Below, piece by piece: positions 1-64,000 of a stretch of DNA of 64,000 bases. The stretch lies in the sequence record OQ420740.1. One strand, 5' to 3'. How positions within the stretch are numbered: position 1 is the stretch's first letter; every line of letters starts with the position of its first letter. This DNA is from Escherichia phage B9-1. The position numbers were made by a program, and so were the translations under genes. A model generated the notes under the pieces. The model saw nothing but the letters and a program-made list of their open reading frames with translations, made no database searches and was not told where the DNA came from.

Positions 1-882
1 TGGACCCAGAGAGACTGGAACGATAACTATGCTAAAACAGGCTATACGCCTTGTAGTTACCTCCTGTCTCCAACCATTGAAGAGGGTATGAATTTCCTTA
101 CTGCAGTATTTAAGAATTTTGCATCAGCCGCTATGAGAAACAACCTGCCAGTGATTATGCAGATTGGTGAACCGTGGTGGTGGTTCAATACCGATACTCG
201 TAAGCCTTGTATTTATGACTACCCTACAAAGCAGGCGTTTTATGATGAGACTGGTGAATATGCACTAGACATTGGGACTATTGACGATCCTAAAACTGGC
301 GGTGTTTATGACAAGTATGTAGCATTTTGTCGTGGTAAGCTTGGCGCTCGTATTGTAGCCATTTCAAAGGCAATAAAAGCACACGCTGCATCGGCTCAGA
401 TGACAGCTTTACTGTTTTTCCCCACTATTATGGAAACCGAGCTTACGCAAAAACTGAACCTTGCTGACCAATATAAAAAGGAAGCAGGTGCTCTTGATTT
501 CTTCTGCACTGAGTGCTACGATTGGGTGATGCAGGGAGGTATTGAAAAGGCAAAAGAGTCTGTAAACATACCTATCGTTAAGTTAGGTTGGAAACCGTCT
601 GAAATACAATACCTTGCAGGGTTCGTTCCTAGCAAAGAGCTTGCTCCGGTATATGGCTACGACCCAACCAGGAATTACCAAGAATTTTTATGGAGATGTA
701 TTTGCGGAAACATGGCAACTATAGAGTATAGATACCCTGAGGTAAAACAGTATGTGTGGGCATACCCGCAAGTAATGTCTGACAGCATCACTGTTACCGC
801 CAGAGATTCTACCGTTCTGCACATGGGGCAGGTTGCTCTAAAAGGGTATGTAGAAGATGTTGTTCCGCCAGACTTCTCATAA
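1..882 (+). CDS. hypothetical protein, 5'-truncated at window edge (probably virion/tail-associated)
   Basis: Frame 1 is open from nt 1 to the stop at 882; the first in-frame ATG (88) has SD-like GAGGG only 1-2 nt upstream, so the gene most likely starts left of the window; lies directly upstream of tail-fibre genes. Confidence 0.5.
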   Translation, partial: WTQRDWNDNYAKTGYTPCSYLLSPTIEEGMNFLTAVFKNFASAAMRNNLPVIMQIGEPWWWFNTDTRKPCIYDYPTKQAFYDETGEYALDIGTIDDPKTGGVYDKYVAFCRGKLGARIVAISKAIKAHAASAQMTALLFFPTIMETELTQKLNLADQYKKEAGALDFFCTECYDWVMQGGIEKAKESVNIPIVKLGWKPSEIQYLAGFVPSKELAPVYGYDPTRNYQEFLWRCICGNMATIEYRYPEVKQYVWAYPQVMSDSITVTARDSTVLHMGQVALKGYVEDVVPPDFS

Positions 883-894
883 TCAGGAGATAAA

Positions 895-1935
895 ATGTCA
901 AAACCTAGTTTTCCATTAGAGATTTGGGCAGAGGAGGATCAGGTTCTGCCTAACACCCACAGACAGAACAGGCTACGCCCGATTGATGATTTGTGGAGAA
1001 AAGGTTGGGATCTTGGTCAAAAGCCGTCATGTGAAGAACTTAACTATATTTTCAATATGCTCGGGACTTGGGCAAAATATATTGCTGACGAGCAGATCCC
1101 AGCCCAAGAAGGCCGTTATCTGGTACGTGATAATAACCTAAGTGATCTTTTGAACATTCCTGTTGCCCGTAGAAACCTTGGGATTATTACTAAGGAAGAG
1201 GCAGACACCAGGTATGTAAAAGTTACAGGCGATACAATGACAGGCCCCTTAGGTTTGCAGCGTATCAACTTTAAAGCTGCTGAGACAGATAAGGCTTGGA
1301 TAGAGACAACTATTGGCCCAGATAAGACAACTCTCGACTTTGGGTTAAGTGATAACACTGGGGCGTTTGATGATGGTGGCACATCTACAGTAGATGCGTT
1401 TCGTTGGAGATTCCAGCCAACTCAGCCAGATATTAATCCAGAGTTCACTTTGATGTACCTGAACGCGATCACGGCTAACCGTGCGCTGTTGAAAGTGGTA
1501 GGTAATGTTGAAGTTGTCGATAACATGCGGTGTAACAACCTTACCATTAGCAGCACAGCAACATTCACCAACTGTAATGTGGCTAGTCAGTTGACAGCTG
1601 GGTCCGTTTATGTTAATGGCGGCGCAAGTTGTGACAGTATGGTTGTAAGAAGCCAGCATTGTGTTGTCGGTAACAGAAATGTGGTGCGCTCTGTGAATGG
1701 AGTGACGGCTAACGGTAACGGCGATGTAACGATCACCATCCCGCAGACAGGGGTACAGGATATCAGAATCGGTGCAAGACTTGTTGATGGTGTTTCTGAA
1801 TCTCCAGTTCGCAACGGCTACGTTGTCACAGGTTGGCATTTTGGTGATAAAAAAGAGATGCGTGGTTCAACCTACTGGGCAGGACCTTTACAAAAACTTG
1901 TAAACGGTCAATGGATCACTGTTAATTATGCGTAG
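895..1935 (+). CDS. tail fibre protein, paralog A
   Basis: 346 aa; SD AGGAGA upstream of ATG; N-terminal ~70 aa and C-terminal ~130 aa (ending QKLVNGQWITVNYA) paralogous to 2951..3994; immediately followed by a Tfa-type chaperone gene. Confidence 0.6.
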   Translation: MSKPSFPLEIWAEEDQVLPNTHRQNRLRPIDDLWRKGWDLGQKPSCEELNYIFNMLGTWAKYIADEQIPAQEGRYLVRDNNLSDLLNIPVARRNLGIITKEEADTRYVKVTGDTMTGPLGLQRINFKAAETDKAWIETTIGPDKTTLDFGLSDNTGAFDDGGTSTVDAFRWRFQPTQPDINPEFTLMYLNAITANRALLKVVGNVEVVDNMRCNNLTISSTATFTNCNVASQLTAGSVYVNGGASCDSMVVRSQHCVVGNRNVVRSVNGVTANGNGDVTITIPQTGVQDIRIGARLVDGVSESPVRNGYVVTGWHFGDKKEMRGSTYWAGPLQKLVNGQWITVNYA

Positions 1936-1949
1936 ATCGGAGGACTAGC

Positions 1950-2534
1950 ATGAAAATACTTCAAGAGTTTAAACTTTACCAACCGGGATCTGGCGAATAC
2001 CACACCAACAAGGAGACCAAGGAGCTGACTCCTCAGGAGGTTGAGGATTACACAGCATACACTGGATATTTTTTACGTAATGATGATGGCGATTGGTATG
2101 TGCAATCACGAACACTGCGACAAGAAAATCCAGGCTGTATCTTCTTACTTGTTGACGAGAAGGGTATTCTTAAGACATCTACAGAAGAACCTGATGCCTT
2201 GTGGCCTGCTCCGGGTCTTCGTGTGGTTATCGCCAAAAAAGAAGAGGTACCAGAAAACATTATGCTCCACCACGACGCTTTGCGTTTAGTTGGTGATGAA
2301 TTTGTCACAGACAATGAATTCTTTGTTCAACAGGCAGAGGGTGTCATAGAGACAGAACTTGCTTGGGCTACTGCTAGAATTGGTGCCTATCAAGACATGA
2401 TTGACCTTGAATACGATCTTACTGATGACCAAAAACGCAACATCAGAGATTTGAAAATGTACAGGGTAAAACTTCTTGAAATAGATACATCTAAAGCCCC
2501 TGACATTTTCTTCCCGGAACGACCTACCCTCTAA
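1950..2534 (+). CDS. tfa: tail fibre assembly protein (Tfa / Caudo_TAP-like chaperone)
   Basis: 194 aa; SD GGAGGA; C-terminus YRVKLLEIDTSKAPDIFFPERP matches the conserved C-terminal signature of lambda Tfa / P2 G-type tail-fibre assembly proteins; positioned right after a fibre gene. Confidence 0.65.
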   Translation: MKILQEFKLYQPGSGEYHTNKETKELTPQEVEDYTAYTGYFLRNDDGDWYVQSRTLRQENPGCIFLLVDEKGILKTSTEEPDALWPAPGLRVVIAKKEEVPENIMLHHDALRLVGDEFVTDNEFFVQQAEGVIETELAWATARIGAYQDMIDLEYDLTDDQKRNIRDLKMYRVKLLEIDTSKAPDIFFPERPTL

Positions 2535-2545
2535 GAGGAGGTGTT

Positions 2546-2860
2546 GTGGAGTTGGATTTGGCGGCATTGTACGGTATCTGCATGGGTACCGTTGTCCCGA
2601 TCTGTGTATGGGCTTTCAACCAGTGGCACACCAAATGGAAAGGCATTTCCAAGAGGTTGGATGAGCTGGAGAAAGACCTCATTTTAGTGAAAAATAGCAT
2701 GGTTACAAAAGATAGACTTGATTCCATTATTGAAACCCGGTTAAGTAAGCTAGAGGCTGATATCAACGACCTTAAGCAAGATGTCAGGACAGATGTCTCC
2801 GGTATCAGAGCTGATGTGCAAAAGATTTTACACATGCTTGTAGAGCATAGTAAAAGGTAA
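2546..2860 (+). CDS. hypothetical membrane / coiled-coil protein
   Basis: 104 aa; GTG start just after SD AAGAGGAGG; N-terminal hydrophobic helix then charged heptad-like segment; followed by terminator hairpin. Confidence 0.5.
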   Translation: MELDLAALYGICMGTVVPICVWAFNQWHTKWKGISKRLDELEKDLILVKNSMVTKDRLDSIIETRLSKLEADINDLKQDVRTDVSGIRADVQKILHMLVEHSKR

Positions 2861-2870
2861 ACAAAGGCCA

Positions 2871-2903
2871 GAACGGCAAGGATGCCGTTCTTGCATTTTG
2901 TTC
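2871..2903 (+). terminator. rho-independent terminator
   Basis: 8-bp stem GAACGGCA/TGCCGTTC with AGGA loop followed by TTGCATTTTGTT. Confidence 0.6.
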
Positions 2904-2950
2904 TCTAAAGTGTTAAAATAGTCCTTAAGGAATTTTCTCAGGAGAACGTG

Positions 2951-3994
2951 ATGACTAAACCAGTTATCCCTCTTGATATTTGGGCCAATCAGGATGTTGT
3001 GCTTGAAAATACGGGAGAATTGAATAAGTCCCAACCAAAAAAAGAAGAGAGATTGAAAGGTTGGGATATGACACAAAGAGTGGCATGTGAAGTTGTTAAC
3101 TTTGAACTTCACATGCTTTCTGCGTGGTTAAAGCATTTAACAGAAGATGTTGTCCCAGGATGGGATAATAGATTCTTAAGGGTCACTAATAATCTGGCAG
3201 ACGTTCCAGACAAAGCTGCTGCACGTCAAGTTCTCAATGTATACTCGCCTGAAGAAATGGATGACCTTTATGTTGACAAGACTGGAGACACAATGATCCA
3301 GACTCAAACTTTAGGTCTTCAAAGAATTGAGTTTGCATCTGCGTCAACAGACAATGCGGCGATATACACCACCATAACTCCAGACAAGACGATGATGGAT
3401 TTCTGGATTATGGACAACATCGGTGGCGCTGACGGCACAGACCTTGATGATCCTTCTCACCAAATAGACGGTTTCCGTTGGAGATTTCAACCTTCTGGTG
3501 GGCAGCCTGTGTTTTCGGCTATGAAGCTCAATGCTATAACTGCCAACCGTGCAAGACTGGCTATCCAAGGAAATCTTGAATGCAATGATGCAAAAAGCTC
3601 CTCTGCAAATGCCAATGCGGTAACGATACCAAGAGCCACTGTTAATGGACAACAATCCTGCGGCAGCGCTCAAATAGGTGGAAGAGTAGATTGTAACGAT
3701 AAAACCGCCAGGGGTCAATATGCAACAGTTGGTGGGAGAAACGTGGTCCGCAGGGTAAATGGTAGTAGCGCAGATAGCAGTGGTAACCTTACTATCCCTA
3801 TGCCTAGTAGGGGTGTTGAAGATGTAAGGATAGCAAACCGTTTCAGAACCACCTACAGAGAATCAAGAGTATACCCTGGGCATGTAATGTGCTCCGGCAA
3901 TTACGCCTATAAACACCCGTATCAAGGTGACTATTGGACTGGTGCTATTCAAAAATTTGTAAACGGTCAATGGATCACGATATCTTATGCTTAA
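2951..3994 (+). CDS. tail fibre protein, paralog B
   Basis: 347 aa from ATG 2951 (SD GGAG 6 nt upstream; track ORF begins at GTG 2948); conserved N-terminus and C-terminus (QKFVNGQWITISYA) shared with 895..1935, divergent central region. Confidence 0.6.
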   Translation: MTKPVIPLDIWANQDVVLENTGELNKSQPKKEERLKGWDMTQRVACEVVNFELHMLSAWLKHLTEDVVPGWDNRFLRVTNNLADVPDKAAARQVLNVYSPEEMDDLYVDKTGDTMIQTQTLGLQRIEFASASTDNAAIYTTITPDKTMMDFWIMDNIGGADGTDLDDPSHQIDGFRWRFQPSGGQPVFSAMKLNAITANRARLAIQGNLECNDAKSSSANANAVTIPRATVNGQQSCGSAQIGGRVDCNDKTARGQYATVGGRNVVRRVNGSSADSSGNLTIPMPSRGVEDVRIANRFRTTYRESRVYPGHVMCSGNYAYKHPYQGDYWTGAIQKFVNGQWITISYA

Positions 3995-4003
3995 AGAGGG
4001 TAA

Positions 4004-4270
4004 ATGAAATTAACTCAGTTTTTATGGGGGTTGGTTGCGGCATCTGATGACCCTACGAAAGTGTCCCAATCTAAGCTATGGTCAAACATAGGCATGGCAG
4101 TGATGACTGGGGTGTTTATTCATATGGGGTACAATGATACGCTTCCTGAATGGTATGCGTGGATATACGCACCTTCGGTAGCTTGCCCCCAGCTTATTAG
4201 CAAATTCATCTCGCTCCGGTGGGGTTGCCAGCACCCTGACCACGTTAAAAACGAAGAGCAAAAAGCTTAA
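4004..4270 (+). CDS. hypothetical small protein
   Basis: 88 aa ORF with SD AGAGGG; hydrophobic central segment; function unknown. Confidence 0.45.
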   Translation: MKLTQFLWGLVAASDDPTKVSQSKLWSNIGMAVMTGVFIHMGYNDTLPEWYAWIYAPSVACPQLISKFISLRWGCQHPDHVKNEEQKA

Positions 4271-4279
4271 GGAGAAATC

Positions 4280-6025
4280 ATGGCGCAAGACATGACAAGC
4301 TTTGAGCAGGCGGTAGATCAAGTAATTGTTGATTCTGAACGTTTGCACTTGGTTGTCAACGGCAACGCTGTGGATGAAGTTGTCGTAGAGGATGGGACCA
4401 CTATCCCTACGGTACGAAAAGCCATGCTTGACAACCTTTATTTTAAAACGCCACCGATCCCTTGGGCGTATGGTGCATCCACAACAGTTTTTAACCAGTT
4501 GTATGAGTTTAAAGGGGATACAGGCACTCAGTGGTGGTACGCCCCCGCAGCATCAAAATCTAACCCGGTTAGGATGCCAGCAGATCCTTCACAATCTCCG
4601 AACTGGAGATTATACACCGATTCTGCAGTAATGGCAAAATACTACGCAAAACTTAACAGCCCAAGGTTCGAAGGTGACCCGAGAGTACCTACACCTCCGA
4701 TGGATGATAAGTCAGAGTCTATAGCAAACACAGAGTTTGTTGTTGACTATGTGGATAGCATATTTAAAGCCATGGAGGGGATGAAAGTTACTGTAGGATC
4801 TTTGGTGGTAAAAGGTCTTACAGAACTTGCCAACACCATAGTTGGGGGCACCCTTACCTTACACGGACCTGTTAATGGAGCAGATTCTACTGCACGCTTC
4901 AGGAACCTAATCCTTACGGCAAATACTTCTACACTAACTTTTGCGTGGAGCGATCCTAAGCATGCAGACTGGAGAAGCACAGAGCTGCAACCTCATGAAG
5001 TATCAACTCACAGAGTTATAGCTGACACTATAACTTCTGGGAAACCAGTGGCTAATAACAACGATGTGCATTTTGATGGTCTAGGTAATAACTTTTTTGA
5101 CTACGTGTACATTCGTGGTAATGCCATGAAGGCAGCCACCGAACCGACATTGCAGGTTGATGGGACCACTAGGGTTAAGAACCTTGAGGTGACAGGCACC
5201 GTTACAGGGATAACCTACTCTGTAGATGGCACCATGATCTACCCTAGCTATATTGAAAGCACGGGAGATGCACTGATCAATGGAGATTTAGAGGTTGGTG
5301 GATCTATAGTCATTCGTGGCACAGCATCTGTCCAGAACATATCTTTAAATACTCTGAGGGTGAATGAGCGTGCCACTTTTGAAGGAGAGGGGCTTACAGC
5401 CAACAAAGGTGTAATTACCGAGCTGACAACCACCACTCTAACTGCAACAACTGCAAACTCTGAAAACTGCAACGTTACCAGAAACTTGCAGGTAAATGGA
5501 GATGTTAGTTTAAACGCAGCAGGGACGGGCACTACCTACCTTCACAACCTTGAAATATCAGGTACAGTGACTGGGTGGCTGCCAGACTTCTCTAATGTCA
5601 ACTTTGTCTGTAATGGCATTAACTCCAGTGGCAAGATAACCACCTCTCAAGAAATTGAAGCTGGTAAAACTATTACTGCCCCTGCTTTCCATGCAGGGAA
5701 GGTGGAGTTTGACTTAGAGGAGGCTGACGCATCTAGTGGGACATGGACACCTAACGGGCAGGCCAATATGTATGTTGTCCACGCGAAAGGGGATTTTACA
5801 ATAGGGCAATGGCCTGGAACATCGGCTGAAGATAAACCTTACCCGTTCACTGCAATCATCTATGTCATTCAAGATGCTGTAGGCCACAACGTGACTTTAC
5901 ACGATAAATATGCCATACTGTCGGCTACTCCTGTTATTAACAACAAAGCCAACAGTGTCACCTTGCTACAATTGACATATTGTGGTGTTGGTGATATTGT
6001 GGATGTGGTTATTGCACAACGTTAA
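4280..6025 (+). CDS. tail fibre / tail spike-like protein (beta-repeat rich)
   Basis: 581 aa; strong SD AAGGAGA; Gly/Thr/Asn-rich repeated segments (TGTVTGITYS, EISGTVTGW) typical of fibre shafts; in the fibre gene cluster. Confidence 0.55.
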   Translation: MAQDMTSFEQAVDQVIVDSERLHLVVNGNAVDEVVVEDGTTIPTVRKAMLDNLYFKTPPIPWAYGASTTVFNQLYEFKGDTGTQWWYAPAASKSNPVRMPADPSQSPNWRLYTDSAVMAKYYAKLNSPRFEGDPRVPTPPMDDKSESIANTEFVVDYVDSIFKAMEGMKVTVGSLVVKGLTELANTIVGGTLTLHGPVNGADSTARFRNLILTANTSTLTFAWSDPKHADWRSTELQPHEVSTHRVIADTITSGKPVANNNDVHFDGLGNNFFDYVYIRGNAMKAATEPTLQVDGTTRVKNLEVTGTVTGITYSVDGTMIYPSYIESTGDALINGDLEVGGSIVIRGTASVQNISLNTLRVNERATFEGEGLTANKGVITELTTTTLTATTANSENCNVTRNLQVNGDVSLNAAGTGTTYLHNLEISGTVTGWLPDFSNVNFVCNGINSSGKITTSQEIEAGKTITAPAFHAGKVEFDLEEADASSGTWTPNGQANMYVVHAKGDFTIGQWPGTSAEDKPYPFTAIIYVIQDAVGHNVTLHDKYAILSATPVINNKANSVTLLQLTYCGVGDIVDVVIAQR

Positions 6026-6033
6026 TATATCTG

Positions 6034-6060
6034 ACCGCTCCTGACGGGGCGGTTTTCTTA
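6034..6060 (+). terminator. putative rho-independent terminator
   Basis: Hairpin ACCGC...GCGGT followed by TTTTCTTAT directly after the stop of 4280..6025. Confidence 0.5.
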
Positions 6061-6073
6061 TCTGGAGAACACA

Positions 6074-9000
6074 ATGCTTCCAATCCCTTTGCTAAAACTT
6101 GGTCGTCATTTCCTCGATAAGAGGGGTGGAGTTAAGGAACTTGCTGTTCTGTCATACCCAATAGACAACAGTGACGGTACAAGCACTACAGTAGCTTATG
6201 TAAATAGCTTAGCTATACTTTTTGACGACGGTCAGCTTAATATTACTGGCTATAACAAGTTCGGGGAGTGTCGCACTGGGGATCGTAACCCTATAAACTA
6301 CCCGAGCGAGACGGCCTGGAATGTCGATCATGTGTGGAGAGCAGACCGTGCGTTTGTGATCCGGACTTTTGATAACCAGTTTTTCTACATCGGCTGCACT
6401 GCAGGTCTTATCGGATCCACTGCGGCAGGTGGTAACGATGTTTGCGTAAACGAGTGGACACCTCTTCCGGAACAGATTGTTCAAGGATTGCACCTTGACA
6501 CCCACCCAGAGCGCCTTATCGAGGTAATGGGTGGTATTAACAACACTGTTTGGGTTATGGCAGAGGCTGAGGGTGACGGCATTTTACACCTGTACGGGTC
6601 TGGTAACAACACCTACGGATCTTTACATGTAGATAAGAACCAGCATGCAACTCCTGTAAAGATTGGTGAAACATCAGAAAATCCTGAAACAGGCCCTTGG
6701 AAAAACCCAAGTATCAACTGCGAGGTGCATGACAACTCTGTTATTTTCGGTGGTCCTAGAGGTTTCTGGATTGCTGGGTACGACTTTCTGAGAAACAATA
6801 GTAGAAACACTCTCGTTTGGCCTCCTGCTCAGATTACCCGTGACGATTTGAGAGGAATTCCTGCAGATGAGGAGTGGAAAGGGTTCATGTGCGGTCCGAA
6901 TGGGGCAGTGGTTGCAACACAAAGAATGCACAGACCTGATGACCAACAACTTGTTAACGTATTTTATGGTCAAAACGTTTGGGGAGATGATACCTGGCGT
7001 GCTTTGAATATAACCTACACCCATGAGGTGATAATGGCTCGTGGGTACGGCACAAGTGGCATTTTCTTCAACAATGGTACTAAGCAGTATCGTGGCTTCT
7101 CTCGAAACCTGTGCAACGATATTGGCGCACAATCTGCAAACAATAATCCCCGTGCCGATTTTGTTCATTACCAGGCCCTTGCTACGGCCAAATATGTTGA
7201 GCAACGTTTGCCAGTTAGCTGGACAGAGAGTGTTTATTTCCAAGGCATCCATAGAGAAGGTTTTTTAGGGACCTTTACTGTTGTTAATGGTAAACTTTGG
7301 TGGTCAGGTATCCCAAGGGGAAGTTTTGCAGGCTCTAATAACCTGTTTGGCGGTAGACTTAATAGTCAAGGGTTCACAGAGGTTCCTGAGAATTGGTATA
7401 AAAATGTCCCAGTAGATAGTTGGGGTGTTGATGATATTTTTGACGTTAACGGTGTTAGCAGCGTTAGCAATATTTACATTGGTGACACGGTCAAGATGAA
7501 ATTGAAGCCTCAGCCAGAGGGGGCTACGTTCATTATTGACAAGATTGAGCTGGTAAATGCTGCGGGTACGGTTGTTACAGATGCAAATTACCAATTCTCC
7601 ACCAACTGGAACCACGGCGGGGCCAACGAAGTTGTTGTTACTCAGTATAACAGGAATGTTAACAGACGTGGCCTGTACTCTGTAAAAATAACCTATCATG
7701 ACAAGCATGGCACAGGAAGAACTCACACGACAAGGACTTTGAACTGGAACACCATAGTTCCTGCGTATCCTTCTGACGGTAAGTGGCATACCGTTGGTAG
7801 AAACAAGCAGTTCCATGTTAACGATACTGTATACTTCGGGCTGAATGGGACTCAGCCTGCGGTAGAAGGAGATACATCGTATATGGTCCGACTCCACAGA
7901 ATGGATGCTGGATCAGTCACCTATGATGTTACCCAAGAGATTTATGATCAGAGACGAAATACCTACAACAACTTAGTGCAGACACAGGCCGTATGGGAGT
8001 TCAACCCTAACGGCAGAGGCGGTAAAATGTTGCAGGTTAACGAGCAAAACGGAACGTCGTTGACTGTCCACGAACACCCAGACCCTTGGCCTGATCCTGG
8101 AAAACCTCACCCAGGTGCTCGTACACTGAAAATTGTCAGCCATGATGCAGGATATTTCGGAATACGCTGGGAAGCCACAGTAAGATATGCAGACGGGACA
8201 ACAAACAACATAGGGATTACACTTGGAGGCACCAGTGAAGATAGCTCTCTGAAAATTGCCTACACCCCTAGGGGCATCTCTATTGATAATATGGATGTTG
8301 TTCGCAATGGTTACGGCGATGTGAATGTCAAAGTTACTCTTGGCGAACATCTTGGTGGGGAAAGGATCATCATGTATGCCTTTGATCATGACCCGCGAAC
8401 CAATGGAACTTATGCAAATCAGGCATGGAGTTACCTGATAAATGCACCTGAGCCGAATACTAAAGAGTTCTACTACGGTATGAAGCGAGATGTATGCAAG
8501 AAAACAGGAACACATGACTGGATTGCTATCTGCGTTAAAGATGAGCGCACAGCTTGGGATGAGCCTGTTAATAGATGGTTCATAGGTATTCCTACCAGAA
8601 GCGATAAGTATATCGCAGAATACATTGTGTGCATGGGCGGTACCAACCTAAATATGTGTTGGAACGAAGATGCAAACAAATACTCTGATTATGACTATAT
8701 GAGAGATTACTCTTGTAATCAGTGGTTTAACCAATCAACAGGGTATCCTCCACGACAGGCGAGAGTAAACCCTGCAATCTTTACAGATACGCAGGTTTTC
8801 TTGACAAAACAGGCCAACGAGGTTCAGACCTTCAAGAACAAATACGACCCTAACAAGTGGTTTTATAACTGTTATGGCGCATTTTTCTGGGGTCCTGGCG
8901 AACTGCCTAATGGAGGATCTTGCTTCGAGGCTGCAACTTACGCCAGTGACAGGTTCATGGGGCAGGTTAAGAAGTACAAGATAATCCCAGGGCCTGAAAC

Positions 9001-11710
9001 TTTAGGCAACGCTGTTGACCCATATATCATCATGACAGCACTAAGATCGAACATGGACGGAACATCCATATCTATGCAAGTTCCAGTAACAAACGGGTAC
9101 AAACGTGTTGTGATGATCATTAAGTGCGACTTAATAGGTAAGCAAGTTCTTGCAGAAAACGGAACCTCAACACATCTATTCGAGACTGCTCTGCATTATC
9201 AGTTTGCTGATTCACCTTTTGCAGGGGATAAGAGAATATCTGATACAGACAACACTCGATGCAAGAAATTTATGCTTGGTGGTGGATGGTGGTGGTATGA
9301 ATTTGATTTAACAGACAAATTCACTGACACGTCTAAAGTGGTGACAGGGCTTCGTCTAGATCTTGGCGAAAACATGCACAAAAGTGTTTGTGATGGCACC
9401 TACGGTGACCCAACAATCTACTTAAAGTATGTCTCTTTTGAGCATCCGGAAGATGTTGTTTACGGTCCAAAACTGAGATTGTTTGGCAGTTGGATTGCAA
9501 AAGACAGGGTAGGCATGGGTAAAAAGGTAAGAGGGTTCTTGGTTGATGCAGGAACAGAAGACATGCTGGTTAATGCAGTGTGGCCTGAATTACCTGGGAC
9601 TCAGTGGGATAACTCAGCCAAGTCCATAAACTGGTTCAACATTCACAGAGCTATGTGGACAACTAACTGCTACCTGTGGAAAGAGTTGAATGACGGCGCT
9701 TTCGGGTTTACAGGTGGCAGAAGAATGGCAATCATTTGCTGGACAACGCTGCAAAGATGTTATGACCATGACTACGAGATTGGGGGTAGGGCATGGAAAA
9801 ATATTAGGGATAGAATCATAACTAACTTCGCAGACCCTAATGGTGGTGGAGCGTATGGCTTCGACTGCAGCAGGCTCATCCATTTGAACGGGTCCTCTGC
9901 ATATAAGAAAGAGGGTTACTCTGGATCTATGATTGAGTGGGGCCTGGTGAAAGATGCTCGCGTATTGATGGGTCAACAACTTGCTGCTGCAATAGGACCT
10001 AACGCAGTGCAGTCTGTTAAACCAGCGTGGTTCGATATCCCAATATGGTCATCTGGAACACCAGGAACTGCGGCAATCAACCCTACCACTGGGGATCTGG
10101 AAATCTCTTGGGAGGACTTGAAGCAGGTTGGTGGCTGGGATAAGACAGGCTACCAGGTACAATGGTGGAGATCTGACGGATCGTTAGCGGCTGATGAGTT
10201 TGTTAAGGACAATTTCTACACTATGTCCTCTGCAAAAGCACAGCAATTGTTTGGTCAGGCAACTCCGTCAACGATCACCATGTCCATGTGCTGTAAAGAC
10301 AACAGGACTGGAGCCCTGGGACCAAGGGTTGCTAAAGTTTTCTCAGGTATTAAATGGAATCTCCCTGTTCAAAGTGTTTCATGGAAGCAAATAGGTGATA
10401 ACAAGCTGCTGGTTACTCCTGCCTGTCAGTTCAACGCAACTCTTAACGTTGATCCTGCTGTTGCGGCAAACTCAGCTAAAGCTTCTGACTTCTCTGTGTC
10501 TAACACTGCTATGGCAGATGTGAGGAAGATTGATACACTGAATGCCAGAATTACCTGTAAAAACACTTATGGCACATTCCAGATCATCAACAACTTCACA
10601 GATGCTGATTCTAAGGTAGTGAGGACAGCAAGCCAGACTATGCAGTTGGGAACTCTGGCATACTCTGCCTTGATCACTGAACAATCTCCTACCCTTCAGG
10701 GTGGGGGTGTTGGTAAGTTGATCACAACACCTGTGTGGAAGCCAAATGAGTGGGTTGTGTTTGATTTGACTGTAGACTTCTCCAGTGACAATAACTGGAC
10801 ATGGGTAAGGAATTGCTTGTCACAGTTGATGGGTGGTCCAAGCTCTGTTAGTGATAGCCACGACTCTACTGACCCGAGCGTGTTCCAGGTGGGTAAAACT
10901 CACCCAGAAACTGGGGCACAGTTGCCTGACAGGAAGTATGCTTTGGTTTGCATCTCTTACGGAAAAGCAGATGTCACCTTCTCAGGGACGCACACTTATA
11001 ACGGAACTTACAACTTCTCAAGGAAGTATAGTCTCAAGGCTGGTAACATTATAGATGAAGTTGGTGCGTTGTATAACCCAGGTAACGGCATAGGGATTGT
11101 GGGTGGTAAACTGCAGATGCAGGAACCTTCTATTACCCCTTCCAATGTGTCTGGGATTAGAAAGACTTGGGAAAGCAGTAATACCAACATTGCAACAGTG
11201 GATGCTACCACAGGGCTGGTAACATTTAAAGCCCCTGGTAATGTCACTATAAAGTTTGTAGTTACTGATGATGCAGGGCGCAAAACGTCTTCAACATCTT
11301 TTACTGTCAAACAGATGACACCACAGTGGAGAATGTGGATAGGTACAGCAACAAACGGGGCATACCCTAATCCGGCAGGTACTTCTGGTATGAAGACTTT
11401 CTCTACAAGCAAACCGATGGAGTACGGCAGCGGTCCTAAGGTAGGGCAGATGGTGTACTTTGGTGCGTATATTCCTGAAATTATAGGGCTTCCGAGAAGT
11501 CAGCTTCAGTTGCTGTTTGGGGCTGGTGTTGACGATCTTGCCACTTTCGGGTATAGCGACAACATCGAGGCTGCAAGGAGTTCAGGATGGGTAGGGTTCA
11601 GAATGGAGTCTGGAAAGGAAGGCAGGATTCTAGGGACAGCCTCTATAGGTGTTATGTTCCCTGGTGACCAGCAGTATCGTCTGGAAGCCTACGCGACTTT
11701 CTCTCTTTAA
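6074..11710 (+). CDS. large virion-associated protein with C-terminal bacterial Ig-like (Big_2) domain
   Basis: 1878-aa uninterrupted ORF; segment SNTNIATVDATTGLVTFKAPGNVTIKFVVTDDAGRKTSSTSFTV fits the Big_2 fold signature; all antisense ORFs inside are short. Confidence 0.6.
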   Translation: MLPIPLLKLGRHFLDKRGGVKELAVLSYPIDNSDGTSTTVAYVNSLAILFDDGQLNITGYNKFGECRTGDRNPINYPSETAWNVDHVWRADRAFVIRTFDNQFFYIGCTAGLIGSTAAGGNDVCVNEWTPLPEQIVQGLHLDTHPERLIEVMGGINNTVWVMAEAEGDGILHLYGSGNNTYGSLHVDKNQHATPVKIGETSENPETGPWKNPSINCEVHDNSVIFGGPRGFWIAGYDFLRNNSRNTLVWPPAQITRDDLRGIPADEEWKGFMCGPNGAVVATQRMHRPDDQQLVNVFYGQNVWGDDTWRALNITYTHEVIMARGYGTSGIFFNNGTKQYRGFSRNLCNDIGAQSANNNPRADFVHYQALATAKYVEQRLPVSWTESVYFQGIHREGFLGTFTVVNGKLWWSGIPRGSFAGSNNLFGGRLNSQGFTEVPENWYKNVPVDSWGVDDIFDVNGVSSVSNIYIGDTVKMKLKPQPEGATFIIDKIELVNAAGTVVTDANYQFSTNWNHGGANEVVVTQYNRNVNRRGLYSVKITYHDKHGTGRTHTTRTLNWNTIVPAYPSDGKWHTVGRNKQFHVNDTVYFGLNGTQPAVEGDTSYMVRLHRMDAGSVTYDVTQEIYDQRRNTYNNLVQTQAVWEFNPNGRGGKMLQVNEQNGTSLTVHEHPDPWPDPGKPHPGARTLKIVSHDAGYFGIRWEATVRYADGTTNNIGITLGGTSEDSSLKIAYTPRGISIDNMDVVRNGYGDVNVKVTLGEHLGGERIIMYAFDHDPRTNGTYANQAWSYLINAPEPNTKEFYYGMKRDVCKKTGTHDWIAICVKDERTAWDEPVNRWFIGIPTRSDKYIAEYIVCMGGTNLNMCWNEDANKYSDYDYMRDYSCNQWFNQSTGYPPRQARVNPAIFTDTQVFLTKQANEVQTFKNKYDPNKWFYNCYGAFFWGPGELPNGGSCFEAATYASDRFMGQVKKYKIIPGPETLGNAVDPYIIMTALRSNMDGTSISMQVPVTNGYKRVVMIIKCDLIGKQVLAENGTSTHLFETALHYQFADSPFAGDKRISDTDNTRCKKFMLGGGWWWYEFDLTDKFTDTSKVVTGLRLDLGENMHKSVCDGTYGDPTIYLKYVSFEHPEDVVYGPKLRLFGSWIAKDRVGMGKKVRGFLVDAGTEDMLVNAVWPELPGTQWDNSAKSINWFNIHRAMWTTNCYLWKELNDGAFGFTGGRRMAIICWTTLQRCYDHDYEIGGRAWKNIRDRIITNFADPNGGGAYGFDCSRLIHLNGSSAYKKEGYSGSMIEWGLVKDARVLMGQQLAAAIGPNAVQSVKPAWFDIPIWSSGTPGTAAINPTTGDLEISWEDLKQVGGWDKTGYQVQWWRSDGSLAADEFVKDNFYTMSSAKAQQLFGQATPSTITMSMCCKDNRTGALGPRVAKVFSGIKWNLPVQSVSWKQIGDNKLLVTPACQFNATLNVDPAVAANSAKASDFSVSNTAMADVRKIDTLNARITCKNTYGTFQIINNFTDADSKVVRTASQTMQLGTLAYSALITEQSPTLQGGGVGKLITTPVWKPNEWVVFDLTVDFSSDNNWTWVRNCLSQLMGGPSSVSDSHDSTDPSVFQVGKTHPETGAQLPDRKYALVCISYGKADVTFSGTHTYNGTYNFSRKYSLKAGNIIDEVGALYNPGNGIGIVGGKLQMQEPSITPSNVSGIRKTWESSNTNIATVDATTGLVTFKAPGNVTIKFVVTDDAGRKTSSTSFTVKQMTPQWRMWIGTATNGAYPNPAGTSGMKTFSTSKPMEYGSGPKVGQMVYFGAYIPEIIGLPRSQLQLLFGAGVDDLATFGYSDNIEAARSSGWVGFRMESGKEGRILGTASIGVMFPGDQQYRLEAYATFSL

Positions 11711-11720
11711 CAAGTAGTAG

Positions 11721-11755
11721 ATAAAAAAGGGGCCAAATGGCCCCTTTCTTTTTAT
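11721..11755. terminator. bidirectional rho-independent terminator
   Basis: AAAAAAGGGGCCAAATGGCCCCTTTCTTTTT: perfect GGGGCC/GGCCCC stem flanked by an A-run and a T-run, between convergent genes 6074..11710 (+) and 11758..11958 (-). Confidence 0.7.
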
Positions 11756-11757
11756 AG

Positions 11758-11958
11758 TTAGTAATACTCCCAACATGCCCCATCTTCAGACGGCTTGACG
11801 CGCTTACCTTTATGGTCAACATAGGTATAGCCACAACCTTCACAAATAACAGGTGCTGCATAGCCTTCCTTCCACTGATCCTCAGTGATCAGACCTTCCA
11901 AATCTTTGCAGTCAAAGCCAAACAACTCTTCAGAGCAATCTTTACAAAAATCAGCCAT
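11758..11958 (-). CDS. small Cys-rich protein (zinc-ribbon-like)
   Basis: 66 aa; CxxC...CxxC pattern (DFCKDC ... CEGCG); SD GAGGA upstream. Confidence 0.5.
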   Translation of the reverse strand: MADFCKDCSEELFGFDCKDLEGLITEDQWKEGYAAPVICEGCGYTYVDHKGKRVKPSEDGACWEYY

Positions 11959-11961
11959 TTC

Positions 11962-12369
11962 TCAGTCCTCGCATTTAACAAATTTTTCTACAGATCCACC
12001 AAGCACAGCTTGTTGTTTGATGGCACTTTCTTCTTCATAGTGGATAGACTTATGTGCCGTACCTCCGAACTTACCTGTGTGGAAGGTGTGCACCCAAATC
12101 TCTTTGGGAAGGGATTTATTCTCTTCTTCCACCAATTCCCACATACCCCACAAGTGATCTGTGATATCTTTGATGAAATACCCCTCGCCGAGGTTTGTAT
12201 TCACACTATAGGCCGATTCGTGATCTCCACAAATATAACGGAAGGCAGTGTACTCCTTCCCAGGTGTGAAGTGGGTATCCATCAGTATAGCTGTTAGAGA
12301 ATTAGGGTCTCGAAAGCCCAAGAACTTTAGTTTAACAATTTCGACGTTCACACTTGCAAGATTATCCAT
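11962..12369 (-). CDS. hypothetical protein
   Basis: ATG at 12369 has strong SD GAGGAG 6 nt upstream; the longer track ORF begins at a TTG (12444) with no SD. Confidence 0.5.
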   Translation of the reverse strand: MDNLASVNVEIVKLKFLGFRDPNSLTAILMDTHFTPGKEYTAFRYICGDHESAYSVNTNLGEGYFIKDITDHLWGMWELVEEENKSLPKEIWVHTFHTGKFGGTAHKSIHYEEESAIKQQAVLGGSVEKFVKCED

Positions 12370-12532
12370 GACAATCTCCTCTGCTTGGTTGATGAGATAA
12401 TCATATATAAATCTGGTGTTGATGTCAAGCTTAATTTTAAGCAATTTGAGAGGGTATTTTATTTAGAAGGGTAATCACACAGAGGCAGGTAGTTTATGAA
12501 GGCATAGGCCTCGTTTGAGGCCTTAAAATAGG

Positions 12533-12916
12533 TTACGACGATACCTTGACAGATTTATCTGATAAAGCTGGGAAACCTAAAGCAGCACCAAGACCGCCAT
12601 ACGCTATCCACCACTGGAGTTCATCGTGGCACCATTTTCCAATCAAGAAGGTGCTGTAGTAGCGGGTCAGTATCTTGGCATATGCTTTAGGATCTGCATT
12701 CTCCGGTATGATAATGCTTGGTGGGCGTTTGTTATGACCACAGCAGCAGTTTAAGGTCTTCAATCCTGCCGCCCATAGGCTCATGATAGGTTTAGCCATG
12801 CACTTATCAAGGCACACACGTTTTTTGCCGTCACGGAGCTTTTTAGGCACATCAACGATAACATTTGGATGCTTGGCACCTTTCACTTTCCAATTATAAG
12901 ATTTACACTTGCACAT
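12533..12916 (-). CDS. hypothetical Cys-rich protein
   Basis: 127 aa ORF with SD GGAG; multiple Cys (CKCK, CLDKC, NCCCGH); function not recognised. Confidence 0.55.
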   Translation of the reverse strand: MCKCKSYNWKVKGAKHPNVIVDVPKKLRDGKKRVCLDKCMAKPIMSLWAAGLKTLNCCCGHNKRPPSIIIPENADPKAYAKILTRYYSTFLIGKWCHDELQWWIAYGGLGAALGFPALSDKSVKVSS

Positions 12917-12946
12917 TTAGTCAGTCTCCATCTAGAAAGCCATATT

Positions 12947-13117
12947 TTACTTAAAGTCTTTGTCACCTATTACGATTGCACGAATCCACTCATTGTGATG
13001 CTCAATGGATGTAAGGTGTAACATAATGCAGTGATTGTCATTACCAAACACGGCTCGATAAGCCTTAGCAGCACCATGATATAACTTCCACATCACGTAA
13101 TGGTATCTTCGTTTCAT
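12947..13117 (-). CDS. small hypothetical protein (56 aa)
   Basis: ATG overlaps the stop of upstream gene 13114..13593 (ATGA coupling); SD GGAG 8 nt upstream; below the 60-aa track cutoff. Confidence 0.35.
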   Translation of the reverse strand: MKRRYHYVMWKLYHGAAKAYRAVFGNDNHCIMLHLTSIEHHNEWIRAIVIGDKDFK

Positions 13118-13593
13118 GGTTCTTTCTCCGGTTCAGGATCTGGATAATCTTCAATAATAAAGGGCCATCCGTTACGCTTAGCGTCAGACTTATACTCAAT
13201 CTCCTTCATTGCAAACTCTAACTGATTCTTAGCCGGAATGCAAGCTGGAGAATCATCAACCCAGATGTCTGGGTAGATATCAAACTGCGCCAGATAAGCG
13301 GCCTTCTGAACGCCTTCAGTATAAAACACTCCAACATCTAACTCCTTGCGCCAGTATTCGATGTCCACGTTGTCTTGAGTGATGAATCGGAAAGTCACAA
13401 GATAGACTGTCCACCCTTCCTTCTTCAGGTCCTTAATAAGGCGGGAGAAGATGAAAGGGCTCGCATTAAACGTTCCATCAAAGTCGATAGCAATGATGTG
13501 GGTGCCGTGACGAGTCTCATATGGATTGCTCGTGGTGAGATTGCTGTAGTTGAAAGGTACTTCTTCTCCGCAGTAGCTGTAGTCCATATTCAC
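13114..13593 (-). CDS. HAD-superfamily phosphatase (nucleotidase / phosphatase-like)
   Basis: 159 aa; HAD motif I IAIDFDGT and later WVDDSP acidic motif. Confidence 0.6.
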   Translation of the reverse strand: MNMDYSYCGEEVPFNYSNLTTSNPYETRHGTHIIAIDFDGTFNASPFIFSRLIKDLKKEGWTVYLVTFRFITQDNVDIEYWRKELDVGVFYTEGVQKAAYLAQFDIYPDIWVDDSPACIPAKNQLEFAMKEIEYKSDAKRNGWPFIIEDYPDPEPEKEP

Positions 13594-13865
13594 ACCTTCT
13601 CGTTGATAAATTTACGGGCGGTTTGGTGAGTTGTTTCTGCTGTCTTCAGAATGATATTAATTTTATTGTCAAGATCATTCATCTCAGCAGTTAATTCAGG
13701 AATCTCTCCAGCATGCATGGTGAAATCATACATAGACATACCCAGGATCTCATTGATTCGGCGGTTGCATTCTGCAGCACGTTGGTTCATTTTCCAAGCT
13801 AACACTAGAGCCTCTTGCGTAGCCTCTAGTGCAAAGTCTAATACGTCAGCTTCTTCTTTCGTCAT
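13590..13865 (-). CDS. hypothetical protein
   Basis: 91 aa ORF, 4-nt overlap with downstream gene (operon coupling). Confidence 0.55.
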   Translation of the reverse strand: MTKEEADVLDFALEATQEALVLAWKMNQRAAECNRRINEILGMSMYDFTMHAGEIPELTAEMNDLDNKINIILKTAETTHQTARKFINEKV

Positions 13866-13921
13866 CTCAGTCTCTCTTGTTGTATTGTTGATAGGTGTAT
13901 GAATGCTTTATAACTCACCTT

Positions 13922-14488
13922 TTATTCAAACTGCAATAGCAAATCCACTACCGCGCTAGGTCTGTCAACAAACTCACCGGGTCCACATGCCCACAGAGGG
14001 TATCCGTCTACATACCGCCAAATCCAACCTGCAGTGTGGAGTTCTAGCAGGGCAGTACCGTCCTTACTGTCAACCACTCTTTCCCACAGTGTTGGGCAGC
14101 GAAGCTTGAGGATCGGATCCCCTCCCTTATACCCATCCATGTAGATACCCATTGCAAAGTTCAGCATCATCTTTTTGTGCACTGACCTCTTACTGAGGGT
14201 GCTCATCACTTCCTCTTTGTGGATGTTTGTAAGCTTCTCCTTGGCTACCTGCAGATCGTTGCAGCCATTGTTCAGAAGATCTTCCAGACACTTGACCCGA
14301 AGGTCGTGAATATCTTTGTCGTGCACCGTTGGTACAGGGTCGTAGCGATATAGCACTGTTGATACAAGGTTGCTCGGGTGTGGGTCTGACAGCAACCCAT
14401 AACCCCAATACTCCTCTGTATCTGAAAGGACAAGACACCCAATGTCTCTGTCAAGCTTTCCTGTGTTGTAAGCCACATTGACCGCCAT
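13922..14488 (-). CDS. hypothetical protein
   Basis: 188 aa ORF in the leftward operon; embedded ORFs in other frames judged spurious. Confidence 0.55.
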   Translation of the reverse strand: MAVNVAYNTGKLDRDIGCLVLSDTEEYWGYGLLSDPHPSNLVSTVLYRYDPVPTVHDKDIHDLRVKCLEDLLNNGCNDLQVAKEKLTNIHKEEVMSTLSKRSVHKKMMLNFAMGIYMDGYKGGDPILKLRCPTLWERVVDSKDGTALLELHTAGWIWRYVDGYPLWACGPGEFVDRPSAVVDLLLQFE

Positions 14489-14490
14489 AA

Positions 14491-14736
14491 TTATAGCTCC
14501 ACTAGCAAAGTGCTCTCAAAATGCCTCTCATGCAGACCACTATAAGGAACCACTTCCACAACACCGTCGCGGATGTATGGAGTCATCATGGTGACATAAT
14601 CACCGAACGGGTTGGCATTATCACTAACCACGACCACATGCTGCCCCTCCTTGGCAGAGTGCCAGATAGATCTGCACTTCATCATGTGTTCGAGAGCGCC
14701 AGGTAAAATCTTGTTACGTTCTTTACGGGTCTTCAT
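14491..14736 (-). CDS. hypothetical small protein
   Basis: 81 aa ORF; tightly packed with neighbours. Confidence 0.5.
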   Translation of the reverse strand: MKTRKERNKILPGALEHMMKCRSIWHSAKEGQHVVVVSDNANPFGDYVTMMTPYIRDGVVEVVPYSGLHERHFESTLLVEL

Positions 14737-15182
14737 AACAGATATAGCTCCTTATGAAAGTGGGCTTTCAATTTCTCACCGAGAAACTTCTTGATACCTT
14801 CCTCTAAAGTGTTTTCGATGTAGTCCAGCTTAACTGCTTCGATAGACATATCATAGATCGCCAGCTCTAAGCTGTCAAGTCCCATCATAGCATGAACCAT
14901 AAGATTTTCATCTTCAGATACATTCAGGGGACTTCCTATAACATCTGGAGGCAGAATAGTTTCCCAATTATTCTGGGCGGTAGATCTCCCGCCATCCACC
15001 TTACGTCTCAGCTCGAATGTATTCTTAGTGTAGAACACTTCATAAGAAACGATACGACTGTCACTCTCATAATAGACGAAGTTCAAGTAGGAGCCCAGCC
15101 GTAGTCGGCAAACTTCTACCCCAAACCATTGTTTCTTATAAGAATTCAGGCTAATGCTGTCGCATTCACGTTTGCTCAACAC
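14733..15182 (-). CDS. hypothetical protein
   Basis: 149 aa ORF overlapping downstream gene by 4 nt. Confidence 0.55.
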   Translation of the reverse strand: MLSKRECDSISLNSYKKQWFGVEVCRLRLGSYLNFVYYESDSRIVSYEVFYTKNTFELRRKVDGGRSTAQNNWETILPPDVIGSPLNVSEDENLMVHAMMGLDSLELAIYDMSIEAVKLDYIENTLEEGIKKFLGEKLKAHFHKELYLL

Positions 15183-15198
15183 GGCTCTCTCCTTCTTG

Positions 15199-15432
15199 TT
15201 AATCTTCGTAAATAATGATTTCTGCTTTAGGTTTTCGTGCTTTCAGGTCCAGCTCTATCCAGTGCACCATCGCTGTTTCAAGAAAAACAGCCTGGATGCA
15301 TCCGTCTTCAGCGTGCCCTACCAGCATAACAAGATCTTCACATTCATCATCTGCATCACGGACATACAAGATCTCTCCAGATTCAAAGTCTTTCACAACC
15401 TGATTGCTGGATAATTTACGAATTTTTGCCAT
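15199..15432 (-). CDS. hypothetical small protein (distant member of the tandem 87-aa family?)
   Basis: 77 aa ORF adjacent to three tandem paralogs, similar size and charge pattern. Confidence 0.5.
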   Translation of the reverse strand: MAKIRKLSSNQVVKDFESGEILYVRDADDECEDLVMLVGHAEDGCIQAVFLETAMVHWIELDLKARKPKAEIIIYED

Positions 15433-15433
15433 A

Positions 15434-15697
15434 TCAGAAACCCTCTAAAAAGCTCTTGTAGAAAATAATCTCAGTATCCACACCAGTCACGATCTTGTCG
15501 TTCCTGATTTCATCTGTAAGATAGGTGTCAAAACGCAGCACCTGTGTGGTATTGTCACACATCCACTCGGCTGTTACCATGGCAAAAATCTTAGCATCTT
15601 CATTATCTGGTGTAAATGTCACCACCTCACCGCATTTAAACTTTTCGATAGGTTGCGTGTTAGCTTTTGGTTCTGCAATGGTGATTTTCGTGGTCAT
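15434..15697 (-). CDS. small protein, tandem paralog 1 of 3
   Basis: 87 aa; shares the G.VV...D...... V(M/A)(I/L)V motif and length with 15697..15960 and 15960..16223. Confidence 0.55.
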   Translation of the reverse strand: MTTKITIAEPKANTQPIEKFKCGEVVTFTPDNEDAKIFAMVTAEWMCDNTTQVLRFDTYLTDEIRNDKIVTGVDTEIIFYKSFLEGF

Positions 15698-15960
15698 TAT
15701 TCTCCTCCTTCTTTTGAATAGCTTGTCTCTCCAAGGATGGTAATTTTGGTGTCAAGCTCTGTAACTTTCATGTTTGGTGGCAGATCGTACAACTCATTAT
15801 TTTCTAAATCGAACCCCCATACACAATGTTCCCCTGTTTTGACAATCATAACTATGTTTTGAATGCCGTCTCCGTCACAACTTACCACGGTCCCACATGG
15901 AAAACTGTCTGCACGCTTTTTGTTCTTCACTTTAGAATTGAATACAATGCTAGTAGCCAT
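15697..15960 (-). CDS. small protein, tandem paralog 2 of 3
   Basis: 87 aa; start overlaps the stop of the upstream gene; paralogous to neighbours. Confidence 0.55.
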   Translation of the reverse strand: MATSIVFNSKVKNKKRADSFPCGTVVSCDGDGIQNIVMIVKTGEHCVWGFDLENNELYDLPPNMKVTELDTKITILGETSYSKEGGE

Positions 15961-16223
15961 TATTGTTCCTCCACCATAACTTCGCCAAGAATTTCTATGC
16001 AGGCATCCATTTCTGTAACAACCAAGGTGTGAGGTAGTTCTGCAAACACCTTTCTGAACAGGTCAAATACCCCAACATATATGTTTGCAGGATGTGATCT
16101 CACAACAAGTGCTGTATTCACATCTCCAAGTTCATCAACAAACATCACCACAGTACCTGGAGCTACTGAAGACAGATACTTCTTAGTTTTACGGTTGGAT
16201 GCAAATTTTAACTCTGTTGCCAT
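15960..16223 (-). CDS. small protein, tandem paralog 3 of 3
   Basis: 87 aa; MATELKFASNRKTKK... resembles MATSIVFNSKVKNKK... of paralog 2. Confidence 0.55.
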   Translation of the reverse strand: MATELKFASNRKTKKYLSSVAPGTVVMFVDELGDVNTALVVRSHPANIYVGVFDLFRKVFAELPHTLVVTEMDACIEILGEVMVEEQ

Positions 16224-16238
16224 AAATAATCTCCTCCT

Positions 16239-17699
16239 TTATTTAACGTACTCGATTAATTCCACAGTTCTCCCAAAGCTAGGGATATAATTTTTATTAT
16301 ACCCTTCGGTGAGAACCCATAAAGTATCGTACTTTTTCCACTTGTTGTCAACAGCCTTTTGTTCAAAGTTATGCTCAAAGTATAGGTCGGTAAGGACGAT
16401 GACATCTTTTGCATTTGGTATGTTAGCATCCAGATACTCGAACACGCAGGCGGCTGTTGTGCCCCATGTTGAGTGGACCTCATAGTTGATCATCTCATCG
16501 ATGTTACCGCGAGTGTATACTTTAACCTCTCCAACCTCGGTTGACCAACAGAACATCGTAACCTTAAACTCTTTATACAAATTGCACAACCCGGTGATCT
16601 CATTGAACATTTTCTTTAAAGTTCTTTGTGAGATCGATCCAGAAACGTCTAAAGCCACCACAATATCTATAGTGTTTTCCGGATTACGACCAGGAACAAT
16701 AACGTGCTGATTCTTGTTTATAGCTCCAACTTTTCGCATTGTGGTGGTCAAAGACCCAGATCGGCGACCCGGTTTTCTGTAGGTTAACTCAGCCTTCCTT
16801 TTAGATAACATACGTTGCTTAATAATATCTATATAATTGATTACAGGCTTGCCTCTGTTTTTGACAAACTCGCGCACCGCCTCGGGGCAACGACCTCCTG
16901 AAGCTTGCATTGCTGCTTCCAACATGTCACCAGAGTCCTGCATGGCCTGATCTTTATCCGATTGACTGATTACTGGTTGCGGCTGATCATACCCCATAGC
17001 CTTTCCAAGATCATCACTAGTGCCACCGTTCCCGCTCATGTGATCATCGGTTTGTCGTTTATCTCCTTGGGAGTTCTCTCCTTTACCGTTCTTACTTTTA
17101 CCGCTATTCTGATCTCTTTGTTTATCAAGAACTGCATAGACGTTCTCAGCAATCCATCCATGAAACTTCATGTCGCAGTAGCAACTAGCTAAGAAGCCAA
17201 AAGGCTTACCTTTTACGAACTCAGTGCTTTTCCCCTTCGGGAAGAAAACACAAGGAGGCTTGCTAAAGTCAACCACAAGACCTGTGTTGATAACGTGATC
17301 ACAAGCAATATTGAACAGTTCCGGCTCAAAGCTTTTACCACGGACCAGATGATCACAGATAATATGCCCCACCTCATGTGACAGAAGAAAGGCCACCTCT
17401 TTCACAGATTTTGGGGAATAGAAAACCTCAGCCATCTCAAACTGCTTGTCAGTCAGAGATGCTTTAAGAATGGTTTTACGCTCATCTGCCAACCCCATAA
17501 TGAACTCAGGGCTGTAGTAGATGCGTTTATGGTCTGTTGCCATAGTGGAGCACCATGTGTGGTTTTCTACGAACTGCAACCCTGACAACAGTGTGCCATA
17601 AAACGGCAGCTTTTCAAGAAGGTACATGCGAGCGGCCTGCAGCATTCGCAAGGCATCATCTTTTTGTGCGGTAATGATTTCTGAACTTCTGCTATCCAT
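16239..17699 (-). CDS. metallopeptidase-like (HExxH) + von Willebrand factor A (vWA) domain protein
   Basis: N-terminal HEVGHIICDH (HExxH) and C-terminal VALDVSGSIS (MIDAS DxSxS) match the DUF2201_N putative metallopeptidase + VWA-like architecture that partners with MoxR ATPases; start taken at ATG 17699 (SD GGAG), the track start 17720 lies inside an intergenic hairpin. Confidence 0.65.
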   Translation of the reverse strand: MDSRSSEIITAQKDDALRMLQAARMYLLEKLPFYGTLLSGLQFVENHTWCSTMATDHKRIYYSPEFIMGLADERKTILKASLTDKQFEMAEVFYSPKSVKEVAFLLSHEVGHIICDHLVRGKSFEPELFNIACDHVINTGLVVDFSKPPCVFFPKGKSTEFVKGKPFGFLASCYCDMKFHGWIAENVYAVLDKQRDQNSGKSKNGKGENSQGDKRQTDDHMSGNGGTSDDLGKAMGYDQPQPVISQSDKDQAMQDSGDMLEAAMQASGGRCPEAVREFVKNRGKPVINYIDIIKQRMLSKRKAELTYRKPGRRSGSLTTTMRKVGAINKNQHVIVPGRNPENTIDIVVALDVSGSISQRTLKKMFNEITGLCNLYKEFKVTMFCWSTEVGEVKVYTRGNIDEMINYEVHSTWGTTAACVFEYLDANIPNAKDVIVLTDLYFEHNFEQKAVDNKWKKYDTLWVLTEGYNKNYIPSFGRTVELIEYVK

Positions 17700-17711
17700 T
17701 AAAACTCCAGA

Positions 17712-17728
17712 AGGGGCCATTGGCCCCT
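17712..17728 (-). other. intergenic GC hairpin (terminator/attenuator-like)
   Basis: AGGGGCCATTGGCCCCT, same type as the 11721 terminator, between 17733..18722 and 16239..17699; only a short T-run follows on the minus strand. Confidence 0.4.
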
Positions 17729-17732
17729 GTCA

Positions 17733-18722
17733 TTATTTAACGTGCTTGAAAATACCAGCCAACTCGGTCATTGTCATGCGAGTGGTCTTCATAAGGTCTG
17801 TCATAGCCTTCTCCATGATTGGAGATACTACCATGAAGTTACCTTTGGTGAAACCTTTGTTCCAGTCGGTAACTAATAGGGGTTTAAGTCCGGCACCGAG
17901 ACGTTCACCAGTTAAAGCACAACATTTTCGAATGTATGTGCTCTTAAACTGGCTGAATGACAGATCAACTTTCATACCTGCATCGTAGAACGTCTGGCAA
18001 TAGAAAGTGTAAGCTTTGGCAATCTCAACATCGTCAGGCAGTGCAGGAACCTCTTCTGTAAGCTCTTCTTCGACCCCTTGAGGCTCTTTTTCCTCTTCGT
18101 AAGCCTGTTGCGTCATCTCTTCAATCTCCTCTACTACAGGCTCGTTTACAATGTCAGAAATGTGCTTGTTGGCTCCACGATTAGCCATGAAGTTTTTAAA
18201 ATCCTGCATTGGTGACATATCTTCCTCCCATTCTTCGTCAAAGAGTGCTAGTTTATCCTCTTCCGTTCCATATTGCAAGATGAAATCTTCAAAAGTGTAA
18301 TCACCTTTCAATTTCTCCATACGCTCTTCGCTCAGGTGGAGCATCATCTGCTGGACAATTTTTCGATCAGTTTTGTCTTTAATCAAGACTGCGGTCTTTT
18401 TATCTACCAGGCAGTCCTTTAGGGAGTTGCATCTCAATCCCACCACACAACAATTATCAACCGCATAAGGACCTTCATCATCTATCCGCTCCAGAGATGG
18501 GTAGAAAGGATTTCCCAGTCCGTTTTCATCTGTGTGCATGTCGAAAGGTATAAGGGTATAGTCGCATACTCCCTCTCCTAAAAGTTTTTTACCAAATAGG
18601 AGATATTCTTCCCATGACAGGTTGAACTCTATATCCCGTTTCCGTGCGTTATTCTGTTTGCGTCTGTATTTTTTGAGCAAGCGCTCTAACTCTTCTGGTG
18701 TATAATATTTTTCAAGATTCAT
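17733..18722 (-). CDS. hypothetical acidic protein
   Basis: ATG at 18722 with SD AAGAGA; the track start 18782 is a TTG lying inside the divergent promoter region; Glu-rich central region. Confidence 0.55.
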   Translation of the reverse strand: MNLEKYYTPEELERLLKKYRRKQNNARKRDIEFNLSWEEYLLFGKKLLGEGVCDYTLIPFDMHTDENGLGNPFYPSLERIDDEGPYAVDNCCVVGLRCNSLKDCLVDKKTAVLIKDKTDRKIVQQMMLHLSEERMEKLKGDYTFEDFILQYGTEEDKLALFDEEWEEDMSPMQDFKNFMANRGANKHISDIVNEPVVEEIEEMTQQAYEEEKEPQGVEEELTEEVPALPDDVEIAKAYTFYCQTFYDAGMKVDLSFSQFKSTYIRKCCALTGERLGAGLKPLLVTDWNKGFTKGNFMVVSPIMEKAMTDLMKTTRMTMTELAGIFKHVK

Positions 18723-18753
18723 GAGTTGTCTCTTGTTCTCTGTGGGTGGAGAA

Positions 18754-18782
18754 ATCTTACCAAGTGCCTGAGAAGATGTCAA
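18754..18782 (-). promoter_or_regulatory. sigma70-like promoter (leftward operon)
   Basis: Minus strand TTGACA, 17-bp spacer, TAAGAT, about 30 nt upstream of ATG 18722; approximate. Confidence 0.4.
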
Positions 18783-18795
18783 CCTGAAAAACGTG

Positions 18796-18824
18796 TTGAC
18801 TTTACTCTAAATCCACGATATAGT
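18796..18824 (+). promoter_or_regulatory. sigma70-like promoter (rightward block)
   Basis: TTGACT, 17-bp spacer, TATAGT, about 40 nt upstream of ATG 18865 in a divergent intergenic region. Confidence 0.5.
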
Positions 18825-18864
18825 GCACCCATTCAAAAGAAAACTAACATAGGAGCACTTACTC

Positions 18865-19764
18865 ATGACAAATCTTAACAGTTTTAGCACCAGGTGGAAA
18901 CAAGATATCACAACCAATCTCTCAGCAGGTGATATCCTTTCTGCAATTTACGAGGCTTTGGATGATAAAGCTACTTCAAAATCGGTTTGTACTAATCCGC
19001 TAATCCCTGTAGTGATGAAGGTAATTGAGCGGAGGTTGGTATCTGGGTCCGATAAGTGGACATACCTTGATAATGGAGGGCATACTTACTCCAACGGATA
19101 TGTTGATATAAAAGTGGAATACGCAGTATCATACCGCCGGAGCGGTTCTGTAACTTTCAACTTCTCTGGAGGTTTCCGATCTCTGGCAACTTCACCTTTT
19201 GTTTCCTCAGAGGAGAAGTATGAGCTGCCATTTCTTTGGATGATGGCTAACGCGACAGGAAAAACCCCCGTTAGCATCCGAGTAAAATACAACTACAACG
19301 GATCTAGTAAGATCTATGCCGAGAGTGTCTCAGCAAGTTTTTATTTTGTGATGGGGGATGGAATCCTCAAACATATAAAGATGTGCGATATGCATGATGT
19401 TATAAATGAAGTGACTGATAAGAATGTCCTAGTGAAAGACCTCAATAATTTTTATACACCTGGAGACTATTACGTCAACCGCCCACTGTGCATCTTTAAT
19501 GCCGCACACCCTTTAGGTGAGTATTTGATCGCCAATAGCGATATTGCCAATAATCGCTTCGAGGTAGCAAGAGTACAGAATGAGGTGTTGACATCTTGCA
19601 AGAGCGGTGATAAGTTTACCGAAGAAGAGATGGGTGTTTTAGAGATGATGGGATATAAGTGTAGCCTTTGGGTAGATGAGGTGTTTAATGACGGCATCTA
19701 TGGACAGGATATTTACCCACTAAAGAAGTATACTGATTCCAGTTTAATTTACGCGGGGATTTGA
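18865..19764 (+). CDS. hypothetical protein
   Basis: 299 aa ORF, SD AGGAG. Confidence 0.6.
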   Translation: MTNLNSFSTRWKQDITTNLSAGDILSAIYEALDDKATSKSVCTNPLIPVVMKVIERRLVSGSDKWTYLDNGGHTYSNGYVDIKVEYAVSYRRSGSVTFNFSGGFRSLATSPFVSSEEKYELPFLWMMANATGKTPVSIRVKYNYNGSSKIYAESVSASFYFVMGDGILKHIKMCDMHDVINEVTDKNVLVKDLNNFYTPGDYYVNRPLCIFNAAHPLGEYLIANSDIANNRFEVARVQNEVLTSCKSGDKFTEEEMGVLEMMGYKCSLWVDEVFNDGIYGQDIYPLKKYTDSSLIYAGI

Positions 19765-19766
19765 CT

Positions 19767-20039
19767 ATGATGAAGTCATGTGGTAGTGTATATTATGTTG
19801 GTGAGAATGTTCAGGCAGATAGTGTGTGGAAATCCATTAAGTCCACCACCGATGATGCCTTCTTGAGCGGATCATGTTTCCCCAATCCTGGGGACATTCT
19901 CCCTTACCCTGGGGATTTTGTTGTCAATAAGATGGACGGTTACACCGTGTGCCTGATGGTTGAAAAAATCTTTTTAGACACTAGACACAATCACCGTCTT
20001 GTGTTAAAATTTCAAGAATGTAAAATGACAGTTGCCTAA
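19767..20039 (+). CDS. hypothetical small protein
   Basis: ATG 19767 (track start TTG 19761 overlaps the previous stop). Confidence 0.5.
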   Translation: MMKSCGSVYYVGENVQADSVWKSIKSTTDDAFLSGSCFPNPGDILPYPGDFVVNKMDGYTVCLMVEKIFLDTRHNHRLVLKFQECKMTVA

Positions 20040-20051
20040 GGAGGCCTACCA

Positions 20052-20408
20052 ATGTCTAAAGTTACTTATCGTGCAGCTATTTACTGCAATGAGCAACCAA
20101 TCAATAGTGATGGTCACTGCTTTTTTAAAGAAAATCAGTTGGGCTGTATTGCCCTCCCTGATGAAGGGGAAGGTTATATGATTGCATTGACAGGGTTTGA
20201 GCCTGAAGCCTTGGAAGCCAATCTGGACTACCTGGTAGAGAAGGGTGCTGCAGACTTGGTTGCCAATGGCCTCTCCATAAGCCTTGAAGAAGTGGAGCGC
20301 TTCATGGGCAATTACCGTGTAGTGCGTGAGTTTACTGTCGAGGTGGAAACTCCAGAGTGGGGTGGTACTGAAACTAATGCTGAAGAAAAAGAAGAGGAGG
20401 CAGAATAA
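20052..20408 (+). CDS. hypothetical protein (acidic C-terminus)
   Basis: 118 aa, strong SD AAGGAGG. Confidence 0.55.
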   Translation: MSKVTYRAAIYCNEQPINSDGHCFFKENQLGCIALPDEGEGYMIALTGFEPEALEANLDYLVEKGAADLVANGLSISLEEVERFMGNYRVVREFTVEVETPEWGGTETNAEEKEEEAE

Positions 20409-20665
20409 TGAAAGTGCAAATCTTAACTAATGCCGAGAAGATGTTTATCGAAGATACGCCTTTTGAAACTGGTGAGCTACAGTTTGTATATTTTGTTGAC
20501 TTAGATAAGGTTTTTCCTGCGCTGAATCTGGGTTTGGAGAAAGTACCTTATAAAACTCTATGCCAGGTTGTCCGTGCCTTAGCGGCAGATGGAGAGTTCC
20601 ACACCTTTGAAGATATCCAGACCTATGGGTATCTTGAACTGCAACGAGAAGAAGAGGTAGACTGA
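20408..20665 (+). CDS. hypothetical small protein
   Basis: 85 aa, SD GGAGG, start overlaps upstream stop. Confidence 0.55.
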   Translation: MKVQILTNAEKMFIEDTPFETGELQFVYFVDLDKVFPALNLGLEKVPYKTLCQVVRALAADGEFHTFEDIQTYGYLELQREEEVD

Positions 20666-20667
20666 TA

Positions 20668-21048
20668 ATGGCCCAGTGGAAGACAACAGTTGACCTTCAT
20701 GATCAGTGGTTAGGACGCATAACTGAAGACGGGAAACTGGTAGAGTGGGACAACAAACATGTTAGCGAGTTGGCAAGTATTGTGGCTGGCAAGTTACGCT
20801 CCAAGTTCCCTGAACAGCTGGATCCTGATAGTTCAAAGTTCGATCCTGAGTTGGAGGATGTTGTATACTACTTCGATACCGTTGATGACTACGACGCGTG
20901 GTTTGCAGCACGGGAGCTTTACCCACAAGGCTCTGCTATGCGCAAGATGGAAGAAGATTATCCTCCGTGTGAGCAATTCAATAGTGCAATGACTTGCCTC
21001 TATGATTGGGCAGATAAGAACCTTGTCTGGATTCGGACTGCATTTTAG
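20668..21048 (+). CDS. hypothetical protein
   Basis: 126 aa ORF. Confidence 0.55.
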   Translation: MAQWKTTVDLHDQWLGRITEDGKLVEWDNKHVSELASIVAGKLRSKFPEQLDPDSSKFDPELEDVVYYFDTVDDYDAWFAARELYPQGSAMRKMEEDYPPCEQFNSAMTCLYDWADKNLVWIRTAF

Positions 21049-21092
21049 TGGGTAGGGATGGCGGCAAGGATGCTGCTTAAGGAGCAGTAGAG

Positions 21093-21362
21093 ATGTTATA
21101 CCAGCAGTACGAACTTCGTGCAGAAAAAGAATTAAATTTTGACAAAGATATTCACAGATATTATTATGGGAAAGTTAGAGGGCAAGCAAGAAAGTGTACT
21201 CCAACACTCTTTTATGCCAGCAGACGACTAGCGCCAGAAGAGGCAACAGCAGAAAGGGTTGCATATGGCTGGAGAGTTGCGTATGATATTGACAGATCCG
21301 ATGTGATGTCTGTTTTGGAAAACTTTGAAAACACTTACACACAAGTAGAGGACTTTTACTAA
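21093..21362 (+). CDS. hypothetical small protein
   Basis: 89 aa, SD AAGGAG. Confidence 0.55.
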   Translation: MLYQQYELRAEKELNFDKDIHRYYYGKVRGQARKCTPTLFYASRRLAPEEATAERVAYGWRVAYDIDRSDVMSVLENFENTYTQVEDFY

Positions 21363-22546
21363 TGTCAAGAAACGTATTCGAAAGTGGTCAAATCACTGTC
21401 CGCGAGTTGCCAGCTATTATTCAATTTGCCCAGCGTCATAACCGATCTGTCCTGATTTTAGGACCGATGGGCGTGGGGAAGAGCCAGGTGATGAAGCAGA
21501 TTGCTGATAGTATGTTCGGTGAGCGAGATGACAACCTTGTTGACGTGCGACTGTCAGATAAAGACCCTGCTGACTTATCTGGGCTACCTATCCCTGTAGA
21601 GTCGGATGGGACTACACGTACAGTGTTTGCAATTCCAGAATTTTGGCCTGCAGATCCGGACTGGAGCGGAATTATCTTTCTAGACGAGCTTACTCATGCA
21701 GATAACTACCTGCAGAAGGTTGCAATGCAAATTATGCTCGACCACAAGTGCGGCACCTATGCATTTCCTAAGGGCTCTGTTTTTGTAGCTGCAGGTAACC
21801 GTGCTACAGACGGTGCTGTTCTTTCGGCGCTCGAAGCTCCTCTAGCTAACCGCTTTATCATTGTAGAAGTTACAAGCAGTGCAGAGGTGTTTATTGAGGA
21901 CTATGCATTCCTTAATGGGGTGCACTCCTCTGTAATTGGATATCTGAAAAGAGTCCCATCAGCCATTGATAATTATGAGGCCATGGCTGAGATTAATTGT
22001 CCATCTTTTGCCACACCGCGATCTTGGGTTGCTGCATCTGACATCTTGCACGATTTTGACAGCGGTATTATTTCTGACGCTATGGCCCGTGTCCTTCTAC
22101 AAGGTGCCATTGGTCACACTGCAGCGGTAGAAATTTGGACCTACCACACCAAGAAACGAAACTTGCCAGAAATCGGTCGGATTATGGCAGGAGGCTGCAA
22201 AGAATATGTAGGTCCTAAGCAGCCAGACATCTTGTGGATTCTGGGGTCTGAAGGTTGTATCGCTATTCGTAATATGATGGAAAATGCAAGTATCTCCGAC
22301 GAAGATCTCGTCAGCTGTGTGGCAAACTTCCTTGATTTCCTTTGGGAAAATTTCAAGGATGAGAACCGAGACTTTGTATTCTCAGTCTTTATGGCGATGA
22401 TGAAACCTAACGCCTTAGGAAATGCCTTACTTATTGGTAAAGGCAGGGACAAGATCGTTGCTCAGCTGATCAAAGCATACCCAAACCTGATGAAGATTGT
22501 AAAAGAGTTTGGTGAAGAGTTTAGCGCCATTTTAGCTAAAGCTTGA
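21362..22546 (+). CDS. MoxR-type AAA+ ATPase
   Basis: 394 aa; Walker A GPMGVGKS and Walker B IIFLDELTHA in MoxR-like spacing; likely partner of the vWA protein at 16239..17699. Confidence 0.7.
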   Translation: MSRNVFESGQITVRELPAIIQFAQRHNRSVLILGPMGVGKSQVMKQIADSMFGERDDNLVDVRLSDKDPADLSGLPIPVESDGTTRTVFAIPEFWPADPDWSGIIFLDELTHADNYLQKVAMQIMLDHKCGTYAFPKGSVFVAAGNRATDGAVLSALEAPLANRFIIVEVTSSAEVFIEDYAFLNGVHSSVIGYLKRVPSAIDNYEAMAEINCPSFATPRSWVAASDILHDFDSGIISDAMARVLLQGAIGHTAAVEIWTYHTKKRNLPEIGRIMAGGCKEYVGPKQPDILWILGSEGCIAIRNMMENASISDEDLVSCVANFLDFLWENFKDENRDFVFSVFMAMMKPNALGNALLIGKGRDKIVAQLIKAYPNLMKIVKEFGEEFSAILAKA

Positions 22547-22555
22547 GGAGGTTGT

Positions 22556-22936
22556 ATGGCTAAAGTAGGTAAGCGGGGAAACTACTTGGTGGTATTGACC
22601 GAGGAGCCGGAGAAGGAGTACGAATGCAGCTCCGCTTGTGTGATCGATATCCGAGAAAAAGATGTGGATGAAATCTGGTTTAAAATACTGGACGCTTGCG
22701 ACAGCAGTGACTATTTCTTCATCTATGTCAACGATAAAGCGGGGTTCTTCCATGACGATGGGGAATTACCGTATGAAATCTATGAACTTGTAGAGGCTTG
22801 CCATCGTGGAGATGCGGAGTTGTTTGGTCTACGGCTGAAAAGCGGTAAATTCTTCTATCAAGATGAATGCATGAATCTTCACAACTTCGTAGAGGGGACT
22901 TGCAACGATGGAGAGATTTTGGCACACTACGATTAA
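22556..22936 (+). CDS. hypothetical protein
   Basis: 126 aa, SD GAGGAGG. Confidence 0.55.
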   Translation: MAKVGKRGNYLVVLTEEPEKEYECSSACVIDIREKDVDEIWFKILDACDSSDYFFIYVNDKAGFFHDDGELPYEIYELVEACHRGDAELFGLRLKSGKFFYQDECMNLHNFVEGTCNDGEILAHYD

Positions 22937-22949
22937 TTTCTAAGACACA

Positions 22950-22976
22950 CCCCGCTTCGGCGGGGATTTTCTATTT
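22950..22976 (+). terminator. rho-independent terminator
   Basis: CCCCGCTTCGGCGGGG (GC stem, TTCG loop) followed by ATTTTCTATTT. Confidence 0.65.
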
Positions 22977-22985
22977 GGAGCTATT

Positions 22986-23486
22986 GTGAAAATTAAAATC
23001 TTTGCTATTATTTTGAGCGCATTTTTATCGCTGCCTGTTGTTGCAGCACCAAAACAAAAAGTATATCACACTTGCAAGCCGTCGGATACTAAGGAAAACA
23101 TTCTAGCATGCAATATCTACAGGGAGGCTAGAGGGGATGGCACGATGGGTATGCTGGCATCCGGATTTGCCACACTAAACAGGAAATCTCACCCCAAATA
23201 CCCAGACACTATAAGAAAGATTGTCTACCAACCTAACCAGTTTTCGTGGACAAACCACGGCAAAACTTTTAAGGTGACAGAAAAAGATTCATGGGATCAC
23301 GCTAAAAGTCTTGCAAAGATGCTTCTAAAGGTCTATAATAACAACCATGTTGCATACATGGCTATGGATATAACAGGCGGAGCAACACACTACCATACAA
23401 CAAAAGTACGACCGAAATGGGCAAAAAAGATGCAGAGGACAGCTCAATTCGGGAGCCATATCTACTACAAGGAGCGCAATAAATGA
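22986..23486 (+). CDS. secreted cell-wall hydrolase (SleB/CwlJ-like, Hydrolase_2 family)
   Basis: GTG start; N-terminal signal peptide MKIKIFAIILSAFLSLPVVAAP; motifs YREARGDG ... LNR ... YQPNQFSW match the SleB-type cell-wall hydrolase signature. Confidence 0.55.
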   Translation: MKIKIFAIILSAFLSLPVVAAPKQKVYHTCKPSDTKENILACNIYREARGDGTMGMLASGFATLNRKSHPKYPDTIRKIVYQPNQFSWTNHGKTFKVTEKDSWDHAKSLAKMLLKVYNNNHVAYMAMDITGGATHYHTTKVRPKWAKKMQRTAQFGSHIYYKERNK

Positions 23487-25465
23487 TTGTAAACAGCAAT
23501 GAAACTAAAGCGGTGCTAACTGGGAATATGGAGGTAACCAGGGGATCAATTTCTCTGAACAAAGAGACTTTTGGGCTAATCATCAAAGGGATTTATGAAG
23601 ATAAGGTACTGGCAAGCTGCCGTGAACCGATCTTCAATGCTGTGGACTCACATGTTGAGTCTGGACGAGGTGATGTACCGATCATCATTCACTCTCCTAC
23701 AGACCTTGAACCATACTTCTTTGTGCAGGACGTTGGATTAGGCATGTCAGAAGAGATGGTCCGTAACACTTTCATGAACCTAGGTGAGTCGACCAAGCGC
23801 AACAGCAACGCTCTGGTAGGCAATAAAGGTGTTGGTTCAAAGGCCCCGTTCAGCATGGTGGACACTTTCGATGTAATCAGTGTGCACAACGGTGTGGAAA
23901 GCACATACCTATTGTTCTTGGACCAGGGTATCCCAAATGTCACCAAGATCCGTGAGCGGAAGACTGAAGAGCACAACGGGGTAAAAGTTCAGTTTCATGT
24001 TAAGAAAGAGCATGTTCTGAAATATCGCACCGCTATTGCATCATGCCTGCGCTATGCAAAATTTCCGTTCACTGTCACCGACCCGATGACGAGCAAGATG
24101 CTGGAGGGAGACAAAGTAGAGGCGCAGTATTATTATGAAAAAGATGGTTGGAAGATGACCATCCTGAAGGGTTATACCAGCTCTGACGAGAGTCGTGTGG
24201 TAATGGGTCACCAACCTTACCGTTCTAAGTTCCTGGAGACACTAATAGATTATCCTGCAATTTGTGTAGAGATCCCTATCGGAGATTGCAATATTAACCC
24301 AGGGCGTGAATGGACCATAGAAGGTCACGACGATGGTGGATTCCAAGAGCGTTTGGAAGCTTTTGTCAAAGAAGGCATTCGCCTTCGTGGAGCAGAAGTT
24401 GTTGCAGAACTGGAGACAGCAAAAACATCCTCAGAAGCACGCGAGATGATGAAGAACAGTGGAGTGTTCGGGCACATCTTCGGTAAGAATTTTATGTATG
24501 ACCGCTGGGAAGAAACAGGGCTAGGAAATTTGGGGGACTGCGAGATCTTCGCTGGCGGCTTAAATAAAGGCCGCATAGGTTACGCCTGCTACGGAAAGGT
24601 AGAATTCTTACGGGGAGTTTATTTAGTATTTAACGACGGAGACGGCAAATATAACCGGAATAAGTGTAACTACTTAAGCGAGATTACCGGACGCAACGTT
24701 TTCTATTGCCGTAACACGGATCTGGTGAAAGAGTTTAAAGAGGCGGCACACCATCCGTTTTTTGCAGATACGGTCAAATTGTTATCGGAGCTTCCACGCC
24801 GACCTACGAAGAAAGGTGAAACCAAAACCCGTTACGAACCAGGCTATTGGGTTAAAAAACTTGAGAAGGATGGTTACTTCCGGCGTGAGCGTATTACTAA
24901 GGCAGAGTTCAGGAAGATTAAGCACTGCATACCGTATGAGGGGGATATCCAACGCGGAAGTTGTTGGCTAGGGCAGATGAGCAACATCTACCAGCAAGAT
25001 TATGACCGTGTGCGTTCGGCACTCCAGATTCCTGAAGGGGAAGATCTGTACCTGGTGTCGGAATCTCGTCTGCTTTGGACTGATCCTGATTGCCAATATG
25101 TTACAGAGAAGAATGTGGAACATTTGTTGAAAGAGGATGCTTGGAAATTCTTACTAACTCGCGCAGCAAATGAAACTTCATATGACAGCCTGTACAGACA
25201 GTTAGGTAAAATTATCCCCATGCAGGATTTTGGAAGTTATCGGCCACATTTCCACAAGTGGGAAGGTAGCACCACGTGGAAGTACGGTGAGCTAAATCAT
25301 CGTGCCAAAATCTTAATCGCCAACCGGGTTAAGTGCGGGAAGGCCTATATTGCAAGATTGGAAAAGAAATATCCACTTTTGAAGCATGTAGGCTTGAAAT
25401 ATTGGGACACTCCTGCTATGATTGAATACCGTGAACTGATTGATACAAAGAATAACATCAAATAA
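23483..25465 (+). CDS. GHKL-type ATPase (rIIA-like)
   Basis: 660 aa; N-box NAVDS, G1 box DVGLGMS, G2 box GNKGVGSKA in GHKL order; T4 rIIA carries such an N-terminal domain; rIIA assignment is by analogy only. Confidence 0.6.
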   Translation: MIVNSNETKAVLTGNMEVTRGSISLNKETFGLIIKGIYEDKVLASCREPIFNAVDSHVESGRGDVPIIIHSPTDLEPYFFVQDVGLGMSEEMVRNTFMNLGESTKRNSNALVGNKGVGSKAPFSMVDTFDVISVHNGVESTYLLFLDQGIPNVTKIRERKTEEHNGVKVQFHVKKEHVLKYRTAIASCLRYAKFPFTVTDPMTSKMLEGDKVEAQYYYEKDGWKMTILKGYTSSDESRVVMGHQPYRSKFLETLIDYPAICVEIPIGDCNINPGREWTIEGHDDGGFQERLEAFVKEGIRLRGAEVVAELETAKTSSEAREMMKNSGVFGHIFGKNFMYDRWEETGLGNLGDCEIFAGGLNKGRIGYACYGKVEFLRGVYLVFNDGDGKYNRNKCNYLSEITGRNVFYCRNTDLVKEFKEAAHHPFFADTVKLLSELPRRPTKKGETKTRYEPGYWVKKLEKDGYFRRERITKAEFRKIKHCIPYEGDIQRGSCWLGQMSNIYQQDYDRVRSALQIPEGEDLYLVSESRLLWTDPDCQYVTEKNVEHLLKEDAWKFLLTRAANETSYDSLYRQLGKIIPMQDFGSYRPHFHKWEGSTTWKYGELNHRAKILIANRVKCGKAYIARLEKKYPLLKHVGLKYWDTPAMIEYRELIDTKNNIK

Positions 25466-25475
25466 GGAGACCAAG

Positions 25476-26681
25476 ATGATTTTCATCTACGAACATTTCA
25501 AAACTCGTAAAGAAGCACGTGACCGCCGTGCAGAACTTGAGAAGAAGGGTTTCACATGCGCTATTGAGAAAGGTAACACAACCTGGACACTGGCAGTAGG
25601 TGCCCCAGAGTTGTTCGATCCTGACCGTGACAGCGTCTGCTACACCCGTGAGGATTTTGAAACCCGTGAAGAGGCCCGTTTATTTCGATATGGGCTGGAA
25701 GATAACGGTAAGTACGCCATGATCTTAGATTTAGGAGAAGGTTCCGTTAAACGTTGGGGTGTGGTATATCCACTGTGTGTTGTTCACGGTGTAGGGTTCA
25801 CTGGGGTAGCAATCAAGTCAGAAGAACCTTTAGTAGAAGTAAAAGACCCGGTGCTGGAGGTGGTGAGCAGTGTGTCTCAGCAACAGACCCGAAGCATCGA
25901 GCCTTTGGTGGTTATTTGCGGGGAACTCCTCCAGATCACCTGCAACGAAGGTATTTTTGAAATTCGCCGCAGTGAAAGTGAGGAAGTTTACCAGAAAGTC
26001 TTCGACCATATCTCTGTTCAGGAATATGACGAGGCAATTGGTGAAATCCTTGTCTGGCTGGAACGCAAGAATGAGTTCACCACACTTGCAGACAACCTGA
26101 TCATGAAAGATGGTAAGCTCTACTACTACGGTGTAGAGATGCGATCCACCATTGCAAAGAAAATTGAGAAAGATTATGCAGACGGAACACTGGATGACCG
26201 CTATGTGAAATTCCTCGTTCGCCTGCTACGCAATCCTTCTGCAAAATCTGTAAACATGCTCTACGATTTTATGCAGGCAAACGACATTCAGATTGCAGAA
26301 GATGGTCGAATCATTTGCTACAAAGGGGTTCAGTTTAACGGCGACAAGTGGGTGGATTGGCACAGTGGTAAAGTCCCACAATACCAGGGGGCTTTTGTAT
26401 CCATGCCTCGTAACTTTGTAGAGGATGATCCGGAAGCTGCATGCTCTTATGGCCTGCACTGTGCCAGCAAAGAGTATGCAAAGAGCTACGGAACTGTGAT
26501 GACGGTTATGGTTGACCCTGCCGATGTAGTTAGTGTACCTTACCAACACAACAGCGCCAAGTGCCGTGCATGCCGCTACGAAATCGTAGTAGCTCCAGAA
26601 TCGCGCAAAGATGGCGACCCAATTGAGTACGTGGTTGACCGCGACGGTAATACTATCGACATTATCTACGAGGAGGCGTAA
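25476..26681 (+). CDS. hypothetical protein (rIIB-like by position only)
   Basis: ATG 25476 with SD AAGGAGA (track start 25440 overlaps the upstream gene); two ~35-aa N-terminal repeats (TRKEARDRRAELEK / TREEARLFRYGLED). Confidence 0.55.
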   Translation: MIFIYEHFKTRKEARDRRAELEKKGFTCAIEKGNTTWTLAVGAPELFDPDRDSVCYTREDFETREEARLFRYGLEDNGKYAMILDLGEGSVKRWGVVYPLCVVHGVGFTGVAIKSEEPLVEVKDPVLEVVSSVSQQQTRSIEPLVVICGELLQITCNEGIFEIRRSESEEVYQKVFDHISVQEYDEAIGEILVWLERKNEFTTLADNLIMKDGKLYYYGVEMRSTIAKKIEKDYADGTLDDRYVKFLVRLLRNPSAKSVNMLYDFMQANDIQIAEDGRIICYKGVQFNGDKWVDWHSGKVPQYQGAFVSMPRNFVEDDPEAACSYGLHCASKEYAKSYGTVMTVMVDPADVVSVPYQHNSAKCRACRYEIVVAPESRKDGDPIEYVVDRDGNTIDIIYEEA

Positions 26682-28051
26682 TGGAAAAAGGGCAGTACGA
26701 TGTAGGCACAGATGCTGCCCTTGTTGCAATCATGAGCGGTGAGAATGTCTTCGTAAGTGGACCTGGTGGAACCGGGAAGACATATCTTATCAACATGATC
26801 CAGTCCATGTATGGAGACTCTTGCATAACGGTTGCCCCGACAGGGGTAGCCGCTTTAAACGTTAATGGAGCAACAGCGCACCGAACTTTCGATCTTGCCG
26901 CAGGTGTGAGCATGGAGTCAGACTGGACAGCAATAAGGGCAAAAACAGCAAAGCCTCTGAAAAGCAAGGCATTTACCATCCTGATTATCGATGAAATCTC
27001 TATGATCCGTGCTGACAAGTTCATAGAGATGGATAGAAAACTCCGCTTTCTTCGGAAAAATGACAAACCTTTCGGAGGCATTCAGGTGTTATTGTTTGGA
27101 GATTTCTACCAAGCACCTCCAGTTGTCTCTTCTATGGAGAAAGAAGCCTACTTCAACTTCTACCACACAGACCTGTGTTGCTATACAGAATCTTGGGAGG
27201 ATCTTAATCTTCACAACATAGCCTTAGTAGACCAGTTCCGTCAGGAATCTGTTCGCTTCGCCACAATGTTGAACTGTGTTCGTGAAGGTCGTCGCATAAA
27301 AGAGGTTGTAGCAGAGCTTAACACTCGTTGCTATCATGGTGGTGTCCCAACAGATGCCTTGACCATCTGTGCCACCAATAAGCAAGCAGAGGAGGTGAAC
27401 AGACGTTTCTATGATGCCATCAAGGCCCCAGAGAAGACCTACATTGGTAAAATGAAAGGTAAGTTCCCTTCCACACTACCTGTGGAGCAGGAAATGAGGC
27501 TGAAGATAGGGATGAAGGTTATGATAACCTCAAACGATGTTGACCCTACTCACAAAGTTCCGTATTATGTTAACGGGACACGTGCCACAGTGGTAAAATT
27601 CAAGACCAAATCCGTAGTAGTTGAGCTAGAAGACGGAACACAGGTTGAAATTGAGCCAAGATTGTGGGAGAATAACGAGTACAAACCTTCCCAGAGGTAC
27701 AATATTGCCGAAAGGAAGATGGAGAAGTTCATAGAGAGGGTTGTGATCGGGTCTTATGAGCAACTTCCTTTGAAATCTGGGTACGCAGTAACATCGCATA
27801 AAAGTCAAGGACTTACGTTAGATTGTTACAACCTAGACCTCGGAAAGAACGGAGCTTTCTCTCCCGGAATGACGTATGTTGCCTTGAGTCGGGTTAAGAC
27901 GATACAAGGAATAAACTTGTTGCGTCCATTAAGAGAGGTGGATATTATTGTTGACCCGAGAGTCGTAGAGTTTTATAATACAACTTTCCCTGGCTTAGAC
28001 GAGAAAGTCAGGAAAGATTTTGAAACTAGAGCAGAAAAGGGGGACGTATGA
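26681..28051 (+). CDS. dda: Dda-like SF1 DNA helicase (RecD/Pif1-like)
   Basis: 456 aa; Walker A GPGGTGKT, Walker B IIDEISM, C-terminal helicase motifs (VTSHKSQG, YVALSRV). Confidence 0.75.
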   Translation: MEKGQYDVGTDAALVAIMSGENVFVSGPGGTGKTYLINMIQSMYGDSCITVAPTGVAALNVNGATAHRTFDLAAGVSMESDWTAIRAKTAKPLKSKAFTILIIDEISMIRADKFIEMDRKLRFLRKNDKPFGGIQVLLFGDFYQAPPVVSSMEKEAYFNFYHTDLCCYTESWEDLNLHNIALVDQFRQESVRFATMLNCVREGRRIKEVVAELNTRCYHGGVPTDALTICATNKQAEEVNRRFYDAIKAPEKTYIGKMKGKFPSTLPVEQEMRLKIGMKVMITSNDVDPTHKVPYYVNGTRATVVKFKTKSVVVELEDGTQVEIEPRLWENNEYKPSQRYNIAERKMEKFIERVVIGSYEQLPLKSGYAVTSHKSQGLTLDCYNLDLGKNGAFSPGMTYVALSRVKTIQGINLLRPLREVDIIVDPRVVEFYNTTFPGLDEKVRKDFETRAEKGDV

Positions 28052-28389
28052 GTTTGTGGAGAAATATCGTTAACTACGTGTGTGGCAATCCGACTCCTGA
28101 AGAGAAGGATGTTGTGATTCACGATTTTACTAAAAGATCTCGTGAAAAAGATCTACTGCTAACAAAGGTGACTGATAAAGATCCTGCAGTAGGGGACTGG
28201 GCAGGTTTTGCGTTTACATCGGACAAATACACCTTTAACAAAGGTGACTACCTTGTTGTGGATTTTAACGAAGATATTGAGGGTGCTGAACCTTACTATC
28301 AAACCCTTATTGTTGCAGGGTGTGTTGATCTCTCTGCAGGCATGCACAGTTTGATTCTTTTTGAGCTTGACTCTGAAGACCTTGAGTAG
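28048..28389 (+). CDS. hypothetical protein
   Basis: 113 aa, ATGA overlap with the helicase gene. Confidence 0.5.
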   Translation: MSLWRNIVNYVCGNPTPEEKDVVIHDFTKRSREKDLLLTKVTDKDPAVGDWAGFAFTSDKYTFNKGDYLVVDFNEDIEGAEPYYQTLIVAGCVDLSAGMHSLILFELDSEDLE

Positions 28390-28450
28390 TAAGATGTGAG
28401 TATAAAGGGGAGGCACTCCTCCCCACAAAAACTAAGGAGAGCACCAAACG

Positions 28451-29794
28451 ATGAGTAAAACCAAATTAGAACTTACCTGGATAGGTAAGAACGAGCGCAA
28501 AAAGCTAGAGCCTCACATTTTGCGAGAAGATTCGAGCAAGTCTTATCACGCCAGTAAAAAGGTGACCGAAAACGATATTTTTGATAATAAACTGATTTTT
28601 GGAGATAACTTACTGGCATTGAAGGCACTAGAGCAAGAGTATGCAGGCAAAGTGAAGTGTGTTTACATAGACCCGCCATTTAATACCGGAAGGGATTTTG
28701 AGCACTACGATGATAGCCTGGAGCACTCCATTTGGCTGGGCTTAATGCGGGACAGATTAGAAATAATTCGTAATCTGCTAAGCGATGATGGAGTGATATT
28801 CGTTCACTTAGATGACTGCGAAATGGCTTATTTAAAAGTCTTGATGGACGAGATTTTTGGTCGTGCAAATCAGTTAAATACCATATCGATGACTACAAAT
28901 TGCCCTTCAGGCTTTAAGGCAACAGGAACTACAGTTTTCTCCACAGCAAACTTTTTGCTTGTATATGCAAAAGATCGTACCAAGAAACCACTTAACAAAA
29001 TCTATATACCTAAAGAGTATGATACGGGATATAACAAATATCTATTAAACCCAGATGACCATTATAAAAGTTGGACGTGGTGCGGTATTGCCGATGCGTT
29101 TGCAAAGGCCAATGGCTATAAAGATACAAAAGAAGCCAAGAAAAAACTGCCTGATACATTTGATGATGAATTAGCACAATTTGCAATTGATAATGCAGAA
29201 CGTGTATTTCAATCCGTTGCAATTGGCGGTGGTGCCAAAATAAAGAGAAAAGAAACTATCGAGAAGTCAAAGAAAGATAGGGATAAGGTTTATGTACATC
29301 CAAATGAGGATGTCGAAGGCTTTTATATCGCAAATGGTAGGCAAATGGTCTTTTATTCCAATAGGCTTTTGGAAATTGACGGTGAGATGCAGCCTGCTGA
29401 ACTAATAACTGATGTTTGGACTGACATTAGTTGGAATGGAATAGCAAATGAAGGGGGCGTTAGTTTCAAAAATGGAAAAAAACCTGAAGCGCTTTTGAAG
29501 CGGATTTTAAAAATGTGTACGCGAGAAGGAGATTTAGTATTGGATTCATTCGGCGGTTCGGGGACTACTGCTGCTGTAGCTCACAAGATGAAAAGACGTT
29601 GGATCTCTGTTGAGCTAGGAGATCATTGTCATACCCATATTATTCCACGCTTGCAAAAAGTGATCGATGGTGAAGATCAAAGTGGTATTTCTAAATCTGT
29701 AAACTGGCAAGGTGGTGGGGGCTTTCGTTATTACAAACTTGCCCAGAACTTAGTTGTGAAAGATAAGCTTGACTCAGAAGAAGATTTAGAGTAA
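28451..29794 (+). CDS. DNA methyltransferase (beta-class N6-adenine/N4-cytosine, Mod-like)
   Basis: 447 aa; catalytic motif IV DPPF (VYIDPPFNTG) near the N-terminus and SAM motif I FGGSGTT near the C-terminus (beta-class order). Confidence 0.7.
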   Translation: MSKTKLELTWIGKNERKKLEPHILREDSSKSYHASKKVTENDIFDNKLIFGDNLLALKALEQEYAGKVKCVYIDPPFNTGRDFEHYDDSLEHSIWLGLMRDRLEIIRNLLSDDGVIFVHLDDCEMAYLKVLMDEIFGRANQLNTISMTTNCPSGFKATGTTVFSTANFLLVYAKDRTKKPLNKIYIPKEYDTGYNKYLLNPDDHYKSWTWCGIADAFAKANGYKDTKEAKKKLPDTFDDELAQFAIDNAERVFQSVAIGGGAKIKRKETIEKSKKDRDKVYVHPNEDVEGFYIANGRQMVFYSNRLLEIDGEMQPAELITDVWTDISWNGIANEGGVSFKNGKKPEALLKRILKMCTREGDLVLDSFGGSGTTAAVAHKMKRRWISVELGDHCHTHIIPRLQKVIDGEDQSGISKSVNWQGGGGFRYYKLAQNLVVKDKLDSEEDLE

Positions 29795-29850
29795 TATTTA
29801 AAATATCGAAGGAGAGGTCTACTCTTAACACAAGATAAGGAGAACACCGA

Positions 29851-30156
29851 ATGATGAAGCGTTATAAACCATATACTTTTGAAATCGATTTCGAACTTGA
29901 CAATATGCTCACTGTAGAGGCTCAGGCAGTTGTCCAGTTGCCAGATCCAGAGTGCCGTGATTCTGATGTTGATTATTATGGATTTAGACAGATTACTGAT
30001 GTGCATGTTTACCACAACGGAGAAGAGGTGGATTTTCACCAACTGCCGAACGATATGCGCCACTCGATTTACAAACGGGCAGCACGTGAACTAGAGTCCT
30101 ATCTGGATGCAGCAACAACAGCGGCTGCATTTGCTGAAGAGACAGGAGGTTTCTGA
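29851..30156 (+). CDS. hypothetical protein
   Basis: 101 aa, SD AAGGAGA. Confidence 0.5.
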   Translation: MMKRYKPYTFEIDFELDNMLTVEAQAVVQLPDPECRDSDVDYYGFRQITDVHVYHNGEEVDFHQLPNDMRHSIYKRAARELESYLDAATTAAAFAEETGGF

Positions 30157-30551
30157 TGATTACAGATGTGAAGATTATCCAATACCACCTAACCAAATTA
30201 GAAGATGCTGAAAAAGAGCTTTCAGAAGTTCTGAACAGTGGGTATACTTTACTGACATGCTCCTGTTCAGACACATACATTGTGTGGACACTTGCTAAGA
30301 AGGAAGAACCAGCAGGAATCTTGGTGCCAAACCCTAAGATTATTAGTGAGGTGGACGACTACTCTCAGGATGGCCTACCAGAAGGCTGGGAAACATGGGA
30401 AGGTGGTGAAAACCCTGCACCAGGTAAGTGGGTAAAATACAAACTACGTAGCGGTGCACAGTATGCTGACTACTCTGATGACCTAGACTGGAGTCACTCT
30501 TCACCAGGATCATCTGCAAGTGCATATGATATTGTTGCTTTTCAGGAATAA
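30156..30551 (+). CDS. hypothetical protein
   Basis: 131 aa, SD AGGAGG, ATGA overlap. Confidence 0.5.
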   Translation: MITDVKIIQYHLTKLEDAEKELSEVLNSGYTLLTCSCSDTYIVWTLAKKEEPAGILVPNPKIISEVDDYSQDGLPEGWETWEGGENPAPGKWVKYKLRSGAQYADYSDDLDWSHSSPGSSASAYDIVAFQE

Positions 30552-30563
30552 GGAGAGAGTGTT

Positions 30564-31046
30564 ATGTCAGATTTTATGTGGAAGGTAGGCTACGCTGCTC
30601 CCGAGATGTGCAAGGCCTGCTTTGTGAAAATAGGCCGCGAGGATATCGACAAAGTTATCTTTAAGTTTCGTGATGTGGCTGTAATCGGCAACCGAGTGCT
30701 TAAGCACTTAAAAAATCTGAAACTCACCAAAAAGAAATTCTTCGGGCTTTTTGAAGAGAAAGTTGATGCTTGGACCCATTGCATTCAGGAAGCTAAATCT
30801 CACTACAGTGCTATTGTTACTCCAGAACGGGTAGCCAAGATGGAAGGATTCATCAACAGCACGGAGTTTGAGTGCTTAAAAGCTGCCCTTGATAGTTATC
30901 CAAAGTGCCTCAAACATCTCGACAAGTATGTAGAAGAGGATGGGGAAATGTATCTCACTCTGGATGCATACTATGAGATGCAAGAAATTTTAAATTTAGA
31001 TTTGACATTGGTATCCACCGAGTATACAATAGGTATCCGGGTTTAA
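30564..31046 (+). CDS. hypothetical protein
   Basis: 160 aa, SD AAGGAGA. Confidence 0.55.
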   Translation: MSDFMWKVGYAAPEMCKACFVKIGREDIDKVIFKFRDVAVIGNRVLKHLKNLKLTKKKFFGLFEEKVDAWTHCIQEAKSHYSAIVTPERVAKMEGFINSTEFECLKAALDSYPKCLKHLDKYVEEDGEMYLTLDAYYEMQEILNLDLTLVSTEYTIGIRV

Positions 31047-31052
31047 CACTAG

Positions 31053-31080
31053 GCCCTGCCCGAAAGGGTGGGGCTTTTTG
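31053..31080 (+). terminator. rho-independent terminator (copy 1 of a duplicated hairpin)
   Basis: GCCCTGCCCGAAAGGGTGGGGC (9-bp stem with 2 G-U pairs, GAAA loop) then TTTTTG; same hairpin recurs at 41199. Confidence 0.65.
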
Positions 31081-31097
31081 CATTAGGAGACAGCAAA

Positions 31098-31862
31098 TTG
31101 AAATTTATCTACAAAGAACACTACCACAAAGGTGTTGTGTGGAGTCTATTTGACGGGTCTGGTGGTGCAGTTATTGACTGGGCAAAAGCTGGATATCTGT
31201 GCCTGTGCTTTAACGCAGAAGGTGCTGACCATGGCAGTTATGCAGAGGTGATAACCGATCATCCCAACATTCACTACGTGGATTATTGGATTGACCCGTG
31301 GTTCCCTCAAGAAACTTTTTGCATGTACCCAGCTCCAGACTTTATTCTTGCATTTCCTCCGTGCACGCATTTAGCAGTATCAGGTGCTGCACATTTTAAG
31401 AAAAAGCTGGCTAAGGACCCTCTGATTCAAATTAATGCTGTAAAAGATGCTCGGGTTGCAGAAGAGTTGGGAGAGATTTACGATTGCCCGTGGCATGTAG
31501 AGAATCCTGTGGGAGTTATGTCCACACTGTGGCGAAAACCTGATTACCGTTTTCATCCTTCAGATTATGGCGGGTATTTACCGGAGGATGATGTAAACCC
31601 CTGGTTTCCTGAATTTATAGCTCCACGGGATGCCTACCCAAAAATAACTTGCGGTTGGATAGGCAATGGATTTATAATCCCCGCCACAAAACCTGTCCCG
31701 CAAATAGTTGATGTGGTTAGTGGTTATTCCATGCAACACGCTAAGCTAGGTGGAAAGAGTGCAAGGACGAAGATGATTCGAAGCCTTACACCACGTGGCT
31801 GGGCAAGAGCTGTATTCTTAGCAAACGAGCCTGCAGTAAGGAGAAGAATTAATGGGCAGTAA
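31098..31862 (+). CDS. C5-cytosine methyltransferase-like protein (minimal catalytic domain)
   Basis: TTG start after SD AGGAGA; ordered motifs LFDGSGG (motif I-like), FPPCTHLAVSG (PC, motif IV-like) and ENPVG (motif VI-like); only ~255 aa with no obvious target-recognition domain. Confidence 0.45.
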   Translation: MKFIYKEHYHKGVVWSLFDGSGGAVIDWAKAGYLCLCFNAEGADHGSYAEVITDHPNIHYVDYWIDPWFPQETFCMYPAPDFILAFPPCTHLAVSGAAHFKKKLAKDPLIQINAVKDARVAEELGEIYDCPWHVENPVGVMSTLWRKPDYRFHPSDYGGYLPEDDVNPWFPEFIAPRDAYPKITCGWIGNGFIIPATKPVPQIVDVVSGYSMQHAKLGGKSARTKMIRSLTPRGWARAVFLANEPAVRRRINGQ

Positions 31863-33930
31863 ATTCATGGCATCTGCATACAACCGTTTCGGTGAGCCAA
31901 ACCCGAAAGCAACTAAGTATAAAAGTGGGGGAAGTGTGAAACGAGACTATCGTGATGAAAAAGAAGTTGAAACTGTAGAGACTGTTTTAGAAAATACTAA
32001 AATTGTCCCTGTTCCACAACAAAATATTGGACTGATGGCTGCACAATATTTTGGTGTACGATCATCGCTATCCCAAGAGGATGGTGTAACTGTTACTGCC
32101 ACCTACTTTCCGTATTACGACCGCTACGGTAATCTATCTGGCTTTAAAAAGCGTGACTGGACAATCCCTAAAGAGCAAAGGGGCCATTTCTCGGTTGTCG
32201 GCATAGTAAAGGCCAACTCCCAGATGTTTGGTCAAAAGCTGTGTGCATCCTCCAACAACCGCAAGCAGATTAACGTTTGTGAGGGGGAAGGGGATGTTAT
32301 TGCAGCGTGGCAGGCTGCATATCAGGTACAAGTAAAAGGAATTCTCACCAATGCTAAAGCCCCAGCGAAGGTGAAGCAGTGGGCTAAAGAAGTCCAGGAT
32401 GGGATCGATGCAGTTATCAACGGCGGCGATCTTGCAGGAAAACCATGCCTGCCTTTTGTTGGAATTAACTGCGGGTGTGCAAACGCAGTAGACACTTTTG
32501 CGAACAATGAGAAATTTATCCGTAGCTACGGAACAGTAGTCCTTGCAATGGACAACGATGCAGCTAACGAGGTAGAGAAGCAAAAACACGTTATCAAAGG
32601 TGTTGAAGCTACGCATAATATCGCAGCATTTTTGATGGCTGACAACGTTTACCACGTGGAATACCCAGGTGAGGTAAACGACCCTGATGGTGTAAAAGAT
32701 ATTCGTGACATGCTGAAGGCTAAAAAGCTGGAAGATATTGTCAACATGTTCCGTCACCCAGTCAAATATGTGCCTGATGCTGTATCTGATTTAGAAGACT
32801 TCTCCATTGAATCTCTTCGTAAGAAGACTTCCAATGGCGTGGATATTAGTGCAGAGTTCCCTAAACTGCAGAAGATGCTGAAAGGACTCCACAAAGGCAC
32901 CTTGATGATGCTGACAGGCCCGTCTGGCGGTGGTAAAACAACTGTAGCCAAGAAGCTGGAACATTGCATTGCAAGATACTTGATGGATCCAACATGCCCT
33001 AAAGCTGATGATTATGAAGAGGATGATCGCCTGTGCCTGATTCACCTTGAAGAGGATCCTGAGGAAGCAATCAACTCTCTGTACGCTAACCAGCTGGGGT
33101 TTGATGTTAAAGAGTTTGTTGAAGACCCCAGTCAGTTCCTGACCGATCAGGAGCACGCTGAGATTCATCAATCTTGGGCCAAGGCCGGAAAAATCAAAGT
33201 GTTCAAGCATTTCGGCTCCATCCCTGTAGATGAGCTGATCACTAAGCTTAAACAAATGGTGTGCCTGTATCACTGCCGTTACATTGTGCTGGATCACTTG
33301 TCTATGGTGATTTCAGGGCTTAATGTTAAGGATGAGCGTAAAGAGCTTGACATGGCTATGACTCAACTAGCCGCGTTCTGTAAGCAGTTTAATGTGTTTA
33401 TCTTGGTGATTGCTCACCTGAAGCGCACAGAGATTGTACCTCCGAAGGATAAGGATGGAAATCCGTTACCTTTCTGGTACCCTGTACGAAAAGAGAACCT
33501 TCGCGGTAGTGCCGGATTGGAGCAACTTAGCTGGGTGGTTGTCGGGGTAGAGGCAGAGGAGATGGTGGATCGTTCCCGTGGACGTGTCCGACTGGTAGGT
33601 CTTAAAAACCGCCCAGCAAAAACCTTAGGTATTGCGGACACTCTAGTTATGGATCCTCACACAGGCAAGTTCCATGATGCCAGCAACTGGTACTGGGACA
33701 AAGAAATGCAGATGTTTACAGACGGGGAAGGTGGGGAGGTTGTTTGGAGACCTCAGGCTATGTTTGAGGATCAGGAGCATGCAGTTGTAGAAACACCTGT
33801 GGGCAAGGTTGTGGCTGATAAGGTTGTAACTCCTACTGTTAACCCTGTTGACACACAGGAAGACCTTCAGTATGATGATCCGTCCTCTAACCACGTTCCG
33901 GGTTTTGAAGACGACGAAACACCTTTTTAA
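31852..33930 (+). CDS. DNA primase-helicase (TOPRIM + DnaB-like helicase)
   Basis: 692 aa; TOPRIM signatures VCEGEGD and LAMDNDAAN; helicase Walker A GPSGGGKTT and Walker B IVLDHLS. Confidence 0.7.
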   Translation: MGSKFMASAYNRFGEPNPKATKYKSGGSVKRDYRDEKEVETVETVLENTKIVPVPQQNIGLMAAQYFGVRSSLSQEDGVTVTATYFPYYDRYGNLSGFKKRDWTIPKEQRGHFSVVGIVKANSQMFGQKLCASSNNRKQINVCEGEGDVIAAWQAAYQVQVKGILTNAKAPAKVKQWAKEVQDGIDAVINGGDLAGKPCLPFVGINCGCANAVDTFANNEKFIRSYGTVVLAMDNDAANEVEKQKHVIKGVEATHNIAAFLMADNVYHVEYPGEVNDPDGVKDIRDMLKAKKLEDIVNMFRHPVKYVPDAVSDLEDFSIESLRKKTSNGVDISAEFPKLQKMLKGLHKGTLMMLTGPSGGGKTTVAKKLEHCIARYLMDPTCPKADDYEEDDRLCLIHLEEDPEEAINSLYANQLGFDVKEFVEDPSQFLTDQEHAEIHQSWAKAGKIKVFKHFGSIPVDELITKLKQMVCLYHCRYIVLDHLSMVISGLNVKDERKELDMAMTQLAAFCKQFNVFILVIAHLKRTEIVPPKDKDGNPLPFWYPVRKENLRGSAGLEQLSWVVVGVEAEEMVDRSRGRVRLVGLKNRPAKTLGIADTLVMDPHTGKFHDASNWYWDKEMQMFTDGEGGEVVWRPQAMFEDQEHAVVETPVGKVVADKVVTPTVNPVDTQEDLQYDDPSSNHVPGFEDDETPF

Positions 33931-33988
33931 TGTTTAACCAAGAGTGGGAGGGGTAGTACAACCGCCTCCCCTTTAAGGAGAACTGTAT

Positions 33989-36766
33989 ATGAGCATGTGG
34001 TCGTTCGATTTTGAGGCCTCTGGCCTGCTGGAAGACCCAGATCTTTATTATCACTGCGGTTTGTTTAAAGAGCTGAATAAGAACCGTTTTATGCTGTTCC
34101 TTCCTCTAAATGACCGCACACACTACTCTGAAGAGGATGTGGAGAAAGCTAAGAACTTCATTCTGGCAAAGAAGACCCTTTATACAGATTTTGATGTTCG
34201 CATAGCAGATTTTTCAGAGTTGGAGGGTTGGCTTACAGGTAACTCAGACTGGTCACCTACAGCTTTGAACTGTCATAACTGCTACAGCTACGACTTTATG
34301 CTAATGGAGAGATTATCCGGTATTCATTTTGATATGTTCCGTGATCCTAAATGCATGGGGACTATCAACGACCACCAGGTTAATCTGTTCGATACGTTAG
34401 CAATGAGTCGAATCTTGTGGCCTGACCGCCCTTTGCCAAAAGGTTGTCCGGACGCAGTATTTAATCCAGTTACCAAGAAAATGCAGCCTGTTGGGCCTCA
34501 TGGCCTTATGGCATGGGGCTATGCCCTTGGTAACCAGAAAGTTCAAATCGATGACTGGCGTGAGCTTCCGCTGTGGAAGTATGTGGATCGTGTGTTCGAG
34601 GACGTTATCATTCAGGAGTTGCTCTGGAAGGAGTTGGTAGCTGAATCAAAAGGTGTATTCTACGGCAAATCTGACATGCAGAACTTTATGTACGATCCTG
34701 CCAAAGAGAAGCCGAAAGGCTTCAAGAAGATCACCTGGAAGAACGCATTACGCCGAGGCATGTTACAGCACTTCCTGATGGAGCTGCAGGCTCGACAGGG
34801 GGTGTATTTCGACATAGATGGGGCTATTGCTCTACGTGACCGTTGCGATGCGTGGATGAAAGAGATCGCTGATCGTGTTGAACCACAACTCCCTTTAAAA
34901 GAGCTATCAATGTCTCAACGGCCTAAGTTTCCTGAAAAGCCGTTTAACCAGGATGGGACAATCTCCAATAATGGTTGGAAATGGTTAAAAGACAAGCTTG
35001 GCTACCCTGTGGACATGAGTGCTTTAGAGTTCAAAGCTCCTCCTAAGCGAGCATTTACCTCCACAGGGGATGTAAGTAAGATGGGGATAAAATGGTGTGA
35101 AGAGATGGGCTGTAAAGACCCCGATAAGATGGCTGATTTCTTGAGGGGGTATATCAAAGGAACTTCTACACCACACCCTTTACCTAAAGAGCTGATGGAT
35201 CAGGCGATAAGTGACCTACAGCAGAAGCGAATGCCTGACTGCAAGATACCTATGAAAATCAGCAATCAGGACGACATCAAGCGATACCTGATCAGTGCTG
35301 GTTGGCTCCCAACAATGTGGAGAACTAAGGATGTAACTAAGGACAGCAAGAAGAAAGCTTTACCTGATGCAGATGTTGATGCACGAGTATATGCATATAT
35401 GGACGAGCTTTTGGAGTCAGAGTATTGTGACCTAATTATCAACTTCTGGAACAAAACTGATGCTAAGTTCCAGACAACTGTACATAAGTTCAGAAGCTTC
35501 CCTAACTCTGAAAGAATTAAAAAGGAAGTGTTCGGGAAAATACGTAGAAAAGCCAGAGCGCTTATTACTTCTCCGCAACTGAAAGATACGTTTGGACACC
35601 TATGTCCGAATCTTGAAAAATTGAACGGAGAGATGGCTAAAGATATCGTTTTGTGGTTATCATTGCGAAACCGCAGATCGGTCCTTGATCCAATCAAGGA
35701 AGATAAGGTCGATACTGGTCTTCTTAATCATCCACGTTTGAAGATTGACCACAAGCTTCCTGCTAAAAGTTCTGGATTAACAAACACTTCCAGACAGAAA
35801 CATAGTATTTGTGCAAACATGCCTAAACCATCTCCTAAAGTGGTTATGGGTAAAGAGATGCGTAGTCTGTGGGGTGTTCCTCCGGGATACTTTGAGATCG
35901 GTATTGACGGGTCCAACTTAGAGCAGCTCATCGGGGCCTGGGGTGCCTTTGAGTTTGACAACGGTCTGTATTATGATGTTGTAAGTAACGGGGACGCGCA
36001 CCAAAACAATGCTGAGGCATATACAAAAGTAGCAGGTAGAGAGGTGTCTCGTAACGATGGTAAACCTATCACGTATGGGGTTATGTATGGGGCACAAAAA
36101 GATAAAGTTGCAGATATGCTGGATATCTCTCCAGAACTGGGGCAGAGAGTAATTGATGCTCTCTGGGATGCCAACCCAGGTCTTAAGGGGCGCAAAGAGG
36201 ATCTGGAGAAATTCTGGGAAGCAACAGGTAAGAAATTTATCTACTCTTTTGACGGGCATGCCATTTGGACCCGCTCTAAACACTCTTTGCTTAATGCATA
36301 TCAGCAAAATGGCGGTGCATCGTTGTGCGACTTGGTCGGAATCCTCATGCACCACCAAATGGTGAAGCGTGGATGGTATGATGAAGGTGTTCGTCGTATT
36401 ATTTATTACCATGACGAATATCAGCTTCAAGTGCCTGACACCCCTAAGTATAAAACTGTATACACCTTCGACACAATTGAAGAGCTGGAAACATTTAAAG
36501 CCCAACAAGAGGCTAAACTTCATGTGTTCGACGGTCATAAGTACAAAAAGGCACGCAAAGATGAGGACGGAAACGAAGTGGTTGACAAGGACGGAAATAC
36601 GGTATACGATCCTATCTTGAACGATGACGGAAAGCTTGAACTTATCTGGAGCCCTGTGGGCGAAATGGTGGTGCATTGCTTCTGGCAGGCTTCTAAAATG
36701 ATGGGCGTTCCGTTCCAGATCACAGGTGAATACTTGTGCGGTCGTAACTGGGGCGATTGTCACTAA
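33989..36766 (+). CDS. DNA polymerase, family A (Pol I-like)
   Basis: 925 aa; exonuclease-like FDFEASGL near the N-terminus; motif A GIDGSNLEQL, motif B KPITYGVMYG, motif C YHDE. Confidence 0.75.
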   Translation: MSMWSFDFEASGLLEDPDLYYHCGLFKELNKNRFMLFLPLNDRTHYSEEDVEKAKNFILAKKTLYTDFDVRIADFSELEGWLTGNSDWSPTALNCHNCYSYDFMLMERLSGIHFDMFRDPKCMGTINDHQVNLFDTLAMSRILWPDRPLPKGCPDAVFNPVTKKMQPVGPHGLMAWGYALGNQKVQIDDWRELPLWKYVDRVFEDVIIQELLWKELVAESKGVFYGKSDMQNFMYDPAKEKPKGFKKITWKNALRRGMLQHFLMELQARQGVYFDIDGAIALRDRCDAWMKEIADRVEPQLPLKELSMSQRPKFPEKPFNQDGTISNNGWKWLKDKLGYPVDMSALEFKAPPKRAFTSTGDVSKMGIKWCEEMGCKDPDKMADFLRGYIKGTSTPHPLPKELMDQAISDLQQKRMPDCKIPMKISNQDDIKRYLISAGWLPTMWRTKDVTKDSKKKALPDADVDARVYAYMDELLESEYCDLIINFWNKTDAKFQTTVHKFRSFPNSERIKKEVFGKIRRKARALITSPQLKDTFGHLCPNLEKLNGEMAKDIVLWLSLRNRRSVLDPIKEDKVDTGLLNHPRLKIDHKLPAKSSGLTNTSRQKHSICANMPKPSPKVVMGKEMRSLWGVPPGYFEIGIDGSNLEQLIGAWGAFEFDNGLYYDVVSNGDAHQNNAEAYTKVAGREVSRNDGKPITYGVMYGAQKDKVADMLDISPELGQRVIDALWDANPGLKGRKEDLEKFWEATGKKFIYSFDGHAIWTRSKHSLLNAYQQNGGASLCDLVGILMHHQMVKRGWYDEGVRRIIYYHDEYQLQVPDTPKYKTVYTFDTIEELETFKAQQEAKLHVFDGHKYKKARKDEDGNEVVDKDGNTVYDPILNDDGKLELIWSPVGEMVVHCFWQASKMMGVPFQITGEYLCGRNWGDCH

Positions 36767-36817
36767 TGTAAACTATCAACACACGGAAGTGTTGTTAGAC
36801 AAAGAGAGGAGACTTTT

Positions 36818-37102
36818 ATGGTAGTAGAACCAACAAAAACATTTACCTCCATGACTATCCCTGTCATTATGCAGGTAGAGTGCGTTCAGGTGTCCCAAGT
36901 GTGGCCCGGTACTAAAATTCCAACAGGGCCCGATTTCTTTCAGGTCGGCAAAGTGTATAATGTCTGGAAGGCACCGGATTGTTATCCTTTCATCAAAGAT
37001 GACCGTGGGATGCTGTGGTATCTTGGAAATGATTTGACACTGCATCTTGGAAATGCTATTATTGCAGTGTTCCGGCTCAACAAGAAGGAGACAGATCAAT
37101 GA
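36818..37102 (+). CDS. small protein, tandem family member
   Basis: 94 aa; motif GKVYNV...D.RGMLWYL shared with 37099..37326 and 37323..37517. Confidence 0.5.
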   Translation: MVVEPTKTFTSMTIPVIMQVECVQVSQVWPGTKIPTGPDFFQVGKVYNVWKAPDCYPFIKDDRGMLWYLGNDLTLHLGNAIIAVFRLNKKETDQ

Positions 37103-37326
37103 CAACTTTGGTTAAAGCTACATTTGTAGAAGAAAAGATGACAGACCTGTCATTCTTTGAAGAAGGTAAGGTCTACAAGGTTTATTACGATAAGGATCGC
37201 AGGAACAATATGATCGAAGACGAGGACGGTATCTCCTGGTATATCTCCCATCTGGCAAATGGTGAGTATCATATCTATGGGACCACCCTACTTGCCAAGT
37301 TTGTAGTTGTTGAAGAGGATCTATGA
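37099..37326 (+). CDS. small protein, tandem family member
   Basis: 75 aa; GKVYKV...DEDGISWYI; ATGA coupling. Confidence 0.5.
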   Translation: MTTLVKATFVEEKMTDLSFFEEGKVYKVYYDKDRRNNMIEDEDGISWYISHLANGEYHIYGTTLLAKFVVVEEDL

Positions 37327-37517
37327 AAGTAAAGTATCTGGCTGAAGGTATGAGTAGGTATTTTACCCTTGGGGAAGAGTATTGGCCCTTCACGGAAAAT
37401 GGAGATGTATACGTGAAGGATGACCAAGGTGTGCCGTGGTTTCTGCACCATAATGGGTTGGGATATTCCATCTACTGCGGTGCGGTGAACAACACAACCC
37501 TTGCAGAGTTTGTATAG
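37323..37517 (+). CDS. small protein, tandem family member
   Basis: 64 aa; GEEYW...DDQGVPWFL; ATGA coupling. Confidence 0.45.
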   Translation: MKVKYLAEGMSRYFTLGEEYWPFTENGDVYVKDDQGVPWFLHHNGLGYSIYCGAVNNTTLAEFV

Positions 37518-37527
37518 AGGAGGTAGA

Positions 37528-37899
37528 ATGTTAGTAAAAGGTACCCACACAGTCAAGCAACGTATTGAAGTTGAGATTGATGACTGCGAGCTGAAGCATA
37601 TTTTACAGTCATGCTCCAACGTTTTGCTCCTCAGTATTCTCCAGGAGCGAGCGGAGAACGAGTTCTTAAATGCACTGGCAGGCCGCCCCGGTGACTTCTG
37701 TGTGCGTAAGCGTGGTGACAACAAGTCATGGTTGTGGGAAATCGATGCCGACTGGGATTACCACAAAAATGAGGGTATAGATGAGCCTATTCGTGAATTG
37801 ACAGACAAAGAGATTCAGATGTACAATGAAGTTTGTCATTGGGCAAAACGCCAACAAATTTACCTCGACCCTGTGTGGCTGATTGAAAATAGCCATTGA
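37528..37899 (+). CDS. hypothetical protein
   Basis: ATG 37528 with SD AGGAGG (track start TTG 37501 overlaps the upstream gene). Confidence 0.5.
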   Translation: MLVKGTHTVKQRIEVEIDDCELKHILQSCSNVLLLSILQERAENEFLNALAGRPGDFCVRKRGDNKSWLWEIDADWDYHKNEGIDEPIRELTDKEIQMYNEVCHWAKRQQIYLDPVWLIENSH

Positions 37900-37924
37900 C
37901 AAGAAGTAAGATTAGATATAAGAT
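37896..37924 (+). promoter_or_regulatory. sigma70-like promoter
   Basis: TTGACA followed 15-17 bp later by TATAAG/TAAGAT, about 50 nt upstream of ATG 37975. Confidence 0.45.
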
Positions 37925-37974
37925 GCTTCACACAAACAGAGCGTTGATTTCAAATAATTAAGGAGACCTCCAAG

Positions 37975-38229
37975 ATGAAAATCACTTTGAAGCCAGAATG
38001 CGTTGCAAATGACCGAGCTTTTAAAGATTGCACAGTCGGTGCAATTTATGAAGCAGAGTTTTGTGAGAATCCCCTGGTAAAAGCCCTTCTGGAAGAAGGG
38101 ACCTATTTATCACAAGAAGAGCTAGATGAGTTGGAAAACTCAGCCCAGTGTCTTACCTTTAAAGATGATGAAGGAGATTCTGTCTGGTGCACTGTTAACG
38201 AAGTAGTTTTTGTAAAACCTGAGCATTAA
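37975..38229 (+). CDS. small acidic protein (paralog pair with 38293..38553)
   Basis: 84 aa; KPECVANDRAFKDCT ... DDEGDSVWCT parallels KPDYLEKDSAFRDCT ... DDNGDCVFCT in the next gene. Confidence 0.5.
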   Translation: MKITLKPECVANDRAFKDCTVGAIYEAEFCENPLVKALLEEGTYLSQEELDELENSAQCLTFKDDEGDSVWCTVNEVVFVKPEH

Positions 38230-38232
38230 TAC

Positions 38233-38261
38233 TTGACAATAGCGATAGGGCCTAATATAAT
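38233..38261 (+). promoter_or_regulatory. consensus sigma70 promoter (TTGACA-17-TATAAT)
   Basis: Exact TTGACA at 38233-38238, 17-bp spacer, exact TATAAT at 38256-38261, upstream of ATG 38293. Confidence 0.6.
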
Positions 38262-38292
38262 GGCCCTATCAAAACGAAAGGGTACCACAGCA

Positions 38293-38553
38293 ATGACCAA
38301 ACAATATCAACGAATTAAAGCCAAGGTTAAGCCAGACTATCTGGAGAAGGACTCTGCTTTTCGGGACTGCACGGCAGATAAAGTTTACACAGGTTCCGTT
38401 CTGTTAAACGACGAATTTGAAGTGGATGTTCTTGGTAAAGAGGCCGTTATCGAAGATGACAACGGGGACTGTGTTTTCTGCACCACCCGTGAGCTGGAAG
38501 TCTTAGAATACTTCGGTGAAATCTTCAACTCATTAGATGACGAGGAAGCGTGA
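38293..38553 (+). CDS. small acidic protein (paralog of 37975..38229)
   Basis: ATG 38293 chosen because the track start (TTG 38233) is the -35 hexamer of a consensus promoter. Confidence 0.45.
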   Translation: MTKQYQRIKAKVKPDYLEKDSAFRDCTADKVYTGSVLLNDEFEVDVLGKEAVIEDDNGDCVFCTTRELEVLEYFGEIFNSLDDEEA

Positions 38554-38954
38554 TGAAAAACATTTGGGATATTAATATCTTTGAAGCCTCGGAGCTTGAC
38601 GGTGCCGATGGGGTTATTATAGTTTCTGATGGGAAGGCAACATTGACCTCTGGACTGACCTATGAGGACACTACCTACGCATTGGGCGATCTTGCCTTGT
38701 TGAAATCCACAGGTGACTCTCTGGAAGAACGTCTGCAAGGATTTGCCTTTAAAGAAGGCACAAGCACCACACTAATGTGCACTACACGCACTGTTCAGTT
38801 GGGCAACGGGGTCTATATGGTCATTGCAGTGTGCCCCAAATTCAGCAACATCAATAAAGATGATGCTGACGCTGTCAACGACGTGGTTGTCCTCTTCGTT
38901 GGTGACGCTATGGCAGATCTGATGAATGCAGGAGAAGCAGCAAATGAAGACTGA
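38553..38954 (+). CDS. hypothetical protein
   Basis: ATG 38553 with SD GAGGAAG, overlapping the upstream stop. Confidence 0.5.
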   Translation: MKNIWDINIFEASELDGADGVIIVSDGKATLTSGLTYEDTTYALGDLALLKSTGDSLEERLQGFAFKEGTSTTLMCTTRTVQLGNGVYMVIAVCPKFSNINKDDADAVNDVVVLFVGDAMADLMNAGEAANED

Positions 38955-39246
38955 AAACATCAACCCAACAGGATTCTTGAAAGTATACCGTGAACTGCTG
39001 TATACTACAGAAGATAGTGTTCTAGAGTATCCAGAATATCTTTTGCTGTATAAGTATCTACAGGAAGCTGGTGAAAATCTACCAGTTAGTGCAGAAGGCG
39101 GTCCGAACTGGATATACAGCGCATGGAGAAAGGTTGACATTCTCCCAGATCCAGGAAAAGATATGGTAGTTTGGCAGCTTATCAACAACATCGGGATTCC
39201 AATCTTTGATGAGGCTGTTAAAATCTATTTTGAACTTGACGATTAA
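38944..39246 (+). CDS. hypothetical protein
   Basis: ATG 38944 with SD AGGAGA 8 nt upstream (track start 38926 lacks an SD). Confidence 0.45.
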   Translation: MKTENINPTGFLKVYRELLYTTEDSVLEYPEYLLLYKYLQEAGENLPVSAEGGPNWIYSAWRKVDILPDPGKDMVVWQLINNIGIPIFDEAVKIYFELDD

Positions 39247-39263
39247 TATCAGGAGACCTTAAG

Positions 39264-39509
39264 ATGGCTGAAGTAGTTGCTCGCGCAGGACAGAAAGTAC
39301 GTTGTGTTGAAGTTGGTTTCGGCGGCAAAGGTTGCCAGAACCTGACACAAGGTAAGGAATACGCTGTTATTTCTGGTGGTGGCGATAAGAGCATTGTGTT
39401 CGATGACCATATTCTGGATGCTGAAAACTTTGAAATAATTGACGATGATGGTGATCCAATCACCTGCCTGCTGAACGGGAGTTGGGGTACTTTCGAAGTA
39501 ATTGGCTAA
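39264..39509 (+). CDS. hypothetical small protein
   Basis: 81 aa, SD AGGAGA. Confidence 0.5.
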   Translation: MAEVVARAGQKVRCVEVGFGGKGCQNLTQGKEYAVISGGGDKSIVFDDHILDAENFEIIDDDGDPITCLLNGSWGTFEVIG

Positions 39510-39546
39510 CAAATACCTGTTGTAATTTACAGAAGGAGATGCTAAA

Positions 39547-39957
39547 ATGGTGTCTCCTTTATGTTGTTCAAATAAAATCGGAGATTCCACAATGGAACAA
39601 ATGAACGATCAAACGTCGGTTGCGATGAACGGGCAAGAACAACCTCAAGAATTTTTCTTAGGGTTAAGCAAAGATCAAGTGTCTCTTCTACTAGTGCTTT
39701 CTTCTTTCATGGGAAGACTTCAGGAGCTTACACAACAGCCAGAGGCTGAACAATTATTCCAGGCTCTGCGTGAAGAAGAAAAATATCGCCGTTTGGACTA
39801 TGCCTTAGGTTGGGTAGCTCAACAACGAGATATGCTGATGGCCCTCTCTGGGACCACGAGTTTTGCAATGGGCCTGTTGGCTCAAGTTCAGGACAAATTA
39901 ATTCAAGCAGGGTTTGCACACACGGCAAACACTAACGAAGAACAAGGAGATAAATAA
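39547..39957 (+). CDS. hypothetical protein
   Basis: 136 aa, SD AAGGAGA. Confidence 0.5.
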   Translation: MVSPLCCSNKIGDSTMEQMNDQTSVAMNGQEQPQEFFLGLSKDQVSLLLVLSSFMGRLQELTQQPEAEQLFQALREEEKYRRLDYALGWVAQQRDMLMALSGTTSFAMGLLAQVQDKLIQAGFAHTANTNEEQGDK

Positions 39958-41183
39958 TGAGCGTTATTCAACAATTCGCTAACCCGATGAATCCGCGTGA
40001 AACTGTTTTACTGGCTCACGGCATGATTAAACGTGTCAGCATCAAGCCTATCAAAGGTGCTGATCCTACAACAGGTATTAAAACCACTGTGTGGCAAGGT
40101 AAGAAAATTGAATCCAGCCACACCATCTCTTTACTGATTTCTGAACTGGACTCCTCTGATAACCTGCTCCAAGGTGGTGAAGAAGTTTGGATCAGCATGG
40201 GTGATAAGCTGCTTAAGCCTGGTCATCAAGACTCCGTCTCTGTTAAAATTGATGACAAGTGGGAAACAGTAACGCCAGGATGGATCGTAAATATCCCTTT
40301 AAAGGCAAATGAGCATAACGGTAAGACCTACTACAAAGGCTCACTGGCTAAAATGGTTAAGTTGGGGGCAGGAGAGGCTCCAGCAGCTCCACAGCAACAA
40401 AAACAGCAACAAGGCACACAATCACAAGGTCAGAAGCAGAAACCTCAGCAGAATGCCAATCAGGACGTTTTACGCATCTATGGTGATGTGACTCAGATTG
40501 TTGGTAACGTGGTTACTGTCAATGACCACAAGATTGGCGAAGGTGCTATGGTTGTCTCTGATGAGCAGCTTAAAGACCTAGTGGTAGGTGGTCGTGTTGC
40601 GGCTATTGTTGACAAAGACACCGGGAATATTATCAGCGGTTTTAAAGCCTACCCGCCCAAGGCAGAGAACGGAACTCAAGGCTCTGGTGGTAAGCGTAAA
40701 TCTTCTTATGATCCTATCGGTGTAGAAACAGGACATAGCATCAATGCGTTGCAAATCATCCTGGATCGCGGGTTTAAGGTAGACAATCCTTTAGACGTGG
40801 CTAAAACACTACACGTTGTCACCATTGAGCTTAAGAAAGAGTACGCTCAAGCTACCAACCGAACTGAAGATGAAGTAGGTGCCAGTGTTGGTAATGCGGT
40901 ATTGAACGCTTGTCGCCGTATTGACAAGAAAACGAAAGTTGACGATTTTGCAGTAGCAATTACTGCAGAGGCAAAAGATGTCTTGACTAATCTTGCTGAA
41001 CCGTTGTATGATTGGATCAAGAACGGTGCGGGAGCCACTGACCATCAAGAACCTCAAGCTGCCAAACAGGAAGCTGCTCCACAGCAAAACACTGTAGACG
41101 CTCCTCCTGTAGATAATGATGAAGATGACCCTATGGATCAGAATCCGGCACAGTACGCCTTTGATGATGACATTCCTTTTTAA
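39957..41183 (+). CDS. putative ssDNA-binding protein with host SSB-like C-terminal tip
   Basis: 408 aa; two Gln/Pro-rich low-complexity linkers and a C-terminus ...QYAFDDDIPF whose last six residues equal the E. coli SSB tip DDDIPF; N-terminal fold not recognised by eye. Confidence 0.45.
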   Translation: MSVIQQFANPMNPRETVLLAHGMIKRVSIKPIKGADPTTGIKTTVWQGKKIESSHTISLLISELDSSDNLLQGGEEVWISMGDKLLKPGHQDSVSVKIDDKWETVTPGWIVNIPLKANEHNGKTYYKGSLAKMVKLGAGEAPAAPQQQKQQQGTQSQGQKQKPQQNANQDVLRIYGDVTQIVGNVVTVNDHKIGEGAMVVSDEQLKDLVVGGRVAAIVDKDTGNIISGFKAYPPKAENGTQGSGGKRKSSYDPIGVETGHSINALQIILDRGFKVDNPLDVAKTLHVVTIELKKEYAQATNRTEDEVGASVGNAVLNACRRIDKKTKVDDFAVAITAEAKDVLTNLAEPLYDWIKNGAGATDHQEPQAAKQEAAPQQNTVDAPPVDNDEDDPMDQNPAQYAFDDDIPF

Positions 41184-41198
41184 CATCTAGTTAACATG

Positions 41199-41228
41199 GC
41201 CCTGCCCGAAAGGGTGGGGCATTTTTGT
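41199..41228 (+). terminator. rho-independent terminator (copy 2 of duplicated hairpin)
   Basis: GCCCTGCCCGAAAGGGTGGGGC then ATTTTTG, identical to the hairpin at 31053. Confidence 0.65.
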
Positions 41229-41245
41229 ATATAGAGGACTGAAAA

Positions 41246-41662
41246 ATGACATTAGAAGATATCATTGTTAAACCTGAGAACTATGACCAATACAATCTAT
41301 CAACTCAATCTGTGGATCTTGGATGCGCCACTGTCAGTGCGTGGCTGGTTAACGGAAAAGAGCTGGATAAATGCTTAGAAGCTCACATGACTGTGAACAA
41401 GTTCCTTGATGAAAATACTCACTGGCTGGAAGGTGCAGGTGTATACGCTTCGTGGCTAGAGAGTATGGGATTTGACTACCAATCTGAAGAGGGGTGGTGG
41501 AGCTATCTGGCTATCTGTCCAGAGACGTTGCAATGCTTCATGAAATATTCTGAAGATTTGGAGTACCGGGCGGTGGTTGACAGTGCTATTGCCCGTTATA
41601 GCCGCAAACCTTTTTCCCATGACATTAAAACTGTGGAAGAATTTGTTGAAGTTTTCTGTTGA
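41246..41662 (+). CDS. hypothetical protein
   Basis: 138 aa, SD AGAGGA. Confidence 0.5.
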   Translation: MTLEDIIVKPENYDQYNLSTQSVDLGCATVSAWLVNGKELDKCLEAHMTVNKFLDENTHWLEGAGVYASWLESMGFDYQSEEGWWSYLAICPETLQCFMKYSEDLEYRAVVDSAIARYSRKPFSHDIKTVEEFVEVFC

Positions 41663-41690
41663 CACGGGTTGTAAGGTGTGCAATTATAAC
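41659..41690 (+). promoter_or_regulatory. sigma70-like promoter
   Basis: TTGACA, 17-bp spacer, AATTAT/TATAAC, overlapping the end of 41246..41662, ~70 nt upstream of ATG 41759. Confidence 0.45.
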
Positions 41691-41758
41691 CTTGTTGAGC
41701 TGGAGGATGTGATGAACGAAGAAAACTGGGATGTGTAACTAACAGGAGGCCACTGCCC

Positions 41759-41956
41759 ATGATTTATCGAATCCGTGTGAGAGAAGATGCACCAGGTTGT
41801 TACTTTGACTGGCGTGGGTGGTGGTTTCTCCACCCAATGGATGGACTCACAGATAGAATGCTAGATGCTGCCCTTTACACAGATACTGACATAGAGTATA
41901 ATCTTTACTTGAAGGATGGTATCGATAACGGCCTGTTTGAAGCAATTCCTGCGTAA
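41759..41956 (+). CDS. hypothetical small protein
   Basis: 65 aa, SD AGGAGG. Confidence 0.5.
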   Translation: MIYRIRVREDAPGCYFDWRGWWFLHPMDGLTDRMLDAALYTDTDIEYNLYLKDGIDNGLFEAIPA

Positions 41957-42021
41957 GAGAATGTGATCGCCATGTTTTATGATCTTCCTGTAGCACCACC
42001 TATTGATCCTGGAGAACTACG

Positions 42022-42447
42022 ATGATTTATGAAATGCCAAAACTGATTCGTGACGATGCACGAAACGCCCACACCTTTATTATGGGCAAGCGCATGGATA
42101 TTATTTGTCACAAAGACTTCTGGGAAGGGAGCTACTTCACAGAATATTTTGGAAAAATGGATGATGGCCTACTGATCCAGTTTTACACCGATGCGGAAAA
42201 CAACATTAGTTGGGAGTTCGAGACCGAAGATGTCCATAAACTTTTCACCTTCCTCGACATTAAGGTTAAGGCCAAGTTTGAAGAAGGTGAGTGCGACGAT
42301 TGTGGATTTTATGAGGTAACGGATTTCTATCTTCCGAGCGGTAAAAACCTTTACTATGAAAGCCACTTCGGTAACTCCAATATGCCACAGTGCTGGACTG
42401 AGTTTTTTGAAATTGTGGAAGAGGAGCTGGAATATCGTGATTATTGA
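42022..42447 (+). CDS. hypothetical protein
   Basis: 141 aa, SD GGAGA. Confidence 0.5.
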   Translation: MIYEMPKLIRDDARNAHTFIMGKRMDIICHKDFWEGSYFTEYFGKMDDGLLIQFYTDAENNISWEFETEDVHKLFTFLDIKVKAKFEEGECDDCGFYEVTDFYLPSGKNLYYESHFGNSNMPQCWTEFFEIVEEELEYRDY

Positions 42448-42895
42448 TACTGTAGAGGGAGATTTAATCTCCCTTTTTAAGAGCGGTGCTGGTCACCTGA
42501 TCCACGGTTGTAACTGCTTCCACACAATGGGGAAGGGTGTAGCAAAGCAGATTGCTCGTGAATTCCCTCAAGCATTGGAAGCTGATAAAATGACTATGCA
42601 CGGTTGCCTAAGTAAACTGGGCGCGTTCTCCCGCTGGGAGCACTTATCTCCGAGAGGTATTGTCTACGGAATAAATCTGTATACTCAGTTCTACCCAGGG
42701 CCTAATGCTGAATATTTCTCAATACTGAAAGGATTTGAGCGAGTCAATGAAGTATTTGAGGGGTCGATTTTACCATTCTACATCCCTAAGATCGGGTGCG
42801 GCATAGGCGGTTTGAAGTGGGAACATGTAGAGGACATTATTAACCTTGCCACTTTTGATATAGATATTATCGTGGTGGAGTACAAAGAGTGTTGA
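42437..42895 (+). CDS. macro-domain protein (ADP-ribose binding/processing)
   Basis: GTG 42437 with SD GAGGAG (track ORF starts further upstream inside the preceding gene); GDLISLFKSGAGHLIHGCNCFHTMGKGVAKQIA aligns with the macrodomain pattern GDIT...VNAAN..L.GGGGV.GAI; second glycine motif IGCGIGG. Confidence 0.55.
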   Translation: MIIDTVEGDLISLFKSGAGHLIHGCNCFHTMGKGVAKQIAREFPQALEADKMTMHGCLSKLGAFSRWEHLSPRGIVYGINLYTQFYPGPNAEYFSILKGFERVNEVFEGSILPFYIPKIGCGIGGLKWEHVEDIINLATFDIDIIVVEYKEC

Positions 42896-42920
42896 CAGCT
42901 ATATTTTAAGGTGGTATAGT
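42892..42920 (+). promoter_or_regulatory. sigma70-like promoter
   Basis: TTGACA, 17-bp spacer, TATAGT, ~30 nt upstream of ATG 42950. Confidence 0.5.
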
Positions 42921-42949
42921 CACCACAACGATTAAGACAGGGGAGCACT

Positions 42950-43144
42950 ATGGAGACTAAAATCTTAATTCTAGCTGTGGTAGATACAACAGAAGGAGCC
43001 ATGTTTGAATCTGCAGGAGGGTATTTCTACCTGCCCTACGGAAAAAGAACTTCCGAGCCGAGTAAAGATTCAATCATCAAAGTGTTCCCGTGTGCTTTCT
43101 GGCTGGAGATTCTGGTAGAAGATTGCAGAGGCTTGGGGAGATAA
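42950..43144 (+). CDS. hypothetical small protein
   Basis: 64 aa ORF with SD GGGGAG. Confidence 0.4.
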   Translation: METKILILAVVDTTEGAMFESAGGYFYLPYGKRTSEPSKDSIIKVFPCAFWLEILVEDCRGLGR

Positions 43145-43146
43145 TT

Positions 43147-43341
43147 ATGAGAAACAAGAAAGAGCTTTACTCTGGCGAGTGGATAAACGATCAACAGGTA
43201 GGAGAGGTAACCTGCTTCCGTTGCTTTACTCGGTACAATCTTAAAACTGCACCAAAAAGTGTTCCAAAGACTGACGGTTATTACATAAAAGAACCTCATT
43301 GCCCGAAGTGTAAATGCCGAGTATACTGGAGTAACCTGTAA
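43147..43341 (+). CDS. small zinc-ribbon protein
   Basis: ATG 43147 with SD GGGGAGA; CFRC ... CPKC paired Cys motifs. Confidence 0.45.
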   Translation: MRNKKELYSGEWINDQQVGEVTCFRCFTRYNLKTAPKSVPKTDGYYIKEPHCPKCKCRVYWSNL

Positions 43342-43345
43342 AAGG

Positions 43346-43373
43346 TTGACATCTGAAAACTGCGGTATATAAT
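43346..43373 (+). promoter_or_regulatory. sigma70-like promoter
   Basis: TTGACA, 16-bp spacer, TATAAT, ~30 nt upstream of ATG 43405. Confidence 0.55.
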
Positions 43374-43404
43374 ATAAACATAAACTAGCAGAGAGGGATA
43401 AATT

Positions 43405-43596
43405 ATGGTAATTTTTAATCGAGACGGTATCATAGTTAGACAGCACCCATTCCTTGAATACTATCAGGTTGAGCAATGGTGTTACGGTGATTGCAGTCAT
43501 TCCTATGGGCAAAGTTGGGGATATCGCACAGTTTTTGAATCAACAGATCTTGATAAAGTAAAACAGAAAGTCTTAGAACTTCTTAACAACAAGTGA
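43405..43596 (+). CDS. hypothetical small protein
   Basis: 63 aa, SD AGAGGGA. Confidence 0.45.
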   Translation: MVIFNRDGIIVRQHPFLEYYQVEQWCYGDCSHSYGQSWGYRTVFESTDLDKVKQKVLELLNNK

Positions 43597-43606
43597 GTAT
43601 TATACT

Positions 43607-43939
43607 ATGGTAACATTAGAAAGACGTAAAGCTATCGCCGCCACACTGGCAGACATCTTTTGGGATTGCAATTTAAAAGATACCCGATATTGCGGCGCAT
43701 CTGTAGATGTATTATTCCCACGGCCCACCATTGTTGCAATGGGTAGCCTGCTGGGTGTAGTTGCAGGTGCATGGGATAAGGAAGGTGGTTTCTATATCTG
43801 GCAGCCTGACTACGGGACCTGGAAAGAAGTAAGGGGTGCTGATGACTTTGGGCCTGCAGTTGCTAAGATGGATGGCTGGGAAATTTATGTTGGAAACGAC
43901 ATGAAGCTGAAAGGTGAGATTGTTTACTGGTTACCTTAA
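43607..43939 (+). CDS. hypothetical protein
   Basis: 110 aa ORF; weak SD. Confidence 0.45.
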   Translation: MVTLERRKAIAATLADIFWDCNLKDTRYCGASVDVLFPRPTIVAMGSLLGVVAGAWDKEGGFYIWQPDYGTWKEVRGADDFGPAVAKMDGWEIYVGNDMKLKGEIVYWLP

Positions 43940-43959
43940 TAAAACGCAGGAGATAAAGT

Positions 43960-44205
43960 ATGAACAAAGGGTGGACATTTGTAGACGGCGTTAAAAACAT
44001 GCCTCTAGGAAAGTATATTGTAGCCATGGCAGATGAGAATGGCAAGGTGGATTTCGGAGTTTGCGAGATTGTTCTTGCAGGATCTGGTGACTATGCCCAC
44101 AAAACTGGGATAATTAACGGTCATTTCTACTTTGATTACAACCCTGTTGTGGCGTATATGGCTATGCCAGAGTTAGAGCTCCCAAAGGAGGGTGCAAATG
44201 TTTAA
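43960..44205 (+). CDS. hypothetical small protein
   Basis: 81 aa, SD AGGAGA. Confidence 0.5.
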   Translation: MNKGWTFVDGVKNMPLGKYIVAMADENGKVDFGVCEIVLAGSGDYAHKTGIINGHFYFDYNPVVAYMAMPELELPKEGANV

Positions 44206-44395
44206 GCTTAAATCTGCATGGAACATTGCTGTGGGTGATGAGATCCGCATCCCTGGTGGGAAGACCGTTATGAAGATATCTCGTATTGAATACGAAGGCG
44301 ACCGTGTATTCCACATCTTTGCAGAAGATGGTCGGGAAATTTATGTACAAGCGGGCTCTCACATCTATATCCGTAAGAAAGGGGATGACAAATGA
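44198..44395 (+). CDS. hypothetical small protein
   Basis: ATG 44198 with SD AAGGAGG 6 nt upstream (track start is GTG 44192). Confidence 0.45.
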   Translation: MFKLKSAWNIAVGDEIRIPGGKTVMKISRIEYEGDRVFHIFAEDGREIYVQAGSHIYIRKKGDDK

Positions 44396-44721
44396 CAGAG
44401 ATCATTATTTCAACTGCAGGGTATGTATTCCTGACAATCATTGCTCTGACCATTTTGGTGGCGGTATATGGATTTGTTATTCTACCTATTCTTGAGACAA
44501 TTAGTTTGTGTCGGTGTTGGAGAAAGGCTTACGGTCCACAGCCGTGGAGGGACTGGCCCCACCTGGTTCGCATAGCGTTCTCTTATGCTTATGATCACGC
44601 CAGCAGTGCATGCATAACCGGGTATCACGCTCACAATTGGAACTGGGAGGGGTTGGGTAGATGGAATGTTATAAAGACCATACCTCTACGTATGCACAAG
44701 CCTAAAAACAAAGACAGTTGA
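44392..44721 (+). CDS. hypothetical membrane protein
   Basis: 109 aa; ATGA coupling; N-terminal transmembrane segment IIISTAGYVFLTIIALTILVAVYGFVILPIL. Confidence 0.5.
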   Translation: MTEIIISTAGYVFLTIIALTILVAVYGFVILPILETISLCRCWRKAYGPQPWRDWPHLVRIAFSYAYDHASSACITGYHAHNWNWEGLGRWNVIKTIPLRMHKPKNKDS

Positions 44722-44724
44722 TAC

Positions 44725-44753
44725 TTGAAAATCCCTGGCACATCAAGTATAAG
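44725..44753 (+). promoter_or_regulatory. sigma70-like promoter
   Basis: TTGAAA, 17-bp spacer, TATAAG, immediately followed by SD AAGGAGG and a short ORF. Confidence 0.45.
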
Positions 44754-44766
44754 GAGGATTTCTAAA

Positions 44767-44874
44767 ATGGACTTCCTCCTTTTGATATTTTACCTGGCCG
44801 GATATTTTAAAATTCTTAGAAAATCAGAAAATGGATCGAAAACTAAAATGGATTTTTCAAGACAGGCGCGATAA
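44767..44874 (+). CDS. putative micro-protein (35 aa, hydrophobic N-terminus)
   Basis: ATG 8 nt after strong SD AAGGAGG; MDFLLLIFYLAGYFKIL...; below track cutoff. Confidence 0.3.
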   Translation: MDFLLLIFYLAGYFKILRKSENGSKTKMDFSRQAR

Positions 44875-45032
44875 GATGTGCTGCTCATTCTATCGTTCGC
44901 ACCGTACTTTAAGTTACTATTCCAGATTTTCCGCACATACTCTCACCCTTCTACCAGGACTTTCCCAGCTTACCTTTGACCCTTTATAACAATAAACCCA
45001 TTATTCTCAGTAGGTTTTGATACATCTCTCTC

Positions 45033-45198
45033 AGTACTCGATCTGTTTTTCGTTTCAAAGATTGAATTTTCTGAAAATTTTTCTCGATAAATTTCTTAGT
45101 ACTCGATCTGTTTTTCGTTTTCTGAATCAGATTTTCTGGAAATCGTTCCGGAGCTCGACCTGAAATTTTTGGGGACGAAATCGATTTTTCGTTTTCGG
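45033..45198. repeat. iteron-like direct repeats
   Basis: 23-bp AGTACTCGATCTGTTTTTCGTTT at ~45033-45055 and ~45098-45120, with degenerate copies GCTCGACCTGAAATTTTTGG (~45151) and AATCGATTTTTCGTTTTCGG (~45179). Confidence 0.55.
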
Positions 45199-45326
45199 AA
45201 ATGGATTTTTAAAATTTGTATATGGAAATACTTAAGGAGGTATTATTTTATATAGAATTGTCACGGTAGGTAATTAGCATGCTAACTAAATTTATGAAAT
45301 GCGAAAAGTTCTCATTTAGAATTTTG

Positions 45327-45380
45327 AATGATAATCATTCTCGTTTGCAGAATAACGGGCACCCCCGGTGATTGTCTCCC
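45327..45380. repeat. GC-rich conserved element, copy 1 (AATGATAAT...CCGGTGATTGTCTCCC)
   Basis: AT-rich arm AATGATAATCATTCTCGTTTGCAG then core CCGGTGATTGTCTCCC (45365-45380); repeated ~130 bp downstream and in inverse orientation at 54119. Confidence 0.5.
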
Positions 45381-45456
45381 GGCCCCTGTTGCCCCGGCTT
45401 GTTATTATAGTATCACACAGGACAAAGAAAGCAAGGATTTTTTGCATAAATTTTTA

Positions 45457-45514
45457 AATGATAATGATAACCGTTCTCATTTTATGCAGCGCCCATCCCC
45501 GGTGGTTGTCTCCC
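45457..45514. repeat. GC-rich conserved element, copy 2
   Basis: AATGATAATGATAACCGTTCTCATTTTATGCAG then core CCGGTGGTTGTCTCCC (45499-45514). Confidence 0.5.
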
Positions 45515-45699
45515 CCGTCACCGGTGCCTGCCGTCCTTTCGATAGGTATATTGTGCCACCTGGCGGGGCCGCTGTCAACACTTTTCAAAAAAATTCTAAC
45601 CTGATGCGCTAACCGTTGCAACCTGGCGGGGCCAGCCTGGCAGGGCTATGCTATAGGGTAGGCAACAACTGAAGAGGAGGTACAAAAATAAAAGGTAAT

Positions 45700-45867
45700 A
45701 TGATCCCTGGAAATGTAGCGATTAATGACGCTGAGGCTATCGCCCTGGTTGAAAAGGCTATGGCGGGAGCGTTGGAACATAAAGAAGAGTACGAAAAAAT
45801 GATGGTTAACCTGGCAGGGCGGCGGCTGGAGAATTCTGCCCAAAAAATAATTCTAACTAATGGTTGA
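45700..45867 (+). CDS. putative small protein (55 aa)
   Basis: ORF MIPGNVAINDAEAIALVEKAMAG... with coding-like composition; weak SD AAAGG; below track cutoff; overlapping antisense track ORF 45646..45843 looks spurious. Confidence 0.3.
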   Translation: MIPGNVAINDAEAIALVEKAMAGALEHKEEYEKMMVNLAGRRLENSAQKIILTNG

Positions 45868-45891
45868 CAGCTCGGATAGTTCTGTTATTCT
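45864..45891 (+). promoter_or_regulatory. sigma70-like promoter
   Basis: TTGACA, 16-bp spacer, TATTCT, ~50 nt upstream of ATG 45944. Confidence 0.45.
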
Positions 45892-45943
45892 TATCCTCGC
45901 AAGGTGAACAACACCACACTAATTAACAGAGAGGATAAAAATC

Positions 45944-46141
45944 ATGAACGCCTACGGAATTAAAGTACGTCGCAACACTCGCCAGGCCGTCACCGATCAA
46001 ATGATTTGCCAGGTGGACGTAACCATCAACAACGGGCAAGGCCTTTATAAATTCCGTCGCGGTCAGAGCTACACCCGGCAACAGCTTAATCGTTGCGCCC
46101 TGACAAAAGGCCAGATCAACCACTGGTTTAATAAAAAATAA
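45944..46141 (+). CDS. hypothetical small basic protein
   Basis: 65 aa; leader AGAGAGGATAAAAATCATG; antisense track ORF 45923..46123 rejected. Confidence 0.5.
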   Translation: MNAYGIKVRRNTRQAVTDQMICQVDVTINNGQGLYKFRRGQSYTRQQLNRCALTKGQINHWFNKK

Positions 46142-46144
46142 GTA

Positions 46145-46173
46145 TTGACATACAGTCTGACACCAAATACACT
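46145..46173 (+). promoter_or_regulatory. sigma70-like promoter
   Basis: TTGACA (46145-46150), 17-bp spacer, TACACT, ~30 nt upstream of ATG 46206. Confidence 0.5.
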
Positions 46174-46205
46174 AAAAGCACAAAAGACACTAAGAGGATA
46201 AAATC

Positions 46206-46604
46206 ATGAAAACCACTACCTTTAATTTTGATAATGCGGACTTTTCTTTTTCTGATGTCAAGAACTGCCGCCGTGATCGTGGATTTTACAAGGCTTATAA
46301 TCTGGTGGGCCTGGACGATGACAATAATTTGCACGAAGTAGCTGAGATCCGGTATTATGCCGCCGCCAGCGGGAACACTCAATACTGTGTTTTTTGGATT
46401 CACGACAACAAGAACAATAAGTACGGTTATACTGGCGGGAAGGCGAGCGGTCACGGTTACGATAAAGCTAATGCAGCACTTGAGAGCGCATTAAATGCTA
46501 TGGGGATCACTGCCAACGGCTGGATCTATGAAGAAGAGTTTTTGTCGGCACTTGCTAACCACCTGGGCTATAAAAAGCACATTGTAACATGCGCCCACGA
46601 ATAA
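46206..46604 (+). CDS. hypothetical protein
   Basis: 132 aa; leader TAAGAGGATAAAATCATG. Confidence 0.55.
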   Translation: MKTTTFNFDNADFSFSDVKNCRRDRGFYKAYNLVGLDDDNNLHEVAEIRYYAAASGNTQYCVFWIHDNKNNKYGYTGGKASGHGYDKANAALESALNAMGITANGWIYEEEFLSALANHLGYKKHIVTCAHE

Positions 46605-46610
46605 AAATTG

Positions 46611-46638
46611 TTGACACGCTGCAAAATTCAAGTAAACT
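46611..46638 (+). promoter_or_regulatory. sigma70-like promoter
   Basis: TTGACA (46611-46616), 16-bp spacer, TAAACT. Confidence 0.5.
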
Positions 46639-46648
46639 AATCACAAAA

Positions 46649-46667
46649 GGCGGGAATGTTTCCCGCC
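46649..46667 (+). other. 5' leader stem-loop
   Basis: GGCGGGAATGTTTCCCGCC, 7-bp stem, just downstream of the predicted transcription start and ~20 nt before ATG 46687; near-identical to the hairpin at 49189. Confidence 0.45.
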
Positions 46668-46686
46668 AACACAAAGGAAAAAGATC

Positions 46687-47091
46687 ATGAATAAGAACGT
46701 ACGCCGCATCATGAATGAACTGGCAAACGATGAAAAAATTATTGACATGCATTTGATCAACATTTGCCGCCGTTGTGTAACATATAACAACCGCGCCGCA
46801 AAAGCGCGTGAGATGAACGCAAAAGGCACCTTAAAGCCCTTCCAGGTGGTGGTAAAGGCCATTAAAGATGTAACTAATACGGCAAATCAGGTACAGGGGA
46901 ACACCAACGAAAGTACCAATATTGATCCGGCTTACATCATGAAACGGATCCGGACCTGCAAGAACAAAGAGCAGGTGTATAACGTCATAGACTGGTTGGA
47001 TTCCATGGGCGACGTGGTGTACAATAGGTTTTCTGCAGCTATCGAGATCCAGCTTGACAGGTTGGACGGTAAAGTACTGAAAACTTACTAA
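46687..47091 (+). CDS. hypothetical protein
   Basis: 134 aa; leader AAAGGAAAAAGATCATG. Confidence 0.55.
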   Translation: MNKNVRRIMNELANDEKIIDMHLINICRRCVTYNNRAAKAREMNAKGTLKPFQVVVKAIKDVTNTANQVQGNTNESTNIDPAYIMKRIRTCKNKEQVYNVIDWLDSMGDVVYNRFSAAIEIQLDRLDGKVLKTY

Positions 47092-47140
47092 GTTTATTTT
47101 TAGATGGCCTTGACTACAGGGCCATCAATAAAGTAAACTA
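47092..47140 (+). repeat. 46-bp repeated intergenic element, copy 1 (palindrome over a -35-like hexamer)
   Basis: GTTTATTTTTAGATGGCCTTGACTACAGGGCCATCAATAAAGTAAACT; 7-bp inverted repeat GATGGCC/GGCCATC encloses TTGACT. Confidence 0.5.
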
Positions 47141-47170
47141 ATCTCAGTTAAGCGAAAAAGGGGCTTTAAG

Positions 47171-47290
47171 ATGAGCACTACACGCCAATACACAAAGGTA
47201 ACTATTATCGCCTGCGTTGTCGGTTACATCCTGGCGCAAATGTTAATGAGTAGCGCTAACAGTTTTGCAAAATTTTTCTTAAATTTTTAA
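47171..47290 (+). CDS. putative hydrophobic micro-protein (39 aa)
   Basis: ATG after SD AAAGGGGC; MSTTRQYTKVTIIACVVGYILAQMLMSSANSFAKFFLNF; below track cutoff. Confidence 0.3.
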   Translation: MSTTRQYTKVTIIACVVGYILAQMLMSSANSFAKFFLNF

Positions 47291-47318
47291 TTGACAAGCT
47301 AACCCAAATCAGTATACT
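47291..47318 (+). promoter_or_regulatory. sigma70-like promoter
   Basis: TTGACA (47291-47296), 16-bp spacer, TATACT, then an imperfect hairpin CGGGAAAACTTCCCAG and SD AAAGGAGA before ATG 47370. Confidence 0.5.
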
Positions 47319-47369
47319 TAAACACGTAAACGGGAAAACTTCCCAGAACACACAAAAGGAGAAAACACC

Positions 47370-47711
47370 ATGACTACTATGACCGCCGCAGAAAAAGCTA
47401 TTCAGGTTGCCGCACTGAAAAAACAGATCGCAGACCTTGAGAACAAGATCGATAACTTTGAAATCGACGAGGACAAGTACGACGAAAACTATGATGAATG
47501 GTTAGACGAGGTCTACGGCGAAATCATGATCGGAAACATTTCTTTTCTTCCGTCGCGTATCCTCAAGGAGCTAGATCCTATCGCTTACCGCTGCGGATTT
47601 AGCGACTACATCGACAGCCTGGATATTGAGGACGATGAAGAGTACCAAGAATTGCAAACAGAGTTGGAAGAAGCAAAAGAAGAGCTTGCAGAACTGGAAG
47701 AAAACGAGTAA
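47370..47711 (+). CDS. hypothetical acidic coiled-coil protein
   Basis: 113 aa; Glu/Asp-rich with heptad-like spacing. Confidence 0.55.
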   Translation: MTTMTAAEKAIQVAALKKQIADLENKIDNFEIDEDKYDENYDEWLDEVYGEIMIGNISFLPSRILKELDPIAYRCGFSDYIDSLDIEDDEEYQELQTELEEAKEELAELEENE

Positions 47712-47760
47712 GTTTATTTTTAGATGGCCTTGACTCCAGGGCCATCAATAAAGTAAACTT
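47712..47760 (+). repeat. 46-bp repeated intergenic element, copy 2
   Basis: AGTTTATTTTTAGATGGCCTTGACTCCAGGGCCATCAATAAAGTAAACT, directly after the stop of 47370..47711. Confidence 0.5.
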
Positions 47761-47797
47761 TACACTGTTAACACTGAACTAATGAGGAGTTAAAACC

Positions 47798-48043
47798 ATG
47801 GCAGCACTAATCACCAAATACTATGCCCCTACCAACACCAAAAGCGCCCGGATCATGGTAAAAGGCTTCGGACGTAAAAAGGTTTACACCTGGGATTATT
47901 CCCTAGACATGGAAGACAACTACACCAACGCGATGACCGATTTTATTAACGAGCTGAATACGCGGATCTTAACAAATTATAAAATTACCGACATTGCTTA
48001 TATAGGTGAAGGCGGGATCTGTTTTGTAGGCATTGTGAAATAG
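47798..48043 (+). CDS. hypothetical small protein
   Basis: 81 aa, SD GAGGAG. Confidence 0.5.
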   Translation: MAALITKYYAPTNTKSARIMVKGFGRKKVYTWDYSLDMEDNYTNAMTDFINELNTRILTNYKITDIAYIGEGGICFVGIVK

Positions 48044-48095
48044 TTATTTTTTCGGTGGTCCTGGTTGCAGGGCCATCTATAAAAATAATTTACTA
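48044..48095 (+). repeat. diverged copy of the 46-bp intergenic element
   Basis: TTATTTTTTCGGTGGTCCTGGTTGCAGGGCCATCTATAAAAATAATTTACT, same T-run / inverted repeat / -10-like layout. Confidence 0.4.
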
Positions 48096-48118
48096 ACACC
48101 ATGAAAGGAGAAAGTAAC

Positions 48119-48472
48119 ATGATCAGCGGTGCAAGTTTTATTATTGGCGCTATTGCTACGGCTTTAATTGTAAACAAGATCCAATCCAAAAACGAAAAAG
48201 AGAGCAACGCCCTTGCAGAATATCCATTTTGGACATTTAACGATAACGAAGATTATATTATAAAGTATAAAAATAAAGAAGGTGACCAAGTAACACCGCG
48301 ACCGATCCCGGCTTACAAGATGCAGGAAACACTATACCGCCTGGAGGCGGGGGGCGCAAAAATTGTGGACTTTTGGGGATACGATCACACAGATCAGGAA
48401 GTTATAAAGCGCCGTATCCGGGCTATTCAGGCCAATATTGAAGTTAGCAAGGGGGGAATATATGAAGATTAA
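48119..48472 (+). CDS. hypothetical membrane-anchored protein
   Basis: ATG 48119 with SD AAAGGAGA (track start 48101 lacks an SD); N-terminal hydrophobic segment ISGASFIIGAIATALIV. Confidence 0.5.
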   Translation: MISGASFIIGAIATALIVNKIQSKNEKESNALAEYPFWTFNDNEDYIIKYKNKEGDQVTPRPIPAYKMQETLYRLEAGGAKIVDFWGYDHTDQEVIKRRIRAIQANIEVSKGGIYED

Positions 48473-48659
48473 TTTTGAGAAGATTGTAAAGCGATCTCAT
48501 GATTCCGAAGAGCTGCCGGAACGCCGCCAGCGTAACAATAAACTGAATAAGCCAAAAAGATTTGGAAAGATCTGGCGAAATCATTATGATCGTAAATTGC
48601 CTGGCCTACTTTTGGAACGTGAACGACAGGCAGAACGATACCGCCATAAAGACAAATAA
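48462..48659 (+). CDS. hypothetical small basic protein
   Basis: ATG 48462 with SD AAGGGGGG; overlaps the upstream gene by 11 nt. Confidence 0.4.
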   Translation: MKINFEKIVKRSHDSEELPERRQRNNKLNKPKRFGKIWRNHYDRKLPGLLLERERQAERYRHKDK

Positions 48660-48667
48660 CAACCAAC

Positions 48668-48696
48668 GCCCCGCCATTGTGCGGGGCTTTTTATTT
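48668..48696 (+). terminator. rho-independent terminator
   Basis: GCCCCGCCATTGTGCGGGGC (7-bp stem) followed by TTTTTATTT. Confidence 0.7.
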
Positions 48697-48840
48697 CTAT
48701 CCTACGAATAGCGCCCCTGGTTGGCCCTATAAGCGCCAAAAAGGCCCCCACCTATGCAATCCCCTTTCTTAACCTGAAAACATCGCCCAGGGCCGTTTTA
48801 TGGCGTTAAAAATATTATTGACAGTGATTTTATTTAAAGC

Positions 48841-48868
48841 TTGACATCTTAAACAGGTTAGCTATACT
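48841..48868 (+). promoter_or_regulatory. sigma70-like promoter
   Basis: TTGACA (48841-48846), 16-bp spacer, TATACT; a second TTGACA lies ~20 bp upstream. Confidence 0.5.
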
Positions 48869-48900
48869 AACCACATCAAAGAGAGAAAGGAGTAAACGCC

Positions 48901-49161
48901 ATGCGTAAATTAAAAAATTTTGATAAGGTTGATGTTGTCCTGAATAATTTTTACTACTGCAACAACAAGGCCATTTGGTGGCGTGATAGTTCCACCGATA
49001 AAGTCAAGGCGCGCTTTCTCCAGGGGCACTGGCAAGGCCGCCCAGTGATTAAAATCATGGGGCAATTGGTAGCGTTTAAAAATTGCCGCCGTGTTGATGA
49101 CGTTGAAGAGATCTTGAACATTTTACGCCACAATAATTTAAAAAATAGTGTTGACAAGTAA
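48901..49161 (+). CDS. hypothetical small protein
   Basis: 86 aa, SD AAAGGAG. Confidence 0.5.
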   Translation: MRKLKNFDKVDVVLNNFYYCNNKAIWWRDSSTDKVKARFLQGHWQGRPVIKIMGQLVAFKNCRRVDDVEEILNILRHNNLKNSVDK

Positions 49162-49178
49162 ATCTCGATAAGTATAAT
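49151..49178 (+). promoter_or_regulatory. sigma70-like promoter
   Basis: TTGACA (49151-49156), 16-bp spacer, exact TATAAT (49173-49178); overlaps the end of the upstream gene. Confidence 0.55.
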
Positions 49179-49188
49179 TAAACACACA

Positions 49189-49207
49189 GGCGGGAAAACT
49201 TCCCGCC
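49189..49207 (+). other. 5' leader stem-loop
   Basis: GGCGGGAAAACTTCCCGCC, perfect 7-bp stem, ~10 nt after the -10 and ~30 nt before ATG 49236. Confidence 0.45.
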
Positions 49208-49235
49208 ACTAACAAAGAAAACAGGAGAAAATATC

Positions 49236-49859
49236 ATGACCACCGTTAACATTACCACAGGTTACAATTTATCTTTCGACGTGCTGACCGACGAACAAAA
49301 AGAAAAAGCCGTTGAAATGGTCCGCGAAAGAGAAGAACACAGCGGGGATAACTTTTTTGCAGAAAGTGTAATTGAATACTATAAAGAATATGTTTTTCCA
49401 GAGTATGGCCTTGAAGATACCGAAGTACATTGGTCCGGCTTTTGGTGCCAGGGTGACGGCGCGTCAATCAGTGCTGAAAACGTTGATTTAGAAAAATTCT
49501 TGCGTAAAGTCAAATCTCTGACTAAATTCCGCTCAATTCGTAACTTGTTCGGCACAATGCACGATGGCGAGCTATCTGCAAGTGTTGAGCGTGATCCATA
49601 TAGCCGCCATAGTCACGAAAACACTGTAAGCGGGTACATTGATACTACATGGCTAGACCTGACAGCCAAGCAAGAAAGTAAGGTTGAAGAGCTGGAAGAG
49701 CTGATCACCGAGACGGTACGGGAGCTATCCCGCAAGGTTTATGTAGACCTGGAGGAGGCCTATCTTGAACAGTTTACTACCGAAAACCTGATCGGCCTTA
49801 TTGAAGCCAATGATTGGCGGTTTAATGTGGATGAATATGGGGAGATGAGTTTTTCATAA
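49236..49859 (+). CDS. hypothetical protein
   Basis: 207 aa; SD ACAGGAGA; no family recognised by eye. Confidence 0.55.
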   Translation: MTTVNITTGYNLSFDVLTDEQKEKAVEMVREREEHSGDNFFAESVIEYYKEYVFPEYGLEDTEVHWSGFWCQGDGASISAENVDLEKFLRKVKSLTKFRSIRNLFGTMHDGELSASVERDPYSRHSHENTVSGYIDTTWLDLTAKQESKVEELEELITETVRELSRKVYVDLEEAYLEQFTTENLIGLIEANDWRFNVDEYGEMSFS

Positions 49860-49867
49860 ATAAAGTG

Positions 49868-49895
49868 TTGCAATAATCTAAAAACCTGCTATATT
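49868..49895 (+). promoter_or_regulatory. sigma70-like promoter
   Basis: TTGCAA, 16-bp spacer, TATATT, followed by hairpin GGGGCGAGATGACTTGCCCC and leader AAAGAGGATAACATCATG. Confidence 0.45.
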
Positions 49896-49948
49896 AAAAC
49901 TCAAGGGGCGAGATGACTTGCCCCACACAAAACAAAGAGGATAACATC

Positions 49949-50329
49949 ATGAAAAACACCACCAAGGCTATTGACACCGTTATGTTTAACCTGGTTACAT
50001 TCCGTGAAGATATGAAAGATCTTCCACGTGAAACAGTGTGCGACCATATCGAAAACTATCGCAAACTTATTAAAGAATTGCCATTAAAACGAGATCAGTA
50101 CGCGGCTAACGCTATGCTTAACGCCATGATCAAAAAGATGATCCAGTGTGATTTAACTCTGGCCTATGATTATGCAGGTGGTCGTTTTGCAGTATACAAT
50201 CAGCCCGTGCCTGGTATGAGCACCACCGAAGAATTGCACGCGCTCAATCTAAAACAAGACGTGTGGGATAATATGCCCCGCGTGGTGGTGTGGGCAGAAA
50301 GCGGAAAGATTTACGGCGATAATTTTTAA
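49949..50329 (+). CDS. hypothetical protein
   Basis: ATG 49949 with SD AAGAGGA (track start 49913 lies in the promoter/hairpin). Confidence 0.5.
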   Translation: MKNTTKAIDTVMFNLVTFREDMKDLPRETVCDHIENYRKLIKELPLKRDQYAANAMLNAMIKKMIQCDLTLAYDYAGGRFAVYNQPVPGMSTTEELHALNLKQDVWDNMPRVVVWAESGKIYGDNF

Positions 50330-50395
50330 TCAGGTAACAGGCGGCGGCATATTTGCCGCCCTATTGTTAAGAAGAATTGTAAGAGGGTACATAGA

Positions 50396-50767
50396 ATGGA
50401 ATTTATTATTTTGGCTATATTAGTTGCCTTGTTTAACGCCTGGATCGCTGGCAAGATGGGCAGATCTGCCTTTTTATGGTTTATTATATCTATCTTCCTG
50501 GGAGTGGTTGCAACTATTGTATTGGTTATCCTTGCAATTGTTGATAAGGGGAATAATAGAAAGGGTAAAGTATTTTCAGACCTGTACGACGCTCAAACAT
50601 TTGTCAACGCCTACTACAGCGATCTTCCAGTCTCCCTACGTTGCAGCCTTGCACAACAGGTTTTCGATGAAGCTAAAACCAGAGATCACGCCCATGAGAT
50701 ATGTTTAACTGAGGCGGATCGCCTATTTGAGAGGAATAGAAAATATGTGGACCAACCGTTTAAATAA
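50396..50767 (+). CDS. hypothetical membrane protein
   Basis: 123 aa; two hydrophobic helices (FIILAILVALFNAWIA, FLWFIISIFLGVVATIVLVILAIV). Confidence 0.5.
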   Translation: MEFIILAILVALFNAWIAGKMGRSAFLWFIISIFLGVVATIVLVILAIVDKGNNRKGKVFSDLYDAQTFVNAYYSDLPVSLRCSLAQQVFDEAKTRDHAHEICLTEADRLFERNRKYVDQPFK

Positions 50768-50966
50768 TGCCACGTTAATTAATCCCTTTAGTGAAGATTT
50801 GAAGCCAGCCGCCTGGCGTGATGGATTCAATAACGAAAGCTTTATTTTCAGGCCTGATCTTAAGGAATTTTATAACAATGGATCGAACAACGACAGAGAT
50901 AATTTTTCTCGTAATGTGCGTGGCGATAATACTCCTGGGGGCCATTGCAAACCACGTCACTGCTAA
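50745..50966 (+). CDS. hypothetical small protein (uncertain)
   Basis: ATG 50745 with SD GAGAGGA; conflicts with an alternative-frame hydrophobic ORF (MDRTTTEIIFLVMCVAIILLGAI, ending 51003); the real gene is not resolved. Confidence 0.3.
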   Translation: MWTNRLNNATLINPFSEDLKPAAWRDGFNNESFIFRPDLKEFYNNGSNNDRDNFSRNVRGDNTPGGHCKPRHC

Positions 50967-50986
50967 CAGGAGGGAAGGGGGAGACG

Positions 50987-51106
50987 ATGACACCCAAGGA
51001 TAAGCCCCGCACCGATAAGGCGCGCCGTGTTATGGTATGGCTTGAGATCATCGCCCTTGAAATATTGTTAGGCGTAGGGATGTATTTTATCGCTGTAAGT
51101 AACTGA
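50987..51106 (+). CDS. putative hydrophobic micro-protein (39 aa)
   Basis: ATG after SD GGGGGAG; MTPKDKPRTDKARRVMVWLEIIALEILLGVGMYFIAVSN; followed by a terminator. Confidence 0.3.
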   Translation: MTPKDKPRTDKARRVMVWLEIIALEILLGVGMYFIAVSN

Positions 51107-51110
51107 TAAC

Positions 51111-51150
51111 GGCCCCCGATCCCTGGGGGCCTAACTTTTTAAATTTTTTC
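51111..51150 (+). terminator. rho-independent terminator
   Basis: GGCCCCCGATCCCTGGGGGCC hairpin followed by TAACTTTTTAAATTTTTT. Confidence 0.65.
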
Positions 51151-51160
51151 TCCCTGGGTG

Positions 51161-51189
51161 TTGCAATCCGATCCAGAATATGGATAATA
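51161..51189 (+). promoter_or_regulatory. sigma70-like promoter
   Basis: TTGCAA, 16-17-bp spacer, GATAAT, then hairpin GGGGAGCAATCCCC and leader AAAAAGGAGAAACAAAATG; shares AATATGGATAATAA with the promoter at 51975. Confidence 0.45.
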
Positions 51190-51243
51190 ACAATCAACGG
51201 GGAGCAATCCCCACCAACACAAAGACTAAAAAGGAGAAACAAA

Positions 51244-51444
51244 ATGAGCAACAATATCCGCGTTATTAACTTCAAAAAAGAAGAAAAAATTGCCGTGCTG
51301 ATTGACGGTCAAGAAATCTTTAAAGGCGATTATGAAGATCATCAGGTAGCGATCAGTATTACCCGCGTGATTGGTTACCATAATTTTTACCCCCAAGGCG
51401 CTGAGGCAGCAGTAAAACGAATTAAAGAGATTGTAGGCCTGTAA
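51244..51444 (+). CDS. hypothetical small protein
   Basis: 66 aa, SD AAGGAGA. Confidence 0.5.
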   Translation: MSNNIRVINFKKEEKIAVLIDGQEIFKGDYEDHQVAISITRVIGYHNFYPQGAEAAVKRIKEIVGL

Positions 51445-51491
51445 AATTTATTTTTAGATGGCCTTGACTCCAGGGCCATCAATAAAGTAAA
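51445..51491 (+). repeat. 46-bp repeated intergenic element, copy 3
   Basis: AATTTATTTTTAGATGGCCTTGACTCCAGGGCCATCAATAAAGTAAA, identical core to 47712..47760. Confidence 0.5.
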
Positions 51492-51528
51492 TTTAAACCC
51501 TGTTAAAATAATCAGTGCAAAAGGAGTA

Positions 51529-51834
51529 ATGATCATGTTTATCCAGGCTAATAATCTTTATTTCTTTGATGGTCAGATCGTAGACGGCGTGGAGGTGGAA
51601 ATCACCGGGTGCCCTGGCGGTCAGGTTATGACTTTTCGGAATAATGCCTTTGATGATTCTCATATCGTTATGAGAATGGAAGTTAGTAAGCTGGACGATA
51701 AGAAAACACTCATTGATTATTCCGTGAAAGATCATCCAGACTACCACATGATCTATGGCGATTTGTGCATTGTTGACCGTGACAAGGTGGGCGGCATTGT
51801 GATCGCTATTGTGAACGATGTTTTCTCTAAATAA
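51529..51834 (+). CDS. hypothetical protein
   Basis: 101 aa, SD AAAGGAG (second ATG at 51535 also possible). Confidence 0.5.
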   Translation: MIMFIQANNLYFFDGQIVDGVEVEITGCPGGQVMTFRNNAFDDSHIVMRMEVSKLDDKKTLIDYSVKDHPDYHMIYGDLCIVDRDKVGGIVIAIVNDVFSK

Positions 51835-51974
51835 TTCCGGCAAATGATGCAAAATAAGGCCCCTGGCAGGGCCTGCAGCGATATAATCACATAAAGGCTA
51901 TGCGGTTGCATGGCCTTTATTATTTTAGCGTTACAGCTGCCCCCAAGGCGCTTAAAAAATTTTTAAAGAAGTAC

Positions 51975-52002
51975 TTGCATCAAGTCCTACAATATGGATA
52001 AT
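51975..52002 (+). promoter_or_regulatory. sigma70-like promoter
   Basis: TTGCAT, 16-bp spacer, GATAAT, ~60 nt upstream of ATG 52064. Confidence 0.45.
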
Positions 52003-52063
52003 AAAGGGTGTCGGGGGGCGGTGAGGCCTCCAATCATTAACCAGATAGATAGGAGTTAAAACC

Positions 52064-52348
52064 ATGGCTATTGTTACCGTTGGCGATGTAGTAGAAATGG
52101 AAGCCAAATACTTAAAAGCGGGTATGCATATCATACGGAATGATCAAGAATTGTTATTAACCATGGTTGAATATAATCCCGGTCAGGATTATCCTAGCGT
52201 TGACTACTTTTTCCAGTATGTTGATGAAGAATTAAAAGAGGATGAGGCTTATCAGGGTGAATTTTGCAATTTCTTTTGCTCTGACGAGGTTGTAAAAGTT
52301 ATTTATCAACCTGGTGTACCTTTCCCGTTGCACGCCATCAATAAATAA
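52064..52348 (+). CDS. hypothetical small protein
   Basis: 94 aa, SD TAGGAG. Confidence 0.5.
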   Translation: MAIVTVGDVVEMEAKYLKAGMHIIRNDQELLLTMVEYNPGQDYPSVDYFFQYVDEELKEDEAYQGEFCNFFCSDEVVKVIYQPGVPFPLHAINK

Positions 52349-52414
52349 GCCTGGCGGGGCCGAAAAGGCCCCTCCTGAAATTATGAAAAAAAAAATAAAG
52401 AGGGGTGAATCATC

Positions 52415-52651
52415 ATGATTGAACAAATTAAAAGCACTAAACCGAACGTTAACGGCAATGTTTCTCACTTTATTGGTGATAATGAAAGAGGGACACCGTA
52501 CGCTGCGGTAACAGTTCAACCGAACGGGGATTATTGGTTTACTGTATATGGATCTTATTCTTTTGGGCGTCCGGTGCATGATAGAATTTTAAAAGTAGCT
52601 AATCCGACCGGGAAGAATATCACAGCAGAAAAATTTTTTGAAAATAGTTGA
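52415..52651 (+). CDS. hypothetical small protein
   Basis: 78 aa, SD AAGAGGGG. Confidence 0.5.
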   Translation: MIEQIKSTKPNVNGNVSHFIGDNERGTPYAAVTVQPNGDYWFTVYGSYSFGRPVHDRILKVANPTGKNITAEKFFENS

Positions 52652-52675
52652 CATGACCGTATAAGACTGTAGTAT
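52648..52675 (+). promoter_or_regulatory. sigma70-like promoter
   Basis: TTGACA, 16-bp spacer, TAGTAT, then hairpin GGGGGCAAGCCCC and leader AAAGAGGATAAAAATCATG. Confidence 0.45.
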
Positions 52676-52723
52676 ATAAATCAAAGGGGGCAAGCCCCAC
52701 CAACCACAAAGAGGATAAAAATC

Positions 52724-52903
52724 ATGGCTATTATTGCAAAGACCGAGATTGTAGGGTTAGATTCTATTCTCCTGGCATATGAGGAGGCTATAGAAATGTA
52801 TGTGGTTTCCTATGGTGAGTATATCCGTGAATATAAATCTATTGATCTAGCTTTTGAATGTTATATTCGCCAGGTCAATAAAGCATATGATGATTATCGT
52901 TAA
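52724..52903 (+). CDS. putative small protein (59 aa)
   Basis: ATG after the conserved leader AAAGAGGATAAAAATC; one residue under the track cutoff. Confidence 0.4.
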   Translation: MAIIAKTEIVGLDSILLAYEEAIEMYVVSYGEYIREYKSIDLAFECYIRQVNKAYDDYR

Positions 52904-52995
52904 AATAGTTTGACAACAAACAACACCGTCTAACAAAGCATAATACATAAGGTGGTGGAATGGTCCGCCACCTGGAGCAAGAAGAGGAAAACAAG

Positions 52996-53100
52996 ATGAA
53001 ACAGAAATTAATTGATGCGATGATCCTGGTTATTGCCCTGGGTATTGGCCTGATTGCAACCATGGCTAATATGATCTTGTCTTCCAACGGTATCGGATAA
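52996..53100 (+). CDS. putative transmembrane micro-protein (34 aa)
   Basis: ATG after SD GAAGAGGAAA; MKQKLIDAMILVIALGIGLIATMANMILSSNGIG; preceded by hairpin GGTGGTGGAATGGTCCGCCACC. Confidence 0.35.
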   Translation: MKQKLIDAMILVIALGIGLIATMANMILSSNGIG

Positions 53101-53109
53101 GGTGGGCAA

Positions 53110-53325
53110 ATGATCACCAACAAAACAGGCAAAACAGAATTTTTACGCAACTTGCAGATCGGCAAGCCTGAGATCTGGTATTGCACTAAAACACCACGTG
53201 ACGAAATGAAAGATTTTACCGCCACGCTGAAGCGGGTAAAGATATCTATCACGCAGAAAAAAGCCTTGATAGTGGTTGAAGGTGAGATCCCTCAAGCCGT
53301 TGTTATAGTTGAGCGTACAGCATAG
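53110..53325 (+). CDS. hypothetical small protein
   Basis: 71 aa ORF. Confidence 0.45.
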   Translation: MITNKTGKTEFLRNLQIGKPEIWYCTKTPRDEMKDFTATLKRVKISITQKKALIVVEGEIPQAVVIVERTA

Positions 53326-53416
53326 TTTAATTTATACAGATACCCGAAAATTAACCAACAAAGCATAAACAGGCGGTTACTGCCGCCTTAAACGTAGCAG
53401 AAAGAGGATAGACACA

Positions 53417-53701
53417 ATGAAAAAGATGATCGCAGTGGTTGCCCTGGTTGTTGGACTTAATGCGCCTGTAATGGCTAAAGAGTTGGCAAAAGAGGTAGAT
53501 CTAACTGATATCCATGCCGTCAATCAAATCGGGGTTACTTATCGCCTATGCCTTGCCGCAAAAACTTTTAAGGACGGCACTACAGAGTACTACGGATTCG
53601 AGGGCGTCCGGTGCGGTGAACTTGCTCGCGACCTTAAAGAAGATCCAGACCTGGAGGATCTGCCGATAACCGTAAACGGGAAAACTTACGTGAACCGTTA
53701 A
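53417..53701 (+). CDS. secreted small protein
   Basis: 94 aa; SD AAAGAGGA; signal-peptide-like N-terminus MKKMIAVVALVVGLNAPVMA. Confidence 0.5.
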   Translation: MKKMIAVVALVVGLNAPVMAKELAKEVDLTDIHAVNQIGVTYRLCLAAKTFKDGTTEYYGFEGVRCGELARDLKEDPDLEDLPITVNGKTYVNR

Positions 53702-53703
53702 CC

Positions 53704-53838
53704 ATGAGAAAGATAATTATTACCATAGGGATCGTGGCGGCAATGTTGGCGATCTTTCCCCTTATGGTTAGGTATGTGCTGATCAGTGTTGTCCTGGTAG
53801 TCAGCGATCTAATGTTATATATTAACTCATTGTTTTAG
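53704..53838 (+). CDS. putative hydrophobic micro-protein (44 aa)
   Basis: ATG 2 nt after the upstream stop; MRKIIITIGIVAAMLAIFPLMVRYVLISVVLVVSDLMLYINSLF; no clear SD. Confidence 0.3.
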   Translation: MRKIIITIGIVAAMLAIFPLMVRYVLISVVLVVSDLMLYINSLF

Positions 53839-53846
53839 GTGGAATA

Positions 53847-54038
53847 ATGACAGCAGAAGAAGTTAAAAAAGTACTGGCAGTACTGCGCTACCATAATCAC
53901 AGAAAGGTAATAGATGATCCTGATTATGTAGATTCAAGCCTAGAAGAGGATACACTACAAGCTATCAGCCATATGCAAGAATTGTTTAAGCGTATGACAG
54001 AGAAGAACAGATCCGACTACATAGGCGAAAAAATATAA
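53847..54038 (+). CDS. hypothetical small protein
   Basis: 63 aa, SD AGGTGG. Confidence 0.45.
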   Translation: MTAEEVKKVLAVLRYHNHRKVIDDPDYVDSSLEEDTLQAISHMQELFKRMTEKNRSDYIGEKI

Positions 54039-54056
54039 TCCTTAAATACTATAAAG

Positions 54057-54083
54057 CAGGGCTTGCAACGGTCCTGTTTTTTG
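54057..54083 (+). terminator. putative rho-independent terminator
   Basis: Short hairpin CAGGGCTTGCAACGGTCCTG followed by TTTTTTG. Confidence 0.45.
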
Positions 54084-54118
54084 TTACACTTGTTTCACGG
54101 GTGGCACCTGGCGACGGG

Positions 54119-54134
54119 GGGAGACAATCACCGG
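54119..54134 (-). repeat. GC-rich conserved element, inverted copy 3
   Basis: GGGAGACAATCACCGG is the reverse complement of the core at 45365-45380; flank CCCCGTCGCCAGGTGCC resembles copy 2; sits just upstream of the promoter at 54167. Confidence 0.5.
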
Positions 54135-54166
54135 GCCTGCCTGTCATATAAAAACTATAAAAACCG

Positions 54167-54195
54167 TTGACACCTGCCAGGCGGTGGGGTAACAT
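54167..54195 (+). promoter_or_regulatory. sigma70-like promoter
   Basis: TTGACA, 17-bp spacer, TAACAT, then hairpin GGGCAAAAGTGCCC and leader AGAAGAGAGGAAAACGCCATG. Confidence 0.5.
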
Positions 54196-54249
54196 TTATC
54201 TTGAAGGGGCAAAAGTGCCCACACAACAACCAGAAGAGAGGAAAACGCC

Positions 54250-54522
54250 ATGTTAGGCTGGATTAACCAAGAAGTCGAATCACGTTTTAACGCTATTTGG
54301 GATCTCATCGAAAAAGAGGACGGAACATCAAGCCCTTATCTCAATAATCTTGAATTCCATTTCGTGGAAGCGATGAACGCAGAACATGATCACGAAGGTG
54401 GTGCGGACGAGTTCGCTAAAGGGTATGGCTTCAACAATGCCAACGAAATGATCGAGGCGGTTGTACTCCAGGCTGAGGAAGATTATCAATTAAAAACGCT
54501 TGAATTCTGCCGCCGTAAGTAA
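54250..54522 (+). CDS. hypothetical small acidic protein
   Basis: 90 aa. Confidence 0.5.
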   Translation: MLGWINQEVESRFNAIWDLIEKEDGTSSPYLNNLEFHFVEAMNAEHDHEGGADEFAKGYGFNNANEMIEAVVLQAEEDYQLKTLEFCRRK

Positions 54523-54584
54523 TAAGATAATGACACGGGCCAAAAGGCCCACTAAACCAGGACCACATAAAGAGGAAAAACATC

Positions 54585-54848
54585 ATGAAACGTCTGGATC
54601 AGCTCAAACTAGTTCAGTACATGGCTTACAAAATTCTTGAAGTCCAAAAAGGTAGCAAAAAAGAAGTTTGCGAGAAAGCTTACAAGATCTTTACTCGCAA
54701 AAAAGACGATTGGATGTTACGCCAGACTAAAAAGGCTGATATCTTGGGGTGCCTGGAAGAAGAGATCCGGCTTGAAGAACAAGAAGAGATCCGCCGTAGT
54801 GAGGCAGATTATCAGGCAGCTTGGGAAAACTGGATGAGCAACAAATAA
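54585..54848 (+). CDS. hypothetical small protein
   Basis: 87 aa, SD AAAGAGGAAA; the overlapping track ORF 54637..54837 in another frame is rejected. Confidence 0.5.
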   Translation: MKRLDQLKLVQYMAYKILEVQKGSKKEVCEKAYKIFTRKKDDWMLRQTKKADILGCLEEEIRLEEQEEIRRSEADYQAAWENWMSNK

Positions 54849-54914
54849 TACAACAAGCTACATGGTCAGGGGCAATAAAGCCCCTTGATCACATAAAAAT
54901 TATGCTATCCTTGG

Positions 54915-54943
54915 TTGACAGGGATCGGCAGTTTTGCTATATT
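54915..54943 (+). promoter_or_regulatory. sigma70-like promoter
   Basis: TTGACA, 17-bp spacer, TATATT, ~50 nt upstream of ATG 54993. Confidence 0.5.
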
Positions 54944-54992
54944 CTTTTTTGAAGGGAAGTTGTAAGAAAATTAACTAAGAGGTAAAAACACC

Positions 54993-55412
54993 ATGAACAT
55001 TAAATCTGATAATCCGGCATATAGCTTTGATAACGCTTTTTGTCACGGTCCGGCGGCGAAAGGATTCGAAATCGATGGTAAACTAGTTATTGTTAATGTT
55101 GACGGGGAAGAGGTTGCAGTATATCCGGTGGCAGACGTTAAAAGCCGTCTACAATGCCGCATGGATGTTACCGCCTACCAGCTTGATCCGGTCCGGGTAG
55201 TTGCCCTAGTCCTGGAAGAAGAAATTAAAGCAATGCACCACAGCAACAAGTTTATTGGTGACGCTCAAGATAATATGCAGGTATGCCGCCATAAAGTTAA
55301 TGAAGTACTTAAAGAGTACGGCTATAAGGATTTAATGATCAAGCGTGATGAAAAATTCCGTTACCGTAACGACCTGGCAAATCGGATTTTTGAAATATAC
55401 GAATCATTATAA
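54993..55412 (+). CDS. hypothetical protein
   Basis: 139 aa, SD TAAGAGG; last gene of the rightward array. Confidence 0.55.
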   Translation: MNIKSDNPAYSFDNAFCHGPAAKGFEIDGKLVIVNVDGEEVAVYPVADVKSRLQCRMDVTAYQLDPVRVVALVLEEEIKAMHHSNKFIGDAQDNMQVCRHKVNEVLKEYGYKDLMIKRDEKFRYRNDLANRIFEIYESL

Positions 55413-55430
55413 TTTCTTAACTGAATTATC

Positions 55431-55458
55431 AAGGGGCTTAAAGGCCCCTTTCTTTTTG
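55431..55458 (+). terminator. rho-independent terminator
   Basis: AGGGGCTTAAAGGCCCCT hairpin followed by TTCTTTTTG, 20 nt after the stop at 55412. Confidence 0.7.
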
Positions 55459-56074
55459 TCTGCTCTTCTCCTACCATAAACGGCCCTACCTGGCAAGTGG
55501 AATAATTGACTAGCCATCAATCCCACACACTGTACAAATATACATATAAAATAACTATTGCATAATCTTTCACTGTGTGGTAGCAGGGCCATTTTTACCC
55601 GTTTTCTCTCCCAAAAGTGCACGTAATGCCGCTATTGCACAAATTTTAACCTGATGCACATCTCCAATATCTTGTCAACAACTAAAAATCTTTATAAGTC
55701 ATACACTTACACAACATAGAAAGCGTGTCCTACGCGAAAAATCGAGTATAACTATAGCCGCCAGATCTCAGAATTCACGTACGAACACCATTCTATAGTC
55801 TGCAAAGTATTTATTCCAACCACAGAATAACGGAATAGTCAATACCTGCATAAAATAATTATTCGTGTAAACTGCATAACATAAATCAGCTCAGGTGTCA
55901 ACATTTTTCGTAAACAGTCCGAAATTATCACGATGAGTTATCATAAACAGAGAAATCTTTAGTCGTCTAATGTTTACTGTACATTACTATACTGACTGGA
56001 ATCATTAGATGACTAAGAGAAAGATAAGAAATAATTAATAATGTAATTGTTTTACCTGTAACAATAAGGCAACT

Positions 56075-56094
56075 ATGCAAACGAATGGCATGGC
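56075..56094. repeat. 20-bp direct repeat, copy 1
   Basis: ATGCAAACGAATGGCATGGC, identical copy 213 bp downstream. Confidence 0.6.
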
Positions 56095-56213
56095 GCGACG
56101 GAGTCGCGACATAATATAAAAGCAGTAACAATCACCCCCGTGATAGTTTTTCTGCAATCTATTACTCAGATCATAGTTGCCTTGTATTTAGTTAATCATG
56201 ACATAACAAGCAA

Positions 56214-56241
56214 GGCAACTATAGATCTTCTAATAGTTGCC
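56214..56241. repeat. 28-bp palindrome
   Basis: GGCAACTAT AGATCTTCTA ATAGTTGCC: perfect 9-bp inverted arms; the same arm sequence (AGGCAACTAT / ATAGTTGCCT) also occurs at ~56066 and ~56172. Confidence 0.55.
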
Positions 56242-56287
56242 CTGCTTTTATATTATGTCATAGATTGTTAGCTTGTTAATTGTTTTC

Positions 56288-56307
56288 ATGCAAACGAATG
56301 GCATGGC
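56288..56307. repeat. 20-bp direct repeat, copy 2
   Basis: ATGCAAACGAATGGCATGGC. Confidence 0.6.
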
Positions 56308-56333
56308 TTATCATCTCTGTGTAAACTGTTCAG

Positions 56334-56359
56334 GCGTAAACAGTCTATGCGTAAACAGT
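56334..56359. repeat. tandem 11-bp iterons (GCGTAAACAGT x2; third copy at 56653-56663)
   Basis: GCGTAAACAGT at 56334-56344 and 56349-56359, preceded by inverted partial TGTAAACTGTT; third copy at 56653. Confidence 0.55.
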
Positions 56360-57866
56360 GAGATATGGAATAGTAACAGCCGTTATTGTGTCATATTGTG
56401 TGACATTGTGTCCGGTGTCTGGTGTCCAGTGTGTCAGACAAGTTTTTCTCCTCTTTGTCAAGTGCTGCATGAAAAATTTACAAACTGGTATGGTAGCATT
56501 TTTGCGGCCCTGTTTACATTCAGGAATGTATGTATAATCCTTGTTGTGTGGGCGTTTAGACGTCTGGACGGTCAGAAGTCTGCAGGTCAATATCTAATCT
56601 ATTGGTTGCTAACTATATCCCACACAAATAGTAAGAAATATAATTGTTATATGCGTAAACAGTAACCCATGTTATCAATCCCTGCATGTATCGCCAGTGG
56701 TGCGCATAATGGGTATTATGTTAAATTGCCCGTAATGATAACCATTCTCACAATGATAGGTATTCTCATTCACTCCCACAAGATAGATTGCAAATGTTGT
56801 GCCACTGTGTGAACGGCCTGGCCTATTAATTTGCCTCACTGCCTCGATATTTGAGAATTATTATAAAAATGAGAAGTATTCCCATTCCGTCCGCCTGGCA
56901 GCACTCCTGTAGGACAGGCACAAAATCGGGGTATAACTGGACCTGTTCAGATATTTCTGGCTGACTCTTCAGGCCTGTGTGGGAAAAGCCAACCTCTCCG
57001 GCGGCGGGGAGGGGTCAATTAAAAAATTTACGTGGTGTATGAAGCGCTCTTCAGGTAAGGCAGGTATTATGGGATGAAACCCTCTTCAGATGATGATATT
57101 TGTGGGTGTGATATTTGCTGGAAAGCCAGATATGACGGGACTCCCGGCAGGGGTGGGGTAGTACAGACAGGGAAAATGTGGGAATGTGATGGAGTAAATT
57201 GATCAGGTAGGTAGGATATGGAATATGTTACAAGTATGTTAAATATGGAGGTAGGATATTTGTAAGATTTGTGTGTAAAATCAAATACTTAAGTGGTGTT
57301 GTGGTATTTTCTATAAATAATTCAAGTTTAATAGGTGATATTTGTCTCCATCCACTTTGTGTGGTAAACAGATTCTAATTGAATTGGTTTACAAGTGTAT
57401 ATAAAGTATACAAATTAAAGATATAAGAAACCCCCCTCCCCCTTCGGCTACCATTCACCTTTTCCTCTGACTGGTACTTAAACACTTATTCAGACTCTTC
57501 AGGTTATCACCCATATACTATATGGCAGTGACTGGTGTCCTCCGGCCCCTCTTTCGTCACCCGTCCGCTTCGCCATGCTAATGCCATAGCCAAATGTTCG
57601 GTTGTTCACCCTGTTCACTCAGGTGTATCTCCATACCCCTTCAAACCGAAGAGAACAGAAAACCCGAATTACTCGGTAAAAGAAAAGAGAAGAACTTAAT
57701 TTTATCAAGATAGGCAAGAATGTCAAGGGATGACTGCTCACTAAACAAGCAAACAGTCATGTGTGGTGGGTAAGTAACTGTGTTGGTAGGAAATTTAGTT
57801 GAAAGATGTTATAGGTGCCTCCAGAACCTTAGCTGGGCAGCTAAACCTGCAAAGCAGACTTGTGTG

Positions 57867-58082
57867 TCAGTCCAAAGGTTCATCTACTACTTCACTGAAA
57901 TCAATGGTCAGAGTCTCTTCCCAACCATCAATCTCAGCACCGGAGTAGAGATCTTTAGGGTCTACATCAAGGGCTTCCGCAACAGCATCTATATTTAACA
58001 CCTCTGGCAGGTATGATTCATCAAATTCAAGGTAAATCAGGCCACGAGTGTTGTCAGCCCCACCAAATATTTCTATTTTCAT
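57867..58082 (-). CDS. small acidic protein
   Basis: ATG 58082 with strong SD GAGGAG (track start 58148 is a GTG without SD); 71 aa, Asp/Glu-rich. Confidence 0.5.
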   Translation of the reverse strand: MKIEIFGGADNTRGLIYLEFDESYLPEVLNIDAVAEALDVDPKDLYSGAEIDGWEETLTIDFSEVVDEPLD

Positions 58083-58202
58083 GAAATCTCCTCTGGAAAT
58101 GAGAGTGTGAACGGGGTTTATACGTTCCAATACGATGGAATTATGCACGTTTGCCTCTTCAGGCCATGCTTTAGCATGATAAACTTATGTGGGCTCGGTG
58201 CT

Positions 58203-58388
58203 TCATAGTCTCCCACCTCTGAACTCTTCGTGCTCAGGCATAATAGAGAACCAGATGGCTATGATATCTTCCCACGTTAGGTCATCAGCCTCAGGATCCA
58301 CCTGGGACGGAGATAGAGAATCCTCAGAATTGAAGTTTTCCTCTGTCACCCCTTCAGATGTCTCTTTAGATGCATGTGTGTTGGTCAT
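58203..58388 (-). CDS. small acidic protein (uncertain)
   Basis: 61 aa ORF, Glu/Asp-rich like neighbours, weak SD. Confidence 0.35.
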   Translation of the reverse strand: MTNTHASKETSEGVTEENFNSEDSLSPSQVDPEADDLTWEDIIAIWFSIMPEHEEFRGGRL

Positions 58389-58656
58389 GTTCCACCCGTG
58401 AGTATTCCGGCAACATGTTTAAAAATAAGACTTTATCGACATATGGCTGGAACGTGTCGATGCTATAAGCATATTTCAGGAGCGGTAATGTGTCAACAGA
58501 AGCGCCGCGAGGGTTTGGTTAAAATCCGAGCGTATGGTGATTTGGGTCAAAACGGACGTGCGTTCTCGCTACGCTCGAAATAGAGAGTTGCTTGTAAGCC
58601 GCCCTTAAACGCTCTGTAATGAGATTAACTGCTTAAGGTATGGAATCGTTCACCGG

Positions 58657-58684
58657 ATAAAGAAAAGGACGCCACAGAGCGTCC
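58657..58684 (-). terminator. rho-independent terminator (minus strand)
   Basis: Minus-strand hairpin GGACGC...GCGTCC followed by TTTTCTTTAT, just downstream of 58710..59009. Confidence 0.55.
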
Positions 58685-58709
58685 TATGTGCCTTAAATTT
58701 GATACTTTG

Positions 58710-59009
58710 CTATACCCATGAAGGCTTGTCTAGGTTTGAGTAACTAAAAGGTGTCAAAAGGTGACTGTCAAAATCTTTCAAACTCTCCAGATCTTTTTCC
58801 TCGTCTTGACACCATCTGTGCCTACATTTATTGTTGTAGTGCATGGAGTGCATAGCGTTCTGCAACTTAACAGGTACAAGGGATTCAGGAGTAGATAGAA
58901 TTGTTGGGTATGCCAGGACTATCTCAAACAATGGAAACACATCGAAACTGAAGTCTATTTCTGCTGAGGTTGCTGGCATATAGGAGTATTTAGCTGTCGT
59001 TGTAGACAT
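58710..59009 (-). CDS. hypothetical protein
   Basis: ATG 59009 with SD GAGGTGG (track start 59021 is GTG); 99 aa. Confidence 0.5.
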   Translation of the reverse strand: MSTTTAKYSYMPATSAEIDFSFDVFPLFEIVLAYPTILSTPESLVPVKLQNAMHSMHYNNKCRHRWCQDEEKDLESLKDFDSHLLTPFSYSNLDKPSWV

Positions 59010-59017
59010 AATCCACC

Positions 59018-59344
59018 TCACACAGGCTTGATAATACCTTCACCGAATAACTCTTCATATTTAATCTTATCAGGATCCCACTCTTGGATAATTTCGAAGA
59101 CAATGTCCAGCCCGGGGATAATCACTTCTCCAGTATCAAGTCTGGCAAGAACAAAACCGGAAGGTTGAATGGTTTCCCAGTTGCGACGATTAGAATAGAG
59201 AACTTCGAAAATATCACCAACCGCAATCTGCTGATCAAGGTGCTCAAGATTCTCTTTCATATAAACGCAGCGTATTTTCCGTGCAGGCCACAGGCCCCCT
59301 ACATCACGTTCATTTAGCTCTTTTACAGTAATCGGCATTAGCAT
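59018..59344 (-). CDS. hypothetical protein
   Basis: 108 aa, SD AGGAGA. Confidence 0.55.
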   Translation of the reverse strand: MLMPITVKELNERDVGGLWPARKIRCVYMKENLEHLDQQIAVGDIFEVLYSNRRNWETIQPSGFVLARLDTGEVIIPGLDIVFEIIQEWDPDKIKYEELFGEGIIKPV

Positions 59345-59364
59345 CTCTGATCTCCTTCATAGAT

Positions 59365-59392
59365 AGTAAAAAGAGGGGCTTTGAGCCCCTCT
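59365..59392 (-). terminator. rho-independent terminator (minus strand)
   Basis: 9-bp stem AGAGGGGCT/AGCCCCTCT, loop TTG, followed on the minus strand by TTTTTACT; between 59399..59704 and 59018..59344. Confidence 0.65.
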
Positions 59393-59398
59393 TTGTCA

Positions 59399-59704
59399 TT
59401 ATTCTACAGAGCGTTTGAACAGAATGTCTGCTTCAGACATGTGCTCAACCTCCTCTTCGATTTTAGCTCGACGTTTTTCAGCTTCGTAGCGGATATCGAA
59501 CTCGGTAGCCACCAATGACTTGATAAACTTAGGAGAATACAAGTGATCCTGTTTCTCGACAAGAATAATATCCTTGATAGCGTCTTTCAGATCTTTAATC
59601 TGAAGCTGAAGTTCCACCAGCTCTTCAATTGTTTTACGGAGGCGATCACGCTCTGCAATGTCAGAAGGAAGAGAGGTGAACAGTTCAACTTTAGATTTAG
59701 CCAT
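59399..59704 (-). CDS. hypothetical coiled-coil protein
   Basis: 101 aa, SD AAGGAGA; Lys/Glu-rich heptad pattern. Confidence 0.55.
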   Translation of the reverse strand: MAKSKVELFTSLPSDIAERDRLRKTIEELVELQLQIKDLKDAIKDIILVEKQDHLYSPKFIKSLVATEFDIRYEAEKRRAKIEEEVEHMSEADILFKRSVE

Positions 59705-59732
59705 AGTAAGAGTCTCCTTATATTGTTTTAAA

Positions 59733-59984
59733 TTAACGTTCTACAAAAATACCGTTCAGTTCGATAACCAGGAATTTCTGGTCTTCACTATCGTCACGTG
59801 CCAGCACCTCACAGACGTAGCGGTCATCTCCGTCATCATCACAGTCAAATACAAGGCTAAGGACTTTATCATGATAAACCTTCGCCACAACTGCCTCGTA
59901 AGTATTGCCGATTGTGAATCCAAGATAATCCCCGATGCATTTGACAACAACATGGTCGCCAGCATTTAAGTCAATCTTCGTCAT
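59733..59984 (-). CDS. small acidic protein
   Basis: ATG 59984 with strong SD AAGGAG (track ORF extends to 60050 without SD); 83 aa. Confidence 0.5.
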   Translation of the reverse strand: MTKIDLNAGDHVVVKCIGDYLGFTIGNTYEAVVAKVYHDKVLSLVFDCDDDGDDRYVCEVLARDDSEDQKFLVIELNGIFVER

Positions 59985-60139
59985 TACTGTGCTCCTTGGG
60001 TGAGAATATGGTATGTAAAACTTTAACCAGAGATGTGAATAACGCCCCAAAACACACCGATAGCGCTAAAACAGATAAGGCCATCATTAAAGCTTCAGTA
60101 AAATCAGTCATTCCTCACCTCTTGTTAGTCACTATACTA

Positions 60140-60403
60140 TCATTTGTCTTTGCCGTCAAGAACTTTTTTAAATCTCTCAGGAATATCTCCTGTTCTTAGA
60201 TAGTTCATGACCTCACAAGGTTCCCACTTAAACTTCTTACACAGCAGGGCGGCTGAGATTGTCTCATTGCGAAAAGAAAGGATATTAATATCCCACTCTG
60301 AGAACCCTAATTTCCGAAGAGTGGCTATAGAAATCCTCACAGCAACCCAACAAGAGAGGCACGCAACAAACGCTACTGCTACAACCCACACCAAGATGTT
60401 CAT
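60140..60403 (-). CDS. small membrane-anchored protein
   Basis: ATG 60403 with SD AAGGGG (track start 60454 is TTG); N-terminal hydrophobic helix ILVWVVAVAFVACLSCWVAV. Confidence 0.45.
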   Translation of the reverse strand: MNILVWVVAVAFVACLSCWVAVRISIATLRKLGFSEWDINILSFRNETISAALLCKKFKWEPCEVMNYLRTGDIPERFKKVLDGKDK

Positions 60404-60491
60404 ACAGCCCCTTAATGAAATACAAGACATAGTGCCAAGGTCACTATCCAGCAAATAATTAACAGTGCCGTTGCAACCTTGGCAAGATTTA

Positions 60492-60779
60492 TCATAGCGT
60501 CTCTAAAATTTCATACCCTTCGGGTCGGAAAACAAGCCACTCAGGTGCTCCATTTGGTCGATACGCTTTATACAGAACAACCTGATCTCGGCACATACAC
60601 ATTGCTACATAGTTTTCATCCACACCTGCAGCCTGCATTGCATCTTCTTCTCCGGCAACCGCTTTGCTTACAACTTCCTTGGTAGGCAGGTGGGCGATCA
60701 GTTCGTCACCATCGTTAATTCCAAAATGGCTGAGTTCTCCATTGGTGTCTTTAATCTTGATCTTAATCAAATCTTTCAT
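60492..60779 (-). CDS. small acidic protein (leftward family)
   Basis: 95 aa; start overlaps upstream stop by 1 nt (TAATG). Confidence 0.55.
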   Translation of the reverse strand: MKDLIKIKIKDTNGELSHFGINDGDELIAHLPTKEVVSKAVAGEEDAMQAAGVDENYVAMCMCRDQVVLYKAYRPNGAPEWLVFRPEGYEILETL

Positions 60780-61108
60780 TAGTCTTCCCCCAAGTTCAAA
60801 GGCCCTAAGATCTCATATGCCAGATTAGAGGTTACCAGGGGATCTTCTGCATCTTTAGTATTATACCACCCGTGAATAACCAGAGTCCCACTTTGCTTCA
60901 TGTCTAACTGGAACTGTTCTGCCGTTTCCTCATCCATCTCCAAGATCTCCATGAGGTATTTGATGTTAGGAAGGTGTGCAGCTGTTACAGTCCCCTCTAC
61001 TAGGCCTTCAGGCCAACCTACATCCGGATGACAAGTAGGGACCAGAGAGGTCAGCTTGATAGTGTATGCTTTTTCTGCACGAGCCTTCAGTAACGGATCA
61101 ATTTTCAT
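60779..61108 (-). CDS. small acidic protein (leftward family)
   Basis: 109 aa; TAATG coupling on both sides. Confidence 0.55.
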   Translation of the reverse strand: MKIDPLLKARAEKAYTIKLTSLVPTCHPDVGWPEGLVEGTVTAAHLPNIKYLMEILEMDEETAEQFQLDMKQSGTLVIHGWYNTKDAEDPLVTSNLAYEILGPLNLGED

Positions 61109-61458
61109 TATTCTTCCTCCTCTTCGGTGCCTGCTTCCAGTAGTAAGTTAAGAACATCTTCAGCAGAAGGTTCGTAGAACTCTTGGCCTTCGTTGTCGAT
61201 GATGCTATAGTCATCACCACGAATAATCAGAGGATCGTCATCAAAACCTTCAAGACCTTTAACAACGACAACACGGTCGATTGCCATCATTGTAAGAACT
61301 TTATCGACATCTTCCTCTGCTACACCATACTGCAGCAGAATGTCTTTGGTAGGAGGAACAGCATCAACCACAACACCGTTACCAAAACCTTCCGGGAGTT
61401 TAGCTAAAATATCTTCCGGAACCGCATTCATATCAAAACCTGTGATCTCTACTTTCAT
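61108..61458 (-). CDS. small acidic protein (poly-Glu C-terminus)
   Basis: 116 aa ending EAGTEEEEE. Confidence 0.55.
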   Translation of the reverse strand: MKVEITGFDMNAVPEDILAKLPEGFGNGVVVDAVPPTKDILLQYGVAEEDVDKVLTMMAIDRVVVVKGLEGFDDDPLIIRGDDYSIIDNEGQEFYEPSAEDVLNLLLEAGTEEEEE

Positions 61459-61716
61459 TTACAGCACCTCTTCGTCAACTACTTCATAAAAATGGCTCGG
61501 GATTGCAATAGCGTTCTCACCTTCACCTACAAACACAGTCCCGTCAAGGATCAACATCATAAGAATGTCTGTAATATCCTCCTCCGGAACGTTGCCAAAA
61601 CCTTTAATCAACTTATATGTCGGGACATTCGCCTCTAGGATGTCGCCATCTTTAGAACGGAAATCAACACCTTCCTGAATCTCTGCCGTTTCAAGGTTTT
61701 TCAATTTAATCTTCAT
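61459..61716 (-). CDS. small acidic protein, paralog of 62885..63154
   Basis: ATG 61716 with SD AGGAGA; MKIKLKNLETAEIQEG...YEVVDEEVL parallels MKIKLFQTELADKNCG...YEVVEE. Confidence 0.55.
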   Translation of the reverse strand: MKIKLKNLETAEIQEGVDFRSKDGDILEANVPTYKLIKGFGNVPEEDITDILMMLILDGTVFVGEGENAIAIPSHFYEVVDEEVL

Positions 61717-61749
61717 CAATCAGTCTCCTAATCTTGTTAAGATGAAGGT

Positions 61750-61778
61750 ATTATTGCACACAGGGTTGGTGTTGTCAA
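61750..61778 (-). promoter_or_regulatory. sigma70-like promoter (minus strand)
   Basis: Minus strand TTGACA, 17-bp spacer, AATAAT, ~35 nt upstream of ATG 61716. Confidence 0.45.
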
Positions 61779-61796
61779 CACCTGTGTGGCATAAAA

Positions 61797-62192
61797 TTAC
61801 TGAAACAGTGCAGATAAATTACCTTCTGGTGGGAACTTATCTGCCAGGAATGGGGTTAGAACAGTGGCCTTCTGAATATCAGGAGTCCACTCATTGTTCA
61901 GAACATCCCAGTAGTACGCAATGTTACTGTGTGGGTGCCGCATTACGAACTTTTTCCCTTCGTAGTCAGTTGAAACCTCTACAGAAGAAATAACAACAGA
62001 ATCTTCAAGGGTTTCTTCATAGAAAGATCCACCCTCAAATTTCCAACGAGATGCAAGAGCTCCTGCCTTAAACGCTGCAGATAACGGATTGTCTGCAAGA
62101 ACATACATTTCTTGCACTCTATCACTGCGATCTTTGCTTCTTACGTTGTATACAGTATCTGAGCTATACTCAACACGGTATAGACTTACCAT
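61797..62192 (-). CDS. hypothetical protein
   Basis: 131 aa, strong SD GAGGAGG. Confidence 0.55.
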   Translation of the reverse strand: MVSLYRVEYSSDTVYNVRSKDRSDRVQEMYVLADNPLSAAFKAGALASRWKFEGGSFYEETLEDSVVISSVEVSTDYEGKKFVMRHPHSNIAYYWDVLNNEWTPDIQKATVLTPFLADKFPPEGNLSALFQ

Positions 62193-62524
62193 TACCGAAC
62201 CTCCTCAATAACTTCCACATCTGAACCCACCACAAATGCAAAAGGACAGGTTTCATGAAAGATATCCGGATCTCCACCGAGCTTGCTAACTATCTCTCCG
62301 CCACTAATAAACACAAGCTCACCAATATTCATCAGATTGCTAAAATAGTAGCCATAATGATTGAAGAATGCAGCTGGGTCAGGTAGACTGGTGGCCTCAA
62401 GCTCTACATTGCTTGAGATCACTTTCTTATCATACCCTCGCGCCTTTTGAGATGCAAGATCTGCAGAGTCTTCAGGAGACCGGAGATGCACAGGAATTGT
62501 TTCACCAATAAAGCGTACTTTCAT
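62192..62524 (-). CDS. small acidic protein
   Basis: 110 aa; TAATG coupling. Confidence 0.55.
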   Translation of the reverse strand: MKVRFIGETIPVHLRSPEDSADLASQKARGYDKKVISSNVELEATSLPDPAAFFNHYGYYFSNLMNIGELVFISGGEIVSKLGGDPDIFHETCPFAFVVGSDVEVIEEVR

Positions 62525-62528
62525 ATTC

Positions 62529-62792
62529 TCACCCTACAATCATGGCTTCAAAAGGTGTCATAAACGAATAAACAGCATCATCATCTGCTTCAGGGAATGC
62601 CCCCAAAGACTTCATGTCTGAGCCTTTGACAAATACAAGGTTTTGATCAAAAGCTTCTTGGGGATCAATCCGATACATATCTTGTAGGATACCGCTTACC
62701 TCCTCATCAAGAGGCGAGTATGCTGTGCACGTTTTTCCAATCAAGCTTTGAGAATCAGGGTATCCACCTGAAGTTTTAAAATAAACAATCAT
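62529..62792 (-). CDS. small acidic protein
   Basis: 87 aa ORF. Confidence 0.5.
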   Translation of the reverse strand: MIVYFKTSGGYPDSQSLIGKTCTAYSPLDEEVSGILQDMYRIDPQEAFDQNLVFVKGSDMKSLGAFPEADDDAVYSFMTPFEAMIVG

Positions 62793-62884
62793 ATAGTATC
62801 ACCTCTGGTAAGAGATGGGGATTCCTTTCCCACAAATAATTATAAACATTTCTTGTCGAGGAAAGTATTCCAACCCAAGCAGGA

Positions 62885-63154
62885 TTACTCTTCTACAACC
62901 TCATACACATCCGGAGTTACAATCAACTCCTCTCCATTACCCGGAGCAACAAACACTACCAAACCTTCCGGTGTGTGCTTTTTAGCCATCTCGATGACAT
63001 CTTCTCGCAGAGCTGGCTCCATCAGATCAAAACCTTCACCCAGGGCATCACGAACCACCTTCATGTAGTCAACTGGTTGTGCTTCAACGATCATGCCTTC
63101 AACCAGTCCACAGTTTTTGTCTGCCAGCTCAGTTTGGAATAATTTAATTTTCAT
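62885..63154 (-). CDS. small acidic protein, paralog of 61459..61716
   Basis: 89 aa, SD GGAGA. Confidence 0.55.
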   Translation of the reverse strand: MKIKLFQTELADKNCGLVEGMIVEAQPVDYMKVVRDALGEGFDLMEPALREDVIEMAKKHTPEGLVVFVAPGNGEELIVTPDVYEVVEE

Positions 63155-63180
63155 TTAGAGGTCTCCTCAATTATTTGATA

Positions 63181-63282
63181 TTAATAGCCGTAACCTAACA
63201 CATTAACTACAACTGCGATTGCAAACATAATTTCAAAGCATGCAATCTCTACATTTGGGATTAATTTCTTAATCGTGCCCAT
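63181..63282 (-). CDS. putative hydrophobic micro-protein (33 aa)
   Basis: ATG after SD GAGGTG, directly downstream of the HPF-like gene; MGTIKKLIPNVEIACFEIMFAIAVVVNVLGYGY. Confidence 0.3.
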   Translation of the reverse strand: MGTIKKLIPNVEIACFEIMFAIAVVVNVLGYGY

Positions 63283-63297
63283 TGTAGCACCTCAATC

Positions 63298-63609
63298 TCA
63301 AAAGTCAATCTTTACTTTGCCTTTTCCCTTACCTTTCTTTCCACCACACTTAGCCAACTGGCGTGCTGCAACATCTACCATACGGTCAGTTGCCTCGTAA
63401 GCATCACTACCTTTAGCTTTGGCGATAACTTCTTTTCCAGAAGTGTCAAAAATGAAAGCCATAACTTCCTGGTGATCATTTTCAACTTTTACACTCACAC
63501 GTGCATAGTTGGCAGAGGGGTGCAAACGCTCCAGCTTGGACATTTTGTTGGAAATGAAAGACACCATACCTTCAGTGATCTCTACGTTGCCAGTGATTTC
63601 AATTTGCAT
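63298..63609 (-). CDS. hpf: ribosome hibernation promoting factor homolog (HPF / RaiA / YfiA family)
   Basis: 103 aa; N-terminus MQIEITGNVEITEGMVSFISNKMSKLERL closely follows the bacterial HPF consensus MQLNITGHNVEITEALREFVTAKFAKLEQ; family-typical length; Lys/Gly-rich C-terminal tail. Confidence 0.7.
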   Translation of the reverse strand: MQIEITGNVEITEGMVSFISNKMSKLERLHPSANYARVSVKVENDHQEVMAFIFDTSGKEVIAKAKGSDAYEATDRMVDVAARQLAKCGGKKGKGKGKVKIDF

Positions 63610-63627
63610 AATGTGTTCCTTTTAAAG

Positions 63628-63647
63628 AAGAGGGACCAACCCCTCTT
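63628..63647 (-). other. 5' leader stem-loop of the HPF-like gene
   Basis: Minus strand AAGAGGG-GTTGGT-CCCTCTT (7-bp stem) between the promoter and SD AAAGGAA. Confidence 0.4.
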
Positions 63648-63655
63648 TGAAAACA

Positions 63656-63684
63656 ATGATACTAAATCTGAAGCGTTGTGTCAA
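63656..63684 (-). promoter_or_regulatory. sigma70-like promoter (minus strand) for the HPF-like gene
   Basis: Minus strand TTGACA (63684..63679), 17-bp spacer, TATCAT (63661..63656). Confidence 0.5.
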
Positions 63685-63690
63685 CAGTTT

Positions 63691-63981
63691 TTACAACTTG
63701 TTGTCGATAGTTTTTAAAATATCTACTGCAAGATCTGCCATTTTACGAACATACTCTGCAAACTCAACAGGATCCTTGATCAATGAGTTCACAGGGTCAT
63801 ACCCTAAAGCGTTTAAAATGGCTACAGCATCCACGACCTTCTCATCATTTGCGAAGATCTCACCGTCAAACTTGTAGGTCCATTTTGAGTCAATCTTGAC
63901 ATCGCAGGATTGGTCCATGCTTATTACACCATCTTTTTTAAACGATCCGGTGTTATCAGCGTCCAAAACTAAATCCATCAT
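63691..63981 (-). CDS. hypothetical small acidic protein
   Basis: 96 aa ORF whose start lies 20 nt from the window edge. Confidence 0.5.
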   Translation of the reverse strand: MMDLVLDADNTGSFKKDGVISMDQSCDVKIDSKWTYKFDGEIFANDEKVVDAVAILNALGYDPVNSLIKDPVEFAEYVRKMADLAVDILKTIDNKL

Positions 63982-64000
63982 GTAAGCACCCCACTATTTC

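Follow-up and report, generated by a model that had tools for sequence, protein, structure and literature searches.

The DNA analysed here (the window, 64,000 nucleotides of Escherichia phage B9-1, record OQ420740.1) carries at positions 895-4270 a short-tail-fibre (STF) module whose two diverged paralogs we read as fixed and non-redundant, the second with signals of its own, and not as alternative or switchable receptor binders. We give this reading a probability of roughly 0.7. The pair and its shared chaperone appear to belong permanently to the baseplate rather than to form a switchable host-range cassette.

The window is 98.8% identical to phage ECP32 and has 117 related records; it is one more isolate of Vequintavirus, the genus of rV5-like E. 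coli myophages. The module is one already described for these phages. Its paralogous fibres are rV5 gp33 and gp30 (Kropinski et al. 2013; Maffei et al. 2021), and its core, two paralogous STFs plus a chaperone, has been named before: the BASEL annotation of the locus has ‘short tail fiber protein’ twice and ‘tail fiber chaperone’ once. The same genes occur in the same order, with 95-99% protein identity, as rV5 gp33/gp32/gp31/gp30/gp29, FV3_00033-00029 and bas54/bas55_0035-0039, and nothing substantive distinguishes the window from the rV5 module. New here are the probable orthology of STF1 to the single fibre of related genera, the separate N-terminal anchor type that STF2 has in common with an uncultured sister lineage, and the position of STF2, which is preceded by a hairpin and a promoter-like element of its own and is inserted between the genes of two small membrane proteins (Table 1).

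Table 1. Features of the short-tail-fibre module and the adjoining lateral tail fibre gene
Feature	Position	Strand	Basis or counterpart
STF1, short tail fibre 1, 346 aa	895..1935	+	phrog_4465; rV5 gp33 / bas54_0035 ortholog
Tfa, tail fibre assembly chaperone, 194 aa	1950..2534	+	Caudo_TAP, phrog_136; rV5 gp32 / bas54_0036
p104, 104 aa, one N-terminal TMD	2546..2860	+	phrog_5345; bas54_0037; last gene before hairpin
Terminator-like hairpin, then T-rich run	2870..2891	+	Terminator scan, RNA fold
Promoter-like element TTGCAT-N17-(TGt)TAAAAT, upstream of STF2	2891..2919	+	Late-motif likeness, conservation
STF2, short tail fibre 2, 347 aa	2951..3994	+	phrog_4465; rV5 gp30 / bas54_0038
p88, 88 aa, predicted membrane protein	4004..4270	+	phrog_1322 ‘membrane protein’; bas54_0039
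Lateral tail fibre, 581 aa, same transcription unit	4280..6025	+	phrog_4549 E 2e-251; rV5 gp28 / bas54_0040
Terminator-like hairpin after lateral tail fibre gene	6033-6054		Terminator scan

Two diverged fibres and one chaperone

The open reading frames that a preliminary description had assigned to the cassette are all present, as are the fibre C-termini that it gave, LQKLVNGQWITVNYA and IQKFVNGQWITISYA. The STF2 frame was listed from a GTG at 2948; we take the ATG at 2951 as the true start because the spacing of the ribosome-binding site (AGGAGA, 2940-2945) suits it and relatives are annotated in this way. Pairwise alignment shows that the fibres are clearly homologous from end to end and are diverged paralogs, with 43% identity over their full length (153/356 positions, E 4e-95) and a global score of 697 versus -79 ± 19 for shuffled sequence. 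A value of 42.3% is published for gp30 and gp33 (Kropinski et al. 2013). The sole repeat at the DNA level is 63 nt long and 78% identical (1872-1934 and 3931-3993), and comprises the C-terminal ends of both fibres. Conserved termini around a divergent centre, as had been proposed, do not describe the pair: the centre (aa 101-205) is the best conserved segment at 57% identity, and the N-terminal 100 aa reach only 37%, the shaft (aa 206-285) 33% and the tip (aa 286-346) 45%.

Both proteins match phrog_4465, the Vequintavirinae short tail fibre, over their full length (E 2.5e-171 for STF1, aa 1-346 on profile positions 1-342; E 6.5e-164 for STF2). The N-terminal baseplate anchor of STF1 comprises aa 1 to ~100; the short tail fibre of phiTE (9cuy_c) shows sequence similarity to aa 1-108 of STF1 (E 1.2e-19) and to aa 1-83 of STF2 (E 1.5e-8). 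At the other end of STF1, aa ~286-346 form a receptor-binding tip that resembles Mu gpS in sequence (aa 286-343 versus aa 440-501 of 5yvq_A, E 1.2e-6) and in fold, 5yvq_A being the only Foldseek match of the AF2 model (E 8.5e-8). That model was used just for the Mu gpS match because its confidence is modest (pLDDT 63) and its N-terminus poor (<50). STF2 has the same architecture, but with a distinct ‘slot-2’ type of N-terminal anchor and a more diverged tip. In a PDB sequence search the STF2 tip did not match Mu gpS directly; the STF1 tip to which it is 45% identical does.

The Tfa-type chaperone that had been recognised behind the first fibre is supported by profile search. Residues 121-192 match Pfam Caudo_TAP (PF02413) on profile positions 60-130 of 131 (E 8.1e-12), scoring 45.9 bits against a gathering cut-off of 22.1, and the protein matches phrog_136 at E 2e-36. 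Its build is modular: in an alignment across genera, conservation is chiefly in the C-terminal ~70 aa, and the N-terminal domain is variable. Mu gpU (TfaMu), of the same family, likewise combines a variable N-terminal fibre-binding domain with a conserved C-terminal helical domain, and the protein of the window is a chaperone of this lambda-Tfa / Mu-gpU type. No other Tfa turned up in the structural region, and a search for a second copy found none elsewhere in the window, nor in the JeffSchatz (Bas55) genome over its first 50 kb. A single Tfa may serve the folding of both fibre tips.

Relation to known short tail fibres

Fibre III of phi92 (gp147) and the short tail fibre of phiTE (gp236; PDB 9cuy) have a homologous N-terminal anchor, and their genes, like that of STF1, follow the baseplate wedge genes and precede Tfa and a p104-like gene. 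Both fibres are present as six downward-pointing trimers with their N-termini docked on the baseplate wedge. In phiTE the N-terminus docks on wedge 1, with the docking domain resolved over residues 3-92, and phi92 fibre III is the proposed means by which that phage adsorbs stably and irreversibly to the outer membrane. Whereas these phages have one STF gene, the window has two paralogs of 346 and 347 aa with two anchor types. The phiTE fibre, that of a flagellotropic phage, is also unlike those of the window: it is 554 aa long and contains both a coiled coil and Ig-like domains.

A functional analogue is T4 gp12, which forms six baseplate-mounted, LPS-core-binding trimers for irreversible adsorption. 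The T4 short tail fibre is the product of a single gene and uses gp57A rather than a Tfa. PDB sequence searches with the fibres of the window did not match gp12 at E values up to 1; an HHpred match to gp12 was reported earlier (Kropinski et al. 2013).

Probable origin and putative expression signals of the second fibre

STF1 lies directly after the baseplate wedge genes (or a deacetylase fibre) and is followed by Tfa. STF2 is placed away from this slot, after p104 and with a separate promoter-like element in front of it. In Avunavirus, Seunavirus, Mydovirus and Certrevirus a single STF occurs, in the order STF-Tfa-p104-p157-p88-LTF; p157 is absent from the window and from Vequintavirus records. 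The p104 and p88 genes are adjacent or translationally coupled in relatives, and here STF2 lies between them.

Neighbour-joining trees place STF1 together with the fibres that other genera have in single copy (87.5% bootstrap), and in them the N-terminal and middle regions of STF2 form a clade with the second fibre of the L015 and L017 loci (91% bootstrap); the basal position of STF2 in these trees could be a long-branch effect. The STF2 N-terminus is 56% identical to that of the second L015 fibre, versus 37% between STF1 and STF2. Judging from these placements, STF1 would be orthologous to the Mu-gpS-like short fibre that all related genera have as their only one. STF2 would be an old, separately evolving paralog inserted between p104 and p88; its hairpin, promoter-like element and N-terminal anchor type are its own. 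In the uncultured sister lineage represented by L015, the two fibre tips are 85% identical and the anchors differ; what sets the paralogs apart throughout is thus the attachment end and not the receptor end.

The hairpin before STF2 has a 9-bp stem, a 4-nt loop and a T-rich run after it. The RNA of positions 2861-2905 folds at -20.3 kcal/mol (z -4.9), and JeffSchatz has one compensatory change in the hairpin (C-G to A-T). Within the promoter-like element, TGTTAAAATA differs at a single position from TggTAaAAtA, the late-gene motif of rV5 (Kropinski et al. 2013), and neither the two hexamers nor the distance between them changes from Vequintavirus to the diverged L015-L017 lineage. It is this conservation, and not a sigma-70 scan score, that supports the site; the scan did not list it, since the -35 hexamer fits at just 3/6 positions.

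A fixed pair or alternative fibres

Among about 115 Vequintavirus genomes, amino-acid identity is 95% or higher for each of the two fibres, with dN/dS values of 0.013 for STF1 and 0.060 for STF2 (dS 0.37-0.49). The allelic variation and diversifying selection of a hypervariable host-range determinant were not seen across these genomes, and allelic variation is also reported to be absent at this locus (Maffei et al. 2021). Because identity is this high and dN/dS this low, and neither an invertase among the proteins encoded at 88-6025 nor a flanking inverted repeat was found, we regard the two fibres as a fixed set.

Published work provides the evidence on virions, essentiality and the need for LPS. 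Mass spectrometry of rV5 virions detected gp30, gp32 and gp33 (Kropinski et al. 2013), and RBPseg cryo-EM found STF density in Bas49 and Bas54; published baseplate maps, at 7-9.5 A, do not tell STF1 from STF2. Transposon sequencing of Bas54 on a K-12 host scored 0035-0040 all as essential, including both STFs and Tfa, scores that could be partly polar, as the authors argue only against widespread polarity. Polar effects are possible for STF1 insertions on Tfa, and for STF2 or p88 insertions on the essential downstream fibre. Glc I in the outer core of LPS is required by LL12, and the tested BASEL Vequintavirinae all share waaC/waaG dependence (Maffei et al. 2021). As we picture the pair, both fibres would be made late and enter the virion, where their two anchor types may use different docking sites or follow a fixed arrangement, and both would bind the LPS core, with outer-core glucose I required.

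The locus had been put forward as a duplicated and diverged host-range module of alternative, possibly switchable fibres. Its paralogous tail fibres with a Tfa stand; the roles given to them are not supported. Dual host range, in which each fibre would, for example, have its own LPS core chemotype and one of the two would be enough on any particular host, is an unlikely reading, although it has several observations behind it. ‘Two chemotypes of LPS’ were suggested for these fibres early on (Kropinski et al. 2013), and different ligands for STF1 and STF2 are possible since their tips are only 45% identical; the shafts are even less so, at 33%. Tips are also exchanged horizontally, as the 58.6% identity between the STF1 tip and those of fibres in unrelated 52-kb phages shows. 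These observations have to be set against the near-invariance of both fibres among the about 115 genomes under strong purifying selection, the essential scores of both on one K-12 host, with the caveat on polar effects, and the common waaC/waaG dependence. The L015 lineage, where the tips are nearly the same and the anchors are not, points in the same direction.

Mixed heterotrimers, with STF1 and STF2 both needed for one kind of fibre, would fit the near-equal lengths of the proteins, the register of their conserved blocks (notably aa 101-205), the presence of one Tfa only and the essential scores of both. We consider such co-assembly very unlikely, given that relatives make their fibre from one gene and that the N-terminal anchors have split into two separately conserved types; moreover, we know of no precedent for heterotrimers among Mu-S-type fibres. 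The protein-level evolution of STF2, ~3-4 times faster than that of STF1 (dN 0.022 vs 0.0066), might suggest a redundant or decaying duplicate, an idea effectively refuted by a frame that is intact in every genome seen, the dN/dS of 0.060, the conserved promoter-like element, presence in virions, the essential score and retention in a sister lineage at 26-55% divergence.

Mu has two alternative S/U pairs that are switched by Gin inversion of the G segment, whereas no inversion system was found around the cassette, which has one chaperone for two fibres. The least credible reading, a cassette that switches the expression or orientation of one fibre, whether in the manner of the Mu G and P1 C segments or through phase variation, has nothing in its favour but two related fibre genes and the link of the locus to Mu GpS/GpU drawn by Maffei et al. 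(2021), and is effectively refuted: inverted repeats, invertase and opposed segments were not found (the best flanking inverted pair is only 18 nt at 78%, and profile scans of the proteins encoded at 88-6025 gave no recombinase-family match), both genes are complete on the same strand with their own ribosome-binding sites, gene order is identical in all relatives examined, and both proteins are in virions.

A fixed, non-redundant pair would have practical consequences. Phages of the rV5 type are among the commonest coliphage isolates and are candidates for therapy, and their short fibres presumably engage the LPS core irreversibly. If both fibres are fixed and non-redundant, the approach to host-range engineering must change: tips would be exchanged and both anchors retained, as the fibres are not interchangeable receptor modules.

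Small membrane proteins of the module

The 104-aa membrane/coiled-coil frame that the preliminary description left unexplained is a real gene. Its GTG start at 2546 carries a strong ribosome-binding site, AAGAGGAGG, and the protein contains a single strong TMD near its N-terminus (aa 5-23) and then a helical or coiled-coil C-terminal region; basic residues are absent before the TMD and follow it. It matches phrog_5345 (unknown function, E 1.1e-48) and is conserved in 223 phage records. The smaller p88 matches phrog_1322 at E 2.7e-32 and occurs in 368 phage records. Both are under strong constraint, with dN/dS of 0.029 for p104 and 0.011 for p88. The latter consists of a short helix at the N-terminus, two helices of TM length but weak hydrophobicity (maximum Kyte-Doolittle value 1.27 in a 17-aa window; helices 22-43 and 49-73 in an AF2 model with pLDDT 59) and a charged tail. 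In the family alignment a conserved core extends to LRWG, and variable charged tails of roughly 10-50 aa follow.

When p104, p88 and p157 from other genera were compared with Pfam, NCBIfam and PHROG, just coiled-coil noise or ‘unknown function’ came back; p88 had no Pfam or NCBIfam match, to a holin family or otherwise. In databases the source label DUF2644 is attached to some p88 family members; hmmscan gave no such match and no paper using the name was found. The most distant ‘p88-like’ loci, from IMG/VR (L052-L061, 32% identity), were taken to be spurious or uninformative because they are located among replication genes with no other cassette genes nearby.

Conceivably, p104 and p88 are the holin or holin-partner pair of rV5-like phages, co-transcribed with the fibre genes in a manner comparable to T4 t after gene 38 and T7 17.5 after gene 17, a proposal that we regard as rather improbable. 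The annotated ‘putative holin’ of Bas54 freely tolerates transposon insertions, and its endolysin, both spanins, p104 and p88 do not; bas54_0037 (1/20 TA sites hit) and bas54_0039 (0/19) were both scored essential. The predicted layout of p88, with two helices of TM length and a charged tail that varies, would resemble that of a class II-like holin. The Bas54 endolysin (bas54_0202) is distant from p88 rather than adjacent, and the spanins are at the terminase operon. Among the small late-block proteins of JeffSchatz scanned for TMDs (genes 0001-0028 plus p104 and p88), p104 is the sole non-spanin with a strong TMD. Gene names and numbers at the locus are the same in JeffSchatz as in Bas54. Other small essential genes of Bas54 are 0101 and 0110, in a part of the genome where the window and Bas54 are not collinear.

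Two related short tail fibres and a single detectable chaperone

The two short tail fibres of the locus (fibre 1 and fibre 2, corresponding to rV5 gp33 and gp30) align over their whole length at 43% identity (E 4e-95), with a global score of 697 against -79 ± 19 for shuffled sequence. Their relatedness was proposed in the preliminary description and is upheld, as is the C-terminal motif common to both, which is present as written there and is the only DNA-level repeat (63 nt, 78%). The claim of conserved termini and divergent centres was a misreading: identity is 37% over aa 1-100, 57% over 101-205, 33% over 206-285 and 45% over 286-346, so the centre is the best-conserved part.

Both proteins are covered full length by phrog_4465 (E 2.5e-171 for fibre 1, 6.5e-164 for fibre 2), and at the N-terminus each resembles the phiTE short tail fibre (PDB 9cuy; E 1.2e-19 and 1.5e-8, respectively), in which residues 3-92 are the joint docking on wedge protein 1. 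The fibre 1 tip (aa 286-343) matches Mu gpS (5yvq, E 1.2e-6), and the sole significant PDB match of an AF2 model of fibre 1 (pLDDT 63, good only from ~aa 120 on) is 5yvq_A, the Mu fibre and chaperone complex (E 8.5e-8). The fibre 2 tip has no direct PDB match but shares 45% identity with the fibre 1 tip. Profile searches also bear out the assignment of the next ORF as a tail fibre chaperone, Tfa (Pfam Caudo_TAP, 45.9 bits versus a gathering score of 22.1, E 8.1e-12; also phrog_136). Its alignment across genera fits the known build of Tfa proteins, a variable N-terminal fibre-binding domain and a conserved C-terminal helical domain. Neither the window nor the first 50 kb of the JeffSchatz (Bas55) genome contains a second detectable Tfa gene.

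The two-fibre finding is real and already published. Maffei et al. (2021) described a pair of paralogous short tail fibres plus a chaperone in Vequintavirinae sensu stricto, as homologs of the one locus in phi92-like phages and of Mu GpS/GpU, and gp30, gp32 and gp33 were detected in rV5 virions (Kropinski et al.). Short tail fibre density has been seen in Bas49 and Bas54 at 7-9.5 Å, and a Mu-like tip was noted (RBPseg, 2025). The additions made here are incremental: slot-specific anchors, an insertion history and a separate promoter-like element.

Organization of the locus

By megablast, the first 6.1 kb of the window match 117 phage records, best of all Escherichia phage vB_EcoM-ECP32 (98.8%; FV3, 96.8%). 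These are Vequintavirus (rV5-like) myophages, and FV3 genes 33 to 28, the counterparts of the cassette, all carry a note of similarity to an rV5 gene. Between 16 and 21 of the records matching window 1-6100 are GenBank entries named 'Campylobacter phage' with host C. jejuni (MG0656xx, e.g. MG065635, MG065662). They share ~94.8% identity with the E. coli phage locus along its entire length and look like mislabelled or contaminating rV5-like coliphages.

Every ORF described for the cassette was found in the sequence. GTG 2948, listed as the fibre 2 start, was rejected: the ribosome-binding site (AGGAGA, 2940-2945) fits ATG 2951, and relatives are annotated with the same start. Gaps between cassette genes are 9-14 nt, except for the spacer between p104 (a 104-aa ORF) and fibre 2, at 2861-2950. 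The hairpin in this spacer has one compensatory change, C-G to A-T, in JeffSchatz. Downstream, the -10 part of the promoter-like element has one mismatch to TggTAaAAtA, the motif preceding rV5 late genes (Kropinski et al.); neither hexamer of the element, nor the distance between the two, differs between Vequintavirus genomes and an uncultured lineage that is far more diverged. Because this hairpin and the conserved element precede fibre 2, we infer two transcription units, one ending with fibre 1, Tfa and p104, the other comprising fibre 2, p88 (an 88-aa ORF) and the 581-aa lateral tail fibre. The 64-kb window contains no tRNA gene by ARAGORN, and its coding strand and GC skew switch at ~12-18 kb and again after ~58 kb.

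Features of the fibre locus and of related loci. Coordinates are those of the window unless a contig or locus of a relative (L number) is named.
Feature	Coordinates	Position or context	Remarks
Fibre 1	895-1935		346 aa
Tfa	1950-2534
p104	2546-2860
Hairpin, then T-rich run	2870-2891	p104-fibre 2 spacer	-20.3 kcal/mol, z -4.9
Promoter-like TTGCAT-N17-TGtTAAAAT		Downstream of hairpin 2870-2891, ahead of fibre 2
Fibre 2	2951-3994		347 aa
p88	4004-4270
581-aa fibre	4280-6025
Hairpin	6033-6054	End of second unit, after 581-aa fibre
bas54_0115 counterpart	48101-48472		123-aa ORF, N-terminal TMD; same size as bas54_0115
p157	L006:6449-6922, L003:4519-4977 and equivalents	Between p104 and p88 homologs	Avunavirus, Seunavirus, Mydovirus, Certrevirus
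p88 homolog	L005:5001-5246, L009:2123-2368, L040-L051	Upstream of wedge gene
Fibre pair of sister lineage	L015:1844-2884, L015:3917-4981 (also L016, L017)		N-termini 39% identical, tips 85%

History of the second fibre

Other Vequintavirinae genera (Avunavirus Av-05, Seunavirus GAP31, FENT2, R7, Mydovirus KpS8 and Certrevirus phiTE were checked) share the order baseplate genes, one short tail fibre, Tfa, p104, p157, p88, lateral fibre. The p157 protein (152-157 aa; phrog_7451; precomputed Pfam PF26221, Phage_phiTE_239) is a multi-pass membrane protein with 4-5 predicted TMDs and occurs in 107 records. None of these is a Vequintavirus, by organism-name tallies and the 30 matches listed, nor was p157 found in the window, and it appears to be missing from that genus. 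Two uncultured lineages (L063 and L064/L065) have short tail fibre, Tfa, p104 and p88 without p157 or a second fibre, the p104 stop overlapping the p88 start. An uncultured sister lineage (L015-L017, three contigs of 121-140 kb from metagenome 3300045988) has the same two-fibre layout as the window, its first fibre being 74% identical to fibre 1. The simplest history is that p157 was lost and that hairpin, promoter and second fibre were then inserted between p104 and p88, before Vequintavirus and this lineage split.

In neighbour-joining trees, fibre 1 clusters with all single-copy fibres (87.5% bootstrap), and monophyly of fibres 1 and 2 receives only 10%. For aa 1-205, the tree unites the second fibres of the two lineages in a separate clade (91%) that excludes every first-slot fibre. 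Over the N-terminal 100 aa, fibre 2 is 56% identical to the second fibre of L015 and 37% to fibre 1. In the tip tree, by contrast, the two fibres of L015/L017 group together (100%), their tips being 85% identical versus 45% for fibres 1 and 2, which clearly reflects recombination of paralogs inside a single genome. The slot-specific N-termini and homogenised tips together make the attachment end the stable difference between slots, while tips are open to homogenisation within a genome or to exchange. Unrelated E. coli and Salmonella phages of ~52 kb (JEP7, brunost, emiel, vB_SalM_Sz) carry tips 58.6% identical to that of fibre 1 (window 1750-1932, last ~58 aa), which suggests horizontal exchange of the tip domain.

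Roles of the two fibres

Identity of each fibre does not fall below 95% across ~115 Vequintavirus genomes, and Maffei et al. (2021) found no notable allelic variation. All six cassette genes are under strong constraint, with no sign of diversifying selection, as judged by dN/dS from five genomes (fibre 1 0.013, Tfa 0.049, p104 0.029, fibre 2 0.060, p88 0.011, 581-aa fibre 0.038; dS 0.17-0.49). Their Bas54 counterparts, bas54_0035 to 0040 (STF1, Tfa, p104, STF2, p88 and the next fibre), scored essential on K-12 in HIDEN-SEQ (2025), where each gene had 0-3 of its TA sites hit; that study argues that polar effects are not widespread, although local ones are possible. Mutants in waaC and waaG resist all tested members (Maffei et al. 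2021), and phage LL12 requires outer-core glucose I. In the 2026 phi92 structure, the single homolog gp147 is fibre III, six trimers under the wedge, with a proposed role in stable adsorption.

We favour, with a probability of roughly 0.7, a reading in which both fibres would be made late, folded by the single Tfa and mounted on the baseplate wedge through two anchor types, as fixed, non-redundant parts. They would act jointly in the irreversible LPS-core step. The earlier host-range or switchable interpretation is without support. Against switching, inverted repeats are lacking, no protein encoded at 88-6025 matches a recombinase family, and both genes are complete on one strand. That the fibres are alternative receptor binders conferring dual host range is unlikely, retaining some weight because the tips differ and the essentiality data may include local polarity. 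Heterotrimers of STF1 and STF2 are less probable still, and decay of one copy is hardly credible. It is the gene for an 1878-aa fibre with Ig-like/intimin domains (6074-11710), not the short fibres, whose behaviour resembles that of a host-range determinant. Its ortholog in Bas54 (0041) is not needed on K-12, but insertions in it are depleted in one clinical isolate (log2FC -2.23). A terminator-like hairpin of its own lies at 11726-11747.

p104 and p88

Neither p104 nor p88 matches any described family in profile searches. A single strong N-terminal TMD is predicted in p104, and because basic residues follow it (several) and none precede it, the helical C-terminal part probably faces the cytoplasm. 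In p88, a short helix is joined by two TM-length helices of weak hydrophobicity and by a charged tail that varies. Both proteins are found across Vequintavirinae and also in phi92/phAPEC8-like phages, and their genes invariably sit within the baseplate/fibre block. In the latter phages, the p88 homolog lies not after p104 but immediately before the baseplate wedge gene, whose start it abuts or overlaps; p88 thus keeps to the baseplate block yet is not tied to the fibre gene itself.

Both genes look essential in Bas54; p104, with the hairpin and separate promoter-like element downstream of it, is less likely to be affected by a polar artefact. The Bas54 'putative holin' bas54_0115 was disrupted freely (27/28 TA sites hit), and the endolysin and both spanins took almost no insertions (HIDEN-SEQ); the annotated gene seems not to be the true holin of this phage group. 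In JeffSchatz, a close relative with the same late-block gene names and numbers as Bas54, a scan of small late-block proteins (genes 0001-0028) together with p104 and p88 showed a strong TMD only in p104 and the spanins. With the 'putative holin' dispensable and p104 the only non-spanin of this kind, there is room for a lysis role of p104/p88, which we nonetheless consider doubtful. Lysis genes do follow fibre genes elsewhere, as t follows gene 38 in T4 and 17.5 follows gene 17 in T7. That they instead act at the membrane in assembly of the fibres or the baseplate is no less likely.

Partial fibre gene at the start of the window

The window begins inside a lateral tail fibre gene (88-882, partial; rV5 gp34 ortholog); the complete gene is annotated in the BASEL collection as a glycosidase/deacetylase fibre. 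The part inside the window hits Pfam PF23845, 'non-contractile tail sheath protein TIM barrel'. For this type of fibre, a 2026 preprint connects the poly-GlcNAc deacetylase domain with a short domain of the N4 tail sheath protein gp65 and with NGR glycan binding.

Follow-up and report, generated by a model that had tools for sequence, protein, structure and literature searches.

The largest gene in the 64,000-nucleotide window of Escherichia phage B9-1 (sequence record OQ420740.1) that we analyzed is, judged from its sequence, an ortholog of gene 27 of the Vequintavirus (rV5-like) phages, and its product, gp27, is most likely a dispensable accessory adhesin rather than a depolymerase. More specifically, we hold with about even confidence that gp27 is an accessory fiber or adhesin on the virion, built from multiple, mostly beta-strand domains, dispensable in the laboratory and used for natural hosts. 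The gene itself was already known: it was deposited with rV5 (GenBank DQ832317), appears in the 2013 rV5 paper and is annotated in more than 100 genomes. What the present analysis adds is the N-terminal peptide with a probable propeller behind it, an orphan central region, a tip with two alleles, dN/dS values and a set of loss alleles.

Identity and genomic setting of the gp27 ortholog

The coding sequence starts with ATG and encodes a protein of 1878 aa with a predicted mass of 208.5 kDa and a pI of 6.35 (Table 1). The runner-up among the open reading frames of the window encodes 925 aa, so the preliminary description was right to call this the largest gene. The phrog_15684 profile aligned aa 1–1877 with its positions 1–1877 of 1878 (4463.7 bits), and rV5 gp27 is likewise listed with 1878 aa and 208,334 Da (rV5 Table S3). 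The best relative is phage ECP26, with 97.7% nucleotide identity over the gene, and amino acid identity of 90–99% over at least 80% of the protein was found in 109 phage records. Vequintavirus orthologs are equal in length or within 5 aa of it and are placed and oriented in the same way with respect to the fiber genes. They are named in GenBank as 'Ig-like domain-containing protein' or 'lateral tail fiber protein with intimin domain' (e.g. Bas49_0041). The window allele is intact and carries a C-terminal tip of type 'A', as in rV5/typing phage 5, FV3 and EmilHeitz. The phage of the window is itself a Vequintavirus, and the gp27 gene accounts for about 4% of the phage genome.

Upstream of the gene lie two phrog_4465 short tail fibers, a Caudo_TAP chaperone and a 581-aa phrog_4549 tail fiber, in agreement with the earlier placement just after the fiber genes. 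The gp27 ortholog is the final plus-strand gene of this tail-fiber block, following the 581-aa fiber and an 88-aa membrane protein. A metagenomic relative at 45% identity shows this gene order as well, and homologs occupy the equivalent slot in Phapecoctavirus, Seunavirus and phi92. The upstream fiber gene stops at 6025, and a terminator-like hairpin was found on either side of the gp27 ortholog. Because a promoter/terminator scan of the region returned terminator-like sites no more often than in shuffled sequence, the function of these hairpins is putative only; in PVP-SE1, bidirectional rho-independent terminators are annotated at the place of the downstream hairpin.

Table 1. Features of the gp27 ortholog and its flanks in window coordinates, followed by the disrupted alleles of other isolates
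Feature	Position	Strand	Basis or description
Terminator-like hairpin and T-run, between upstream fiber gene and gp27 ortholog	6033..6054	+	9-bp stem, 6 GC pairs
Shine-Dalgarno GGAG	6064..6067	+	6 nt before ATG, read from sequence
CDS, rV5 gp27 ortholog (phrog_15684)	6074..11710	+	ORF and full-length profile match
N-terminal peptide MLPIPLL	6074..6094	+	alignment of slot homologs
Probable RCC1-like beta-propeller, aa ~20–440	6131..7393	+	sub-cutoff Pfam, homologs, Foldseek
Predicted beta-sandwich/Ig-like spacers, aa 449–760	7418..8353	+	model; only aa 449–565 moderately confident
Codon 617, TAT (Tyr) in window	7922..7924	+	TAG in ECP26 and magaca
Lineage-specific central region, aa 761–1330	8354..10063	+	orphan in searches; model
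Predicted beta-sandwich domain, aa ~950–1125, within central region	8921..9448	+	model, pLDDT 62–84
Segment resembling stand-alone phi92 gp153 'tail protein', aa 1148–1422	9515..10339	+	weak similarity
FN3-like beta domain, aa ~1331–1425	10064..10348	+	pLDDT 57–77; Pfam fn3 E 0.05, below cutoff
Predicted tandem Ig-like domains, aa ~1440–1680	10391..11113	+	model and Foldseek
Big_2 bacterial Ig-like domain, aa 1682–1733	11117..11272	+	Pfam, PDB, model
C-terminal tip domain, aa 1752–1878	11327..11707	+	two alleles, dN/dS hot spot
Terminator-like hairpin, between gp27 ortholog and convergent minus-strand genes	11726..11747	+	promoter/terminator scan
Allele of APCEc02			frameshift and deletion of aa 440–1416
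Allele of JES2013			11-nt deletion
Allele of nomine			W82 amber
Allele of ime			2-nt deletion
Allele of naswa			frameshift
Alleles of ECP26 and magaca			Y617 amber

Domain organization

The domains follow one another in the order M-x-P-I-P peptide, probable propeller, Ig-like spacers, a lineage-specific insert of about 570 aa, an FN3-like domain, tandem Ig-like domains including Big_2, and the tip. AlphaFold was run on two halves of the protein as monomers, with a 16-sequence alignment each, and the resulting models were poor (mean pLDDT 47.9 for aa 1–780 and 52.6 for aa 761–1878), the usable pieces being Ig-like, FN3 and beta-sandwich only. Because of this poor modeling, we infer the propeller, the fold of aa 761–1330 and the shape of a monomeric chain of domains. 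A Pfam search at E = 10 with five pieces of the protein and six family members returned, besides the Big_2 domain described below, nothing beyond sub-threshold RCC1-like and fn3 matches.

The M-x-P-I-P motif is invariant (alignment columns M1, P3, I4 and P5) across the homologs in this slot, including the propeller-less gp152 of phi92, and the peptide may serve as an attachment element. Compared with relatives of 45–59% identity, most of aa 1–450 is 65–85% identical, with two lower blocks (58% and 41%), and in this profile aa ~20–440 are the best conserved part of the protein; after aa 1440 the identity drops to 16–45%. On the gp27 ortholog itself, the Pfam models WD40_RLD (22.6 bits, E 7.5e-5, cutoff 150) and RCC1_2 (13.3 bits, cutoff 22) stayed below cutoff. 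The RCC1 cutoff of 21.7 bits was passed by homologs with 30–40% identity to the gp27 ortholog over aa 1–197, namely PVP-SE1 gp40 (36.1 bits), GAP31_232 (32.7) and the Phapecoctavirus protein (24.3). GxNxxGxLG-like motifs can be seen by eye in the N-terminal region, and a Foldseek search of the low-confidence N-terminal model (pLDDT below 50 for most of aa 1–440) against the PDB retrieved the RCC1-like domains of HERC1/HERC2, UVR8, RCC2 and WBSCR16 with E-values of 1e-3 to 9e-3. Blade-to-blade HMM searches for internal repeats gave nothing significant. The sequence matches and the model point to aa ~20–440 as a probable RCC1-like beta-propeller. Behind it, aa 440–560 were modeled with a pLDDT of 60–82 and gave Ig/V-set and pilin matches in Foldseek.

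At the other end of the protein, Big_2 (PF02368) is the sole Pfam domain above threshold, scoring 35 bits against a gathering cutoff of 22.8 (E 1.4e-8), or 37.8 bits when the C-terminal piece was scanned alone; the one recognizable domain reported near the C terminus is thus confirmed. Its model is confident (pLDDT 80–93), and in the PDB it matched an intimin D domain (E 0.0025, over about 40 residues) and also Sap. In the tandem Ig-like region before it, aa 1560–1656 are confident and the N-terminal part is poorly modeled. Foldseek matched the C-terminal half to tandem Ig arrays in the PDB (NUP210, the Sap/SbsB S-layer proteins and cadherins) and, in BFVD, to Ig-carrying Hoc-like capsid, major head, major tail and tail fiber proteins as well as to its own family. 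The only NCBIfam match was intimin_all, and membership of the intimin/invasin family was rejected, the score being 21.7 bits against a cutoff of 1400 over some 40 residues (aa 1696–1734). The 'intimin domain' of the annotations is the Big_2 domain and nothing more. The phrog_215 profile matches aa 1593–1877, and the C-terminal 289 aa used as a query returned family fragments only. In the alignment of Vequintavirus isolates the tip occurs as two discrete alleles, and it may be the ligand-binding end of the protein.

An orphan central region and a possible enzyme function

The central region was recovered only together with its own family, both when a profile of aa 761–1440 was run with full HMMER against 1.84e9 representative proteins and in a word-index search of 5.8e9 proteins. 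Among the metagenomic family members, one cluster (P0001) comprises 820 sequences. Sequence and profile searches of the region against the PDB gave no match, Pfam gave none at E = 10 in any of six family members, and fold searches of both halves returned nothing informative on aa 761–1330. The model of this stretch is a beta-sandwich between helix-rich flanks (flank pLDDT 21–33). The region is strongly conserved, and its invariant aromatic and acidic residues are clustered in dense runs, which suggests that it may have a specific activity beyond that of a passive spacer. Part of it resembles phi92 gp153 (Table 1), with a pairwise BLASTP E-value of 2e-7 and an hhalign E-value of 3.4e-4 at a probability of just 38%, and gp153 has a sub-threshold match to the SASA acetylesterase family that includes a QGEND motif. 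An SASA/SGNH esterase assignment through gp153 was rejected and is kept as a lead only, given the hhalign probability and the replacement of QGEND by GTEDM; inspection by eye turned up no candidate Ser or His block.

Could gp27 be an enzyme-bearing lateral tail fiber, in which aa 761–1330 would form a new glycan-degrading or glycan-modifying domain (a depolymerase or esterase) on an Ig-like stalk and help the phage across the capsule, O-antigen or ECA of natural hosts? The BASEL authors do annotate the protein as a lateral tail fiber, and the genus is known for fibers with glycan-active domains. The invariant aromatic and acidic runs, the SASA match of gp153 and, in the low-confidence model, a helix-flanked beta-sandwich layout compatible with some carbohydrate-active folds would also suit such a function. 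We nevertheless consider it unlikely: no enzyme family was matched in Pfam, NCBIfam or the PDB at E = 10 with six members, the region has no homolog outside its family in the searches above, and the SASA-aligned position reads GTEDM. No beta-helix, trimerization module or Peptidase_S74 was found either, depolymerases are seldom so well conserved across phages of many host serotypes, and APCEc02 is viable without the entire region.

Support was likewise lacking for the proposal in the preliminary description that the N-terminal ~1500 aa may carry a depolymerase or receptor-binding activity, for which pectate-lyase beta-helix, sialidase and lipase folds had been named. Structure prediction and fold search revealed none of these folds; searches of Pfam, NCBIfam and the PDB at permissive thresholds gave no match to a beta-helix, lyase, sialidase, lipase or esterase; a long beta-helix is absent from both low-confidence models; and neither the Peptidase_S74 chaperone, in Pfam, nor a trimerization module was detected. 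The N terminus is instead probably RCC1-like, and it is the C-terminal tip that varies, unlike in depolymerases specific for a capsule or O-antigen. A depolymerase with a part that varies with the host glycan was rejected as a candidate, the protein being 90–99% identical across isolates from O157, O121, O177, K-12 and other hosts. Two findings exclude the alternative of a helical tape-measure protein: beta-strands predominate in the models, and rV5 encodes another protein, gp49, a 778-aa 'minor tail protein' (rV5 Table S3) that the legend of BASEL S5C calls the tape measure; the location of the gene after the fiber genes also argues against it.

Purifying selection and disrupted alleles

Across eight intact orthologs, dN/dS was 0.075 with a dS of 0.53. 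Values ranged from 0.02 to 0.12 along aa 1–1740, and the sole hot spot was aa 1741–1794, at 0.46. By these codon comparisons, the gene is real and under strong purifying selection. The BASEL paper independently found the allelic variation of gp27 to be moderate.

Even so, the gene is disrupted by nonsense, frameshift or deletion mutations in at least seven isolates (Table 1). The gene is dispensable for propagating isolates, and some of the disruptions could stem from errors in sequencing or assembly; four of them are clean substitutions or multi-nucleotide deletions away from homopolymers. The Tyr617 amber has two independent origins, in ECP26 and magaca. In a small sample of IMG/VR and metagenome contigs, the codon was wild-type in five matches and amber in none. 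The 925-aa DNA polymerase gene, used as a control for disruption, is often split by homing endonucleases, and it is not a clean control because these insertions confound the comparison. The deletion in APCEc02 yields roughly the short layout of the Seunavirus and Phapecoctavirus homologs.

Association with the virion

In the MudPIT analysis of rV5, gp27 was represented by three low-score, non- or semi-tryptic peptides (3.1% coverage), in the same tier as the non-structural rIIA, and it is not among the six rV5 proteins, the only ones, that were confirmed by mass spectrometry. The term virion protein in the preliminary description was an interpretation, toward which these peptides point weakly. 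Such peptide numbers and coverage would be consistent with a low copy number on the virion, and the Big_2 domain, the predicted Ig arrays and the BFVD matches would be typical of virion surface decoration.

The thin mass spectrometry record, with gp27 in the rIIA tier and left out of the confirmed set by the rV5 authors, would also fit a protein that is not a stable virion component at all, for example a late intracellular or cell-surface factor such as an assembly scaffold for the fiber network or a factor acting on the envelope of the infected cell. The gene is flanked by terminator-like hairpins and could therefore be a separately regulated unit. We think this very improbable in view of the Big_2, FN3 and Ig arrays, which are typical of extracellular or virion-surface proteins, and of an N terminus and genomic slot held in common with annotated tail proteins. 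By eye, the N terminus does not look like a signal peptide, and a 208-kDa product would be expensive for a non-structural accessory role.

If gp27 is on the particle, its location could be the head or neck rather than the tail, with the N terminus on the capsid or collar and the Ig-like domains holding the phage in mucus without direct host recognition, as in the T4 Hoc kind of decoration and in line with the idea of 'bacteriophage adherence to mucus'. Discrete tip alleles, however, fit contact with a host surface better than with generic mucin, the homologs that share the N terminus are annotated as tail proteins (phrog_11922), and the genomic position argues for the tail. This location is therefore improbable, even though gp27 resembles Hoc in being laboratory-dispensable yet under purifying selection. 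Hoc, too, is dispensable in the laboratory and maintained by purifying selection. Other points in favor of a head location are the category of phrog_215 ('head and packaging: structural protein with Ig domain'), the BFVD matches to an outer capsid protein resembling Hoc and to a major head protein with Ig domains, and a GenBank note that describes the N-terminal domain of phi92 gp151 as a 'potential capsid binding domain'.

Proposed role and implications

As an accessory adhesin, gp27 would sit on the virion in few copies, with the baseplate or the periphery of the tail fibers as the most likely site. The conserved N terminus would anchor it, and the remainder would project as a flexible, monomer-style chain of domains. 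Its Ig-like domains, beta-sandwiches and variable tip could touch the surface glycans of natural hosts, or glycan-rich surroundings, in contacts that are weak singly but add up, so that in the wild the phage would encounter and adsorb to its hosts at a higher rate. Infection proper would proceed via other fibers, and on rough laboratory strains gp27 would bring no benefit and be readily lost. It has been proposed in the literature that the rV5 gp34 homolog acts on the NGR/ECA glycan and that the LPS outer core is the terminal receptor, with the short tail fibers as candidate binders of the outer core.

The rV5-like phages are among the commonest E. coli isolates, and their broad host range makes them candidates for therapy and food safety. 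They carry several fibers per phage, and the assignment of genes to fibers is partial in the literature. Given about 4% of the genome and its tight natural conservation, gp27 must therefore pay its way somewhere. Should it serve as an accessory adhesin on natural hosts or in gut mucus, stocks grown on rough strains may differ functionally from wild phage, and natural near-isogenic pairs are available for comparison (ECP26/ECP32 and magaca/ime-like). A more speculative and, in our view, improbable idea is that the central ~570–680 aa adopt a new fold and have a specific activity directed at glycans, which would count only on natural hosts (smooth, encapsulated or mucus-embedded) and be costly on rough strains. 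Were this true, the repeated knock-outs, including the twin Tyr617 ambers, would reflect laboratory selection and not neutral decay, and rV5-like therapy stocks grown on K-12-type hosts could silently lose a host-interaction organelle.

Comparison with known systems

The closest counterparts outside the genus are PVP-SE1 gp40 (604 aa), GAP31_232 (567 aa) and an 891-aa Phapecoctavirus 'tail protein' (phrog_11922), which share with the gp27 ortholog the slot, the M-x-P-I-P start and what is, in the gp27 ortholog, a probable RCC1-like propeller, followed by Big_2. They lack the ~1,000 aa that lie between the propeller and the Ig-like end in Vequintavirus, and their C-termini differ. In phi92, the locus consists of two separate small genes: gp152, in the same slot after gp151, starts with MYPIP and has two Big_2 domains but no propeller, and gp153 has a GTG start and no RBS. 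The phi92 cryo-EM paper of 2026 does not mention gp152 or gp153 in its main text.

With intimin and invasin, the gp27 ortholog shares one Big_2 that resembles their D domains, and there is no whole-protein match. The intimin family model spans a membrane-anchoring N-terminal part, a Big_2 stalk and a C-terminal binding domain. A second comparison is with accessory fibers. The side tail fiber Stf, lost by frameshift in lambda PaPa, and the L-shaped fiber pb1 of T5 are accessory and conserved in the wild, and are lost on rough K-12 hosts with plaque formation retained. Both are trimeric fibers with chaperones or assembly partners, whereas the gp27 ortholog has no detectable trimerization or chaperone module.

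The third comparison is with Ig-decorated phage proteins such as T4 Hoc and the C terminus of lambda gpV, which are non-essential in the laboratory and presumed to adhere weakly to glycans. Fraser and colleagues are said to have described, in 2006, Ig-like domains on phage structural proteins. The gp27 ortholog likewise has Big_2, FN3 and Ig-like modules on a protein of the virion module, but it is about 10 times larger and differs in its probable RCC1-like propeller, the orphan 570-aa region, its location in the fiber block and its allelic tip. The Hoc-like combination of Ig-like arrays with laboratory non-essentiality would nevertheless fit gp27, in light of its predicted Ig-like domains and the seven disrupted isolates.

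A giant conserved gene closes the tail-fibre block

By far the biggest open reading frame of the window encodes gp27 (predicted mass 208.5 kDa; the next largest encodes 925 aa), and the genes immediately upstream are tail-fibre genes, so the preliminary description was right about both size and placement. The gene is real and functional, and it is one of the known, conserved genes of a phage genus that has been sampled well: its DNA is 97.7% identical to that of Escherichia phage ECP26, it matches 107 Vequintavirus (rV5-like) records at 80–99% nucleotide identity, and the full-length protein is present in 109 records at 90–99% identity. Both features tested place it in the rV5 gp27 ortholog group. 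The rV5 counterpart was described as a 'conserved hypothetical protein' (1878 aa, 208,334 Da, with Big_2), and the BASEL collection carries the label 'lateral tail fiber protein with intimin domain'. gp27 is in this sense already catalogued, with putative functions only; the present analysis adds an RCC1-like/M-x-P-I-P family link across genera, the orphan status of aa 761–1440, two tip alleles, and a catalogue of natural knock-outs that includes a recurrent amber. About 15 unannotated GenBank records of the MG0656xx series (e.g. matches H7–H11, H32 and H33), titled 'Campylobacter phage' with Campylobacter jejuni as host, are 93% identical to the gp27 gene in DNA and 97% in protein, and their DNA polymerase also matches. 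This host attribution looks doubtful.

The hairpin on the 5' side of the gene could reduce read-through out of the fibre genes, an effect that would be in keeping with a low abundance of gp27. On a metagenomic contig bearing a gp27 relative (P0015), a 584-aa protein with the Pfam domains Phage_phiTE_241_N and Phage_phiTE_241_C is the positional counterpart of the 581-aa neighbour. Cryo-EM of phiTE has its long tail fibre docking onto wedge protein 2A and the sheath initiator; if that fibre is the namesake of Phage_phiTE_241, the 581-aa neighbour would be a candidate docking partner of gp27. Elsewhere in the window, a fourth ORF (77 aa) adjoins a trio of 87-aa ORFs (cluster 15199–16223, minus strand), and all four are hypothetical in relatives.

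Features of the gp27 gene, its product, its disrupted alleles and other loci of the window (aa numbers refer to gp27)
Feature	Position	Strand	Remarks
gp27 ORF	6074–11710	+	1878 aa; ATG start; GGAG 6 nt upstream
Upstream neighbours			NCTSP TIM-barrel fibre (C-terminal part); two phrog_4465 short tail fibres; Caudo_TAP chaperone; phrog_4549 fibre
NCTSP TIM-barrel/deacetylase fibre, C-terminal part	88–882		rV5 gp34, phi92 gp142 homolog; window begins within gene
phrog_4549 fibre	4280–6025		581 aa
Hairpin and T-run	6033–6054		5' side of gp27 gene
Hairpin and T-run	11726–11747		3' side, between convergent transcription units, as annotated in PVP-SE1
Codon 617	7922–7924		TAT in window
Three back-to-back 87-aa ORFs	15434–15697, 15697–15960, 15960–16223	-	Divergent paralogs; neighbours 29–36% identical
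Family A DNA polymerase gene	33989–36766		Uninterrupted
Beta-sandwich/Ig-like domain	aa 449–565		AlphaFold, moderately confident
Beta-sandwich/Ig-like domain	aa 950–1125		AlphaFold, moderately confident
FN3-like domain	aa 1331–1425		AlphaFold, moderately confident
Beta-sandwich/Ig-like domain	aa 1560–1656		AlphaFold, moderately confident
Big_2 domain as modelled	aa 1673–1756		AlphaFold, moderately confident
Beta-sandwich/Ig-like domain	aa 1782–1876		AlphaFold, moderately confident
APCEc02 allele	near aa 112; aa 440–1416		Frameshift; segment missing
JES2013 allele	aa ~45		11-nt deletion
nomine allele	W82		TGG to TAG
ECP26 and magaca alleles	Y617		TAT to TAG in both
naswa allele	near aa 788		Frameshift
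ime allele	aa ~1055		2-nt deletion

A conserved N-terminus, an orphan centre and a chain of beta domains

The single above-threshold Pfam domain is the Big_2 domain already recognised near the C-terminus (aa 1682–1733, 35 bits against 22.8), and NCBIfam and PDB sequence searches recovered this domain alone, recognising it as an Ig module of the intimin/Sap type. Nowhere along the protein did we detect a fold of the depolymerase type, a trimerisation module or a chaperone domain. The earlier interpretation therefore stands for size, position and Big_2, while its suggestion of a depolymerase in the N-terminal part is not supported. gp27 qualifies neither as an intimin nor as a tape measure, and it is no depolymerase of a recognisable kind.

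Fifteen homologs were collected (45–97% identity). In those at most 59% identical, the BLASTP match is confined to the first 76% of gp27 and the C-termini differ; identity to these relatives is mostly 65–85% over aa 1–450 (with two lower blocks of 58% and 41%), 30–70% at aa 450–1440 and 16–45% beyond. Relatives outside Vequintavirus were found only with aa 1–197: an 891-aa Phapecoctavirus 'tail protein' (40%) and PVP-SE1 gp40 and GAP31_232 (about 30%). All of them occupy one slot, behind a gp29-like membrane protein and a gp28-like fibre and ahead of a convergent terminator, and all carry an RCC1 repeat above the Pfam cutoff followed by Big_2 domains. The best propeller-type Pfam score of gp27 itself is WD40_RLD (E 7.5e-5), and Foldseek with a low-confidence N-terminal model retrieved the RCC1-like domains of HERC1/HERC2, UVR8 and RCC2. 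Because the homologs pass the RCC1 cutoff and the domain and fold matches agree with them, aa ~20–440 are probably, though not provably, an RCC1-like propeller. The M-x-P-I-P opening is invariant in gp27, the homologs of these three groups and phi92 gp152, in which the propeller is missing and MYPIPLF is followed at once by two Big_2 domains. Since it persists even there, the extreme N-terminus may be an attachment element.

AlphaFold modelled gp27 in two parts, poorly overall (mean pLDDT 47.9 and 52.6), and the helix-rich parts at aa ~870–930 and 1130–1320 are unreliable. With the C-terminal half, Foldseek retrieved tandem-Ig arrays: NUP210, S-layer proteins, cadherins and Ig-decorated proteins of phage heads, tails and fibres.

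Among 1.84 billion representative proteins, a profile of aa 761–1440 had matches solely within the gp27 family, and no outside match appeared in a word search of 5.8 billion proteins or in PDB. Pfam at E = 10 on the centre of six family members gave nothing except one stray fn3 match. The sole outside likeness is to the stand-alone phi92 'tail protein' gp153 (pairwise BLASTP E 2e-7, aa 1219–1419; hhalign E 3.4e-4 with a probability of just 38%), which has a below-threshold SASA acetylesterase match and a QGEND motif. The aligned position in gp27 reads GTEDM, so an esterase origin of the centre is kept only as a lead. The centre is rich in invariant residues, which speaks for gp27 as an unrecognised enzymatic fibre; this reading appears rather unlikely. 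There is a modest chance that the centre conceals a new activity. Together, phi92 gp152 and gp153 (locus L003, 16321–17983) resemble either a remnant of this slot gene or a form of it that has been split; gp153 starts with GTG, lacks a ribosome-binding site and follows gp152 after a gap of 166 nt. The 2026 cryo-EM paper on phi92, in which fibre II is still unassigned, names neither protein in its main text.

gp27 is under purifying selection and dispensable for propagation

Across eight intact Vequintavirus orthologs, dN/dS was 0.075 (dS 0.53), and purifying selection thus extends over the whole length of gp27. The sole hot spot (aa 1741–1794, dN/dS 0.46) falls in the C-terminal tip domain (aa 1752–1878), which exists as two discrete alleles differing mainly in two loop regions.

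Deposited viable isolates with clear loss-of-function alleles show that gp27 is dispensable for propagation. In APCEc02 (locus L005, 3001–5673, against window 6074–11710), the gene has a deletion of roughly 2.9 kb, and the remnant is in addition frameshifted into three ORFs. The deletion has end points that coincide with predicted domain boundaries (propeller end, FN3 end), and it removes exactly the Vequintavirus excess over PVP-SE1 gp40, leaving an architecture like that of the short gp40. All three nonsense alleles are TAG. ECP26 (Korea) and magaca (Denmark) share the same T-to-G at nt 1851 of the gene; because it lies on different flanking haplotypes, is private to each phage and is Tyr in the nearest intact relatives, the Y617 amber arose twice. 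A hot spot or selection may lie behind this recurrence, or it may be a systematic artefact. Homing endonucleases confounded a disruption control based on the DNA polymerase gene; that gene is split by HNH homing-endonuclease insertions in FFH2, I29, 241Ecol014PP and other close relatives.

Virion association and a possible role in adsorption

The description of gp27 as a virion protein is plausible from context and architecture and weakly evidenced by mass spectrometry. For locus 27, the MudPIT table of rV5 gives 3 peptides, 9 spectra and 3.1% coverage. We grade this as weak because the peptides are low-scoring (non- or semi-tryptic, XCorr 2.65–3.2, all inside aa ~346–725), the non-structural rIIA shares the same tier, and the rV5 authors gave gp27 no MS-confirmed flag; by the count of a later paper, no more than six rV5 proteins are MS-confirmed. 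This weakness is the sole support for a late protein outside the virion, which we think improbable. A Hoc-like head or neck decoration would agree with the phrog_215 category and disagree with the gene position, and is unlikely.

We see about an even chance that gp27 is a low-copy accessory fibre or adhesin, anchored N-terminally, whose glycan contacts aid adsorption to natural hosts. The N-terminus would anchor it to the tail-fibre network on its periphery, the beta domains would extend outward in a flexible chain, and the Ig-like modules and allelic tip could make weak glycan contacts that improve adsorption on natural hosts or where glycans are abundant. The literature assigns essential recognition to other parts: to the gp34-type NCTSP TIM-barrel/deacetylase fibre, which recent work describes as binding the NGR/ECA glycan, and it takes the LPS outer core as the terminal receptor, with the conserved short tail fibres as candidate binders.

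In its behaviour, gp27 comes closest to Ig-decorated accessory virion proteins and to dispensable accessory fibres, from which it differs in its size, RCC1-like N-terminus and orphan centre. Lambda Stf and T5 pb1 are dispensable accessory fibres of this kind, prone to loss in laboratory phage stocks.

Follow-up and report, generated by a model that had tools for sequence, protein, structure and literature searches.

The closest described relatives of the gene pair studied here are gp24, an AAA ATPase, and gp25, a vWFA protein, of phage N4 (Schitoviridae). They belong to the set of 14 core genes of N4-like phages and are expressed as middle transcripts, and both proteins of our locus are their end-to-end homologs. 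A MoxR AAA+ / metallopeptidase-vWA 'chaperone-cochaperone pair' of the same architecture was described in group 2.2 jumbo phages (Iyer et al. 2021, Viruses 13:63), and both proteins have homologs in RaK2-type jumbo phages. Among viral MoxR/vWA pairs, biochemical data exist only for p618/p892 from the virus ATV (Acidianus two-tailed virus), in which the two proteins bind each other and p892 stimulates ATPase activity. Bacteria encode the MoxR/VWA remodelling complexes NorQ-NorD and CbbQ-CbbO. A MoxR-vWA core engaged in conflict is also found in the vWA-MoxR ternary systems of multicellular bacteria, where occasional vWA proteins carry a fused metallopeptidase (Kaur et al. 2020, eLife).

The window analysed here is a stretch of 64,000 nucleotides from Escherichia phage B9-1 (OQ420740.1). 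The window shares 99.3% identity with Escherichia phage vB_EcoM-ECP26 of the genus Vequintavirus (rV5-like), which agrees with the earlier view that the pair is encoded by a phage. We found the ATPase gene and its partner gene on opposite strands with 3663 nt (~3.66 kb) between them, matching the ~3.7 kb estimated before. The orthologs of the ATPase are rV5 gp4, bas54_0063, and N4 gp24, and those of the partner are rV5 gp12/13, bas54_0055, and N4 gp25. Gene 4 of rV5 has been labelled "MoxR ATPase" since 2013. Both genes carry earlier annotation and this kind of gene pair is already known; the original prediction assumed more novelty than the pair has.

Table 1. Features of the locus, with positions in the window
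Feature	Position	Strand	Description
Conserved third gene	14733..15182	-	149 aa, phrog_6790; BLASTP to GAP31_034, E=1.4e-9
Array of four small ORFs	15199..16223	-	87/87/87/77 aa; between partner and third gene
DUF2201_N + vWA partner gene	16239..17699	-	ORF, 486 aa
vWA domain, complete MIDAS	16242..16682	-	VWA fold
MIDAS D351-x-S353-x-S355 (DVSGS)	16635..16649	-	with T414 (16458..16460) and D438 (16386..16388)
Basic motif RKPGRR	16761..16778	-	immediately before vWA domain; family consensus YRRPxRR; R312 invariant
Gly/Ser/Lys/Asp-rich loop	17016..17102	-	residues 200-228, N-terminal domain; low confidence, pLDDT <50
N130-x-A132-x-D134-x-x-x-N138	17286..17312	-	helix after HExxH helix; invariant columns
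Putative zinc-binding active-site motif HEVGHIICDH (HExxHxxxxH)	17349..17378	-	H108, E109, H112, H117 invariant in 12 lineages
GC-rich hairpin AGGGGCC-AAT-GGCCCCT	17712..17728	-	RNA fold -18 kcal/mol, z=-2.1
Srd-like 'anti-sigma factor' gene	17733..18722	-	first gene of minus-strand unit, directly upstream of partner
Back-to-back sigma70-like promoters	18754..18824		divergent intergenic region; consensus scan and sequence
Minus-strand promoter	18782..18754	-	TTGACA-17-TAAGAT, extended -10 TG
Plus-strand promoter	18796..18824	+	TTGACT-17-TATAGT
Strong sigma70-like site	21139..21167	+	TTGACA-17-TATTAT; 11/12 matches, consensus scan only
MoxR-class AAA+ ATPase gene	21362..22546	+	ORF, 394 aa
Walker A GPMGVGKS	21461..21484	+	G37, G39, K40, S41 invariant across family
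Walker B IIFLDE	21671..21688	+	D108, E109 invariant
AGNR motif	21791..21802	+	N146 putative sensor 1; R147 invariant
R164, R220	21851..21853, 22019..22021	+	invariant; candidate arginine finger / sensor 2
Terminator-like hairpin CCCCGC-TTCG-GCGGGG	22950..22965	+	followed by T-run; after gene downstream of ATPase; consensus scan only

The ATPase and its DUF2201_N/vWA partner

The ATPase matched phrog_1297 with E=3e-110 and aligned with N4 gp24 by hhalign (probability 99.9%, E=1e-35). Both Walker motifs, N146/R147, R164, and R220 show little or no variation among 38 family members, and the individual roles proposed for N146, R164, and R220 are tentative readings of these columns. The window ATPase lies below the gathering scores of all Pfam AAA families (AAA_5, 17.0 bits; cut-off 22) and matches bpMoxR weakly (16 bits, cut-off 27), so the MoxR assignment is transitive and structural. 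We found AAA_3 or AAA_5 at E<=1e-3 in none of 23 rV5-type members and in all 15 members of the sister subfamily. These sister-subfamily relatives are 33-36% identical to the window ATPase (E ~1e-45) and carry Pfam AAA_3/AAA_5/bpMoxR. Among PDB sequences, the best matches of the family profile were Midasin AAA modules (E=7e-11).

The AlphaFold model of the ATPase (pLDDT 82.7) was compared with known structures using Foldseek. The best 15 matches were all NorQ/CbbQ (CbbQ2), including NorQ-NorD(VWA) complexes, with E=1e-8 to 3e-7 and target TM-scores of 0.57-0.66. The predicted model also places beta-hairpins at residues 75-90 and ~129-134, the positions expected for the MoxR helix-2 insert and pre-sensor-1 hairpin. 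Taken together, the sequence comparisons and the model support a divergent MoxR-class AAA+ protein rather than a member of another AAA+ clade. The MoxR-like identity first proposed is thus backed by the Pfam domains of relatives, the Midasin profile matches, and the NorQ/CbbQ structures, although the direct AAA_5/MoxR profile match was sub-threshold.

The partner protein matched Pfam DUF2201_N (E=1.7e-28, 100.4 bits, cut-off 23.2) and the VWA-like DUF2201 (E=4e-11, 43.5 bits, cut-off 26.4), and both domains, whose motifs are all invariant, were detected in all 27 partner-family members. It aligned with N4 gp25 by hhalign (probability 100%, E=2e-41), and its PHROG label 'HNH endonuclease' is demonstrably wrong. 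The HExxH and vWA MIDAS motifs of the original prediction are present, and the Pfam matches, which exceed the curated cut-offs, support them. Two outcomes had been set beforehand as counter-evidence, a different AAA+ clade for the ATPase and a lack of profile support for these motifs; both were looked for and neither was found. The longest partner ORF reaches 17720. The start at 17699 is favoured by a GGAG ribosome-binding site and the adjacent hairpin, and is also used in GenBank relatives.

The N-terminal domain profile matched only M48 peptidases in the PDB (HtpX, Ste24, BepA), aligned on the HExxH helix at non-significant E-values of 0.18-1.2, and Peptidase_M48 gave weak matches in 9 of 27 family members. 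With the AlphaFold model (pLDDT 80.2), no zincin appeared among the best 50-60 structural matches, which were all VWA domains, and none of these listed matches to solved structures covered the N-terminal domain. The invariant N130, A132, D134, and N138 may provide further metal or substrate ligands. The loop rich in Gly, Ser, Lys, and Asp differs in length among lineages. By analogy with the NorD 'finger', the RKPGRR motif is a candidate ATPase-contacting element; no NorD-like 'finger' was identified in the predicted vWA model of the partner.

VWA_CoxE, which pairs with the MoxR ATPase CoxD, was matched by 11 of 27 partner-family members. Together with the NorQ and CbbQ structures nearest to the ATPase, this would fit a chaperone that matures an enzyme of phage or host, or inserts its metal, as in NorQD/cNOR, CoxDE/CO dehydrogenase, and CbbQO/Rubisco. 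The pair also recurs beside nucleotide-metabolism genes, such as those for thymidylate synthase and dCTP deaminase, and the DS-28 phenotype described below would then arise indirectly from a poorly matured enzyme. We regard this explanation as quite unlikely. An invariant HExxHxxxxH domain stands where NorD and CbbO have N-terminal domains specific to their clients, loss of the genes carries no fitness cost on K-12, and no single metalloenzyme gene adjoins the pair in all lineages examined.

Genomic arrangement and neighbouring genes

The ATPase and partner genes are adjacent and on the same strand in 68 of 70 informative IMG/VR loci, as well as in N4, RaK2, CR9, LTH01, and the L100 contig, and the usual order is ATPase, then partner. 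The pair is present in ~700-800 phage records (812 and 674 for the two proteins), and host-genus counts run parallel. The two proteins also diverge in parallel (r=0.90, Mantel 0/2000), and the window phage encodes the vWA/MIDAS partner in the same genome as the ATPase. These window genes are very probably a cognate MoxR/zincin-vWA pair, a reading to which the VWA_CoxE matches of the partner family also lend support, and the predicted pairing finds its footing in the adjacency seen in the IMG/VR loci and isolated phages. The neighbourhood of the pair consists of replication, nucleotide-metabolism, and rII genes in N4, RaK2, IMG/VR contigs, and the window.

The opposite-strand layout is common to four Vequintavirinae genera (Vequintavirus, Seunavirus, Henunavirus, and Mydovirus), and the adjacent order is kept in Certrevirus and LTH01. 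This split is a derived, old rearrangement. It would have left both genes beside the same bidirectional promoter region with their partnership unbroken. Every catalytic and MIDAS residue is kept in both genes in all four split genera. Gene order is typical of the N4 gp24/gp25 module and is no part of protein identity.

The two genes belong to two divergent, non-late, sigma70-type transcription units, with back-to-back promoters in the intergenic region (Table 1). A strong sigma70-like site is located 195 nt upstream of the ATPase start, within an 89-aa ORF (21093..21362). On the minus strand, the GC-rich hairpin begins 4 nt past the stop codon of the Srd-like gene, directly before the ribosome-binding site of the partner, and judging from its sequence it is possibly an attenuator or stabiliser. 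The position of the Srd-like gene is constant in all four split genera.

The third gene is linked by a similarity chain to its equivalents in pEp, LTH01, and CR9, and its place in other Vequintavirinae genera is immediately downstream of the partner gene. The intervening array was first described as 4-5 tandemly duplicated ~87-aa proteins. We found four ORFs, of which 15960..16223 and 15697..15960 are clear paralogs (38% identity, E=4e-12) and 15434..15697 is probably a distant one (hhalign E=7e-5; score reached by 0/100 shuffles). The remaining ORF, 15199..15432, is unsupported as a paralog, with 19/100 shuffles reaching its score. The array is an accessory Vequintavirus-specific insertion of varying copy number outside the conserved module. 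No VMAP, beta-propeller, or FtsH Pfam domain was detected in the neighbouring ORFs between 13.9 and 25.5 kb.

Host-dependent phenotype and proposed role

The HIDEN-SEQ study (2025 preprint) compared transposon insertions in phage Bas54 on K-12 and on E. coli CFE311. Gene order and lengths in Bas54 equal those of the window. On K-12, 60 of 64 TA sites were hit in bas54_0063 (ATPase) and 81 of 86 in bas54_0055 (partner), indicating that both genes are non-essential there. From K-12 to CFE311, ATPase insertions fell from 148.7 to 0.0 (log2FC -7.23, q=0) and partner insertions from 219.7 to 47.2 (log2FC -2.20, q=0.009, supplementary table); these figures come from a preprint sheet that is mislabelled (tab 'CFE303', console line '311'). 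The flanking genes 0053, 0054, 0056-0062, and 0064 were unchanged, among them the small-ORF orthologs bas54_0053 and bas54_0054 and the Srd-like ortholog bas54_0056 (log2FC -0.08), which show no CFE311 phenotype. For the third-gene ortholog bas54_0051, log2FC was -2.28 (p=0.028, q=0.195).

The ATPase knockout plaques on K-12 and shows sensitivity to DS-28, a cloned defence system of two genes. Only the ATPase and the unrelated 99-aa bas54_0140 were validated against DS-28, and the partner is absent from the preprint text. CFE311 is unlike K-12 in many ways, so the partner depletion need not stem from DS-28. The role of the pair in a virus, originally called not obvious, is no longer entirely obscure, as the ATPase is needed on CFE311 and against DS-28 according to the preprint.

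The loss of the ATPase is complete and the partner depletion is mild, ~4.6-fold, so either the ATPase clearly has some action of its own or the partner is only auxiliary. Taken further, the ATPase would hardly need the zincin-vWA protein for counter-defence and might, for instance, use the bas54_0140 product as adaptor or client; the split would then reflect functional uncoupling, and the partner would have a separate or minor role. The unequal depletion, the limits of the DS-28 validation, and the loss of co-transcription in four genera are consistent with this idea. We nevertheless consider it improbable, as both genes are kept with intact catalytic and MIDAS residues in the split genera and diverge in parallel, and the partner is significantly depleted on CFE311 where its immediate neighbours are not. 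To our knowledge, no MoxR ATPase acts without a vWA protein or other adaptor.

The same insertion data bear on the idea of a chaperone for virion assembly that is also a processing protease. The phage withstands saturating transposon insertion in either gene, and without the ATPase it still forms plaques on K-12, so neither gene is needed for infectious virions there. Both lie in non-late transcription units, and rV5 genes 1-26 have no virion mass-spectrometry evidence. Such a role was put forward for jumbo phages by Iyer et al. (2021). It would find an analogy in ATV, where p618 (MoxR) binds p892 (vWA) and tail proteins, and roseophage RPP1 has some virion-protein genes close to its gp24/25 homologs. 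The PHROG of the third gene is also labelled 'tail protein', but PHROG labels in this region were wrong for the partner. For rV5-like phages, a virion-assembly role is strongly disfavoured and very unlikely.

Our best explanation is that the pair is the rV5-lineage version of the N4 gp24/gp25 module, working as a counter-defence remodelling or proteolysis machine (probability roughly 0.55). For the pair as a machine directed against host defence or otherwise at the host, the odds are slightly better than even; that it works by proteolysis of a client is more tentative and falls short of an even chance. The proposed mechanism draws on NorQ-NorD, CbbQ-CbbO, and Rea1. By this analogy, the ATPase would assemble into a hexameric ring, onto which a single partner molecule docks by way of its vWA domain and the adjacent basic segment, and the MIDAS metal would grip an acidic residue of the client protein. 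ATP-driven movement of the partner would then remodel the client, and the zincin domain would cleave it or be positioned or activated for cleavage. Most likely, the client would be a component of host immunity, or else a phage factor required to neutralise one.

The core status of N4 gp24/gp25 suggests a role wider than countering one E. coli defence system. A more specific form, in which the ATPase and its unlinked partner, possibly with the third gene product, seize a host immune protein by the MIDAS and dismantle or cleave it, is speculative and on balance unlikely. If it held, the N4 gp24/gp25 family, with thousands of members and core status in N4-like, rV5-like, and several jumbo phages, would be a broad unrecognised class of enzymatic anti-defence systems, and DS-28 would be its first known target.

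Comparison with known systems

The ternary conflict systems are host-side and have VMAP, a beta-propeller, or FtsH as third component, none of which was detected beside the phage genes; the window ATPase also stays below the bpMoxR cut-off. The ATV pair, compared by description only, belongs to an archaeal virus, and p892 has no peptidase domain. Its p618 is a major virion protein, unlike rV5 gp4 and gp12, which were not detected in virions. NorQ-NorD and CbbQ-CbbO share 16-21% sequence identity with the phage pair. Their clients are respiratory or carbon-fixation enzymes, and the N-terminal domains of NorD and CbbO are unrelated and lack the peptidase motif.

Virion assembly was proposed for a pair found in jumbo phages, whereas the phage of the window has a genome of 137 kb and the results from Bas54 indicate instead a role that is dispensable and dependent on the host. 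Unlike the window genes, N4 gp24 and gp25 are adjacent and co-directional with the ATPase upstream, and encode proteins of 352 and 380 aa. The N4 and window pairs share the conserved Walker motifs, HExxHxxxxH, RPxRR, and DxSGS, and both are non-late and located near rIIA/rIIB.

Layout of the locus

The B9-1 window belongs to an rV5-like E. coli myophage. Positions 15000..23000 share 99.3% identity with Escherichia phage vB_EcoM-ECP26 (Vequintavirus), and about 120 further records are 93-95% identical to this interval. We also found 16 records under the name 'Campylobacter phage' (MG0656xx, host given as C. jejuni) whose sequence here matches E. coli rV5-like phages at 93-99% identity, and their host attribution looks doubtful.

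The original prediction, a MoxR-type ATPase and a metallopeptidase-vWA partner split between the two strands, described a real feature and interpreted it essentially correctly. Both genes and the four small ORFs that it named are present, and the predicted distance of ~3.7 kb between the opposite-strand genes was measured as 3663 nt. The longest ORF of the partner extends to 17720; a GGAG ribosome-binding site and the GenBank annotations favour the start at 17699.

Features of the ATPase-partner locus and of two distal regions in the window
Feature	Position	Strand	Remarks
Third gene	14733..15182	-	ortholog bas54_0051
Small ORF array	15199..16223	-	four ORFs
Small ORF	15199..15432	-	not supported as paralog
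Small ORF	15434..15697	-	probable remote paralog
Small ORF	15697..15960	-	clear paralog
Small ORF	15960..16223	-	clear paralog
Partner (DUF2201_N + vWA)	16239..17699	-	486 aa; ortholog bas54_0055
GC-rich hairpin AGGGGCC-AAT-GGCCCCT	17712..17728	-	between Srd-like stop codon and partner ribosome-binding site
Srd-like 'anti-sigma factor' gene	17733..18722	-	ortholog bas54_0056
Sigma70-like promoter	18782..18754	-	consensus scan; back-to-back with plus-strand site
Sigma70-like promoter	18796..18824	+	consensus scan; back-to-back with minus-strand site
First gene of ATPase-side unit	18865..19764	+	
89-aa ORF	21093..21362		phrog_13164
MoxR-class ATPase	21362..22546	+	394 aa; ortholog bas54_0063
Non-coding region, ~2.4 kb	~55413..57844		between oppositely transcribed genes; 88-97% conserved with Bas52
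99-aa ORFan	58713..59009	-	phrog_12072; no Pfam match; 92% identical to bas52_0137

The ATPase and partner genes belong to two transcription units diverging from 18722/18865. Bidirectional promoters were independently reported at the same place, between genes 10 and 11, in the rV5 genome paper, which described the two arms as units '11-26' and '10-1-238-164' and the late genes as 27-66. With a local fold of -18 kcal/mol (z=-2.1), the hairpin upstream of the partner is a candidate attenuator or stabiliser of the partner mRNA; a terminator is annotated there in some GenBank relatives. In all four genera with the split layout, the first gene of the ATPase-side unit is the counterpart of the same window gene. 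This gene is labelled 'putative alpha 1-3 fucosyltransferase' in GenBank relatives, and its GAP31 equivalent 'thymidylate kinase' in RefSeq; no Pfam or NCBIfam match backs either label.

Identity of the ATPase and its partner

Searched alone, the ATPase fell under every Pfam AAA-family cut-off (AAA_5, 17.0 bits versus 22; bpMoxR, 16 versus 27), and a single-sequence PDB search gave matches at the P-loop level only (ClpB, ClpC, p97), which are uninformative for the clade. For these two reasons, the MoxR call needed testing. NCBIfam and PADLOC searches found nothing significant for either the ATPase or the partner.

We found that the ATPase is 33-36% identical (E ~1e-45) to a large set of ~360-aa proteins, in which Pfam finds AAA_3, the model of the MoxR family, together with AAA_5 and in some cases bpMoxR. 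The best PDB sequence matches of a profile built from 38 family members were the AAA modules of Midasin (E=7e-11). The 15 best solved-structure matches of the AlphaFold model (pLDDT 82.7, pTM 0.76) were NorQ, including NorQ-NorD(VWA) complexes, and the Rubisco activase CbbQ2, all of which are MoxR proteins. The model has beta-hairpins at the positions expected in this clade for the helix-2 insert and the pre-sensor-1 hairpin, and Walker A, Walker B, N146/R147, R164 and R220 are invariant in the family. Taken together, the transitive, profile and structural matches place the protein in the MoxR clade, and it is best described as a divergent MoxR-class ATPase. A homolog on a 578-kb jumbo-phage-like contig (L006, 4529..5926) carries a ~100-aa insertion at the helix-2 insert position. 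Loss of its Walker A lysine was considered and ruled out, the Walker A variant being GPPGISKS.

Profile searches also back the HExxH and vWA motifs proposed for the partner, which matched DUF2201_N ('putative metallopeptidase', E=1.7e-28) and DUF2201 ('VWA-like', E=4e-11) in Pfam. Both domains were found in 27/27 aligned relatives, and 11 of these 27 also matched VWA_CoxE, the partner of the MoxR ATPase CoxD. The N-terminal HExxHxxxxH is kept across 12 lineages that span rV5-like phages, N4, RaK2 and metagenomic contigs. Some family members gave weakly supported M48 and SprT matches, and seven non-significant PDB matches of the N-terminal domain were all M48 proteases, aligned at the active-site helix. 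Two fold searches with the full partner model returned only VWA domains, with no zincin among the matches listed. Because of the HExxHxxxxH motif, it is well founded to regard the N-terminal domain as a putative metallopeptidase.

In the original rV5 sequence, the partner gene appears as a 441-aa ORF (12) and an overlapping 81-aa ORF (13). Since close relatives all have a single 486-aa ORF, a frameshift or sequencing error in the 2013 rV5 record is probably behind this arrangement. Three PHROG labels at the locus are questionable and have spread into GenBank and RefSeq. The 'HNH endonuclease' of phrog_1314 is the partner, with its putative zincin and vWA domains, the label is unsupported, and even N4 gp25 carries it in RefSeq; the 'ATPase' label of phrog_13164 is unsupported, its 89-aa ORF having no P-loop; and no evidence supports the 'tail protein' label of phrog_6790 on the third gene.

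Conservation of the pair and origin of the split

N4 gp24 and gp25 are end-to-end homologs of the ATPase and the partner (hhalign E=1e-35 and 2e-41). N4-like phages share 14 core genes, gp24 and gp25 among them; in N4 itself the two are middle transcripts, with their function listed as unknown. Of 50,697 phage records searched by tblastn, 812 contain the ATPase and 674 the partner, and the counts per host genus run closely in parallel; the positive records include rV5-like, N4-like, RaK2/GAP32-type and other jumbo phages, Bacillus phage G and cyanophage S-TIM5. At E<=1e-10, an exhaustive profile search put the partner family at 19,179 cluster representatives. Of the 80 top-ranked IMG/VR loci with an ATPase gene, 10 break off too near it to be judged, and in 68 of the 70 informative loci the partner lies downstream on the same strand within 610 nt. 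The same adjacent order was found in N4, RaK2, an N4-like contig, Certrevirus CR9 and phage LTH01. This adjacency and the parallel host-genus counts support the proposed MoxR/vWA pairing. We find that rV5 gp4/gp12, N4 gp24/gp25 and the jumbo-phage pair are one module, among the most widely conserved phage modules lacking a known function.

When 185,579 species genomes were scanned with the ATPase alignment, just 4 loci emerged, each on a MAG contig of <=27 kb. On a MAG contig (GCA_045600625.1, 1496..16807), an ATPase-DUF2201 pair adjoins an AAA protein, a large SNF2-like helicase and an M50-like protein, along with a metallophosphatase, a Pkinase/PP2C/VWA triad and a JAB protein. These surroundings look like those of a conflict island and suggest that the pair also occurs in cellular versions.

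Seunavirus (GAP31/PVP-SE1), Henunavirus and Mydovirus share the opposite-strand layout, and their arms are syntenic. Comparison with the outgroups shows the adjacent order to be the ancestral one; the split goes back to one old rearrangement within Vequintavirinae, which placed the two genes on either side of the bidirectional promoter region. All catalytic residues of both proteins were retained after the split. The two proteins diverge in parallel (mirror-tree r=0.90, Mantel 0/2000), a correlation which shows that they are inherited together but not that they bind each other.

The small ORFs were predicted to be 4-5 tandem paralogs. Tandem paralogy is clear for the two ORFs nearest the partner (38% identity, E=4e-12), and the count was too high: the next ORF is a probable remote paralog (hhalign E=7e-5, a score reached by 0/100 shuffles), and a shuffle test gave no support for paralogy of 15199..15432 with the others. 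The small ORFs were confined to the 117 Vequintavirus records, and the second copy is present in 43/117 and absent from 74/117, including rV5 itself, FV3 and V18. In other genera, a gene for a ~125-aa protein lies directly downstream of the partner. We rejected the small ORFs as its homologs; its window counterpart is the third gene (E=1.4e-9 to GAP31_034), which travels with the partner within Vequintavirinae. Because of this correspondence, the small-ORF array is a genus-specific accessory insertion between the partner and the third gene, outside the module.

Function and comparison with known systems

The 2013 rV5 paper gave gene 4 the annotation 'MoxR - ATPase', classed the DUF2201_N-containing product of gene 12 as conserved hypothetical, and reported virion mass-spectrometry evidence for none of genes 1-26. 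Iyer et al. proposed a virion-assembly role for the phage pair by analogy with ATV p618/p892. Mutagenesis of Vequintavirus Bas54 was described in the HIDEN-SEQ 2025 preprint (bioRxiv 10.1101/2025.11.20.689424). Orthology was taken from its annotation table, where gene order and lengths are exactly as in the window: 0055, metallopeptidase (1461 nt, -); 0056, anti-sigma; and 0063, MoxR ATPase (1185 nt, +), followed by a cell wall hydrolase and then rIIA/B. On K-12, both the partner (81/86 TA sites struck) and the ATPase (60/64) were non-essential. According to the preprint, DS-28, which E. coli CFE311 carries as a predicted defence system of two genes, specifically affected knockouts of bas54_0063 and of bas54_0140, a 99-aa ORFan, both of which were sensitive to it.

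In supplementary file 9, sheet 'Data S6' is titled resampling_K-12_vs_CFE303, and its console line and data-file names give CFE311; we read it as K-12 versus CFE311. Its values recur later in the file, and tab label and content seem swapped or duplicated. In this comparison, the ATPase was strongly depleted (log2FC -7.23, q=0), and the partner fell from 219.7 to 47.2 (log2FC -2.20, q=0.009). The values for the third gene were log2FC -2.28, p=0.028 and q=0.195. The Srd-like gene, the small ORFs 0053/0054 and the ATPase-flanking genes 0057-0062 and 0064 were unchanged; a third small ORF, 0052, showed a non-significant log2FC of -1.32. The preprint text available to us neither discusses the partner co-depletion nor links the ATPase phenotype to the partner. 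We consider an essential morphogenetic role of the pair disfavoured; the data support a host-dependent counter-defence role of the ATPase, with a weaker but specific contribution of the partner. Since its phenotype is much stronger, the ATPase must be capable of acting without the partner as well, or with another adaptor. The CRISPRi-ART genome-wide screens included no rV5-like or N4-like phage.

The second gene needed against DS-28, bas54_0140 (log2FC -5.48 on CFE311), corresponds to the window's 99-aa ORFan by position, as the sixth gene past the long non-coding gap, and by length (300 nt). Its product is a possible client or adaptor for the ATPase. In the preprint, the Bas54 equivalent of the window's ~2.4-kb non-coding region is reported to lack transposon insertions, and an important function is suggested for it. 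The DNA helicase gene bas54_0068, directly after rIIB, was conditionally essential on CFE311 (log2FC -6.32, q=0), a dependence not discussed in the available preprint text.

In the bacterial NorQ-NorD complex, a single VWA protein plugs the pore of the MoxR hexamer, its MIDAS binds acidic client residues, and ATP hydrolysis drives a remodelling of the adaptor that is passed on to the client. By analogy, the phage ATPase and partner may follow the same logic, with RKPGRR, a conserved basic segment directly before the vWA domain, as a candidate ATPase contact. In contrast to NorD, the phage partner has a putative zincin domain in place of the client-specific N-terminal domain, and cleavage might follow once the client, either a host immune protein or a factor of the phage, has been remodelled.

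The pair is already annotated in GenBank relatives, its kind has been described, and a first phenotype, that of the ATPase against DS-28, is now published. Our additions are incremental: the rV5, N4 and jumbo-phage pairs form a single module, the split arose secondarily and its occurrence in the different genera has been mapped, the small ORFs now count as an accessory insertion, a third gene is conserved, and the partner is co-depleted in published supplementary data. Rather than revealing a new kind of system, these points sharpen hypotheses on a known one.
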